Assembly: GCF_000981785.2 (NCBI RefSeq)
Contig: NZ_CP011304.1
Location: 2,340,001-2,372,000 of the forward strand
Length of the DNA stretch: 32,000 bases
Reading direction: 5' to 3'
Source of the DNA: Microcystis aeruginosa NIES-2549
Lineage (GTDB): Bacteria; Cyanobacteriota; Cyanobacteriia; Cyanobacteriales; Microcystaceae
Part shown: positions 1-32,000 of the stretch, piece after piece
Position numbering within the stretch: position 1 is the first letter of the stretch
How the letters are laid out: the number at the start of each line of letters is the position of its first letter
Program-made: the position numbers and the translations under genes
The notes under the pieces: model-generated
What the model saw: the letters and a program-made list of their open reading frames with translations, nothing else
The model's database searches: none
Told to the model about the DNA's origin: nothing

Positions 1-1153
1 TAGAGACAATGCTGTAGGTTTGGACTACCTGATGGGTTTTTGCTTGGGTTGCGGGTAGTGGCACAAAAAAGCGGTAGGACCAACTACTGCGATTTAAATC
101 CTCTAATTCTTGATCTCGCGAGATTTGCCACCCTTGACCAGTATAGCGATCAAAGGCCATGGCCCGCCAGAATCCGGGGGCTTGGGAACGTACCCGCATG
201 ACTGTCTGGGGAGTCATACTTCCCCGCAAATTTTGGTTAATTTGAGGGTTAAAACCGTAATAAAAGGTAGAATCTAACTGTCCTGACCCTGTAGTGGGAC
301 TATTACCGCCATTTACGCCACCCTTCCCCGTTTCACCCTCGCGCACATAGCCGGGGTTAACGATTTGTCTGTCTCCCTGTTCAAAATCCTGATTTTCCAT
401 ACCTTCGGGACTATTGACGGGAAAAGATTGAATTTGATAACCCGGAAAACGCGGCATCAGAGCAAAAATTGTCAATCCCAAGAGGAGAATTGTCAGAAAG
501 AAAATCCCAAAACGTTTGGGAGAAAGGGAAGAATTTTGCGGGGAAACTAATTTTTTTGTGGCTAGACGCGGGGATTTCTTTGAGAAGAAAGGGAGACTCT
601 GATTGAGATTATCTAAACCTAAACGAGAACGGTAGTCTAAAACTAGGGTAGGTAGGGATAAAAACAGAAAGAGGATTAACCAAGGCGCAAAAGCGAGGGT
701 TTCGGAGATTGTCCCGGCGACTCCCAAGAGAATTAAACCGATTACCATAGAATACCCTAAATCTTTGCGTCGGGGCAGGTCAAAACTATGGAGAATTTGT
801 AATTGAATTAATAATTGTGTTAGGGCAATGCGACTATCCTGCATCGCAACGATATTACCCAAGAATAGCGCCAACACTACCAACATTCCGATCGCTATAC
901 AAAATTTTGCCCCGATATTGCGCTTTTTCCTGCGTCGCCAACTCCAGATTCCGCCGATAATACTGAGAGGAACGGCCCAAATACTGGTATAACTATCGGT
1001 AGCCACATCGGTGGCGATAATACCGACGATTACTAAAGCTTGCACCAGAATTCTTAAAATAATCGATTCCTCGGTTTCTGGTAGGGGAAAAGATTCTATC
1101 TTTTGCCAGAGGGTTTTTAAGGAAGGTTTTGGACGAGCGGCACTGCTAACCAT
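1..1153 (-). CDS. Transglutaminase-like (TgpA/DUF3488-type) integral membrane protein, N-terminal ~384 codons; 3' end lies beyond the window start
   Basis: Absent from the ORF track because it has no stop inside the window. My translation of the minus strand from the ATG (complement of 1151-1153) reads MVSSAARPKPSLKTLWQKIESFPLPETEESIILRILVQALVIVGIIATDV...LQILHSFDLPRRKDLGYSMVIGLILLGVAG...RVRSQAPGFWRAMAFDRYTGQGWQIS. It stays open to base 1. Several hydrophobic helices are followed by the FWR..AFDRYTG.GW stretch I associate with cyanobacterial TgpA-like proteins. Confidence 0.55.
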   Translation of the reverse strand, partial: MVSSAARPKPSLKTLWQKIESFPLPETEESIILRILVQALVIVGIIATDVATDSYTSIWAVPLSIIGGIWSWRRRKKRNIGAKFCIAIGMLVVLALFLGNIVAMQDSRIALTQLLIQLQILHSFDLPRRKDLGYSMVIGLILLGVAGTISETLAFAPWLILFLFLSLPTLVLDYRSRLGLDNLNQSLPFFSKKSPRLATKKLVSPQNSSLSPKRFGIFFLTILLLGLTIFALMPRFPGYQIQSFPVNSPEGMENQDFEQGDRQIVNPGYVREGETGKGGVNGGNSPTTGSGQLDSTFYYGFNPQINQNLRGSMTPQTVMRVRSQAPGFWRAMAFDRYTGQGWQISRDQELEDLNRSSWSYRFFVPLPATQAKTHQVVQTYSIVS

Positions 1154-1279
1154 AGGCTAAATTGGGAGAAGGATCAAAAAGTTAATTTTATGTTTCCCAG
1201 TTCTAATCTCGATCGCTCCATGAGGTAAAGTGGATTTTAGATGTCAGGAGTCAGGAGACGGGAGATAGGGAGCAAAAAG

Positions 1280-1325
1280 CTGATAACTGATTACTGATTA
1301 CTGATAACTGATAACTGATTACTGA
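1280..1325. repeat. Heptamer tandem array (CTGATWA)x~6.5, directly abutting the pcyA start codon
   Basis: Direct reading: ctgataactgattactgattactgataactgataactgattactga. Confidence 0.9.
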
Positions 1326-1328
1326 CCC

Positions 1329-2066
1329 ATGATAGCCGTTACCAACCCTGAAATTTTACCGTTACTTCATCCCCTGATTGGACAATTAGCCACAGCAATT
1401 TTGTCCCAGTGGGAAAATTATCTTGATTTGTCGCCCTTTGAGTTGCCGGAAGGTTTAGGCTATGTGGAGGGACGTTTAGAAGGGGAAAAATTAATTATCG
1501 AGAATCGCTGCTATCAAACCCCCCAGTTCCGCAAAATGCACCTAGAACTGGCTAAACTGGGCAATGGTTTGGATATCCTTCACTGTGTCATGTTCCCCCG
1601 TCCAGAATATCCGCTGCCGATGTTTGGATGTGATATAGTCTCCGGCAAAGCGGGAATCAGTGCCGCTATTGTGGATCTTTCTCCCACCAGTGGCGATAAA
1701 ACTCTCTCTAGTGCCTATAATGAGGCTTTAGCGGCTTTACCTGGGGCCGATTTCGCCCAAGCTCGTGATTTGCCTCCTTGGGGTCATATTTTCTCCGAAT
1801 ATTGTCTGTTTATTCGTCCCGAAACCGCCGCCGAGGAACGACAATTTTTACAAAGAGTTACAGATTTCTTGACAATTCACTGCAAATGTGCTAAGGAAAG
1901 TCAGCCTCTTTCCGGGGAAGAAGCGCGCATTTATTTACAGGGACAACGGGATTATTGTAGTCAACAGCAGAAAAACGATAAAACTCGGCGTGTACTAGAA
2001 AAAGCCTTCGGTTGGGAATGGGCAGAGCGTTATATGACGGGCGTTCTCTTTGATTTGCCCGATTAA
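1329..2066 (+). CDS. pcyA: Phycocyanobilin:ferredoxin oxidoreductase
   Basis: 245-aa ORF. The stretch [47 protein letters not shown] and the overall length match the PcyA/ferredoxin-dependent bilin reductase family as I recall it. Confidence 0.88.
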
Positions 2067-2094
2067 ACTGAACTACCCCTTTCCCCTTTGCTAC

Positions 2095-2265
2095 TAGGGT
2101 TGATTCATCGTAGGGTTGATTCATCGTAGGGTTGATTCATCGTAGGGTTGATTCATCGTAGGGTTGATTCATCGTAGGGTTGATTCATCGTAGGGTTGAT
2201 TCATCGTAGGGTTGATTCATCGTAGGGTTGATTCATCGTAGGGTTGATTCATGAATCAACCCTAC
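2095..2265. repeat. About 9 tandem copies of the 16-mer TAGGGTTGATTCATCG, ending in the 28-nt perfect palindrome GTAGGGTTGATTCATGAATCAACCCTAC (2238-2265)
   Basis: Direct reading with period 16 from 2095 to 2238. The last unit runs into the palindrome. The same palindrome recurs at 29920-29947. Confidence 0.95.
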
Positions 2266-2475
2266 CATTAGTATGGGGGGGAGCCGACAATTTTTAACAC
2301 CTACCTGCTTATTTAGAGATTTTCTGCAACTTCATCGCTATTTTTCCCATTTTTGAACTCTCAAAAATTAATTAGGGCAGAAGTCTCTTGAAACTTAACA
2401 ATATTAACAGACAAGGACGGGAAAATAATTGCTAGATTGGGTTAGGTACAGTCAAATGTAACCGCGAGAACAAGC

Positions 2476-2506
2476 GAAAAAAGCCGGTTTTACCCAGGAA
2501 AACCGC
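2476..2506 (-). terminator. Intrinsic-terminator-like hairpin oriented on the minus strand, in the ndhD upstream region
   Basis: Stem CGGTTTT(2485-2491)/AAAACCG(2499-2505) with a 7-nt loop. On the minus strand it is followed by a T6 run (complement of the A-run at 2477-2482). No minus-strand gene lies upstream of it. Confidence 0.3.
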
Positions 2507-2564
2507 TTAAAAGCCCTAGCTTAATTTCTCGATTCTGACGATTAAATAAATATTAAAACAGCCG

Positions 2565-4148
2565 ATGAATCTAACGAACTTTCCTTGGTTAACTGCCATC
2601 ATCCTTTTTCCCATCGTCGCCGCTTTATTGGTTCCCATAATTCCCGATAAAGACGGTAAAACCGTGAGATGGTTTGCTCTGACGGTGGGATTAATCGACT
2701 TTGCCCTAATTATCTACGCTTTCTACACCAGTTACGATTTCGCTAATCCCAATCTGCAATTAGTGGAAAGTTACCAATGGTTGCCCGAAATTGACCTAAG
2801 ATGGTCCTTAGGAGCCGATGGCCTCTCCATGCCTCTGATTATCTTAACGGGATTTATCACCACTCTGGCTATCTTAGCGGCTTGGCCGGTCACTTTTAAA
2901 CCGAAACTATTCTACTTCCTGATGCTGTTGATGTACGGGGGACAGATTGCGGTGTTTGCCGTACAGGATCTGTTACTGTTCTTCCTCGTCTGGGAATTAG
3001 AATTGGTCCCCGTCTATCTGATCCTCTCTATTTGGGGCGGTAAACGCCGTCTCTACGCAGCCACCAAATTTATCCTTTACACCGCCGGAGGCTCCCTATT
3101 CATCCTTGTAGCGGCGCTGACGATGGCTTTTTATGGCGATACCGTCTCCTTTGACATGGTGACTATTGCTGGTAAAGACTTCCCCCTGAAACTGCAATTA
3201 TTTCTCTACGCCGGTTTTCTGATTGCCTACGGGGTAAAACTGCCCATCTTCCCCCTCCATACTTGGCTACCGGATGCCCACGGCGAAGCCACTGCCCCCG
3301 CCCATATGTTACTAGCGGGAATTTTGCTTAAAATGGGTGGTTATGCGCTCTTACGGATGAATATGGGGATGTTACCCGATGCTCACGCCGTTTTCGCCCC
3401 CGTTTTGGTGATTTTAGGGGTAGTTAATATTATCTACGCTGCCTTAACTTCCTTTGCCCAACGCAATCTTAAGCGCAAAATTGCCTATTCTTCCATCTCT
3501 CACATGGGATTTGTCCTGATTGGTATGGCTTCCTTTACCGATATTGGTACAAGTGGGGCGATGTTACAGATGATTTCCCACGGACTGATTGGGGCGAGTT
3601 TATTCTTTATGGTCGGTTGTACCTATGATCGCACCCATACCCTGATGTTAGACGAGATGGGCGGTGTCGGCAAGAAAATGAAGAAAGTTTTTGCCATGTG
3701 GACCACCTGTTCCCTCGCTTCCCTCGCTTTGCCCGGGATGAGCGGTTTTGTGGCGGAATTAATGGTATTTATCGGTTTTGCCACCAGTGATGCCTATAGT
3801 CCCACTTTCCGCGTCATCATCGTCTTTTTAGCGGCTATCGGTGTCATTCTCACCCCGATTTATCTGTTGTCCATGTTGCGAGAAATTCTCTACGGGCCGG
3901 AAAATAAGGAATTAGAAGAACACCATGTCCTAGTGGATGCGGAACCCCGGGAAGTCTTTATCATCGCTTCTCTATTAGTGCCAATTATCGGCATTGGACT
4001 CTATCCCAAAGTGGCCACGACGATTTACGATGCTACTACCAATAAATTAACCGCCCTAGCGCGTAATTCTGTCCCCAGTTTGGTACAACAGGCAAAGGCA
4101 AAAACCCCTAGTTTCTCCCTTTATTCCCTAAAAGCTCCCGAAATCTAA
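2565..4148 (+). CDS. ndhD: NAD(P)H-quinone oxidoreductase (NDH-1) subunit 4
   Basis: 527-aa polytopic membrane ORF. It carries the NuoM/NdhD hallmark [31 protein letters not shown] and an N-terminus typical of cyanobacterial NdhD. Confidence 0.9.
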
Positions 4149-4150
4149 GG

Positions 4151-4187
4151 AGTTACCAGTTATCAGTTATCAGTTATCAGTTATCAG
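4151..4187. repeat. Heptamer tandem array (GTTATCA)x~5, the reverse complement of the CTGATAA family, immediately after the ndhD stop
   Basis: Direct reading: agttaccagttatcagttatcagttatcagttatcag. Confidence 0.9.
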
Positions 4188-4209
4188 ATTTGAGTTTTAA
4201 GTGAGCAGT

Positions 4210-4567
4210 ATTAAATCCCACTTTCCGCACTTCTTAACATTCAATTGATAATTTTTACTAATATTAAATCCGGTTATTAAAGAATGATTATTTATTCTCC
4301 CTTTTGCCTTTTGCCTCTCCTCATAACTAGCCTGTACTCAACGAATTTAGTATAATATATTGCTGACAACCCTTTGACAGTAAGGATGATAGTTACAATC
4401 ATGGATTTTTATCAAGGTGAAGAATTGTAAATTTCTTTCTCAGAAAAAATCAATTATTGAAAATATTCTCAATAGTAGTTTCTACAATGAAGGTTTTTTG
4501 TCAAAACATCTTGGGGAATGTAAAAACATATAAAAGTATATGAAGATGTGCGGAATGTCGGTTAAAT
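4210..4567. mobile_element. Candidate non-autonomous element (MITE-like), AT-rich, with imperfect terminal inverted repeats
   Basis: Left end ATTAAATCCCACTTTCCGCACTTCTTAACAT versus the reverse complement of the right end, ATTTAACCGACATTCCGCACATCTTCATAT. They share an 8-nt core, TTCCGCAC, and match at roughly 21 of 30 positions by eye. AGT flanks both ends (4207-4209 and 4568-4570). There is no long ORF inside. Confidence 0.3.
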
Positions 4568-4577
4568 AGTAGTTTCC

Positions 4578-4622
4578 CACTGTCTTTTCACTGTTTACTG
4601 ATTACTTTTCACTGATAACTGA
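4578..4622. repeat. Degenerate CTGATAA/CTGTTTA-type heptamer array, inverted relative to 4151-4187
   Basis: Direct reading: cactgtcttttcactgtttactgattacttttcactgataactga. Confidence 0.6.
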
Positions 4623-4634
4623 AAAATCCCCACC

Positions 4635-5399
4635 CTACCCAATCACCTCGTGTAAATCCGTCGGTGCGAGATGGGGATAAACCGCTTCACCATCTTTAAA
4701 CCAGATAATGCGCTGGCAGTGACGCGCCACATCGGCCTCGTGAGTTACCATGACGATAGTAATGCCACTGTTATTCAATTCCGAGAAAATAGCCATCACC
4801 TCTTGGGTAGTTTTTGAGTCCAGCGCCCCTGTCGGTTCATCGGCAAGTAATAATATGGGTTGATTGACAATTGCCCTAGCAATAGCGACGCGCTGCTGTT
4901 GTCCCCCCGATAATTGATTCGGTTTATTGTGCAGTCGATTATCTAATTTTACCCTCGTTAAAGCAGCGATCGCTCTTTCCTTTCTTTCCTGGGGAGAAAC
5001 CCCACCATAAATCATCGGTAACATGACATTTTCTAGCGCACTCATCTGGGGTAAAAGATGGAATTGCTGGAAAACAAAGCCGATTTTACGATTGCGAATC
5101 TGAGCTAAATCCCCATCTGGCAGCGTGGAAACGTCGAGATTTTCTAGATAATAAGCTCCCGAGGTGGGACGATCAAGACAGCCGATAATATTCATGGCTG
5201 TGGATTTTCCCGAACCCGAAGCCCCCATAATAGCGCAATATTCCCCTTTTTTCAGGCTTAAATTGATGTTATTAAGGGCTTTAACCATGGTTTCGCCACT
5301 GCCGTAGATTTTAGACACATTTTCGAGGCGAATAATTACTGGCTGATAGACTTCGGCTTTATCGTTGCGTTGGCTGAGAGAGGAAGTATCAAAACTCAT
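4635..5399 (-). CDS. ABC transporter ATP-binding protein (MacB/LolD/DevA-like ATPase)
   Basis: Walker A GASGSGKST, signature LSGGQQQRVAIARA and Walker B ILLLADEPTGALD. I prefer the internal start MSFDTSS (ATG = complement of 5397-5399). The track's longer ORF (to 5465) would overlap the upstream gene and adds a hydrophobic, repeat-like extension. Confidence 0.85.
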   Translation of the reverse strand: MSFDTSSLSQRNDKAEVYQPVIIRLENVSKIYGSGETMVKALNNINLSLKKGEYCAIMGASGSGKSTAMNIIGCLDRPTSGAYYLENLDVSTLPDGDLAQIRNRKIGFVFQQFHLLPQMSALENVMLPMIYGGVSPQERKERAIAALTRVKLDNRLHNKPNQLSGGQQQRVAIARAIVNQPILLLADEPTGALDSKTTQEVMAIFSELNNSGITIVMVTHEADVARHCQRIIWFKDGEAVYPHLAPTDLHEVIG

Positions 5400-5457
5400 G
5401 AAATAAATAAAGATAAAACCAATAAATGCAGCTATTCTAACCTGAGCAATTTTCCAT

Positions 5458-6270
5458 TCAAGCAACGTCCTTGAGAAAACCGACCAGAGGCAAGAAAACC
5501 GGCGCTAAATTCGATCGAGCTACGGCTAAACAGGGATAGGAGCGATCACTATAATTTTCCCCCGGCTGCAAGGGAAAAATCTTTTCTCCTAAAGAGATAA
5601 ATACCCCGCCGGCGGCCTGTAGAATTGCCCAAACCGCGGCAATATCCCAGACTTTTGGGGTTGCTTCCACTCCTCCCAAAACCGTGCCATCGGCAACCAA
5701 AAGCAGATTATAACTAGCCACTCCTATCATCCGCACTTTGCAGGGAAAGGGATTTTTCAATATATCTGTACTACGAGCGCAGAGATTAAACAGATGATTT
5801 TTGCTAGGAAAATCTTCGCTGGTGTGAATCGGTTGACCGTCGCGGTAGGCCCCTAGCGGACCGGTTAAACCCGTCTCACCGTACCAATAACCATAATAGG
5901 CCTGTTTTAGGCAGGGGAGATAAACAAATCCGAACACAGGAGTGCCCCGGTAGAGAAGTCCTAGGGAAATGCCCCAGATGGGAATACCGCGAGTAAAATT
6001 AGTCGTGCCGTCGATCGGATCCACTACCCAACACCATTCTTGATCCGGGAAAATATGGGTAGTTTCCTCGGTTAAGACTCCATGATCCCGGAAAGTGCCA
6101 GCAATTAGCGATCGCAATTCCCCATCAGACCAACGGTCGGCAGCCGTCACTAAAGTCCCATCTGCTTTATTGGTGGCCTGTAATTTGCCAAAATCAGCCA
6201 GTAAGCGATCGCCAACCTGGCCAGTAGCCTGATAACAAAAGTCTAAAACCTGACTCCAAAAAGTTTCCAT
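5458..6270 (-). CDS. Inositol monophosphatase family protein (SuhB/CysQ-like)
   Basis: 270-aa ORF with IMPase motifs WVVDPIDGTTNF and VWDIAAVWAILQAAGG. Confidence 0.8.
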   Translation of the reverse strand: METFWSQVLDFCYQATGQVGDRLLADFGKLQATNKADGTLVTAADRWSDGELRSLIAGTFRDHGVLTEETTHIFPDQEWCWVVDPIDGTTNFTRGIPIWGISLGLLYRGTPVFGFVYLPCLKQAYYGYWYGETGLTGPLGAYRDGQPIHTSEDFPSKNHLFNLCARSTDILKNPFPCKVRMIGVASYNLLLVADGTVLGGVEATPKVWDIAAVWAILQAAGGVFISLGEKIFPLQPGENYSDRSYPCLAVARSNLAPVFLPLVGFLKDVA

Positions 6271-6331
6271 AATTTTCTCGTTCGTCTTCTAGTAGAATAT
6301 CAAATCATTGTCTAAACTTAGGTAGTCGAGA

Positions 6332-6850
6332 TTGAGCGCGGAACCCCACAAGGAGATCAGACTAGCTACCCGTCTAGAAGCGATACTTTACCTAAAAGGG
6401 CAGCCTGTCCCCTTAACCGAGATGGTGACATTAACCAATAGCGATCGCTTGACGGTGGAAGATGCCATGATCGAGTTAATGTCCGATTATGCACACCGGG
6501 ATAGTGCCTTGGAAGTGGTGGAAACCCCCCTCGGTTATAGTTTACAATTGCGGTCAGCTTATCAGAATTTGATCGAAGACCTGATCCCGGCCGAATTAGG
6601 CACGGGAACCCTCCGCACTTTAGCAGCGATCGCGCTCAAAGGACCGATTTTGCAAGCGGATTTAATTAATTTACGCGGCAGTACGGCCTATCAACAGGTT
6701 CAGGACTTGGTAGAACGAGGATTTGTGAGAAAACGCAAGCAAAATGAGGGTAGATCGTACTGGTTAGAAGTAACCGATAAATTTCATCAATATTTCGAGG
6801 TTGACAATCTTAGAGAACAGGGTATTCTTGAATCTACCGATCAGGAATAG
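6332..6850 (+). CDS. scpB: Segregation and condensation protein B
   Basis: 172-aa ORF with a TTG start. LEAILYLKGQPVPLTEM and LRTLAAIALKGPILQADLINLRG resemble the two winged-helix segments of ScpB. Confidence 0.75.
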   Translation: MSAEPHKEIRLATRLEAILYLKGQPVPLTEMVTLTNSDRLTVEDAMIELMSDYAHRDSALEVVETPLGYSLQLRSAYQNLIEDLIPAELGTGTLRTLAAIALKGPILQADLINLRGSTAYQQVQDLVERGFVRKRKQNEGRSYWLEVTDKFHQYFEVDNLREQGILESTDQE

Positions 6851-6985
6851 GGAGATAGAGGGTATATTATGGGTAAATATTTCTGATCACTGAGCTAAAC
6901 TTGAAGAAGATGGGGGGACTTCGGGCAATCAAGAAGAGCGATTTGTTAACCTAAATCTAATAACCACTACAGCGTGGGAGTTCTG

Positions 6986-7336
6986 ATGACTTTTAATCCT
7001 GATTTTTTTCCCTGGGAAACCGAAGAACAAAATGATAACTGTCTGATGCAGTATCTCCAGCAGCAGCATCCTGAAACCCTTGAGAGAATAGCCCAATCGG
7101 TCAGTAGCGAAATTAAAGATATTATCTCGCAAAACGTCAAGGGATTGGTAGGAATGTTGCCCTCGGAGAATTTTGCGGTACAAATTACCACCGACCGCGA
7201 GAATTTGGCGAATCTTCTCGCTTCAGCGATGATGACAGGTTATTTCCTCGGTCAAGTGGAGAAGCGCCATCATTTAGAATCAATTTTGTTAGCTACAGAA
7301 TCAATTAAATTGGGCAAAAAACCCAAAATAGATTAA
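6986..7336 (+). CDS. DUF760-family protein (conserved in cyanobacteria and plastid lineages)
   Basis: ORF 6974-7336 in the track (GTG start). An ATG at 6986 (MTFNPDFF...) is more likely. LMQYLQQQHPETLERIAQSVSSEIKDIISQNVKGLVGMLPSE...LASAMMTGYFL matches my memory of DUF760 proteins. Confidence 0.65.
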   Translation: MTFNPDFFPWETEEQNDNCLMQYLQQQHPETLERIAQSVSSEIKDIISQNVKGLVGMLPSENFAVQITTDRENLANLLASAMMTGYFLGQVEKRHHLESILLATESIKLGKKPKID

Positions 7337-7347
7337 TCTTCACCCAA

Positions 7348-7384
7348 GATAGAGACACTTTCATCGGTGTCTCTATCGGTTTTT
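7348..7384 (+). terminator. Rho-independent terminator after the DUF760 gene
   Basis: 11-bp perfect stem GATAGAGACAC(7348-7358)/GTGTCTCTATC(7367-7377), 8-nt loop, then GGTTTTT. Confidence 0.65.
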
Positions 7385-7478
7385 AACCCCCTTTGGCAAA
7401 ACTCACCATCACCAAAATCGAGAGCAGGATACCGGGGACAAGTAAACCCGCTAATAATCCAAATTCAGTCAGCGTCAT
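7383..7478 (-). CDS. Possible 31-aa single-helix membrane peptide (not in the ORF track, below its size cut-off)
   Basis: My translation: ATG (complement of 7476-7478) ... MTLTEFGLLAGLLVPGILLSILVMVSFAKGG, stop TAA (complement of 7383-7385). It has one clear hydrophobic helix. There is no obvious Shine-Dalgarno sequence, and I do not recognise a family. Confidence 0.3.
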   Translation of the reverse strand: MTLTEFGLLAGLLVPGILLSILVMVSFAKGG

Positions 7479-7638
7479 AGGAGAATATGCCCACAATTCC
7501 ATCACTTTTTACTCTAACCCCCTCTTCTGGCTACCTCAACAAAGCTTAAGGAAAATTTAAAGCCTTTTATCGGTTTTTCTCCTATCAGTTGTCCAACTAC
7601 ACAAACCAAAGAGAGTCTTTTTGATGTGGGTAAGCGGT

Positions 7639-8502
7639 TTATAATTCTTTGTTCAGCGCCTCGTATAAAGCTGAATAATCCTCCTCTGCTAATCCCATTG
7701 CTAAAGCTTTTTCCAGAAGACGCTCTACTCCTGTTAGGGGAAAAGTGGTTAAATCTAACTTCTCCGATTCCTCTAAAAAGAGATTAACATCTTTGAGTAA
7801 ATGTTTAGTGGGAAAGTTAGGGTTAGCATAATTTTTCTCTAACATTCTGGTTAATTTTTTGTCAAAAGTAGGCGCATATAAGGCACTTTGACGCAGGATA
7901 GTCATGAACTTTTCTAAATCTACTCCTTGCTGGGATAAAAAAGCTAAACTCAAGGCAAAAGCACTGGTTAGAGTGGCAATTAATTGATTTAAAGCTAATT
8001 TTAACGCCGCAGCGGTTCCCACTTCCCCGATTAACATCGGTTCTTGACCAAAATATGCTAATAAATTTGACCATTGATGGAACTGTTTCTCCGTTGCTCC
8101 CACCATAACTAAGAGAGTCCCCTTTTTAGCTTCGGGAATACTTCCTAACACGGGTGCTTCTAGATATTCTCCCCCTTTAGCCACAATTTGATCTCGCAGT
8201 TGTTTACTTTCAGAAGGAGCAATAGTTCCCATCTGGATAATAGTCCGATTATTGAAGTTAGATTGCTCGGAATTTAATCCTAAAACCTCTTGGATAGCGG
8301 CTGCATTAGTTAACATTAAAATCAGACAATCTGCCTCTTGAATTACTTGTTCAGGAGAGCTAACTGTTTTGGCTCCCAACTGCTGTAAAGGTGTCAATTT
8401 TTCTAAGGTGCGATTATAGGCAATAACAGGAATTTTCTGATTTAATAATCTTTCTACCATTGGCGTTCCCATTAATCCCGTTCCCAAAATTCCAACTTTC
8501 AT
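7639..8502 (-). CDS. NAD(P)-dependent oxidoreductase, 3-hydroxyisobutyrate/6-phosphogluconate dehydrogenase-like
   Basis: 287-aa ORF. The N-terminal Rossmann motif is MKVGILGTGLMGTPM, and length and layout fit the HIBADH family. Confidence 0.8.
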   Translation of the reverse strand: MKVGILGTGLMGTPMVERLLNQKIPVIAYNRTLEKLTPLQQLGAKTVSSPEQVIQEADCLILMLTNAAAIQEVLGLNSEQSNFNNRTIIQMGTIAPSESKQLRDQIVAKGGEYLEAPVLGSIPEAKKGTLLVMVGATEKQFHQWSNLLAYFGQEPMLIGEVGTAAALKLALNQLIATLTSAFALSLAFLSQQGVDLEKFMTILRQSALYAPTFDKKLTRMLEKNYANPNFPTKHLLKDVNLFLEESEKLDLTTFPLTGVERLLEKALAMGLAEEDYSALYEALNKEL

Positions 8503-8527
8503 AACTTAATTTTCCCTGATTTAGTGA

Positions 8528-9187
8528 TTAATTTTTACTTGTTTTTATGGCTGTCCAATGACGTTCAGAAGACTGATAAATTTTAACATTTTTTAAGCCT
8601 GATTGCTGGATTAAATCGGCGATTTCTGCTAGGGTAAAAGCCGCTCGCAGGGAGTCTTGAAATAGTTGCGATTGTCGGGGAGAAAAATTAGGATCGATTT
8701 CCCTCACCATCCCCTGGATTATTTCCTCGGAATCGGGACGGAATAAATCTCTTAAAAAAATGCCACCATGGGGTTTTAAAACTCGCTTAATTTCGCGTAA
8801 AAAAGGCAGAGGATTTTCGAGATGATGGATTAAACTATTAGAAATAACTAAATCAAATTGCTCGGATTGGTAGGGAAGATTTTTTCCATCAACTTTCTCC
8901 AATTTGATCTGTTCTTGACAGTTAGCATTAAGGATATTTTTTTGACCAATTTCTAACATAGAATCGGCCAGATCAATAGCGATAATTTGCCATTGGGGAC
9001 GTAGTTGACTGATCATAATCGGAATGCGTGCAGTACCAGTTCCTACATCTAATACCCTAGCATTAATACCAGCCAATTGTATGGCTTCTTTAGCGAAATT
9101 AGTATTAACTTCAGTGAAGTCCATGGCATCATATTCGAGCGCTTCTTCCCGATCATCCATTACTTCTGGTTCTAAAATTCTTTCCAT
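8528..9187 (-). CDS. Class I SAM-dependent methyltransferase
   Basis: Motif I VLDVGTGTARIP, followed by DLVISNSLIHHL. I prefer the start MERILEPEV (9187), because the track's longer ORF overlaps the stop of the upstream gene at 9201. Confidence 0.8.
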   Translation of the reverse strand: MERILEPEVMDDREEALEYDAMDFTEVNTNFAKEAIQLAGINARVLDVGTGTARIPIMISQLRPQWQIIAIDLADSMLEIGQKNILNANCQEQIKLEKVDGKNLPYQSEQFDLVISNSLIHHLENPLPFLREIKRVLKPHGGIFLRDLFRPDSEEIIQGMVREIDPNFSPRQSQLFQDSLRAAFTLAEIADLIQQSGLKNVKIYQSSERHWTAIKTSKN

Positions 9188-9200
9188 AGAAAAGCTATCT

Positions 9201-10043
9201 TTAGGGATTACAATATTCACAATACATTGGATCGGCGGTTTTTTGACCGTTGGGAAAGAGTTTTTCCTCTCGATAATCACACCTTTGACAACCGTATAGT
9301 TCCAGTTTAATTAAAGAGGTGGGAAAGTGACATAAACCACAGGGTAAACCCGCTTTTCTTTCGATAATATCAAACCCCGGACAACCACAATTAGGACATA
9401 ATTGATTAAGTTTTTGAACAAGATTTGCTGTCGCGGCAACAATTGCTTTCATCCGCGTGGGATTGTGCATAGCGCGCATATCGGTTTCTAGGTGTACTTT
9501 GCCGTTTTTGTCAAGAATATCTTCAACAATTTTAACTAAATTTTTCTGGTCAGTAATTCCCTTAAAAATCTCCTCGGAGTCGAGAGAATTTTTATCAAAC
9601 ATCACCACTAAACCATGACTAGGAAACCCGATTTTTTCGGCAAATTCTAAAGCAGCTGCTAGATTAGTTACAGTTTGGTGAGCGTGATTAGTTTCCGTGA
9701 CTATTGCTTGACCAATTATTTCTAGATTATGGACTCGATCGAGCAATAAAATCAATTCACGATTACAGGAAACTAGCGGCAAGTTGGGATAGGGATAAAA
9801 ACTACCCTCACTAGCAATTCCGATATCGTATCCCGAAAGCGCGATCGCTTCTTGTGCCTTCCTGCGAGCGGTTTCAATTTGTGTCCCGATGCGCTTAATA
9901 TCCCGGGTAAAAGTGCCAAAGCGATCGGTATCAAAATTATCGGGTACAATCACCTTAAGGCCTATTTCTTGCGCTAAAATCGGTGCAATTACCCGCTCTT
10001 TTCCGTGCATAGTCCCTAAAATTGCTATCCGATCTTGAAACAT
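9201..10043 (-). CDS. Conserved hypothetical protein with a C-terminal Cys-rich (zinc-ribbon-like) region
   Basis: Long ORF in codirectional operon context. The C-terminus carries CPNCGCPGF...CGLCHF...CQRCDY...CEYC. The start is ambiguous among three Met codons (10088, 10058, 10043) because of a short MFQEK/MFQD duplication. Confidence 0.6.
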   Translation of the reverse strand: MFQDRIAILGTMHGKERVIAPILAQEIGLKVIVPDNFDTDRFGTFTRDIKRIGTQIETARRKAQEAIALSGYDIGIASEGSFYPYPNLPLVSCNRELILLLDRVHNLEIIGQAIVTETNHAHQTVTNLAAALEFAEKIGFPSHGLVVMFDKNSLDSEEIFKGITDQKNLVKIVEDILDKNGKVHLETDMRAMHNPTRMKAIVAATANLVQKLNQLCPNCGCPGFDIIERKAGLPCGLCHFPTSLIKLELYGCQRCDYREEKLFPNGQKTADPMYCEYCNP

Positions 10044-10144
10044 CTTTTCTTGAAACATCTTGATCAAGGAAAAAGTAAAAAACAGCAATCAGCGAAAAGA
10101 AAACGGCAATTTCCTACTTAAGACTGTCCACTTAAAACTCACAT

Positions 10145-10177
10145 CTGATAACTGATAACTGATAACTGATAACTGAT
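10145..10177. repeat. Heptamer tandem array (CTGATAA)x~4.6
   Basis: Direct reading: ctgataactgataactgataactgataactgat. Confidence 0.9.
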
Positions 10178-10244
10178 GGTGGGTTACGGCGAATACTAAA
10201 TAGGTGGTAAAATATCTAAATTATTGTCGCCTAACCCACCCTAC
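10178..10244. repeat. Small palindromic element GGTGGGTTACGGCGA...TCGCCTAACCCACCCTAC
   Basis: Inverted ends of about 15 nt (one extra base on the left) around an AT-rich ~35-nt centre. It ends in ACCCTAC immediately before the stop of the S1-domain gene. Confidence 0.7.
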
Positions 10245-10245
10245 A

Positions 10246-11127
10246 CTAAGTTGCTGGGGTTTTTTCCTGAGCTTGTTGTAATCTTTCTGCTGCTGTTTCC
10301 ATGACTTCTGCAAAGTTTTCGATAATTTCACCGGGGTGCGCTTCCAGGATTTTTGTAGATAGGGAAATGCGATTTTTATATTCGTCAATTTCCGCGACTA
10401 CCACTTGAATTGCCTGACCAACTTTAAAGAAAGTCATGGGAGAATTAAAAGATGCTCCCGTCACCTGTTTAGCATGGAGTAATCCCGTCACTCCACCGCA
10501 ATCGACAAAGACACCGTAGGGTTGTAATTTAACCACAGTGCCACTTAATAATTTACCCACAGCTAATTGACTGATAGCGTTAGCGCGAGCAATTTCTCGC
10601 TGAGACAAAACTAACTTATTATTTTCTTGATCGATTTGAATAAAAGTTGCGGTTAAAAGTTGTCCGATCAGGGAATCTAAATCATTTTTTTCGATTAAAT
10701 GGGAGCGAGGGATAAATCCTTTTAATCCCTCCACTTCCCCCGTCACTCCTCCCTTATTCACCCCCGTGACGCGCAGCTGCACCGACTTGCCACTTTCAGA
10801 GATTTCCCTGACATTTTCCCAAGCTTTTTGCAGTAATAATTGACGCAGAGATAGGGTAACTTGTCCTTCCGCATCCTGTCCACGGGTAATCAGAAAATCG
10901 AATTCTGCACCTATGGGTAAAGCTTCAGCAATGGAAGTGACATTTTCCAGGGAAATTTCCCTTAAAGAAATAAAAGCGGAGGATTTGCCGCCAATATCGA
11001 TGTATGCTCCATCGGAGGTGTGTTGATCTACTCTCCCGCGCACGATCTGCCCTTTTTCAAATTGATAATCGTATTGATCAAGAGCTTTGGCAAAATCGTC
11101 CATGGAAAAGGCAGGGTTCGGTGTCAT
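10246..11127 (-). CDS. 30S ribosomal protein S1 homolog / S1 RNA-binding domain protein
   Basis: 293-aa ORF with three repeats of the S1 pattern (GQIVRGRV...GAYIDIGGKSSAFI; VTGVNKGGVTGEVEGLKGFIPRSH; LSGTVVKLQPYGVFVDCGGVTGLLH). Confidence 0.85.
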   Translation of the reverse strand: MTPNPAFSMDDFAKALDQYDYQFEKGQIVRGRVDQHTSDGAYIDIGGKSSAFISLREISLENVTSIAEALPIGAEFDFLITRGQDAEGQVTLSLRQLLLQKAWENVREISESGKSVQLRVTGVNKGGVTGEVEGLKGFIPRSHLIEKNDLDSLIGQLLTATFIQIDQENNKLVLSQREIARANAISQLAVGKLLSGTVVKLQPYGVFVDCGGVTGLLHAKQVTGASFNSPMTFFKVGQAIQVVVAEIDEYKNRISLSTKILEAHPGEIIENFAEVMETAAERLQQAQEKTPAT

Positions 11128-11199
11128 GATAAATAGAATGGTTACAAATGTGATTTCGAACTGCTTCCAGTGTAAGCTGAAGCTTGAGGGGTCAGACCA

Positions 11200-11934
11200 T
11201 TAAGATTTAAGAAGACTAAATAACTCTAGCACATGATCCCAGGCAGATTTGGCCGCCTTAGCATTATAACTAGCTCTTTGGTCGCAGAAAAAGCCATGGT
11301 CGGCGTTTTCATAGCGGAAAACTCGATGAGGAATTTGATTACGCGTTAATGCGTGTTCTATCTCATCCACTTGCTTTTGAGGAATACTCGCATCTAACAT
11401 CCCGAAAAATGCGTAGATTGTCCCCTTGATTTGGGGAGTCACTTTCACTGTCGCTTGGCCACCGCCTGGGGTTCCCGTGGTGATTCCCGCACCGTAAAAA
11501 GAGGCAGTAACTTTGATATCCTCTAGAGTGGAGACAAGATAAACCACATGACCACCAAAACAAAAACCGATCGTGCCGACACCGGTTTTTTGCACCTGTG
11601 GCAAACTATAAAGATAATCGATGGTGGCCTGGATATCGCTGATTAATTCGGCTGCTTTGGTTTGTTCTTTGTACTGACGACCGATTTCGATATCTGCCAT
11701 ACTGTACCCCGTTTCAAAACCAGGAGCGAATCGCTGATAAATGGCAGGAGCGATCGCTATATAGCCTTCTTGGGCAATTCTACGGGTGATATGGCGAATA
11801 TGGTCGTTTACGCCGAATATTTCCTGAATCACGATAATTGCTGGATAAATTCCCACTCGATCGGGAATGGCTAAATAGGCATCTATGTCAATATCTTTGT
11901 TAGGAATCGTAACAGTTTGCGTATTAATGGTCAT
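11200..11934 (-). CDS. Dienelactone hydrolase family protein
   Basis: 244-aa ORF. It has the nucleophile elbow IGFCFGGH (Cys-type, as in DLH) and a C-terminal ADHGF histidine motif. Confidence 0.85.
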   Translation of the reverse strand: MTINTQTVTIPNKDIDIDAYLAIPDRVGIYPAIIVIQEIFGVNDHIRHITRRIAQEGYIAIAPAIYQRFAPGFETGYSMADIEIGRQYKEQTKAAELISDIQATIDYLYSLPQVQKTGVGTIGFCFGGHVVYLVSTLEDIKVTASFYGAGITTGTPGGGQATVKVTPQIKGTIYAFFGMLDASIPQKQVDEIEHALTRNQIPHRVFRYENADHGFFCDQRASYNAKAAKSAWDHVLELFSLLKS

Positions 11935-12007
11935 AATTTTCTCGGTAAAAAAGCTGTTGGTTTTTTGGTTTCGGGGTTTTAGGGTGTTGGGGTTTTAGTT
12001 GAAATTT

Positions 12008-12042
12008 CCCATTCCCCCATTTCCCCACTTCCCCATTCCCCC
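12008..12042 (-). repeat. C-rich (TTCCCCA-like) repeat; on the minus (transcribed) strand it gives five G-runs, a canonical G-quadruplex motif
   Basis: C-runs at 12008-10, 12014-18, 12023-26, 12031-34 and 12038-42, separated by 3-4 nt. It lies between the stop of the HAD gene and the start of the DLH gene. Confidence 0.6.
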
Positions 12043-12047
12043 ATTCC

Positions 12048-12887
12048 TCAAATCAAAACAAACTTTGCCAAGGCTGCAGCCACCCCATTTAAGTCTACAC
12101 TGGGGGCAACCCAATCGGCTTGATCCTTAACAGCTTGGGGAGCATTACCCATGGCGACACCGACACCCGCATAGGTGAGCATAGAAACATCATTAAAATT
12201 ATCACCGATCGCCATGACGTTTTTGGGTTGTAATCCTAGGATATCTTCGGCCAAAAATTGGGTGGCGCTTCCCTTGGTAGCCTCAACGTGGGTAACTTCA
12301 AAAAAAGTCGGACTCGATTGGGTAAAGTATAAATCTTGATTTTGATAACGTTGCTGTAAATGCTGCCAAATCTCGGCGATAAATTGCTTATCTTCCCCCA
12401 TGGCCAGGATTTTAGTGGTTTTGTGGGCAACTTTGCGTAAATCTCCCACTGCTTCGGCAATAATACCCGATCGCTGCCGATAGAATTCCGTTTCCGCGTT
12501 TAATTGCCGCACATAAAGCACATCGTCCATATAAAAATTAAGGGAGATTTTCTCTTTCCATTGGGGTTGTTCGAGATAATCTAAAAGATCGATCGCCAAG
12601 TCGGGGGAAATGGGAGTATGTCGATGGTGAACTTGGGAAACAGGATCTTGAATCCAAGCGCCATTGTAAGCAATTATAGGTAAAGTGGATTTAAGGCGTT
12701 TATGAAAGCGTAAAGCCGAACGGTACATCCTGCCAGTGCCAATAGCGACGCGAATTCCCTTTTTTTGGACGGCCGAGACCGCTTGCACCACAGCCGGATT
12801 AACCTGATTGTTATCACCGGCGATCGTTCCATCCACATCGACAACGATTAAGCGAATATCCACAGTCTTTTCCCATTCAACGGTCAA
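12048..12887 (-). CDS. Cof-type HAD-IIB family hydrolase (sugar phosphatase-like)
   Basis: HAD motif I VVDVDGTI and motif IV GDNFNDVSML; 279 aa. Confidence 0.85.
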   Translation of the reverse strand: MTVEWEKTVDIRLIVVDVDGTIAGDNNQVNPAVVQAVSAVQKKGIRVAIGTGRMYRSALRFHKRLKSTLPIIAYNGAWIQDPVSQVHHRHTPISPDLAIDLLDYLEQPQWKEKISLNFYMDDVLYVRQLNAETEFYRQRSGIIAEAVGDLRKVAHKTTKILAMGEDKQFIAEIWQHLQQRYQNQDLYFTQSSPTFFEVTHVEATKGSATQFLAEDILGLQPKNVMAIGDNFNDVSMLTYAGVGVAMGNAPQAVKDQADWVAPSVDLNGVAAALAKFVLI

Positions 12888-12941
12888 CAGTTAATAGTTT
12901 GCCACTTCCCCCCTCAAAAAGGGCAAGAATTAAGTAGTCTG

Positions 12942-14369
12942 TTAACTATCGGGTAAATCTTGGTATTCAGCCAAAGCATTGATAAAAAAGAAGTCTCCCC
13001 AAATTAAACCCGTATCATAGATTTGGGTGGGTTGAATCGCCTCGGGATGATGATAACAACCATGACGCAATAAACTCATCTCTGGGGCGGTTTCATCGGG
13101 AAAATAGGCAAAAGAAGTCAGATTCAAGAGAATATTATCGATCGCCTCTCGATAGGTTCCATAACTAGGATCACTGCTGGGTAAAGCTTTTAATAAGCGA
13201 ATCATCCCCGCCACAGCGATCGCTGCTGCCGAAGAATCCCTTTCGGTAGCGGCATTTTTTTGCAAGGCATAATCAAAATCCCAAGGGGGAATAAAATCTC
13301 CGGCGCGTCTTTGTCCACCGGGCCAACGATCGGGCAAATTTTCTAGATAATAATTAATGGCATCCTTGGCAATGGTTAACATTTCCGGATCGCCAGTGTA
13401 AATATAGGCCGTCGTGGCACTATAAATAAACCAAGCTTGACCCCGAGACCAAGTGCTATCATCGCGCCAGCCCTGTTTTCCCTCATTAAATAAGAAATTT
13501 CTATAGGTGGGAGAGTTGACATTTTGATCAAAATACCCTCTTTGCCAAGTTCCCGTTTTACCCGGGCGACGATTAGCCCCAAAGGTGCGGCTAATGGTGC
13601 GGATGTGGGAAAGGGCCTTTTCTTGCCAATCTTTTGCTTCCTTGGGGTCAGAATTGTGGAGACTTGCCCAGAGCAGTTGTTCTATATTGATCGTATGGTC
13701 GATAAAAACCTGCCAATGTTCTTGTCGATCAGTGCGATCAGCCTTGCGTAGCCAGCCAAAAGTCCCGATATCGCTGTGATAACTCCCCTTCCCATCCTGA
13801 AAAGGTTGCGCTAGTTGTCTGGCCCCTCGTAAAGTTATCTCTAAAGCTTCCTGTTTTTCCTTGCCCTGTCCCGACTCAAACCAAGGAGCAAACACCAGTA
13901 AATTATTAAGAGCGATGTCTTTGTTCTTCAAACTGGCTTCTTTTAAGGGATCACTCCATTTTTTCGCAGCAGCTGACCAAAAGCCCGCATACATAGGGTC
14001 TGATTCTAAATCAGCCATTTTCCATAATAAAGCAGGAAAAGCTCCTGCCGCCCAAAAATCGGCGTTTTCTACCTTCCAAGTGCCGGGGATGGGACTATTG
14101 AGCATCCGTTGCCAATTGAAGAAATTAAAACCCGATGGCTCTGGATTGGTAAGATAGGGATAAACAATGCCAAGATAGGCATAACTATCGAGATAGTCGA
14201 TCGTAGTGATTAGCTTCATCCTAGCCAGCTCGAGACAGAGCTTAATTCTTTGGGCCAGGGGCATTTTGTCGCGTAATTCCGCCGCCGATTCGGGACGATG
14301 GATAATCAGGGAGGCCACCGCACCGATCGCCGCCCCCGTACCCATAATTATTAGCGTGCGTCGCTTCAA
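12942..14369 (-). CDS. Glycoside hydrolase family 88-like (unsaturated glucuronyl hydrolase-like) protein with a Tat/Sec-type signal
   Basis: 475-aa ORF. The N-terminus MKRRTLIIMGTGAAIGAVA looks twin-arginine-like. The internal WSRGQAWFIY resembles the conserved RGQAW motif of GH88/GH105 enzymes. The family call comes from memory of that motif only. Confidence 0.55.
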   Translation of the reverse strand: MKRRTLIIMGTGAAIGAVASLIIHRPESAAELRDKMPLAQRIKLCLELARMKLITTIDYLDSYAYLGIVYPYLTNPEPSGFNFFNWQRMLNSPIPGTWKVENADFWAAGAFPALLWKMADLESDPMYAGFWSAAAKKWSDPLKEASLKNKDIALNNLLVFAPWFESGQGKEKQEALEITLRGARQLAQPFQDGKGSYHSDIGTFGWLRKADRTDRQEHWQVFIDHTINIEQLLWASLHNSDPKEAKDWQEKALSHIRTISRTFGANRRPGKTGTWQRGYFDQNVNSPTYRNFLFNEGKQGWRDDSTWSRGQAWFIYSATTAYIYTGDPEMLTIAKDAINYYLENLPDRWPGGQRRAGDFIPPWDFDYALQKNAATERDSSAAAIAVAGMIRLLKALPSSDPSYGTYREAIDNILLNLTSFAYFPDETAPEMSLLRHGCYHHPEAIQPTQIYDTGLIWGDFFFINALAEYQDLPDS

Positions 14370-14380
14370 ATTCCTGACTC

Positions 14381-16126
14381 CTAAGCTGGATAGATGCGAA
14401 TACGGCGATTCGGTTCCTCTCCGAAGCTATCGGATTGGAGACGGTAATGTTCCACTAATTCGTGCTGCATTTTCCGCACTTTCGCCGATCGCGGCAGTAA
14501 CTCCACCGGTTGACCGGTAGGAATAACGATTTGTTCCACCGCTAACCTGGCCTCCTCTAAAGCTTCGATCTCGTCATCGCTGCCGCTGCGGGCAAATAAA
14601 CGCAGGTCGGCACCTTCCTGATTCATCGGGTCATCAATGCCCAAAATCCGCTTTAAACCCCGAGAAATTTGGGGCAGGGTATTGGATTTGATGCCGTGGA
14701 TGGGAATTTGTCTTACTTTAGCAATTTGACGCAATTTTGACTGATTTTTAACGTGGGAACGCAGGGCCAGCACTGCGTCGGCCTCCTGTAAATTTTTGGT
14801 CAAAACGATCGGCAAATCTAGGGCCTGTACTACCTGTTCGATCGGAGCGCGACTAACCCCGTAGGGATAGACATAAACCGGCCAATCTTCGCCATTAGGA
14901 CCGGGGACGCGGACTTTTTCCGTTTCCGGTTCTTCCTGCAGCCAAGATTGTTCGAGGAGGCGATCGAAATCGTTTTCCCGGTTGAGAGGGCCCACAGGGA
15001 AACGGGCCACGGGAGTCATCCGACCATCGGCCCGCCATCCCTTGGGTTTATCCATTTCCGGGAGATAATTGCCGCGCAAAGGGGTCAACTTTTCCGGTTT
15101 TGGTTCTTCCTGAGCGACCTGTACTTTTCCCTCCTCGTCCACCCAACGGATTTGGGCAATTGCTTCCCGTCCCCGCAGCAGTTGGTCGATAGTAGTAGAT
15201 ACGTCCTCGTGGATGACCCAGCGCTGACGTTCCAACATTTCGATGGCAATCTCAAAGGTGGGGGGTGCTTTGCGTTCTAAAACGGTCTTCTGGGAACCCC
15301 GGCGGCGTGCTTCTTCGTCTCCGAGAGTTACTGCCTGAATTCCACCGACTAAATCCGATAAAGTCGGGTTTTTAATTAAATTTTCCAGTTGATTGCCGTG
15401 GGCGGTTCCCACTAACTGCACCCCGCGTTCGGCGATCGTGCGAGCGGCCAGAGCTTCTAATTCCGTACCGATCTCATCAATCACGATCACCTCCGGCATA
15501 TGGTTTTCCACTGCTTCGATCATGACTTGATGCTGCAATTCCGGACGGGCCACCTGCATCCGACGAGCGCGACCGATGGCCGGATGGGGAATATCTCCAT
15601 CCCCGGCGATTTCGTTGGAGGTGTCGATAATCACTACCCGTTTATTGAGATCGTCGGCTAAAACTCGGGCTATTTCCCGGAGAGCGGTGGTTTTCCCCAC
15701 CCCCGGACGACCGAGCAGCAGCAGGGATTTTCCTGTTTCCACTAGGTCGTTAATTAGGGTGATCGTACCGAAAACAGCCCGACCGATACGACAGGTTAAA
15801 CCGATAATTTCCCCGTCTCGATTGCGAATGGCACTGATCCGGTGCAGGGTGCGTTCAATCCCAGCGCGATTATCGCCGCTAAAACTGCCCACCCGGGCGA
15901 TCGAATACTGGATTTCTTCTTTTGAGATCGGTTCGTCTCCCAGATCGATCGCCCCATCGGGAAAACGCGCTTCTGGTATGCGTCCCAAATCCATAACTAC
16001 TTCGATTAGTTGATGCTGCCGCGGGTGTTCCTCGATTTTGCCGCGAATCCGAGCGGGTAGAATTGCCAAGAGTTTGTTTAAGTCGTCGGTCACTGGCATC
16101 CGAGAGGAGGGTAGGGTTTCTGGCAT
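14381..16126 (-). CDS. ycf45: Ycf45-type protein: SpoIIIAA-like AAA ATPase with a C-terminal R3H nucleic-acid-binding domain
   Basis: Walker A GRPGVGKTT and Walker B VIVIDEIG. C-terminal R3H motif RKMQHELVEHYRLQSDSFGEEPNRRIRIY. At 581 aa, the size fits cyanobacterial and plastid Ycf45. Confidence 0.75.
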   Translation of the reverse strand: MPETLPSSRMPVTDDLNKLLAILPARIRGKIEEHPRQHQLIEVVMDLGRIPEARFPDGAIDLGDEPISKEEIQYSIARVGSFSGDNRAGIERTLHRISAIRNRDGEIIGLTCRIGRAVFGTITLINDLVETGKSLLLLGRPGVGKTTALREIARVLADDLNKRVVIIDTSNEIAGDGDIPHPAIGRARRMQVARPELQHQVMIEAVENHMPEVIVIDEIGTELEALAARTIAERGVQLVGTAHGNQLENLIKNPTLSDLVGGIQAVTLGDEEARRRGSQKTVLERKAPPTFEIAIEMLERQRWVIHEDVSTTIDQLLRGREAIAQIRWVDEEGKVQVAQEEPKPEKLTPLRGNYLPEMDKPKGWRADGRMTPVARFPVGPLNRENDFDRLLEQSWLQEEPETEKVRVPGPNGEDWPVYVYPYGVSRAPIEQVVQALDLPIVLTKNLQEADAVLALRSHVKNQSKLRQIAKVRQIPIHGIKSNTLPQISRGLKRILGIDDPMNQEGADLRLFARSGSDDEIEALEEARLAVEQIVIPTGQPVELLPRSAKVRKMQHELVEHYRLQSDSFGEEPNRRIRIYPA

Positions 16127-16248
16127 TAAATTAATAGTAAAAGGTTTTGGCGATAATTGACTGTTTTTATTTCCAGGATTTTCTTGGGGTCTAACACATT
16201 TAGGGGTTAGTTGTCAATTAAAAAAATATTATAGTTTTTTGAGCAAGG

Positions 16249-17250
16249 CTAGGCTTTTAATTGAGCAACCACCATAGAAGCCCCTTTAAGGGCTTCTTGG
16301 TAAGATTGGGGGTCATTTTCAAGGTTAGGCTGGTCTAAATGCTCTAAAATTGGCAAAATCAATGAACGGGCGTAACTTCCAGATGCAATACCAGCGATTT
16401 TTTCTCTCAGTCCCAGTTGCTGTAATTTGGTCACGGTGTGGTCATTGGTTCCCCCGGCTAACTGCACAAATCCGGCTAGATTGCTGGAAAGGACTTTTTT
16501 GGCCATATTAATGGCCGGGTGGGTGGTCCCTTTGCCGATATCGCCGCTCATCGGTCGGCCGTCCGTCTGCCAAATCAGAGGACAGCTTAGGGGTGAAATG
16601 GTTTCTCGCAGATAGTGGAGGTAATCAATGATATATTCATCATCTTGGCAACTTATGGCCAGGATTTTTAGGTTTTTAGTTAAAGGTGCGATCGCTTGCC
16701 AGAGTCGAGCAAATTCCTCTCCATGACCGACTTGGGTATGAATTTCGATCGCATCGACTCCCATTTCGATAATTAAGGGGATAATTTCTTCAGGTTGACA
16801 GACACGGGATCTTGTCTCGATTATCTGCTCGGGACAAACGGGTAAGCAACGACCGCAACCATAACAGCGCTGTTCAATCACTCCCCCCCCATCAATAGCA
16901 TAAGCGGGACAGATTTTTTCGCAGGGACGGGGACAATCGACCGGACAGAGTTGCGGGTTAAAGACAGCTTTGCGAAAGTGGGGATCTTCACCGTCATTGA
17001 GACTGACCATTAACCAAGGCCGTTGATTGGCAGGGAATCCGGCGATTTTGGCGGCGGTTTCCATGCCTTCGCGGGCCGCAAGGATCACGGCTCGATCAGC
17101 AGCCACATCAATACAATCGGCCCCGGCGATAGTATAGGCCAAGGCGAGGTTGCGAATCGTGGGCAAATCTTGGTAACTAGCTCCACAGATGAGCTTGAAC
17201 CAGTGACCCGCCACTAGGGACTGTAAGGGAGGGGGGTTTTTATCTAGCAC
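16249..17250 (-). CDS. ldpA: LdpA-like iron-sulfur protein (light-dependent period protein A family)
   Basis: N-terminal HWFKLICGASYQDLPTIRNLALAYTIAGADCIDVAA plus two 4Fe-4S motifs, CPVDCPRPCEKICP and CYGCGRCLPVCP. This matches my recollection of cyanobacterial LdpA. Confidence 0.6.
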   Translation of the reverse strand: MLDKNPPPLQSLVAGHWFKLICGASYQDLPTIRNLALAYTIAGADCIDVAADRAVILAAREGMETAAKIAGFPANQRPWLMVSLNDGEDPHFRKAVFNPQLCPVDCPRPCEKICPAYAIDGGGVIEQRCYGCGRCLPVCPEQIIETRSRVCQPEEIIPLIIEMGVDAIEIHTQVGHGEEFARLWQAIAPLTKNLKILAISCQDDEYIIDYLHYLRETISPLSCPLIWQTDGRPMSGDIGKGTTHPAINMAKKVLSSNLAGFVQLAGGTNDHTVTKLQQLGLREKIAGIASGSYARSLILPILEHLDQPNLENDPQSYQEALKGASMVVAQLKA

Positions 17251-17363
17251 TTTTTCATCCTATCGCGCCCAGCCCCTAAATGTCAGCCCTGTGCTGCTCT
17301 GATTCTGACTAAAGACTGATTATTGATTCTTTTTGGACGAATGCCATCGGCCTCTACATTGAA

Positions 17364-17585
17364 CTATAAACCCAAACGCTGCTTTTGACGGGCTTTATAG
17401 GAAGCTAACAGCCAAATAGAGCCAGAAATCAAAGAAGGAGCAAGGACAAAAAAAGTGGCCATGGTCACGGGATGTTCCCGGGCCCAGACCCAATAAATCA
17501 TCACGGCAAAAATCAAGCCACAGTAAGCTAGTCCTAGAAAGGGGATGCCAATGACCAAAATGGCGAATCGAGTATCTTTATCCAT
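17364..17585 (-). CDS. Small hypothetical membrane protein (two predicted helices)
   Basis: 73-aa ORF with two hydrophobic segments and a basic C-terminus. No family recognised. Confidence 0.45.
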   Translation of the reverse strand: MDKDTRFAILVIGIPFLGLAYCGLIFAVMIYWVWAREHPVTMATFFVLAPSLISGSIWLLASYKARQKQRLGL

Positions 17586-17724
17586 AAAATATCGGGATGG
17601 CAGCGAAAATTTAGCTGATGGGTTTCGCTTACCCCTTTCTTTACTTATAATCTTCTTTCTGGGATTGCTTGGGGAAAAATAAGGTATTTTTTAGAATTAG
17701 GCGCTGATTATTGGGAGGCCTTCC

Positions 17725-18531
17725 TTGCCGAAACAAAGATTAGATTTATTATTAGTAGCCAAAAATCTCTGTGATTCCCGTCAACAGGCACAGCGATTAA
17801 TTCGCGCTGGAGAGGTGAAAGTCAATCACCAAATCATCGATAAACCGGCCACAGAAATCGATCCAGAAGCGGCGATCGAGGTTAAGCAGAAACTGCCCTA
17901 TTTGTCAAGGGGGGGCGAAAAATTAGCCAAGGCCTTAGAATTGTTTGCCATTGATGTCAGCGATCGCATTTGTTTAGATGGGGGCATTTCCACGGGGGGA
18001 TTTACCGATTGTCTCTTGCAAAAAGGGGCAAAACGGGTTTATGGGGTCGATGTGGGTTATGGACAAGTAGCGTGGAGTTTACGGCAGCATGAACGGGTTA
18101 TTTTACTAGAAAGAACTAATTTTCGCTATTTAACCCCAGAAAAGTTATACGGATCAGAAAAACCCGCCGATTTAGCGGTCATGGATCTGTCTTTTATTTC
18201 TCTGACCAAAGTGCTACCGACCCTGTGGACGCTATTAAATCCACCCCGAGAGGCGATTTTATTGGTCAAACCCCAATTCGAGGTGGGACGGGAAAAAGTC
18301 GGCAAAAAAGGGGTAGTTCGCGACTACCAAGACCAAGCAGGGGCAATTTTTCAGGTTTTACAGGCCGCCGAAGTCTTAGGATGGTTCTATCGGGGTTTAA
18401 CTTGGTCTCCCATTACCGGACCTGCGGGTAATGTCGAGTATCTTCTCTGGTTGTCCACCGAGACTGGCCCAGTTAGTCCCAGTTTAGCCGCGATCGCAGA
18501 AATCAGTCAAAAAGCGATCGAACAGTTTTAA
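17725..18531 (+). CDS. tlyA: TlyA-family rRNA (cytidine-2'-O)-methyltransferase
   Basis: TTG start. The S4-like N-terminus is RLDLLLV...SRQQAQRLIRAGEVKVN. The FtsJ-type fold shows in LDGGISTGGFTDCLLQKGAKRVYGVDVG. Confidence 0.85.
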   Translation: MPKQRLDLLLVAKNLCDSRQQAQRLIRAGEVKVNHQIIDKPATEIDPEAAIEVKQKLPYLSRGGEKLAKALELFAIDVSDRICLDGGISTGGFTDCLLQKGAKRVYGVDVGYGQVAWSLRQHERVILLERTNFRYLTPEKLYGSEKPADLAVMDLSFISLTKVLPTLWTLLNPPREAILLVKPQFEVGREKVGKKGVVRDYQDQAGAIFQVLQAAEVLGWFYRGLTWSPITGPAGNVEYLLWLSTETGPVSPSLAAIAEISQKAIEQF

Positions 18532-18551
18532 CCCCAGTGTTTTGTCAAGGC

Positions 18552-18785
18552 AGTGGGGAGATTTTCAGAAAAACCCTTGACAAATGGCGAGACTTGCTTT
18601 ATACTTTATGTATAATGGGAATCCGTGCGCCCATATATATAGGGTTTTTCGGCGAAGATAAGAGAGAAAAAAATAGACTGAAAAATCGGGTTGGATGAAG
18701 AGGGAAATTTTCTCTCCCCGACAAGCATTAAACAAAGCATTTCTGAGAGTCAAACCGAATCTTTGTCAGGTAGAGAAGTTTCAAG
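18552..18785 (+). repeat. Type IIG 5' module, copy A (promoter + leader + first ~28 codons)
   Basis: Aligns by eye with 21184-21375, 22584-22843 and 23012-23260. It is the most diverged copy. Confidence 0.9.
18577..18605 (+). promoter_or_regulatory. Predicted sigma70-type promoter: TTGACA - 17 nt - TATACT
   Basis: -35 TTGACA at 18577-18582 and -10 TATACT at 18600-18605, with exact 17-nt spacing. The same architecture is conserved in the three other module copies. Confidence 0.5.
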
Positions 18786-18895
18786 TATTCTTAGATACAA
18801 AAACGATGATCGGGGAGTTCAATATATCGGAAAATGGGAGAGATAACCCAAAAAAATTATCGTTAAATCATGTTAAGTCCCGTAGAAACGATTAA
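18695..18895 (+). pseudogene. Stub of a type IIG R-M gene N-terminus (MKREIFSPRQALNKAFLRVKPNLCQVEKFQ...) running into unrelated sequence
   Basis: The first ~30 codons are homologous to codons 1-30 of the 23162-26884 gene. The rest is unrelated, and the ORF ends 26 nt inside the next gene. Confidence 0.55.
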
Positions 18896-19250
18896 AATTC
18901 TCGAAAATCATCCCGATCGCACTTTTCCAGCTGGTGAAGTTATTTTTGCCGATGGCACGGAGGGCGAGTTAATGTACGGTATTCTTAGTGGAGAAGTGGA
19001 GATGTATGTCAAGGGACAATTGATAGAAACTCTAGAAAAAGGGGATGTATTCGGAGCAGGAGCGCTCCTGCACCCAGATAAACTGCGAGAATCCACAGCT
19101 ATCGCCAAAACTGATTGTAAATTAGCCTATATCAATCAACCGCAGTTTTTATTTGCCGTGCAGGAAACCCCCATGTTTGCGCTGGAAGTGTTAAGAAGTT
19201 ATTCCGATCGCTTTCGCAAGTTAAAAAAAATCTTCACCAGTGAAGCATAG
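18870..19250 (+). CDS. Cyclic nucleotide-binding domain protein
   Basis: 126-aa ORF with a cNMP-binding beta-barrel pattern (GDVFGAGALL...RESTAIAKTDCKLAYI). Confidence 0.75.
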   Translation: MLSPVETIKILENHPDRTFPAGEVIFADGTEGELMYGILSGEVEMYVKGQLIETLEKGDVFGAGALLHPDKLRESTAIAKTDCKLAYINQPQFLFAVQETPMFALEVLRSYSDRFRKLKKIFTSEA

Positions 19251-19279
19251 AGGAGCAAAAGAAAGCCATACCCCGAAAA

Positions 19280-20257
19280 CTATTGACCGAAAATCTCACC
19301 GATAGTTAAACGGGAACCATTGACCAAATCCCCACCAGAACGCGGTGATTTTCCCGATAATTGCACTTCTTTCAATAATAATAAACCCGCTCCTGTCTGC
19401 ACTACTGGCCCGAAATTTTTCCAGAGCGCCACGATCGATCCCACTTCTCCGCTTAGATCAGAAAGGTCTTTTGTCTGTAATTCTGGAGGAAGTTGACCGA
19501 GATCGTCTAGGGGAATAGTGGCCATCACTTTTAGGGGTTGTCCCCGGAAAGTGGTTAGCGCATTCGGATAAAAACCCCGGACTCGATCGTGAATTGTCCG
19601 GCCCGAATCTTGCCAGTGGATTAGATAGTCAGATTTTTGAATTAAAGGGGCATAGGTGGCATCGTCGTTATTTTGAGGAATTGGGGTAATTTCTGCTCGA
19701 TCGAGCTTAGAGAGGGTTTCTAGGAGCAAATCCGCCCCCATTTGGCCTAGGGTTGCTCCCACCTGTTCGGCATTGTCAAAAAGAGCGATCGGGCTGTAGG
19801 CTTTCAGTAACATCGATCCGGTGTCTAGGCCCGCATCCATTAACATGGTGGTAATGCCGGTTTCTTTTTCTCCCCTAGCGATGCACCACTGCACGGGGGC
19901 TGCTCCCCGATATTTGGGTAAAATTGAGCCATGAACGTTAATACAGCCTAATCGCGGCATCTCTAGAATTTCTGGGGAGAGAATTTGTCCGTAGGCAACG
20001 ACTACAAAGGCATCCGCTCGCGATTGTCTGAGAAAATTTAAGGTTTTAGCGTTTTTTTTCACACTTTTGGGCTGCAAAACCGGTATTTGCTGTTCTATGG
20101 CTATTTGTTTCACCGGTGAGGGGGTTAATTGATTACCCCTTCCCCGGCGCTTGTCCGGTTGGGTAACGACGGCAATTATTTCTATATCGGGATTGGCTAA
20201 TAATTTTTTTAGGGTGGGAACAGCAAAAGTCGGGGTTCCGAAAAAAACAATACGCAT
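19280..20257 (-). CDS. fmt: Methionyl-tRNA formyltransferase
   Basis: [20 protein letters not shown] and the hallmark [18 protein letters not shown]; 325 aa. Confidence 0.92.
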
Positions 20258-20299
20258 GGGAGAAGGGGGTATTTTTCAGTTATCAGTGTGCAGTAATCA

Positions 20300-21094
20300 T
20301 TAACGACTAACTATGCCAGACCATTGGATTTTTTTGGCTTTTTCCCGACGATAGGAGAAAAAATGATCTTCTTGTTGATAGGTACAAAAAGGAGCGATCG
20401 CGATTTGTTCATCCCTAATTCCTAACTGTTGTAGTTGATGATAAATCACCCGTCGCACGTCTAAGCGCACTTTTCCTTTTTCCTCGTCAGCAAATAAGGG
20501 GGAAGGGGAGAGGTTAAATAAATTCGCCAGAATTTGCTCGGGATTGGTTTCTTGGGGAAATAAACTTAAACCCACTTCTGCGGCAACTTCTCCATCTACT
20601 TGATACACTTCTCCGGCAATTGCTGGCCCCAGGGCCAAGACTAAGTTATCTAAACAACTACCGGAGTTTAATAACTGCTTAACTGCTTTGACAACTATTC
20701 CCTTAGCTGTCCCTCTCCATCCAGAATGAATCGCCACCCCAACACCGCTAGAGCGATCGCCTATTAGTACGGGCGTACAATCAGCACTGGCTACCCAAAT
20801 CCCTTGACCGGAAGCATCGGTGATAATTCCATCCGCTTCGGCTATTTCTGGGTTAGTAATCCCTTGGGGATTTAATAGGCGATCGCCATGTACCTGTTTG
20901 ACCCGATAAACTGGTACATTTGCCCCTAAAGCGTCCGTAAAAGCTTCCGGGGTTTGGGGGTAATAATGACGGGTAAAAAAGCCGTGGGACCAATCCTCTA
21001 GGAGATTACAGGTAAGATAGGGCAATCCTTGCCATGTTTGCCATTGCCACAGAGAAGTCTCGGTTAATCGGACATTGATCGCTACATTGGTCAC
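20300..21094 (-). CDS. pgeF: Peptidoglycan editing factor PgeF (YfiH/DUF152, laccase-domain family)
   Basis: 264-aa ORF with a KQVHG motif, the conserved AIHSGWRGT motif and a C-terminal CTY..EDHFFSYRR. Confidence 0.85.
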   Translation of the reverse strand: MTNVAINVRLTETSLWQWQTWQGLPYLTCNLLEDWSHGFFTRHYYPQTPEAFTDALGANVPVYRVKQVHGDRLLNPQGITNPEIAEADGIITDASGQGIWVASADCTPVLIGDRSSGVGVAIHSGWRGTAKGIVVKAVKQLLNSGSCLDNLVLALGPAIAGEVYQVDGEVAAEVGLSLFPQETNPEQILANLFNLSPSPLFADEEKGKVRLDVRRVIYHQLQQLGIRDEQIAIAPFCTYQQEDHFFSYRREKAKKIQWSGIVSR

Positions 21095-21183
21095 AGTCTA
21101 AGCCTCTCTGGCTGCAATAATACCTTATTCTCTCCTATCCTAGTTCTGAGCTTGGCTAAAAGGCAACCGGAAGATTATTACTT

Positions 21184-21375
21184 AAAACCCTTGACAAATG
21201 GCGAGATTTGCTTTAGACTTTTTATATAATGGGAATCCGTGCGCCCATATATATATAGTTTTTGGGCAAAGATAAGAGAGAAAAAAATAGACTCCAAAAC
21301 CGGGTTGAGTAGGAATGAGGATAAAGGTGTGAAGACGGAAAATTTCTCTCCCGGACAAGCATTAAACAAAGCATT
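21184..21375 (+). repeat. Type IIG 5' module, copy B (promoter + leader + first ~15 codons, GTG in place of ATG)
   Basis: Aligns with copies C and D up to ...ATTAAACAAAGCATT (21375), then diverges. Confidence 0.9.
21191..21219 (+). promoter_or_regulatory. Predicted sigma70-type promoter: TTGACA - 17 nt - TAGACT
   Basis: -35 at 21191-21196, -10 at 21214-21219. Confidence 0.45.
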
Positions 21376-21415
21376 ATTCGAGATTCGCGACAGATTGAGG
21401 AAAGGGCAGATTTAA
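21329..21415 (+). pseudogene. Stub of a type IIG N-terminus (VKTENFSPGQALNKA...) fused to unrelated residues, 28 codons
   Basis: GTG replaces the ATG of the other copies. Homology stops after codon ~15, and a stop follows at 21413-21415. Confidence 0.5.
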
Positions 21416-21486
21416 TTTTAATGTTATGTGGGGATGAATATTATCCAAATACCTCTAATCAGGGGATTATGGCAATTATCGAGGAT

Positions 21487-21573
21487 TTATAGTTCTCCTT
21501 TGAAGGTTTTTTCTCTGAGTTGTTTCACCTCGTTGATTTTGCCTTGTAGGTTATCAAGATAAGTGAAGATTTC
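21487..21573 (-). pseudogene. Relic of a type I restriction specificity subunit (HsdS) C-terminus
   Basis: My minus-strand translation is EIFTYLDNLQGKINEVKQLREKTFKGEL followed by a stop. The I..YLD.LQ.KI...K.L...FKGEL ending is the conserved C-terminal helix of HsdS proteins. The frame is closed by an upstream stop at 21574-21576, so only ~28 codons remain. Confidence 0.4.
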
Positions 21574-21592
21574 TTATTCTAAATCCCCACTT

Positions 21593-22012
21593 TCACTCAT
21601 ATTCACCCTCACCTATAAACAAATCATAAAACAAAGAAACCGAAATAATAACCGTTTGTTCTAATTCTATCATCTCCTCAAAATCCCGATCACCAGTAAT
21701 CAAAAAATCCGCCTCACTAACCCTTGCTAAAGCGATAAACTTAGCATCTTTGGCATCTCTGGCAAAATCTACAGTAACATTAACTTCTATTACTTTAGGA
21801 ATCGTTTCAATTTTATCAAGCCATTCCTGTCTTACTTCATCAGTTAACTTTAATTTCCGTCTATTTAAAACTTCTCGATATTCGGTTAAAATTTCCTGAG
21901 AAACTATCCAATCAATATCAGAATGGTCACTAATAAATTGAACAATCTCTCTCGGTTTTCTTCCTTTTAAAACTGCAGAAACAAGAATGTTAGTATCAAC
22001 AATAACCTTCAT
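21593..22012 (-). CDS. PIN-domain toxin (putative toxin-antitoxin system toxin component, PIN family)
   Basis: 139-aa ORF. MKVIVDTNILVSAVL supplies the first acidic residue, followed by ...SQEILTEYREVL...DAKFIALARVSEADFLITGDRDF. It overlaps the upstream gene by 4 nt (ATGA). Confidence 0.85.
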   Translation of the reverse strand: MKVIVDTNILVSAVLKGRKPREIVQFISDHSDIDWIVSQEILTEYREVLNRRKLKLTDEVRQEWLDKIETIPKVIEVNVTVDFARDAKDAKFIALARVSEADFLITGDRDFEEMIELEQTVIISVSLFYDLFIGEGEYE

Positions 22013-22386
22013 TCTCCTCTCCGATAAGCTTCAATTTCGGCGGCTATTTCTTCTTCTGTAATATCTTGAATACCCGGAATTGCTTGAGTTTTATTAAATA
22101 AATTCCTTAATTCCTGACTTAACCTTACTCTTTCAGGATCAATCGGTTTGTCCTTATTTTGTTCCCGTTCTTTTCGATACTTCCTAATCTTTTCTTTTAA
22201 TAAGGCTTTTGCGGATTCTCTCCCTTTAACATAATCGGGTAATATAATTTCATCCTCCTGTTCTTCTAATAGCTGAAACGCTTTAGAGATAACCTCTTGA
22301 GGGGTATTATATTTACCAGTTTTCAGTTGTCTTTCTAAAAACTGTTCCTGTTCAGGGGTTAACGTAATTTGTATCATAATTACCAA
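22009..22386 (-). CDS. ParD/RHH-like antitoxin partnered with the PIN toxin
   Basis: The N-terminus ITLTPEQEQFLERQLKTGKYNTPQEVISKAFQLLEEQE matches the ParD-type pattern (...G.Y.s.sEvvr.al.lLee.e). Its stop overlaps the toxin start. The start could be Met1 or Met4. Confidence 0.7.
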   Translation of the reverse strand: MVIMIQITLTPEQEQFLERQLKTGKYNTPQEVISKAFQLLEEQEDEIILPDYVKGRESAKALLKEKIRKYRKEREQNKDKPIDPERVRLSQELRNLFNKTQAIPGIQDITEEEIAAEIEAYRRGE

Positions 22387-22608
22387 ATAGTTTGAAGATT
22401 AGATAAAGCTTGAATATAGCAGAAACCTTAATCTGACCCTGATGCCTAACAACATTTTCTTTATCCTGATTTAAAACCCCCTTAATCTCAGCCATCAACC
22501 CCCTGATTCTTGCATCCTTTTTCATAATAGCACTCAGCAACTGTTCGGGGGGTAAATGTTCAAAATCTTCCAGGAACTGGGGAAGTGGGGAAATTTTCAG
22601 AAAAACCC

Positions 22609-22637
22609 TTGACAAATGGCGAGACTTGCTTTAGACT
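22609..22637 (+). promoter_or_regulatory. Predicted sigma70-type promoter: TTGACA - 17 nt - TAGACT
   Basis: -35 at 22609-22614, -10 at 22632-22637. Confidence 0.45.
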
Positions 22638-22745
22638 TTTTAGATAATGGGAATCCGTGCGCAAATATATATATAGTTTTTGAGCGAAGATAAGAGAGAA
22701 AAAAATAGACCCCAAAATCGGGTTGAGCAGGAAGAGGATAAAGGT

Positions 22746-22883
22746 ATGAAGACAGAAAATTTCTCTCCCCGACAAGCATTAAACAAAGCATTTCTGAGAG
22801 TCAAACCGAGTCGTAGTCAGGTAGAGAAGTTTCAAACCCACCTGACTGGAAAGAGGGTGTGGGGTGTAGGGTGTGGGGTGTAG
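22746..22883 (+). pseudogene. Truncated type IIG N-terminus (MKTENFSPRQALNKAFLRVKPSRSQVEKFQTHL then frame lost in an insertion)
   Basis: The first 33 codons are identical in protein to the full gene at 23162. The ORF then reads into the G-rich insertion and stops at 22883. Confidence 0.65.
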
Positions 22884-22937
22884 GGAAGGAAACCTCTTTC
22901 ATCTGTGGGGGTGAAAATTTTTTCATCGGGACTAACT
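22844..22937. repeat. 94-bp insertion carrying a (GGGTGT/GGGGTGTA) repeat with G-quadruplex potential, bracketed by an 8-bp inverted repeat
   Basis: G-runs at 22855-57, 22861-64, 22869-71, 22875-78 and 22883-85. GAAAGAGG (22849-22856) pairs with CCTCTTTC (22893-22900). The segment is absent from copy D at the equivalent position. Confidence 0.7.
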
Positions 22938-23011
22938 ACAATTCTTAGGGAGTATAAACGAGACAGAATCCAAAGCTGACTGCTGATGGATATAAAATCG
23001 GCTCGATTTTT

Positions 23012-23260
23012 TTCTAAAAACCCTTGACAAATGACGAGACTTGCTTTAGACTTTTTAGATAATGGGAATCCGTGCGCAAATATATATATAGTTTTTGAGC
23101 AAAGATAAGAGAGAAAAAAATAGACTCCAAAATCGGGTTGAGTAGGAATAGGGATAAAGGTATGAAGACAGAAAATTTCTCTCCCCGACAAGCATTAAAC
23201 AAAGCATTTCTGAGAGTCAAACCGAGTCGTAGTCAGGTGGAGAAGTTTCAAACCCACCTA
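23012..23260 (+). repeat. Type IIG 5' module, copy D (the functional 5' end of the full-length gene)
   Basis: Reference copy for the alignment of A, B and C. Confidence 0.9.
23024..23052 (+). promoter_or_regulatory. Predicted promoter of the type IIG gene: TTGACA - 17 nt - TAGACT
   Basis: -35 at 23024-23029 and -10 at 23047-23052, about 110 nt upstream of the ATG at 23162. Confidence 0.55.
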
Positions 23261-26200
23261 GAACAACTTTTGGGGAGTATAAACGAGACAGAATCCGAGG
23301 AGTTCCATAAAAACCTGCTTGCAGACTTTCTCAAACACAGCTACTATAGTCCCCAACATTTCATCAACACCAAGGGAAGGAATGATTTAGTCATCCATAA
23401 TGGGAAAGAATCGCGGGATTCCGTGGGGGTAATACTGGAAGTCAAGAAACCCAGCAATAAAAGCGAGATGCTGCGGAGAGACAAACTCAACTGTAAAGCA
23501 TTACAGGAATTACTCCTCTACTTCCTACGGGAAAGAATAACCGAGAAAAACCTAGAGATAAAACACCTGATTGCTACCAATATATATGAGTGGTTTATCT
23601 TCGATGGGAATATCTTCGAGAGACTATTCGCACAAAATCAGGAACTTGTCAGACAGTTTAATGACTTTGAGACGGGGAGACTAACGGGAAAAACCACCGA
23701 CTTCTTCTACAAACAGATAGGGGAACCCTTCCTGAACTCCATACTCGATTCCCTGACATACACCCATTTTGACTTGCGGGAATACTCCCAAACCATCCGG
23801 GAAGACGAACATAACCTTATCAGTCTCTATAAAATCTTTTCTCCCGAACACCTCTTAAAACTCCCCTTTGCGAACGATAGCAACAGTCTCGACAAAAACT
23901 TTTATAGTGAACTGCTGCATATCATCGGATTGACAGAGATAAAAGAGGGAGGAAAAAAACTCATCCAACGTCTGCAACCGGCAGCGCGACAACCCGGTTC
24001 GCTGCTAGAGAACGCTATCAGTCAAGTGGAGAGTTTAGATAAAATCTCTCGTTTACCCAATCCCGAAGAATTTGGGGAGACGGAAGAGGAGAGACTATTG
24101 AATATCGGTTTAGAGTTGGGGATAACCTGGATAAATAGAATCCTCTTCCTCAAACTATTAGAAGCGCAGATAATTAGGTATCATCGGGGGGATAAATCCC
24201 TAGGGTTTCTCAATTTAGGCAAAATTGCCAACTATGACGACTTAAATCGCTTATTTTTCAGCGTTTTGGCCAAAAAACAGACAGAAAGAAGCAAAGACAT
24301 CCAGAATACCCATACTCAGGTTCCCTATCTCAACAGTTCCCTATTTGAACCGACAGACTTAGAACAGTCAACCATAGTCATCAGTAACCTGCGTTCGGAG
24401 AATATAGAGATTTTTGCAGGAACAGTCTTAAAGGATAGTCAGGGGAAAAAGCGAACAGGAGAAATCAACGCTTTAGCATACCTATTTGAGTTTCTCAATG
24501 CCTACGATTTTAGCAGCGAAGGTGGGGAAGCGATACAGGAGGATAATAAGACTCTTATCAATGCGTCAGTGTTGGGATTAATCTTCGAGAAAATCAACGG
24601 ATATAAGGATGGTTCCTTTTTCACCCCCGGTTTCATCACTATGTATATGTGTCGGGAAACGATTCGACGCGCAGTAATAGAGAAATTTAACCAGAGTCAG
24701 GGATGGGATTGTCAGACAATCGAGGATGTGTATAACCGCATCAAAGACAAAACGGCAGCCAATGCTATTATCAATAGTCTCAAAATTTGTGATCCTGCGG
24801 TGGGTTCGGGACATTTTCTTGTTTCTGCTTTGAACGAGATAATCGCGATTAAGAGTGAGTTACAGATTTTATTGGATAAAGAGGGTAAAACTCTCAGGGA
24901 TTATCGGGTTGAGGTGGTGAACGATGAGTTAATCGTCACCGATGATGACGGTAATCTGTTTGAATATAATCCCCGCAACCGAGAAAGTCAGCGAGTACAG
25001 GAGACTTTATTTCAGGAAAAACAGCGTCTGATTGAGGGGTGTCTCTTTGGAGTTGATATCAATCCCAACTCGGTGAAAATCTGTCGGTTGCGTTTATGGA
25101 TTGAGTTACTCAAGAATGCTTACTACAAAGCAGATAACGAGTTAGAGACGTTACCGAATATCGATATTAATATCAAGGTTGGCAATTCTCTGATTAGTCG
25201 CTTTGGGTTATCCAATGATTTACAAGTCTTTTCCCGCAAAAGTCGTTTAAGTATCGAGAGTTATAAGGATGCGGTGAGAGTCTATCGCAACGCGGAGGAT
25301 AAGTCGCAAAAGCGTGAGATGGAGAGATTGATAAGCGAGATTAAGAGTAGTTTTCGTCAGACTTTACAGTTAGATGAACCTCTGAAAAAGCGCTTGCGGG
25401 GTTTGGAAACGGATTTATATAGTCTAGAGAATCAAATTTTGTTATTTGAGGAGTCACCCAAGGAAAAGAAAGCGCGGGAAAGGAAGATTATTCAGTTAAG
25501 GAATGAGATTGATAAGTTACGTCCGCAACTAGAGGAGATTGAAAGCGGTAAGATTTATCATAATGCTTTTGAATGGCGCTTCGAGTTCCCCGAAGTCCTA
25601 GATGATAAGGGGAATTTTATCGGTTTTGATGTCATTATAGGTAATCCTCCTTGGGGAGCAAAAATAGATAATAAACATCTAACCAAAATAAAAGAGAAAA
25701 ATTCCGATATTATCGTGAGAATGATAGATTCTTTCATGTTTTTTGTTAATTTGACATTCTCCATTAAATCGCAATATGGTCTTATCTGTCAAATTATCCC
25801 CGATGTTATTCTCTATCAAGTTGATAATGAAAAATTACGAGAGAAAATTTTTAAAACCCATCAATTAGAGATAGCTTTTAATCTGGGAGATAGAATTTTT
25901 GAAGATGTTGCTAGACCATGTTGTATTATACTTCTGACATCGAAATTTACTAATATATCTTGGGTGGGAGAATATCAAAAATCTTCTGATGATAGTGTTA
26001 ATAGTCTCAGTCACAATTTATTAATACCAATAGAGACATCTTTTTTTAAAACAATTCCTAATCAAGTCATTACTACTAAAAACCTAATTGGATACAAAAT
26101 TATCAATAGATATAATAAAATTAAACTTAGAGACTTAATAGATCAAGATGGAATTCAAAGAGGAGTCAGTCCTGATTTAAAAGAAGCTTTTATTGTTGAT

Positions 26201-26884
26201 AAAAAAAATATCGATAAATTCCATCTGGAGCAAAATTTTATTTTTCCTACTATTACTGGTGGGAGGGATTTAAATAAATACTTGATCTCAGATATTGATA
26301 AAAAGATTATCTATACTAAAAAAACGGATGATCCTCAATTAATACCGCAAATAATTGAGTATTTAAAATCTTTTAAAGAGCGAATAACTTGTGTAGAAGT
26401 TAAAGAAAATAAACATCCTTTTTGGTCTTTGCACCGTCCCAGAAACCAAGAAATTTTTCTAAAACCAGAAAAAATTATTGGTGTGATTACTGGAGATAAA
26501 ATTATTGTTGCTTTGGATAACAATCAAATATTTCCAACGGATGGACTATACTTAATGTCCAGTAGCGGAAGATTATCCAATAAATTTTTATTAGGAGTTT
26601 TAAACTCAAAAATCATTACTTATTTTTATCGATTATTGTCAATGGAAGTTAATCGTACTTTAGCTCAAATAAAGCCAACAATTTTAGAAGAAGTACCGAT
26701 TGAAACACATCCTGAAACCTTAGTAAAAAAAATTGAAATTAAAGTCGATCAAATTCTCACGGCTAAAAAATCTAATCCCAAAGCTGACACCAGCGAGTTA
26801 GAAAAAGAGATTGACAAAATAGTGTATGAATTGTATGGATTAAGTGAGGAAGAAATCAGGATAATAGAGGGGGAAATAAAATAA
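23162..26884 (+). CDS. Type IIG (Eco57I-like) single-chain restriction endonuclease / N6-adenine DNA methyltransferase with a C-terminal target-recognition domain
   Basis: The N-terminal PD-(D/E)xK-type nuclease pattern is GRNDLVIH...GVILEVKKP. Methyltransferase motif I is ICDPAVGSGHFLV (from 24791), followed by FGVDINPNSVKICRLRLWIELL, NIKVGNSLI and motif IV VIIGNPPWG (NPPW codons 25643-25654). A long K/E/R-rich, probably coiled-coil segment lies between the motifs. The C-terminal ~400 aa are TaqI-like-specificity-domain-like and end in IVYELYGLSEEEIRIIEG. I prefer ATG 23162 (MKTENFSPRQ) over the track's TTG at 23138. Confidence 0.85.
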   Translation: MKTENFSPRQALNKAFLRVKPSRSQVEKFQTHLEQLLGSINETESEEFHKNLLADFLKHSYYSPQHFINTKGRNDLVIHNGKESRDSVGVILEVKKPSNKSEMLRRDKLNCKALQELLLYFLRERITEKNLEIKHLIATNIYEWFIFDGNIFERLFAQNQELVRQFNDFETGRLTGKTTDFFYKQIGEPFLNSILDSLTYTHFDLREYSQTIREDEHNLISLYKIFSPEHLLKLPFANDSNSLDKNFYSELLHIIGLTEIKEGGKKLIQRLQPAARQPGSLLENAISQVESLDKISRLPNPEEFGETEEERLLNIGLELGITWINRILFLKLLEAQIIRYHRGDKSLGFLNLGKIANYDDLNRLFFSVLAKKQTERSKDIQNTHTQVPYLNSSLFEPTDLEQSTIVISNLRSENIEIFAGTVLKDSQGKKRTGEINALAYLFEFLNAYDFSSEGGEAIQEDNKTLINASVLGLIFEKINGYKDGSFFTPGFITMYMCRETIRRAVIEKFNQSQGWDCQTIEDVYNRIKDKTAANAIINSLKICDPAVGSGHFLVSALNEIIAIKSELQILLDKEGKTLRDYRVEVVNDELIVTDDDGNLFEYNPRNRESQRVQETLFQEKQRLIEGCLFGVDINPNSVKICRLRLWIELLKNAYYKADNELETLPNIDINIKVGNSLISRFGLSNDLQVFSRKSRLSIESYKDAVRVYRNAEDKSQKREMERLISEIKSSFRQTLQLDEPLKKRLRGLETDLYSLENQILLFEESPKEKKARERKIIQLRNEIDKLRPQLEEIESGKIYHNAFEWRFEFPEVLDDKGNFIGFDVIIGNPPWGAKIDNKHLTKIKEKNSDIIVRMIDSFMFFVNLTFSIKSQYGLICQIIPDVILYQVDNEKLREKIFKTHQLEIAFNLGDRIFEDVARPCCIILLTSKFTNISWVGEYQKSSDDSVNSLSHNLLIPIETSFFKTIPNQVITTKNLIGYKIINRYNKIKLRDLIDQDGIQRGVSPDLKEAFIVDKKNIDKFHLEQNFIFPTITGGRDLNKYLISDIDKKIIYTKKTDDPQLIPQIIEYLKSFKERITCVEVKENKHPFWSLHRPRNQEIFLKPEKIIGVITGDKIIVALDNNQIFPTDGLYLMSSSGRLSNKFLLGVLNSKIITYFYRLLSMEVNRTLAQIKPTILEEVPIETHPETLVKKIEIKVDQILTAKKSNPKADTSELEKEIDKIVYELYGLSEEEIRIIEGEIK

Positions 26885-26895
26885 ATATAAATGTA

Positions 26896-26923
26896 GGGTG
26901 TGTTAGCGAAGCGTAACGCACCC
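26896..26923. repeat. Hairpin repeat GGGTGTGTTAGCGAAGCGTAACGCACCC (preceded by GTA), immediately 3' of the type IIG stop
   Basis: About 12 bp of pairing with one G-U pair and one bulge. The sequence type is common in cyanobacterial intergenic regions. Confidence 0.7.
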
Positions 26924-26956
26924 AAAAGCATCCCAAAGGACTAAAAAAAATTTGAT

Positions 26957-26987
26957 CCCCCTAAATCCCCCTTAAAAAGGGGGACTT
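26957..26987. repeat. 31-bp mini palindromic element CCCCCTAAATCCCCCTTAAAAAGGGGGACTT flanked by 9-bp direct repeats AAATTTGAT
   Basis: Stem TCCCCCTT(26966-26973)/AAGGGGGA(26977-26984). Identical AAATTTGAT at 26948-26956 and 26988-26996. Confidence 0.7.
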
Positions 26988-27218
26988 AAATTTGATACAT
27001 TCGTTCTCATGATAAATTCTGTTTTTAATAGTATGATGAACTCCCAATCGAACTTTAAAACCCATCTCCCCACTTCCCCATACCTATTACCTATAATTAT
27101 TAGTATTCTATAATACCAATGCTTAGGAAACTATAAAGAAAATCCCAAGATTGAGCGAGTACCTTGGCAAAAAAAGCTATAATAGAATAAAATGCCTAAT
27201 TTTTTCAACAAAATTGTT

Positions 27219-29885
27219 ATGATAGTTACCAATAGACAAGAGCTAGAAGAACTGATACAACAGGTAAAAAAAGCTCAACAACAATTTGCCAACTATAACC
27301 AAGAACAAGTAGATCTTATCTTCAAAAAAGCCGCATTAGCAGCCAACAACGCTCGCATTCCCCTAGCTAAAATGGCAGTACAAGAGACAGGGATGGGAGT
27401 AATAGAAGATAAAGTGATTAAAAACCATTTTGCCTCAGAAATCATCTACAACAAATATAAACACAGCAAAACCTGCGGCATTATCGAAGAAGATAAATCC
27501 TTTGGATTGCAAAAAATCGCCGAACCCGTGGGCATTTTAGCGGGGATCGTACCCACTACAAATCCCACCTCCACAGCCATTTTTAAAGCCCTAATTGCCC
27601 TGAAAACCCGCAACGGCATCATTTTTTCCCCCCATCCGCGAGCCAAAGACTGCACCATCGCAGCGGCCAAAATAGTCTTAGAAGCGGCCGTCAAAGCAGG
27701 CGCACCGGCCGGTATTATTGGTTGGATCGATCAGCCATCGGTGGAACTTTCCCAAGCATTAATGCAACATCCCAGCATTAATTTAATCCTTGCTACCGGC
27801 GGTCCCGGTATGGTAAAAGCGGCCTATTCTTCCGGAAGACCTTCCCTAGGAGTCGGTGCCGGCAATACCCCCGCTTTAGTGGACGAAACTGCTCACATAA
27901 AAATGGCCGTTTCCTCGATTATTCTCAGTAAAACCTTCGATAACGGCATGATTTGCGCCTCGGAACAATCGGTAATCGTTGTCGATAGCATCTATGAAGA
28001 AGTTCGACAGGAATTTATTGATCGCGGGGCCTATCTTCTTTCCCCCGAAGAAAGGGAAAAAGTCGCCGGGATTCTCCTCAAAGATGGTCATATCAACCCC
28101 GATATCGTCGGACAACCGGTAGAAAAATTAGCCACCATGGCCGGAATTTCCGTTCCCGAAGATACCCGCTTACTAATCGGAGAAGTAGAAAATATTGGCT
28201 TAGAAGAACCATTTTCCTACGAAAAACTCTCGCCAATTTTAGCCATGTACCGAGCGAAAGACTTTGAAGATGGGGTAAAAAAAGCCGAAAAACTGGTCTT
28301 ATTTGCCGGTCGAGGTCATACGGCCGTGCTTTATACCGCACCCTCCAATCGGGAACATATTAAGCACTTTCAAGACAACGTACAAACGGCCCGGGTATTA
28401 ATTAATACCCCTTCCTCCCAGGGTGCGATTGGTGATATCTATAACTTCCGTCTCGATCCTAGTTTAACCCTCGGTTGTGGCACTTGGGGCGGTAATTCCA
28501 TCAGCGAAAACGTCGAACCTACCCACCTATTAAATATTAAAACCGTAGCCGAGCGCCGGGAAAATATGCTTTGGTTCCGAGTACCACCAAAAGTATATTT
28601 TAAATACGGGTCATTACCGATCGCTATTCGGGAATTAGCCGGCAAAAAACGGGCCTTTATTGTCACCGATAAACCTCTTTTCGACCTAGGAGTTACCGCA
28701 CCTTTACAGGAAATTTTAGAAGAAATCGGCATCACGATTAATATCTTTTATGATGTGGAACCCGATCCTTCCCTAGAAACCGTCGAACGGGGGTTAAATG
28801 TAATTAATACCTTCAATCCCGATGTAATTATCGCTATCGGTGGCGGTTCCCCCATGGATGCCGCTAAAATCATGTGGCTACTCTACGAGCATCCAGAGAT
28901 AGAATTCGAGAGCTTGGCCATGCGTTTTATGGATATCCGCAAACGAGTCTATGAATTGCCCCCTTTAGGTGAAAAAGCTCTCATGGTGTGTATTCCCACC
29001 ACTTCGGGAACAGGATCGGAAGTGACTCCCTTCGCCGTCGTCACCGATCGCCGTAATAATATTAAGTATCCTCTGGCAGATTATGCCCTAACTCCCAGCA
29101 TGGCAATTGTCGATCCGGAATTAGTGCTAAATATGCCGAAAAAATTAACAGCCTACGGCGGAATTGACGCTTTAACTCACGCTCTTGAGGCCTACGTCTC
29201 GGTTTTAGCCTCAGAATATACCAATGCTCTTGCTCAAGATGCCATCCGACTGCTGTTTAAATACTTGCCCAGTTCCTATCATAACGGAGCTAAAGACCCG
29301 AAAGCGCGGGAAAAAGTCCATTACGCGGCGACTATGGCAGGAATGGCCTTCGCTAATGGCTTTTTAGGCATCTGTCACTCCATGGCCCACCAATTAGGGG
29401 CAATTTTCCATATTCCCCACGGTCTAGCCAATGCCTTGATGATTTCCCACGTCATCCTCTATAATGCCACCGATGCCCCCTTTAAACAGGCTACCTTCTC
29501 TCAGTACAAATATCCTAACGTGAAGTGGCGCTATGCCAGAATCGCTCATTCCTTGGGATTGGGAGGAGAAAGCGAGACCGAAAGTGTGGAAAGATTGGTA
29601 TTAGCGATCGAATGTTTAAAACGGGAAATCGGTATTCCGGCCAGTATTAAAGAGGTAATTCCCGAAACTGAAGCCGAATTTATGGCCAAATTAGACCATT
29701 TAGCCGAACAAGCTTTCGATGATCAGTGTACCGGAGCCAATCCCCGTTATCCCCTGATTGAGGACTTAAAAACCCTGTTAATCCAAGCTTATCACGGCAA
29801 TTTGCCCCTAGAGGTGGCGGTAAATGGTCACGGTGAGGTCAGTCTTGCCGATTTGAAGTTAGAGCCGCAACCGTTGAGCTTGTAG
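27219..29885 (+). CDS. adhE: Bifunctional acetaldehyde-CoA / alcohol dehydrogenase
   Basis: From MIVTNRQELEELIQQVKKAQQQFANYNQEQVDLIFKKAALAANNARIPLAKMAVQETGMGVIEDKVIKNHFASE the protein is collinear with E. coli AdhE (MAVTNVAELNALVERVKKAQREYASFTQEQVDKIF...), so I start at ATG 27219 rather than 27192. The C-terminal half carries the Fe-ADH motif GGGSPMDAAK. Confidence 0.92.
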   Translation: MIVTNRQELEELIQQVKKAQQQFANYNQEQVDLIFKKAALAANNARIPLAKMAVQETGMGVIEDKVIKNHFASEIIYNKYKHSKTCGIIEEDKSFGLQKIAEPVGILAGIVPTTNPTSTAIFKALIALKTRNGIIFSPHPRAKDCTIAAAKIVLEAAVKAGAPAGIIGWIDQPSVELSQALMQHPSINLILATGGPGMVKAAYSSGRPSLGVGAGNTPALVDETAHIKMAVSSIILSKTFDNGMICASEQSVIVVDSIYEEVRQEFIDRGAYLLSPEEREKVAGILLKDGHINPDIVGQPVEKLATMAGISVPEDTRLLIGEVENIGLEEPFSYEKLSPILAMYRAKDFEDGVKKAEKLVLFAGRGHTAVLYTAPSNREHIKHFQDNVQTARVLINTPSSQGAIGDIYNFRLDPSLTLGCGTWGGNSISENVEPTHLLNIKTVAERRENMLWFRVPPKVYFKYGSLPIAIRELAGKKRAFIVTDKPLFDLGVTAPLQEILEEIGITINIFYDVEPDPSLETVERGLNVINTFNPDVIIAIGGGSPMDAAKIMWLLYEHPEIEFESLAMRFMDIRKRVYELPPLGEKALMVCIPTTSGTGSEVTPFAVVTDRRNNIKYPLADYALTPSMAIVDPELVLNMPKKLTAYGGIDALTHALEAYVSVLASEYTNALAQDAIRLLFKYLPSSYHNGAKDPKAREKVHYAATMAGMAFANGFLGICHSMAHQLGAIFHIPHGLANALMISHVILYNATDAPFKQATFSQYKYPNVKWRYARIAHSLGLGGESETESVERLVLAIECLKREIGIPASIKEVIPETEAEFMAKLDHLAEQAFDDQCTGANPRYPLIEDLKTLLIQAYHGNLPLEVAVNGHGEVSLADLKLEPQPLSL

Positions 29886-29919
29886 GGATAGATTTTGCCT
29901 TTGATTCCCCCTACCCCCT

Positions 29920-29947
29920 GTAGGGTTGATTCATGAATCAACCCTAC
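29920..29947. repeat. 28-nt perfect palindrome GTAGGGTTGATTCATGAATCAACCCTAC between the convergent adhE and gloB genes; possible bidirectional terminator or REP-like element
   Basis: Identical to 2238-2265. It sits 35 nt after the adhE stop and 64 nt from the gloB stop, and is followed by a TTTGCCT-type heptamer repeat (29950-29980). Confidence 0.85.
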
Positions 29948-30010
29948 TTCTTGCCTTTTGCCTATTGCCTTTTGCCTTTCTTCACTGGGAAATTTATTTT
30001 GCAGGACTAC

Positions 30011-30784
30011 TTAAAAATTATCTTTTTTCCCCCGCAGCCGTGCAAACACTTGTATTGGTTCGCTGCTATCCATGGTCATGGCCAAAGCGGGACTATCCCA
30101 ACGCAAAAAAGGATTAGTCAGCTTTTCCGTCCCCAAAATTGCCGGAATCGTGGGAATATCTTCAGCGCGATGTTTTTCCACTTCCCGATAACGCTGCTGC
30201 AAAGCAGCATTATTAGGGTCAACTGTCAAGGCAAACTTTAAATTATTTAACGTATATTCGTGAGCGCACCAAACCCTAGTCTGGTCAGGCAGCGATCGCA
30301 ATTTAGTTAAAGAAGCCACCATTTGGCCCGGTGTTCCCTCAAATAAACGACCACAACCCCCCGAAAACAGGGTATCACCACAGAATAACTCGCCGTAATC
30401 TCCGGGGTTAACCGGGGGAAAATAATAGGCAATATGAGCGCGAGTGTGGCCGGGGACAAAGAAAACCTCGGCCCGGCGACCGGCAAATTCCACCCGGTCC
30501 CCCTCCTCTAAAAACAGCTGCTGGCCCGGAATGCGACCGCGATCCTCCTTTCCCCCATAAACACAAAGATGGGGATAACGATTAATTAAAGCCTGATTAG
30601 CCCCCACATGGTCGCCGTGGTGATGGGTATTAAAAATAGCGACTAAATCCACCTGTAAAGCCTCTAATCGCCTGAAAACGGGTTCAGGTTCCGCCGGATC
30701 CACCACGGCCGCGATTTTTTGTGCCGGATCGTAGAGGAGGAAAATATAATTATCGGAAAGGGCGTTAAGACGTTCGATCTCCAT
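30011..30784 (-). CDS. gloB: Hydroxyacylglutathione hydrolase (glyoxalase II)
   Basis: 257-aa ORF with the metallo-beta-lactamase motif [16 protein letters not shown] and HEYT. Confidence 0.9.
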
Positions 30785-30947
30785 GGTAGAATTTTGGGCT
30801 AAGGTTTAACTCGATCATACCTATAGCAGCATCTTTGAGAAATCAGGCTAGAAACCTCAACCACTGGGACAAAATCTTAAATATGGCCGATGTAGAATAA
30901 TAACTATAATAAAAGTGTCATAAAAAAGCAGTGAATTTATAGTAGTT

Positions 30948-31505
30948 ATGACGATCAAATTTCGGTTTCATCCAGAGAAAGCAGTTGAAGCCGCTGCTAT
31001 ACTCTTAAAGCTGCACGGCAAACCGATGAAGTATTTAGGGTTGCTGAAAATGCTCTATATAGCTGACCGTCTTGCTTTAAAAACCATGGATCAACCAATT
31101 ACTGGGGATAGATATGTATCAATGGATTATGGACCGGTTCTCAGGGGTGTTTATGATTTGATTAAAGGACAGCCCGTGGACTCTGCTTTACCCCTGTGGT
31201 CGAAATATATTTCTCCCCGGGATTCTAATTATGTTGACCTGCTGCAATATCCCGGCAATGAAGAACTCTGTGAAGAAGAAGAAATGATTCTTAAACAGGT
31301 TTACAAGACTTTTGGCCATCTCAATCCCTTTCTTGTAGCCGAATGGACTCACGATTTACCAGAATGGAAGGATCCCCATGGTTCGGCTATTCCAATTTTA
31401 GTGGAGGATGTTTTGCGATCTATGGGTAAAACGGAGGAGGAAATCGAAGATATTAGCCAAGAAGCCCAGCGAGAAGCCTATTTAGATGGAGCTTTACATG
31501 GCTAG
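30948..31505 (+). CDS. Panacea (DUF4065, SocA/GepA-like) domain protein, putative PanA-type antitoxin
   Basis: LKMLYIADRLALKTMDQPITGDRYVSMDYGPVLRGVYDLIKG matches the DUF4065 core (KLLYLAD...G.PITGD.YVA...GPV...VYD) as I recall it. Confidence 0.75.
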   Translation: MTIKFRFHPEKAVEAAAILLKLHGKPMKYLGLLKMLYIADRLALKTMDQPITGDRYVSMDYGPVLRGVYDLIKGQPVDSALPLWSKYISPRDSNYVDLLQYPGNEELCEEEEMILKQVYKTFGHLNPFLVAEWTHDLPEWKDPHGSAIPILVEDVLRSMGKTEEEIEDISQEAQREAYLDGALHG

Positions 31506-31887
31506 TCTGGTAGTCAAGCTGGGGGATGCCTTTTTAATCGATACACCCCCTAATAAGCAACATCTCTATATTGCGATCGCAAAGACTTCTGAAAATAGAT
31601 ATTTATTTGTCAATGTTACAACTCGAAGAAGCAGTTCGGAAGCTACTTGTGTGCTTTTGCCCGGCCTTGGTGTCCCGAATTTTATCGTCTGTGAATCCGT
31701 GATTGCCTATCAATTTGCCCGGGAGATGGATGCCACGGAATTAGCCAGTTTAATCACTGCGGGTAGTCCGATTCCAAAAGGCTCCTGTTCAGCCACAATT
31801 CTCGCACAGATTCAGCAAGGTGGTCTAGTTTCTCGACGACTGAAAAACAAGTACAAAATTGCTCTTAGAGCTTTCTTAGATACATAG
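31498..31887 (+). CDS. Hypothetical 129-aa protein translationally coupled to the Panacea-domain gene; candidate toxin partner
   Basis: The ATG at 31498 overlaps the upstream stop in ATGGCTAG (8-nt overlap). An alternative ATG lies at 31486. No family recognised. Confidence 0.5.
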   Translation: MASLVVKLGDAFLIDTPPNKQHLYIAIAKTSENRYLFVNVTTRRSSSEATCVLLPGLGVPNFIVCESVIAYQFAREMDATELASLITAGSPIPKGSCSATILAQIQQGGLVSRRLKNKYKIALRAFLDT

Positions 31888-32000
31888 CTTCAGCCGTTTT
31901 CTGGTTAACAAGTTTTTGTCCCCTAACTCCCCGCAGGACAGGAATCGGCGAAAATTACGCAGGGAATCCCCACATGACTAACGGGAACAATATAGGGTTC

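Follow-up and report, generated by a model that had tools for sequence, protein, structure and literature searches.

The four direct repeats of the window (the whole 32,000-nt stretch of Microcystis aeruginosa NIES-2549 DNA analysed here) are one live start of a restriction-modification (RM) gene, copy D, and three decaying partial duplicates, copies A, B and C, that keep its strong promoter. They are ordinary duplication scars on an apparently undescribed class of portable promoters. From the sequences compared, this class appears widespread in cyanobacteria and is characterized by a second, conserved -10-like box on the predicted start site. The explanation as a whole, duplication relics produced by recombination together with a promoter class carrying a putative pause, is given a probability of about 0.6.

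Four copies of the RM gene start

All copies lie on the + strand (Table 1). Sequence reading, repeat finding and alignment agree on their positions, which are those of the first-pass annotation. The repeat unit consists of a promoter, a leader of ~100 nt and the first codons of the gene. The 19-mer ATAATGGGAATCCGTGCGC occurs four times for 0.01 occurrences expected by chance, and a promoter scan recovered TTGACA-17-TA(G/T)ACT in each copy. Copies C and D are separated by 7 mismatches and 1 gap over 243 nt, the sole coding difference being GTA/GTG at 23239. Compared with D, 13 positions are different in B and 24 in A, and A has in addition a 20-nt deletion that takes out the RBS. Start codons are ATG except in B (GTG), and D alone runs on into a gene. 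Directly 5' of the copy D promoter, at 22994-23016, is a terminator-like hairpin of weak character, AAAATCGGCTCGATTTT+T7.

Table 1. Features of the repeat copies and neighbouring genes in the window
Feature	Position	Strand	Basis or remark
Copy A	18552-18785	+	sequence reading, alignment, promoter scan
Copy A promoter	18577-18605	+	-35, 18577-18582; -10 TATACT, 18600-18605
Copy A second -10-like hexamer	18611-18616	+	TATAAT preceded by TG; conserved block to ~18637
Copy A stub	from ATG 18695	+	~30 codons; leader with 20-nt RBS deletion
cNMP-binding domain gene	18870-19250	+	126 aa; Pfam PF00027
Copy B	21184-21375	+	sequence reading, alignment, promoter scan
Copy B promoter	21191-21219	+	-35, 21191-21196; -10 TAGACT, 21214-21219
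Copy B hexamer 2	21225-21230	+	TATAAT
Copy B stub	from GTG 21329	+	16 codons
PIN-family toxin gene	21593-22012	-	between B and C; Pfam, NCBIfam
ParD/RHH antitoxin gene	22009-22386	-	between B and C; Pfam, NCBIfam
Copy C	22584-22843, resuming 22938-22971	+	sequence reading, alignment
Copy C promoter	22609-22637	+	-35, 22609-22614; -10, 22632-22637
Copy C hexamer 2	22643-22648	+	GATAAT
Copy C stub	from ATG 22746	+	reaches codon 45
Insertion in copy C	22844-22937		94 bp, repeat-rich, after codon 33
Copy D, whole	23012-23260	+
Copy D promoter and 5'UTR part	23012-23161	+
Copy D promoter	23024-23052	+	-35 TTGACA, 23024-23029; -10 TAGACT, 23047-23052
Copy D second -10-like hexamer	23058-23063	+	GATAAT; GGG at 23064-23066, then AAT
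Copy D predicted start site	A23059	+	from spacing only
Copy D predicted pause	U23073/G23074	+	from spacing only; conserved block to ~23086
Type IIG-like RM gene	23162-26884	+	1240 aa

Copy D would provide the working promoter, 5'UTR and start of the Microcystis type IIG RM gene. The protein carries the Pfam domains DUF7149, DUF7814, Eco57I and TaqI_C, with NCBIfam similarity to PglX-like and Alw26I-like methyltransferases below cut-off. Comparison by blastn with 15 Microcystis loci shows that the N-terminal ~830 codons are kept among strains and that the region 25652-26795, corresponding to the TaqI_C specificity domain, is swapped for other sequence in other strains.

The non-coding part of the module had been described as equally well conserved as the codons. 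This is true but carries no information, since nucleotide diversity (pi) among 30 Microcystis copies is 0.06-0.09, even over promoter, motif and leader, and about equal to the divergence of flanking genes between Microcystis strains (2-7%).

The stubs are pseudogene scars

Among 78 Microcystis module copies from public genomes and metagenomes, only 13 are followed by a full-length type IIG gene and the other 65 are stubs. The stubs have about 17 distinct break points, ranging from the leader to codon 99. Lesions affect the signals for translation: the RBS deletion of the window's copy A, an ATG to ATA change in the A stub of L014, the GTG of B. The copy A stub has an identical junction in at least 14 loci, where it holds a conserved position among housekeeping genes, and longer A-type stubs (codon 39 plus filler) occur in 6 loci. 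The copy B junction is the same in L002 and L010, and a longer B-type stub (codon 24, filler, then the same downstream sequence) is present in L049, L111 and L113. The existence of longer and shorter stubs with shared downstream sequence indicates 3' erosion. Other stubs are interrupted by REP/RAYT or MITE-like insertions, including a REP palindrome at codon 18 in 9 copies with an adjoining RAYT gene. The varied break points, the start and RBS lesions, the erosion and these interruptions identify the stubs as pseudogene scars. The promoter is directly upstream in 69 of 80 matches to the 5' coding part of the RM gene; the others are mostly fragments of insertion-split copies.

A, B and C would thus be non-coding relics of partial 5'-end duplications, each cut at a different codon with its promoter kept, at a locus that also gathers REP/RAYT elements, MITE-like insertions and a toxin-antitoxin (TA) cassette. 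They may not be transcriptionally neutral. The first intact gene 3' of copy A is the cNMP-binding gene, an order kept in L014, L021, L022 and L028, and the copy A promoter probably drives it. The promoter scan also found a weaker promoter-like site at 18763-18791, an alternative to copy A for this gene. The copy B promoter is convergent with the PIN/ParD pair, that is, antisense to both genes, and is predicted to fire into them; C would add a second promoter before D.

Recombination between copies

The number of copies at the RM gene varies with the strain: one, with B fused directly to the gene (L014, L119, L028), two, in the order TA-C-gene, or three (the window, L002, L010). The PIN/ParD cargo is missing wherever B joins the RM gene directly, and an 82% identical version of it lies between modules in L049 and L084. 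In L110, the TA-C (C-type) flank is attached straight to a full-length RM gene. The alleles at variant sites, for instance CCC/AAA and GGG/TAG, are shuffled from copy to copy and from strain to strain. L050 shows a B-flank/A-junction hybrid, on a 1.3-kb short-read contig in which a mis-join at the repeat is possible. The upstream flanks of C and D differ, so that these two copies do not result from a simple tandem duplication. Homologous recombination between copies, through unequal crossing-over or through Campbell-type integration and excision of circles, plausibly created the relics and accounts for their gain and loss.

One of the two initial readings of the array, as scars for which the module serves as a homology anchor, is thus largely borne out by the independent break points and by strain variants that are the expected products of recombination between copies. 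Its proposal of a serial replacement of type IIG genes is not supported: the stubs are 92-97% identical to the resident RM gene. Allelic replacement affects the opposite end of the gene, the specificity domain.

This swapped domain, together with the strain-dependent copy number, could also suggest programmed variation, in which the 5' modules would be recombination sites switching RM alleles or expression in the manner of phase-variable type I hsdS shufflons. Such a function is extremely unlikely: the repeats are direct and not inverted, no silent specificity cassettes lie behind the stubs and no recombinase is adjacent, the breakpoint of the specificity swap (~25652) is 2.5 kb from the module, and the stubs erode over time.

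The module might alternatively be a mobile element, or the cargo of one, that inserts at the start of the RM gene, supplies it with a new promoter and 5' coding end, and at every insertion leaves the former 5' end as a stub; the mobiliser would be RAYT/REP or an unseen recombinase. SXT restores prfC in this way, by bringing a replacement 5' end. The succession of stub, cargo and intact gene fits this scheme, as do the sharp homology boundaries near the -35, the constant D-type flank ATATAAAATCGGCYYGATTTTTTTT of downstream array copies, and the REP palindromes and RAYT gene found between modules in M. novacekii. However, the intervals of the window contain no integrase or transposase, PIN/ParD being the only Pfam-annotated genes between B and C, and about 17 break points argue against a site-specific target. 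The REPs are more simply explained as later insertions into dead stubs, L020 having the same junction without a REP. In addition, the Microcystis copies found are all in the vicinity of the RM locus, and no copy was found in the phage, plasmid or viral collections searched. A mobile element is therefore unlikely for the array, and homologous recombination between duplicated gene starts is preferred.

A regulatory RNA or a leader peptide is not supported

The 8-nt complementarity between GAGAGAAA (23109-23116) and TTTCTCTC (23176-23183) is present as first described, but its interpretation as a translational control stem is not supported: there is no covariation, and changes in the 8-bp stem are one-sided and break pairs. 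A cis-regulatory leader, in which the GAGAGAAA/UUUCUCUC stem or a 5' hairpin AUGGG-N10-CCCAU would control translation or stability of the RM mRNA and stub transcripts would act as decoys or small RNAs, is very unlikely. In its favour, the stem flanks the RBS and start codon, most copies have it, and it forms in the centroid structures predicted for B and C. Nevertheless, A.C mismatches occur in it in 5 and 3 sequences, its 3' arm encodes the conserved F-S-P of DUF7149, and many family members have a disrupted 5' hairpin (n = G or A; D-type CAAAT; L037; L038). Pairing of the motif with downstream sequence is no better than in shuffles. Folding z-scores (-1.65 to +0.29 against dinucleotide shuffles) do not differ from shuffled sequence, RNAalifold over 27 contexts gives -0.31 kcal/mol and no structure, and Rfam has no match for the module.

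The conserved block also reads, in nearly all exact-core copies, as an in-frame ATG GGA ATC CGT GCG CnC ATA, opening ORFs of 7-79 codons. The possibility of a leaderless micro-ORF, MGIRAxI(Y), similar to the GIRAGP arrest motif of SecM and serving as a regulatory leader or arrest peptide, has a nearly negligible probability and is ruled out by the substitution pattern. Residue 6 varies between P, Q, L, H and R; unbiased orthologues give MEICAPIYI or MVIYGRR*, or lose the ATG. In metagenome contexts ATG, GTG and CTG all occur as the "start" and the T two bases 5' of GG is invariant, which is the signature of a -10 hexamer and not of a codon.

A portable promoter family in cyanobacteria

The other initial reading, a propagating unit with a regulatory RNA function, holds for its first part only: the promoter does recur in unrelated contexts. 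The promoter and the first ~26 transcribed bases were found in about 38 unrelated contexts from three cyanobacterial orders, often as local arrays, and the additional copies sit 5' of unrelated genes, sense or antisense. An exact 18-mer is shared by 31 cyanobacterial loci, including Microseira, Microcoleus, Potamolinea, Anabaena, Trichormus and Iphinoe, and a metagenome scan for the family returned 84 loci. The common layout is TTGACA-17-TAnnnT-5 nt-TATAAT-GG(G/A)-AATCYGTGCGCnCATATA. In the 38 non-redundant contexts, TTGACA is exact in 29, the spacer is 17 nt in 26 and the gap to hexamer 2 is 5 nt in 24. At positions that the search did not fix, the base counts of hexamer 2 are T27 A37 T32 A33 A29 T39 (n = 40), and the next base is G in 35 of these. 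It is a near-perfect -10 (A2 93%, T6 98%) that coincides with the predicted start site. The 5' homology boundaries are sharp, 1-20 nt from the -35 in several genera, and could point to a dedicated mobilisation mechanism.

A second -10-like box at the predicted transcription start

The second -10-like box probably makes RNA polymerase pause. In lambda pR', a GGG discriminator element and an AT-rich segment come after the -10-like hexamer, and RNA polymerase pauses 10 nt past this hexamer, where an elemental pause site has G at -10; E. coli promoters pausing at +16-20 have an extra -10-like hexamer whose second base is at -1 to +2 (PMC5001585, PMC7876045). In copy D, the A of the hexamer is the predicted +1, and the sequence also has GGG, AAT and, 10 nt past the hexamer, a U|G step. 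The primary sigma factor would thus re-bind hexamer 2 after initiation and hold RNA polymerase at about +15. Cyanobacteria are without Gre factors (PMC7026648), and no description of sigma-dependent pausing in these bacteria was found in the literature searched. If it exists, such a pause would hold back or gate the output of a very strong promoter. The pause consensus leaves the best-conserved part of the block unexplained, since unbiased orthologues of the 5' region of a Nostocales kinase often have GGA, ATA or GTA in place of GGG and keep AATCYGTGCGC.

That persistence would be accounted for if hexamer 2 (TATAAT with its GGG discriminator) were a genuine second promoter, P2, overlapping the first, P1, as a competing pair. 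It would start at the YG of AATCYG, with the conserved GTGCGCnCATATA as start-site and initially transcribed region. Hexamer 2 has the conservation profile of a real -10, and A-type Microcystis copies carry the extended -10 TGTATAAT. In L127, it lies 18 nt after a -35-like TTGAAC without an upstream hexamer and may therefore be the true -10; L042 retains TATATT and AAATCTGTGCGC without an upstream TTGACA. However, a complete near-consensus P1 is located 11 nt upstream in 34 of the 38 contexts, with its predicted start on the A of hexamer 2. Except in L127, no -35-like element stands at the right distance from hexamer 2, and P2 would be occluded by RNA polymerase bound at P1. A second promoter is consequently rather unlikely, and a promoter followed by a pause element is the reading retained.

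Comparison with known systems

Several Microcystis species have, between modules, 28-nt palindromes starting with GTAG and a RAYT gene, as in REP/RAYT (REPIN) systems. The module itself is non-palindromic and without a GTAG end, the REPs being passengers of the stubs and not the repeat unit.

NsiR1 upstream of hetF in Nostocales is an example of small-RNA genes in tandem arrays, every gene having a promoter to itself. The present family similarly forms head-to-tail units of 180-400 nt with a promoter each (5 in Potamolinea L015; 3 in L030, L031 and L079; 2 in L058 and L072), and M. novacekii has an array of 5 modules. In contrast to NsiR1, the units have no conserved RNA body or terminator, and their transcribed part varies by lineage and is often a fragment of a neighbouring gene.

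Insertion-duplication or unequal crossing-over likewise yields a truncated 5' copy with promoter, cargo and an intact gene with promoter, in one-, two- and three-copy variants; the unlike upstream flanks of C and D depart from it.

With sigma70 pause elements (lambda and phage 82 pR', E. coli G1d class), copy D shares GATAAT-GGG-AAT-CCGU|G in the same register, the elemental step of the known elements having G at -10, Y at -1 and G at +1, ~10 nt after the hexamer. The host differs, being cyanobacterial, and the pause is here a prediction from sequence. The family further has an extra conserved GCGCnCATATA(TATAGGGG) without counterpart in known elements, and no Q-like antiterminator is known to act on it.

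The putative mobile promoters, or promoter reuse, of Nijveen, Matus-Garcia and van Passel 2012 (PMC3575422) are alike in distribution: highly similar promoters precede unrelated genes both inside one genome and between genera and orders, without an identified mobilising element or an Rfam match. The cyanobacterial family does not reach 50 nt or more at 80% or better, cross-genus conservation being restricted to the -35, the two hexamers and ~20 nt after the start. Its units often form local arrays that take along a piece of the neighbouring gene, and about half of its contexts are antisense or convergent.

Four copies of a restriction-gene start

The first-pass annotation had described four direct copies of a module made of a promoter, a leader and the first codons of a type IIG restriction-modification (RM) gene, and all four were recovered as described by sequence reading, repeat finding and alignment. 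A 19-mer taken from their core has 4 occurrences in the window where chance would give 0.01, and the promoter scan located TTGACA, a 17-nt spacer and TA(G/T)ACT in each copy. The promoter TTGACA-17-TAGACT scores 10-11/12 in all four, a value that reflects sequence match only. The near-identity claimed for C and D also holds: over 243 nt they show 7 differing positions and one gap, the sole coding difference being GTA/GTG. B shows 13 differences from D, and A shows 24 together with a 20-nt deletion that takes out the ribosome-binding region. As previously stated, D alone runs into a full-length gene. The surrounding features are collected in the table.

Features of the window discussed in the text (window positions)
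Feature	Position	Strand	Remark
Copy A	18552-18785	+	
cNMP-binding gene	between A and B		Pfam/NCBIfam
fmt and PgeF-like gene	between A and B	opposite to cNMP-binding gene	Pfam/NCBIfam
Copy B	21184-21375	+	
PIN/ParD toxin-antitoxin pair	21593-22386, between B and C	-	Pfam/NCBIfam
Copy C	22584-22971	+	insertion inside
Repeat-rich insertion in C	22844-22937		94 bp
Copy D	23012-23260	+	start of RM gene
GATAAT hexamer in D	23058-23063	+	
GGG in D	23064-23066	+	
CCG of AATCCGTGCGC	23070-23072	+	
U/G step in D	U23073, G23074	+	10 nt past the hexamer
RM gene	23162-26884	+	1240 aa
RM gene segment (specificity, TaqI_C)	25652-26795	+	
Tandem units TAGGGTTGATTCATCG	2095-2265		ten units of 16 nt
Full palindrome GTAGGGTTGATTCATGAATCAACCCTAC	2238-2265 and 29920-29947		
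Heptamer runs CTGATAA/CTGATTA	1252-1353, 4146-4216, 10109-10190		
Complementary arms	4157-4214 and 10118-10175		58 nt, 93% complementary, 5.9 kb apart
SocA/Panacea-domain gene	30948-31505		overlaps the 133-aa ORF
133-aa ORF	31486-31887		

The gene behind D matches the Pfam profiles DUF7149, DUF7814, Eco57I/N6_Mtase and TaqI_C, and a D...EVK motif can be read in the N-terminal part of its product. In type IIG enzymes a single polypeptide has the nuclease region at its N-terminus and the specificity domain at its C-terminus, together with a gamma-class N6-adenine methyltransferase; on its domains the gene encodes a predicted single-chain type IIG-like enzyme. No record of the exact protein was found. 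Its first ~830 and last ~50 codons are 94-98% identical to the same gene in four other Microcystis loci (L004, L009, L016 and L020), and its specificity segment cannot be aligned with theirs, which indicates that the specificity domain is swapped among strains. This swap lies far from the module, arguing against the serial replacement of type IIG genes at the module proposed earlier. Elsewhere in the window, the SocA/Panacea-domain gene and the ORF that it overlaps are probably a further toxin-antitoxin pair.

Stubs as duplication scars in Microcystis

With one genome per species searched for an exact 18-mer, the module was identified in ten Microcystis species-level genomes, and a metagenome scan added many more. 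The module locus is syntenic in many of these genomes. Among 78 module copies catalogued in Microcystis, 13 continue into a full-length gene and 65 are stubs, i.e. truncated copies. The stubs break at ~17 points, four of them within the leader and the others at codons 1, 6, 13, 16, 18, 24, 25, 30, 33, 39, 40, 45 and 99. The ribosome-binding site is lost in A of the window, the start codon has changed from ATG to ATA in the A copy of L014, and B, with a GTG start, runs for 28 codons before reaching a stop. The stubs are not kept as coding sequence.

A-locus stubs end at codon 39 followed by filler, at codon 30 followed by filler, or at codon 30, and B-type stubs at codon 24 followed by filler or at codon 16, with identical downstream sequence in each type. 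Longer and shorter versions sharing one common downstream sequence reflect progressive 3' erosion of the stubs. In M. novacekii, M. wesenbergii and M. ichthyoblabe, stubs are broken at codon 18 by the REP-like palindrome GTAGGGATAATTCATGAATTATCCCTAC and a run of half-palindrome repeats, and one interval between these modules contains a RAYT gene. Copy C is itself interrupted; its insertion consists of GGGTGTG/GGGTGTA heptamers between the inverted sequences GAAAGAGG...CCTCTTTC and is also present in L002 and L010.

The 5' coding part of the RM gene gave 80 matches. The promoter lies directly upstream in 69 of them, and the others are mostly pieces of insertion-split copies. The four copies of the window are duplication scars of the restriction-gene start. 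Microcystis genomes are plastic and rich in repeats and RM genes, and nothing is out of the ordinary in their partial duplications and pseudogene stubs, their REP/RAYT insertions or their turnover of RM genes (PMC2442094). The stubs carry apparently live strong promoters, which look as if they rewire their neighbours, in sense orientation into the cNMP-binding gene and antisense into the toxin-antitoxin pair. Across strains they provide a concrete and datable series of promoter capture and erosion.

The window contains other repeats. Its tandem 16-nt units correspond to the 5' half of a REP-like palindrome and run into the full palindrome, which occurs a second time. Related palindromes and half-palindrome arrays (GGAATTATCCCYAC)n break module stubs in other Microcystis species, beside a RAYT gene (L001, 555-1133). 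For half a REP to form tandem arrays seems unusual. AACTGAT-type heptamers, as found in the window, also take up the 5'UTR of kinase-FGE genes in Nostocales (L037, L040-L042).

Proposed recombination between copies

The strains differ at the locus in just the ways that recombination between direct repeats would be expected to produce. In L014, L119 and L028, B is joined directly to the RM gene, without the toxin-antitoxin pair and without C. In L110 the pair is followed by a C-type module joined directly to the full-length gene, and the three-copy form of the window is also found in L002 and L010. A diverged allele of the toxin-antitoxin pair (82% identity) lies between modules in L049 and L084, making the arrangement an old one. 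The diagnostic variants CCC/AAA, GGG/TAG and TAT/TAG are reshuffled across copies and strains, which indicates gene conversion or crossing-over. A simple tandem duplication is ruled out for C and D because their upstream flanks differ.

A metagenome contig of 1264 nt (L050) leads from the end of pgeF and the upstream flank of B through one module to the downstream junction of A and the start of the cNMP gene. Either A and B recombined to give it, as a circle or a duplication, or the assembly was wrongly joined at the repeat. In the mechanism proposed here, one crossover involving a circle that bears the promoter and a 5' fragment would generate the succession of stub, cargo and intact gene, and crossovers within the module and within the gene would spread this layout between strains.

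Leader conservation

The non-coding part of the module had been described as being as well conserved as its codons. Diversity is indeed uniform, with values over 30 Microcystis copies of 0.07 for the promoter, 0.06 for the motif and 0.08-0.09 for the leader; however, this is not meaningful within Microcystis, where orthologues of the flanking genes differ by 2-7% between strains. Since diversity is uniform over promoter, motif and leader, conservation within the genus is uninformative, and shared ancestry and conversion explain it.

Rfam searches of the window and 8 loci gave no match at the gathering score, and the region 18500-23400 gave noise only at the E-value threshold. The RNAfold z-scores of 8 leaders (the four window copies and four of other genera) range from -1.65 to +0.29 relative to dinucleotide shuffles and are non-significant. 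Predicted duplexes between the motif and downstream sequence were overall no better than shuffles, and RNAalifold gave -0.31 kcal/mol over 27 independent contexts. The 8-bp pairing GAGAGAAA/UUUCUCUC, put forward as a leader stem, is almost invariant and its 3' arm codes for the conserved F-S-P of the protein. Pair counts revealed no compensatory changes, variation being one-sided and pair-breaking, so that the stem is not upheld. A candidate 5' hairpin, AUGGG-N10-CCCAU, is disrupted in many relatives. Having neither an Rfam family nor covariation nor significant z-scores, a cis-regulatory RNA, riboswitch or known small RNA was rejected, and the RNA switch suggested by the first-pass annotation is unsupported.

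A leaderless micro-ORF or arrest peptide, MGIRAxI(Y), was also considered. Orthologous 5' regions of the Nostocales kinase gene were fetched via protein homology, which avoids the bias of exact-match searches, and read TATAATGGAAATCTGTGCGCCC (MEICAP), TATTATGGTAATCTATGGGCGC (MVIYGRR*), AATAATATAAATCTGTAGCGCC and TATATTGTAAATCTGTGCGCCC. These orthologues do not retain the peptide or even the ATG. Changes in MGIRAxIY are non-synonymous, and its start varies between ATG, GTG and CTG or is missing. This candidate was rejected.

A promoter family across cyanobacteria

Unexpectedly, the promoter proved to belong to a wide family: the combined scans gave ~38 non-redundant contexts in three orders, Chroococcales, Oscillatoriales and Nostocales. 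The 18-mer TAATGGGAATCCGTGCGC is also present in Microseira, Microcoleus, Potamolinea, Phormidiaceae, Iphinoe, Anabaena catenula and Trichormus, always at a fixed distance past TTGACA-17-TAnnnT, and the spacer and all downstream sequence differ. The metagenome scan with GRAATCYGTGCGCNCATATA gave 84 loci. TTGACA is exact in 29 of the 38 family contexts. Neighbours in sense orientation are kinase-FGE genes, an FGE-sulfatase gene, a CIA30-like gene and genes adjoining prfC; antisense or convergent neighbours are archease, a class V aminotransferase, a PIN toxin-antitoxin pair, an NB-ARC/TPR gene and AAA/RloB-like genes.

A profile search revealed degenerate family copies and local arrays. Potamolinea (L015) has five units, each ~260 nt long, L030 and L031 have three apiece, Microseira wollei (L017) has two plus two and M. 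novacekii has five modules. At the end of each unit in the Oscillatoriales arrays stand the last ~14 codons of the convergent archease gene, in reverse complement; Microcystis units instead carry the RM gene 5' end in sense orientation. Nothing comparable to the unit was found in phage, plasmid and viral collections. A phage or plasmid origin was rejected, as phage records, plasmids and viral contigs gave only chance matches in a portal gene and one promoter-less contig. The exact motif string did not turn up among 8 million papers, and a literature search on tandem cyanobacterial small-RNA arrays brought no match.

In some Microcystis strains (L026, 5440-6694; L009, 330-413), promoter and motif recur in more diverged form (TTGACAAAAGCC...TATAATGGGAATCCGTGCCTAAATATA) directly downstream of the RM gene, where they are predicted to drive a CIA30/NmrA-like gene that is missing at that position in the window. 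In an unrelated freshwater cyanobacterium (L069, 10505-11351), a family unit is convergent with a PIN-like toxin-antitoxin pair, as B is with PIN/ParD. The middle base of CCG in AATCCGTGCGC, in the window and its relatives, has changed independently from C to T in many lineages, and metagenome contexts show CCG and CTG at about equal frequency; the position may be a neutral site or a mutational hot spot. The Nostocales kinase-FGE genes share a block directly upstream of the ATG, AATTGGGGCTGACTTTGGACAAGATGCTATCTTCCCC (L033, ~2314-2380, minus strand; L037, L038 and L040-L044, right before position 1501 or 701), whose GGGG...CCCC ends could pair across the ribosome-binding region.

A second -10-like hexamer and predicted pausing

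The search pattern left free the six bases directly 5' of GG(G/A)AATC. In 40 contexts they form a second -10-like hexamer (T27 A37 T32 A33 A29 T39), followed by G in 35/40. A2 and T6 are almost invariant and the middle is free (TATAGT, TACAAT, TATTGT, TATCCT, TAAGCT), which at the sequence level is the conservation profile of a -10 hexamer. The gap between the first -10 and this hexamer is 5 nt in 24/35 contexts, placing its A on the start site predicted from the upstream promoter. In D, GATAAT is followed by GGG, AAT and CCGU/G. Several orthologues have GGA, ATA or GTA in place of GGG and retain AATCYGTGCGC, the positions of GGG and of the pause step being partly fixed by the search patterns.

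Sigma70-dependent promoter-proximal pausing involves a -10 repeat within the first transcribed bases, and in E. coli promoters pausing at +16-20 the second base of this repeat lies at -1 to +2 (PMC5001585, PMC7876045). Other determinants are a discriminator element, GGG, to which sigma region 1.2 binds, an AT-rich segment and an elemental pause site with G at -10 (also Y-1 and G+1), the pause occurring 10-11 nt past the hexamer (PMC5001585, PMC7876045). An upstream promoter is present both in these elements and, by sequence match, in the family; the second base of the hexamer lies at -1 to +2 in both, here relative to a predicted start site. The register of hexamer, GGG, AAT and U/G in D resembles that of the published determinants, and a built-in sigma-dependent pause is proposed on this basis; it would lie at about +15. 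Alternatively, the hexamer may be a true second promoter, as in L127 it lies itself 18 nt downstream of a -35-like hexamer. Under the pausing reading, the conserved block would be a DNA element read by RNA polymerase. The remaining conserved bases lie in the block AATCCGTGCGCnCATATA, and GCGCnCATATA(TATAGGGG) is conserved beyond what the pause architecture accounts for. Cyanobacteria are without Gre factors (PMC7026648); in E. coli, these factors relieve such pauses.

The boldest reading considered, with a chance of roughly one in four, is that of a conserved and horizontally portable cyanobacterial cassette composed of a consensus promoter, a sigma-dependent pause and a ~15-nt block. Being recombinogenic or dosage-selected, it would seed local arrays that capture the end of a neighbouring gene and give arrays of sense or antisense transcripts that regulate accessory genes (RM, toxin-antitoxin, archease/RtcB, kinases). 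If true, no natural sigma-dependent pause module would have been described earlier in a phylum without Gre factors, and the cassette would define a class of mobile promoter for which there is a mechanism. The result for the window is sobering, since its repeats are scars, and interest moves to the promoter class behind them. What appears to be new is that cyanobacteria have a sequence-defined class of putative mobile promoters, that this class matches the pause architecture and that it tends to occur in local arrays, which include a piece of the neighbouring gene. The match between the conserved positions of the family and the pausing determinants makes sigma-dependent pausing testable in Gre-less cyanobacteria, and the promoter class makes the spread of mobile promoters testable.

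Comparison with known elements

Several known elements were considered and rejected. An SXT-prfC-type integrative element, which restores the 5' end of its target gene, would call for an integrase or recombinase and for defined attachment sites; the A-D intervals of the window contain no recombinase, and there are ~17 break points instead of one site. A phase-variable RM shufflon would call for inverted repeats, silent cassettes and a site-specific recombinase; the repeats of the window are direct, with no cassettes and no recombinase. The REP/RAYT (REPIN) description, a short imperfect palindrome with a 5' GTAG, in many copies and with a cognate RAYT, holds for the inserted GTAGGG...CCCTAC elements and not for the module. 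Resemblances, judged by eye, to a Xer/dif site, a tRNA 3' end or an IHF site do not reach the site-defining parts.

The reuse of the promoter fits the concept of putative mobile promoters, defined as stretches of 50 nt or more that share 80% identity or more in front of non-homologous genes. Such identity is found within Microcystis, where A (before the cNMP gene) and D (before the RM gene) are ~82-85% identical over ~210-235 nt; across genera, only ~26-45 nt are conserved, which falls short of that length. A mechanism or function is known for few putative mobile promoters (PMC3575422). Like the family described here, they are reused before unrelated genes, both within and across genera (PMC3575422).

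Follow-up and report, generated by a model that had tools for sequence, protein, structure and literature searches.

The window (the whole stretch of 32,000 nucleotides of Microcystis aeruginosa NIES-2549 that we analyzed) carries an intact type IIG restriction-modification gene, which joins a predicted nuclease and a methyltransferase in one polypeptide and has a PIN/RHH toxin-antitoxin pair and adhE as its neighbors (Table 1). The reading frame is open from a TTG at 23138, and the consensus N-terminus of the family fits the ATG at 23162. Pfam matched DUF7149, DUF7814, Eco57I, N6_Mtase, and TaqI_C to the 1,240-residue product, and the PADLOC profile REase_MTase_IIG (PDLC03612) covered it end to end (protein 13–1237 to profile 12–1245 of 1247, E = 6e-244). 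The order of its elements is that of the gamma class, with motif I (DPAVGSG, residues 544–550) ahead of motif IV (NPPW, residues 828–831) and a C-terminal target recognition domain (TRD; TaqI_C at residues 1094–1180), and the catalytic signatures are intact along with the frame. No hsdS- or hsdM-like ORF was found at the locus, in keeping with a single-chain enzyme, which needs no separate M or S gene. Its 5′ module is the fourth copy of a direct repeat of 200–250 nt, the other copies of which lie at 18561–18784, 21175–21375, and 22593–22843.

Table 1. Features of the type IIG gene and its surroundings, in positions of the window.
Feature	Position	Strand	Basis or remarks
5′ module: promoter-like TTGACA-17-TAGACT, leader, first ~33 codons	23008..23259	+	
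Type IIG (single-chain restriction-modification) gene, intact	23162..26884	+	1240 aa plus stop; ORF list, Pfam, PADLOC
N-terminal DUF7149 domain	23180..23878	+	Pfam E 1.6e-100; predicted nuclease
PD-(D/E)xK-type signature in DUF7149	D75 23384–23386; E93-V-K95 23438–23446	+	
DUF7814 connector domain	23879..24559	+	Pfam E 1.5e-95
Gamma-class N6-adenine methyltransferase domain, N-terminal half	24560..25654	+	Invariant columns; last part of conserved backbone; candidate 5′ homology arm
Motif I DPAVGSG; motif IV NPPW	24791–24811; 25643–25654	+	
Low-GC variable cassette	25653..26740	+	Composition, allele alignment, Pfam ranges, AF2 and Foldseek
Cassette part 1: methyltransferase fold C-terminal half, motifs V–VIII	about 25655–25981	+	
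Cassette part 2: TRD proper	about 25982–26740	+	TaqI_C at 26441–26701
Cassette 3′ patch	26534..26740 (aa 1125–1193)	+	History differs from cassette core in comparison with L081
Conserved C-terminal helices (VDQILTAKKSNPKADTSELEKEIDKIVYELYGLSEEEIRIIEGEIK) and stop codon	26741..26884	+	83% mean identity, 8 cassette types; candidate 3′ homology arm
Intergenic spacer with terminator-like hairpin 26966–26984	26885..27191	.	Partly conserved among alleles, indels
adhE (aldehyde/alcohol dehydrogenase), conserved downstream neighbor	27192..29885	+	Pfam

The putative nuclease is the DUF7149 domain, in which the three signature residues, D75, E93, and K95, show at least 97% invariance across 76 family members from several phyla. 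The DUF7149/DUF7814 family is widespread and uncharacterized, and we found no mention of either domain in the literature. Because a sequence search of the PDB returned only one weak match (7vru, E = 0.003), fold comparison was needed. With Foldseek, the methyltransferase and TRD best matched CamA (E = 2e-19), M.BseCI (1e-16), and M.TaqI (1e-7). In M.TaqI, motif IV lies in the middle of the fold and the TRD is C-terminal. These three enzymes, unlike the Microcystis protein, have no nuclease or connector domains. The full layout of nuclease, connector, gamma-class N6A methyltransferase, and C-terminal TRD is shared with MmeI (5HR4; Foldseek E = 3e-11) and BpuSI (3S1S, PMC3185434; E = 2e-7), although the sequence family differs. 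Membership in the MmeI family (type IIL) was rejected: Pfam MmeI_Mtase scored 25.6 bits, below its cut-off of 27, and none of the Pfam models for the MmeI N-terminal, helicase-like spacer, TRD, and C-terminal regions matched the 1,240-residue protein. BREX PglX/BrxX is likewise a large methyltransferase of the gamma class whose TRD is of the TaqI_C type (Foldseek E = 1.6e-12 for PglX). Identity with PglX was also rejected, as NCBIfam BREX_1_MTaseX scored 75 bits, far short of its cut-off of 500; the 32-kb window contains no BREX genes, and the Microcystis protein, unlike PglX, bears a predicted PD-ExK N-terminal domain.

A preliminary description of this DNA had reported an abrupt drop in GC right after the NPPW codons. 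Sliding-window GC, GC3, and change-point analysis all confirm the drop, and the codons lie where they had been placed. Within the gene, GC is 0.42 upstream of this point and 0.29 downstream, and GC3 is ~0.48 and 0.21. In 200-nt windows, GC is 0.37–0.455 over 23100–25699 and 0.255–0.315 over 25600–26899, while GC3 in 60-codon windows is 0.38–0.58 upstream and 0.12–0.27 downstream. The maximum-likelihood change point falls at nt 25613 for GC3 (2-LLR support 25589–25643) and at nt 25661 for all positions (25598–25685); the GC3 change point has an LLR of 44.8, whereas 1,000 codon permutations gave 2.6 on average and 9.5 at most. Low GC was said to continue to the stop codon. It does so as far as 26740, with GC 0.27–0.29 and GC3 0.18–0.22 over 25655–26740, but the last 47 codons (26741–26881) recover to a GC of 0.35 and a GC3 of 0.36.

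If no exchange had taken place, the drop could come from the amino acids of a DNA-binding domain with much Ile, Lys, and Asn, and the cassette is indeed richer than the rest in Ile (14.4% versus 8.5%) and Lys (10.8% versus 7.5%). Written in the upstream codon usage, however, the amino acids of the cassette would give a GC of 0.385 and a GC3 of 0.474, where 0.286 and 0.21 are observed. The residues account for only about 0.03 of the 0.13 drop in GC, and synonymous differences make up about three quarters of it. These values refute amino acid composition as the cause, allele comparisons show replacement directly, and we give this explanation practically no weight.

The allele comparisons uphold a further suggestion of the preliminary description, that the segment after NPPW is exchangeable. 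Among 60 Microcystis proteins there are at least eight types of C-terminal cassette, carried on backbones (the first 831 residues) that are 95–100% identical. The alleles L001, L002, L003, and L024 match the window at 94–98% DNA identity up to 25652/25658, and in 4/4 alleles with other cassette types DNA homology ends at 25652, within the fourth codon of NPPW/NPPY. Beyond this junction, protein identity to other Microcystis alleles is 17–47% up to the last 47 codons, and DNA homology restarts at 26744–26795. Mean pairwise identity among the eight types is accordingly 0.98 over the 60 residues preceding NPPx, 0.25 in the C-terminal half of the methyltransferase, 0.22 in the TRD, and 0.83 in the 3′ arm. 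Four cassette types share one locus upstream of adhE; the adhE-side flanks of L001 and L024 are 98% identical to that of the window and the flank of L081 is 95% identical, and the L082 gene also precedes adhE. Unrelated TRDs thus lie between near-identical flanks at one locus in different strains, as in allelic TRD cassettes, which supports reading the segment after NPPW as an exchangeable specificity module. With 17–36% identity in the TRD proper, different cassettes probably confer different recognition sequences. The 3′ third of the gene (25653 to about 26740) is, in our assessment, very probably an allelic cassette swapped by homologous recombination in the Microcystis population.

Cassettes could instead be shuffled within a genome, with a site-specific recombinase moving silent copies to an expression site as in a shufflon or other phase-variable system, for which Type I hsdS genes offer a precedent (discussed in PMC3077401). 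Self-BLAST and tblastn with the seven other cassette types detected no silent cassette or second arm copy in the 32-kb window, however, and no recombinase gene was found there. Cassette-only ORFs in the databases, which might have been orphan cassettes on long contigs, turned out to be fragments of interrupted genes; the one examined is the tail of a gene split by an insertion of ~530 nt. On the evidence of these ORFs and of the 32 kb of this genome, such shuffling is highly unlikely to account for the alleles.

The preliminary description placed the composition step where the catalytic core gives way to the TRD. Instead, the 5′ junction sits within the methyltransferase fold, just behind motif IV. 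The Pfam Eco57I and N6_Mtase matches extend 80–95 residues beyond NPPW, the residues of motifs V–VIII are kept in all cassette types in the alignment, and the remaining strands of the methyltransferase fold come after NPPW in the AF2 model, which is of moderate quality (pLDDT 72.7) and falls below 50 around NPPW itself. With the junction at this place in the fold, the cassette comprises motifs V–VIII together with the TRD.

The sole other allele with the cassette type of the window, L081, allows the history of the segments to be compared. For this pair, dS amounts to 0.170 over the backbone and 0.047 over the cassette core (Fisher p = 1e-4 for the two); it reaches 0.73 in the 3′ patch (p = 5e-11 against the core) and 0.38 in the 3′ arm. 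DNA identity changes from 97–98% to 77–85% at about 26535. To judge from these alignments, the 3′ patch begins at a further internal breakpoint near 26535 and has a history unlike that of the cassette core. The gene had been described as a three-part mosaic with a modular 5′ end; the repeated 5′ module is real and the 3′ segment is exchangeable, but the parts are more numerous, as the 47-codon 3′ arm and the breakpoint near 26535 have to be added.

The same pair bears on whether the C-terminal third diverged in situ under strong diversifying selection, with no recombination. Frequency-dependent selection is expected on restriction-modification specificity, and dN/dS rises from 0.08 for the backbone to 0.37 for the cassette core. 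Yet the cassette has a lower dS than the backbone in these two strains, a single codon separates 98% identity from about 25%, with indels, among alleles whose backbones are 98–100% identical, and a nearly identical cassette is found on a 66%-identical backbone in another phylum (L028). Divergence in place is therefore very improbable as the origin of the cassette types.

This last case is a type-2 Microcystis cassette (L082) that shares 87% DNA identity (82–94% in sliding windows) with a gene of L028, a metagenome-assembled genome (MAG) placed in Bacteroidetes by its MAG label and flank composition. The shared stretch runs from NPPY to 58 nt short of the stop, while identity between the N-terminal parts is about 65% at the DNA level and 66% at the protein level; the ORFs that flank the two genes have a GC3 of 0.41 against 0.55. 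We found 42 further discordant pairs, with TRDs at least 80% identical and N-terminal parts at most 80% identical. A search of 5.8 billion proteins with the TRD of the window returned Microcystis at 100% and 93% and then Microcoleus at 70% protein identity, and thus no near-identical donor for this cassette type. No cassette relatives were found in viral_contigs, which we searched for a phage vector. Homologs with the same two-part composition and congruent halves, which had been named in advance as evidence against a swap, exist in part: in Microcoleus and Planktothrix genes of the same TRD type, the halves are 63–75% and 68–70% identical. Given this about equal divergence, the cassette type of the window could be the ancestral partner of the backbone and the other types imports.

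The composition step recurs throughout the family. A drop in GC3 at NPPx is visible in the mean profile of 70 non-Microcystis loci, and cassette GC3 is below backbone GC3 in 64/66 family loci from several phyla. Compared with the host, backbone GC3 is roughly equal (62 genomes), whereas cassette GC3 is lower in 59/62 genomes from several phyla, by 0.14 on average. Because the step is family-wide, it does not mark a swap in this strain, which the preliminary description had suggested; it is a standing property of the family and no sign of a recent import. The hsdS genes are low in GC as well, and we found no statement in the literature that TRDs are AT-rich.

As to the cause of the AT-richness, both an AT-rich mobile pool and a region-specific regime of mutation or selection fit. 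In the latter case exchange would be real and the low GC no foreign legacy: the hypervariable cassette may escape GC-biased gene conversion, because homologous recombination between alleles is impossible there, or codon selection may be weaker, with drift along an AT-biased mutation spectrum. The deficit of the cassette across many phyla while the backbone tracks the host mean agrees with such a regime, as do the coincidence of the step with the limit of inter-allelic homology, both in this gene and in the mean profile of the family, and the return of GC3 within the conserved 3′ arm. Cassettes shared at just 50–57% identity are also still AT-rich in hosts with a GC3 of 0.43–0.58 (L005, L016). 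The recovery in the 3′ arm is only partial, however, and comes from 47 codons, and transfers across backbones are seen directly, so continual import suffices as an explanation. Correlations with host GC (r = 0.38 for the backbone, r = 0.48 for the cassette) are too weak to split the two. We consider a region-specific regime somewhat unlikely, and it is rather improbable that the AT-richness is actively maintained instead of being a passive foreign trace.

In the exchange that we favor, the 5′ crossover would occur within the near-identical backbone, whose end is marked by the NPP codons in motif IV, and the 3′ crossover either within the conserved 47-codon arm or in the adhE flank. With each cassette would come a C-terminal methyltransferase half and a TRD of its own. 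As a single TRD directs both methylation and cleavage, one swap would be expected to retarget both activities in one step. The cassettes would be drawn from an AT-rich pool that is also traded among unrelated backbones and phyla, which would explain why composition drops exactly at the limit of homology.

The locus is a clean new example of an already known kind of specificity exchange. TRD replacement and “domain movement” have been described for Type I and Type IIG specificity genes of Helicobacter pylori (Furuta et al. 2011, PMC3077401; 2012, PMC3575425; 2014, PMC3983042). There, too, unrelated TRDs lie between conserved flanks at one locus, replacement is ascribed to recombination in the flanks, and TRD groups are common to species and classes. 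The H. pylori TRDs, however, belong to a separate S subunit, two per gene, and lie between short repeats and can change position; the Microcystis gene has a single TRD fused to the enzyme and a 5′ junction at motif IV in the catalytic domain, and half of the methyltransferase fold moves along with the TRD. Type I HsdS of Staphylococcus aureus Sau1 (PMC5399793) likewise draws on an interchangeable pool of TRDs between conserved helices, with lineage-specific specificity, and by analogy the conserved C-terminal helices here plausibly act like the HsdS conserved region. Sau1 HsdS differs in being a separate S subunit with bipartite targets, whose TRD moves without any part of the methyltransferase fold. 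We found no Microcystis methylome in the literature that has been assigned to the type IIG gene; the published M. panniformis methylome contains several unassigned asymmetric m6A motifs (PMC4730716).

Microcystis has many restriction-modification systems, a load that has been argued to reflect phage pressure (mBio 2021, PMC8262939), and the locus shows one route to such diversity: a resident backbone on which at least eight specificity cassettes replace one another. For enzyme engineering, the natural junction at the NPP|Y/W codon, closing at the 47-residue C-terminal helical arm, may be useful. It suggests chimera sites that the DUF7149/DUF7814 family might tolerate, and motifs V–VIII may need to accompany the TRD. 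For genome scanning it carries a caution, since modular families can have a sharp composition step within the gene as a fixed trait, and such a step may tell nothing about the time of a transfer. If the cassettes do escape GC-biased gene conversion or are under selection for AT, the family would allow the determinants of bacterial GC content to be tested within single natural genes.

The open reading frame of the type IIG gene (23138/23162–26884) is intact and encodes 1240 residues counted from the ATG at 23162. The protein carries the Pfam domains DUF7149, DUF7814, Eco57I/N6_Mtase and TaqI_C and covers the PADLOC type IIG model PDLC03612 end to end (E = 6e-244). It did not match the family models for BREX PglX or MmeI, and both identities were rejected; a literature search found no mention of DUF7149 or DUF7814. 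Of the 831 N-terminal residues, 278 are at least 97% invariant in 76 family members drawn from Cyanobacteria, Bacteroidota, Proteobacteria and further groups; these residues include D75...E93-x-K95 (a PD-ExK-type signature), DPAVGSG (motif I) and NPP (motif IV).

With a background GC of 0.43–0.47, the window is unremarkable cyanobacterial chromosome, and protein hits place it in Microcystis. The preliminary description had noted a GC drop inside the gene after the NPPW codons, which we likewise locate at 25643–25654, and the drop is borne out. Sliding GC (200 nt) falls from 0.37–0.455 over the first two thirds of the gene to 0.255–0.315 at 25600–26899, and GC3 from 0.38–0.58 to 0.12–0.27. In a binomial change-point analysis, the step falls at nt 25613 when GC3 is used (support 25589–25643) and at nt 25661 when all positions are counted (support 25598–25685); the GC3 LLR is 44.8 versus a highest value of 9.5 among 1000 permutations. 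Encoded with upstream codon usage, the downstream amino acids would give a GC of 0.385 and a GC3 of 0.474, far above the observed 0.286 and 0.21; thus, about three quarters of the drop is synonymous rather than an effect of protein composition. GC3 upstream of the step (0.475) is close to that of the window's other genes (0.448). The low-GC block (25655–26740, GC3 0.18–0.22) has the same extent as the block that varies among alleles (the “cassette”), and GC3 climbs back to 0.36 in the conserved 3′ arm.

The first 835 residues are 95–100% identical across dozens of Microcystis proteins, while the remainder is only 23–33% identical, except in cluster P0001 (93%). Four Microcystis loci (L001, L002, L003 and L024) match the window at 94–98% DNA identity from ~23007 to 25652 or 25658, and homology ends at the T of motif IV's fourth codon, which is TGG (W) in the window and TAT (Y) in these loci. 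Homology to other alleles restarts at 26744–26795, within the last 47 codons, and in L001, L024 and L081 (M. wesenbergii) extends into adhE at 95–98%. Clustering yields at least eight cassette types on the window's backbone, the part of the gene up to NPPW. Mean pairwise identity among cassette types is 0.98 over the 60 residues before NPPx (NPPW or NPPY), 0.25 over the next ~110 residues (the C-terminal half of the methyltransferase domain), 0.22 over the target-recognition domain (TRD) proper and 0.83 over the C-terminal arm. Since adhE lies downstream of types 1, 2, 5 and 7 alike, these are alleles at one locus. The 12 nt before NPP (window 25633–25642) read GTCATTATAGGT in the window and GTGGT(A/G)ATTGG(C/T) or GTGATAATTGGC in all other Microcystis alleles, including L081, which has the same cassette type. 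This variant suggests that the 5′ crossover in the window, or a short conversion tract, may lie ~20 nt ahead of the common junction, consistent with the position of the GC3 change point.

The step had been placed at the boundary between catalytic core and TRD; instead, motif IV sits in the middle of the gamma-class fold. Pfam matches continue past NPPW by 81 residues (Eco57I) and 96 residues (N6_Mtase), and motif V–VIII-like residues (D-x-F-x-x-F, G-x4-I-x-P, R and F-x-D) are kept in all cassette types. An AF2 model of residues 470–1240 (mean pLDDT 72.7, low around NPPW, 85–95 in the TRD) places additional helices plus four strands between NPPW and about residue 940, followed by the TRD and C-terminal helices, and its top fold matches are CamA, M.BseCI, PglX, MmeI, M.TaqI and BpuSI. 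Because the junction falls at this mid-fold motif, what is exchanged is the TRD together with the methyltransferase domain's C-terminal half.

Nor does the GC step mark a swap in this particular strain, as had been proposed, since it is present family-wide. All Microcystis alleles examined have it (backbone GC ~0.42, cassette 0.27–0.32), and of 66 family loci, 64 have a lower GC3 in the cassette than in the backbone (means 0.24 versus 0.40; Wilcoxon p = 2e-12). The mean GC3 profile of 70 non-Microcystis loci falls at NPPx and partially recovers in the last 20–40 codons. Relative to host GC3, estimated from flanking ORFs, the backbone is host-like on average (+0.02) and the cassette lies lower in 59 of 62 loci (mean −0.14). 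Homologs of the same two-part composition, which the preliminary description had named, together with congruent phylogenies for both halves, as evidence against a swap, are found in Microcoleus and Planktothrix genes with the window's TRD type; their halves are similarly diverged from the window (63–75% identity in the N-terminal part, 68–70% in the cassette). A TRD-only search of 5.8 billion proteins gave no sign of a recent foreign donor of this cassette type, which may be an old partner of its backbone. Steady import from a mobile pool of AT-rich cassettes would be enough to account for their composition; a region-specific regime, such as one with no recombination-linked GC-biased conversion or with weaker codon selection, could also produce it, although we regard this as less likely. 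hsdS genes tend to be low in GC.

The sole other allele sharing the window's cassette type is L081. Nei-Gojobori dS between the two is 0.170 in the backbone, 0.047 in the cassette core (residues 832–1124), 0.73 in a 3′ patch (residues 1125–1193) and 0.38 in the arm, with Fisher tests separating backbone from core (p = 1e-4) and core from patch (p = 5e-11). The segments therefore differ in history; judged by synonymous divergence, the cassette core was common to the two lineages more recently than their backbones split. Across backbones, DNA identity is 87% (82–94% in sliding windows) between the type-2 cassette in Microcystis BLCC-F210 (L082) and the cassette in L028, a Bacteroidetes MAG; the match begins at NPPY and stops 58 nt short of the stop codon (L028 8404–9575, L082 5389–6560), versus ~65% DNA and 66% protein identity upstream. 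GC3 of the flanking ORFs is 0.41 in L082 and 0.55 in L028; the MAG's label, MA_BCD_1, hints at a putative Microcystis-associated bacterium. Among 190 family proteins, 42 pairs combine cassette identity of at least 80% with backbone identity of at most 80%, and 2015 pairs show the reverse. The 32-kb window holds no silent cassette, repeated arm or recombinase, which argues against a shufflon and for exchange between genomes. The window's cassette is also 40–45% identical to C-terminal parts of 590–670-aa methyltransferases (P0143, P0136, P0146 and others; for example, an Azotobacter chroococcum “HsdM family” protein) that, by length and listed Pfam domains, apparently lack the nuclease and connector domains. 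This likeness suggests that the cassette pool may reach beyond type IIG enzymes.

The 5′ end of the gene had been read as a shared module. The repeat is real, a direct repeat in four copies, but what it records is duplication and rearrangement around the start of the gene rather than the swapping of a protein module. Its 200–250-nt unit comprises the promoter-like sequence TTGACA-17-TAGACT together with a leader and the gene's first ~33 codons; three of the copies are dead, truncated stubs.

Direct-repeat copies, stub ORFs and toxin-antitoxin genes upstream of and at the start of the type IIG gene
Feature	Position	Strand
Repeat copy A	18561-18784	
Repeat copy B	21175-21375	
Repeat copy C	22593-22843	
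Repeat copy at the intact gene	23008-23259	
Stub ORF	18695-18895	
Stub ORF	21239-21415	
Stub ORF	22680-22883	
PIN	21593-22012	minus
RHH/ParD-like	22009-22386	minus

Other Microcystis loci have 2–6 copies, spaced ~400 nt apart in L002, and synteny upstream of the gene varies among strains at these repeats. The stubs seem to sit at a hotspot of rearrangement. Upstream neighbors include trmD and cyanophycin genes in L081 (1–8000) and HSP70 and Uma2 in L082 (1–3000), in contrast to the conserved adhE downstream. In the window, a cNMP-binding ORF, fmt and a Cu-oxidase_4 (pgeF-like) gene lie between copies A and B (18785–21174). The PIN/RHH toxin-antitoxin pair (GC ~0.34) lies exactly between copies B and C (21376–22592) and is therefore flanked by ~200-nt direct repeats, resembling the “insertion with long target duplication” reported for RM genes, Microcystis included (PMC2853133).

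Elsewhere in the window, a SocA-like Panacea-domain antitoxin ORF (30948–31505) and an overlapping 133-aa ORF without a Pfam match (31486–31887) may form another toxin-antitoxin pair. A 49-nt sequence at 4259–4307 recurs inverted in the type IIG downstream spacer of L001 and L081 (88–90% identity), is absent from the window's own spacer, and may represent a small dispersed repeat. Interruptions occur in some family members: L085 (3899–8152) has a ~530-nt insertion between residues 657 and 660 in the same frame, and tblastn matches spanning 4.9–5.6 kb in L017, L056 and L064, versus the usual 3.7 kb, indicate insertions of 1.2–1.8 kb.

In Type I S genes, and in the S gene of one H. pylori type IIG system, TRDs are well known to be replaced between flanks that stay conserved (PMC3077401, PMC3575425, PMC3983042, PMC5399793), and the working principle here is the same. 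Less familiar are the junction within the catalytic domain, at the Y/W codon following NPP, the large allele series on a single Microcystis backbone, the apparent cross-phylum transfer of a cassette, and its family-wide synonymous AT shift, which no paper found in our literature search states. The comparisons establish discrete cassette types, shared breakpoints, segment-specific divergence and transfer across backbones. We propose that cassettes would be replaced by homologous recombination, with crossovers in the backbone (ending at NPP) and in the 3′ arm or the adhE flank. Each cassette would confer its own recognition sequence for methylation and cleavage alike, and phage pressure would maintain cassette diversity.
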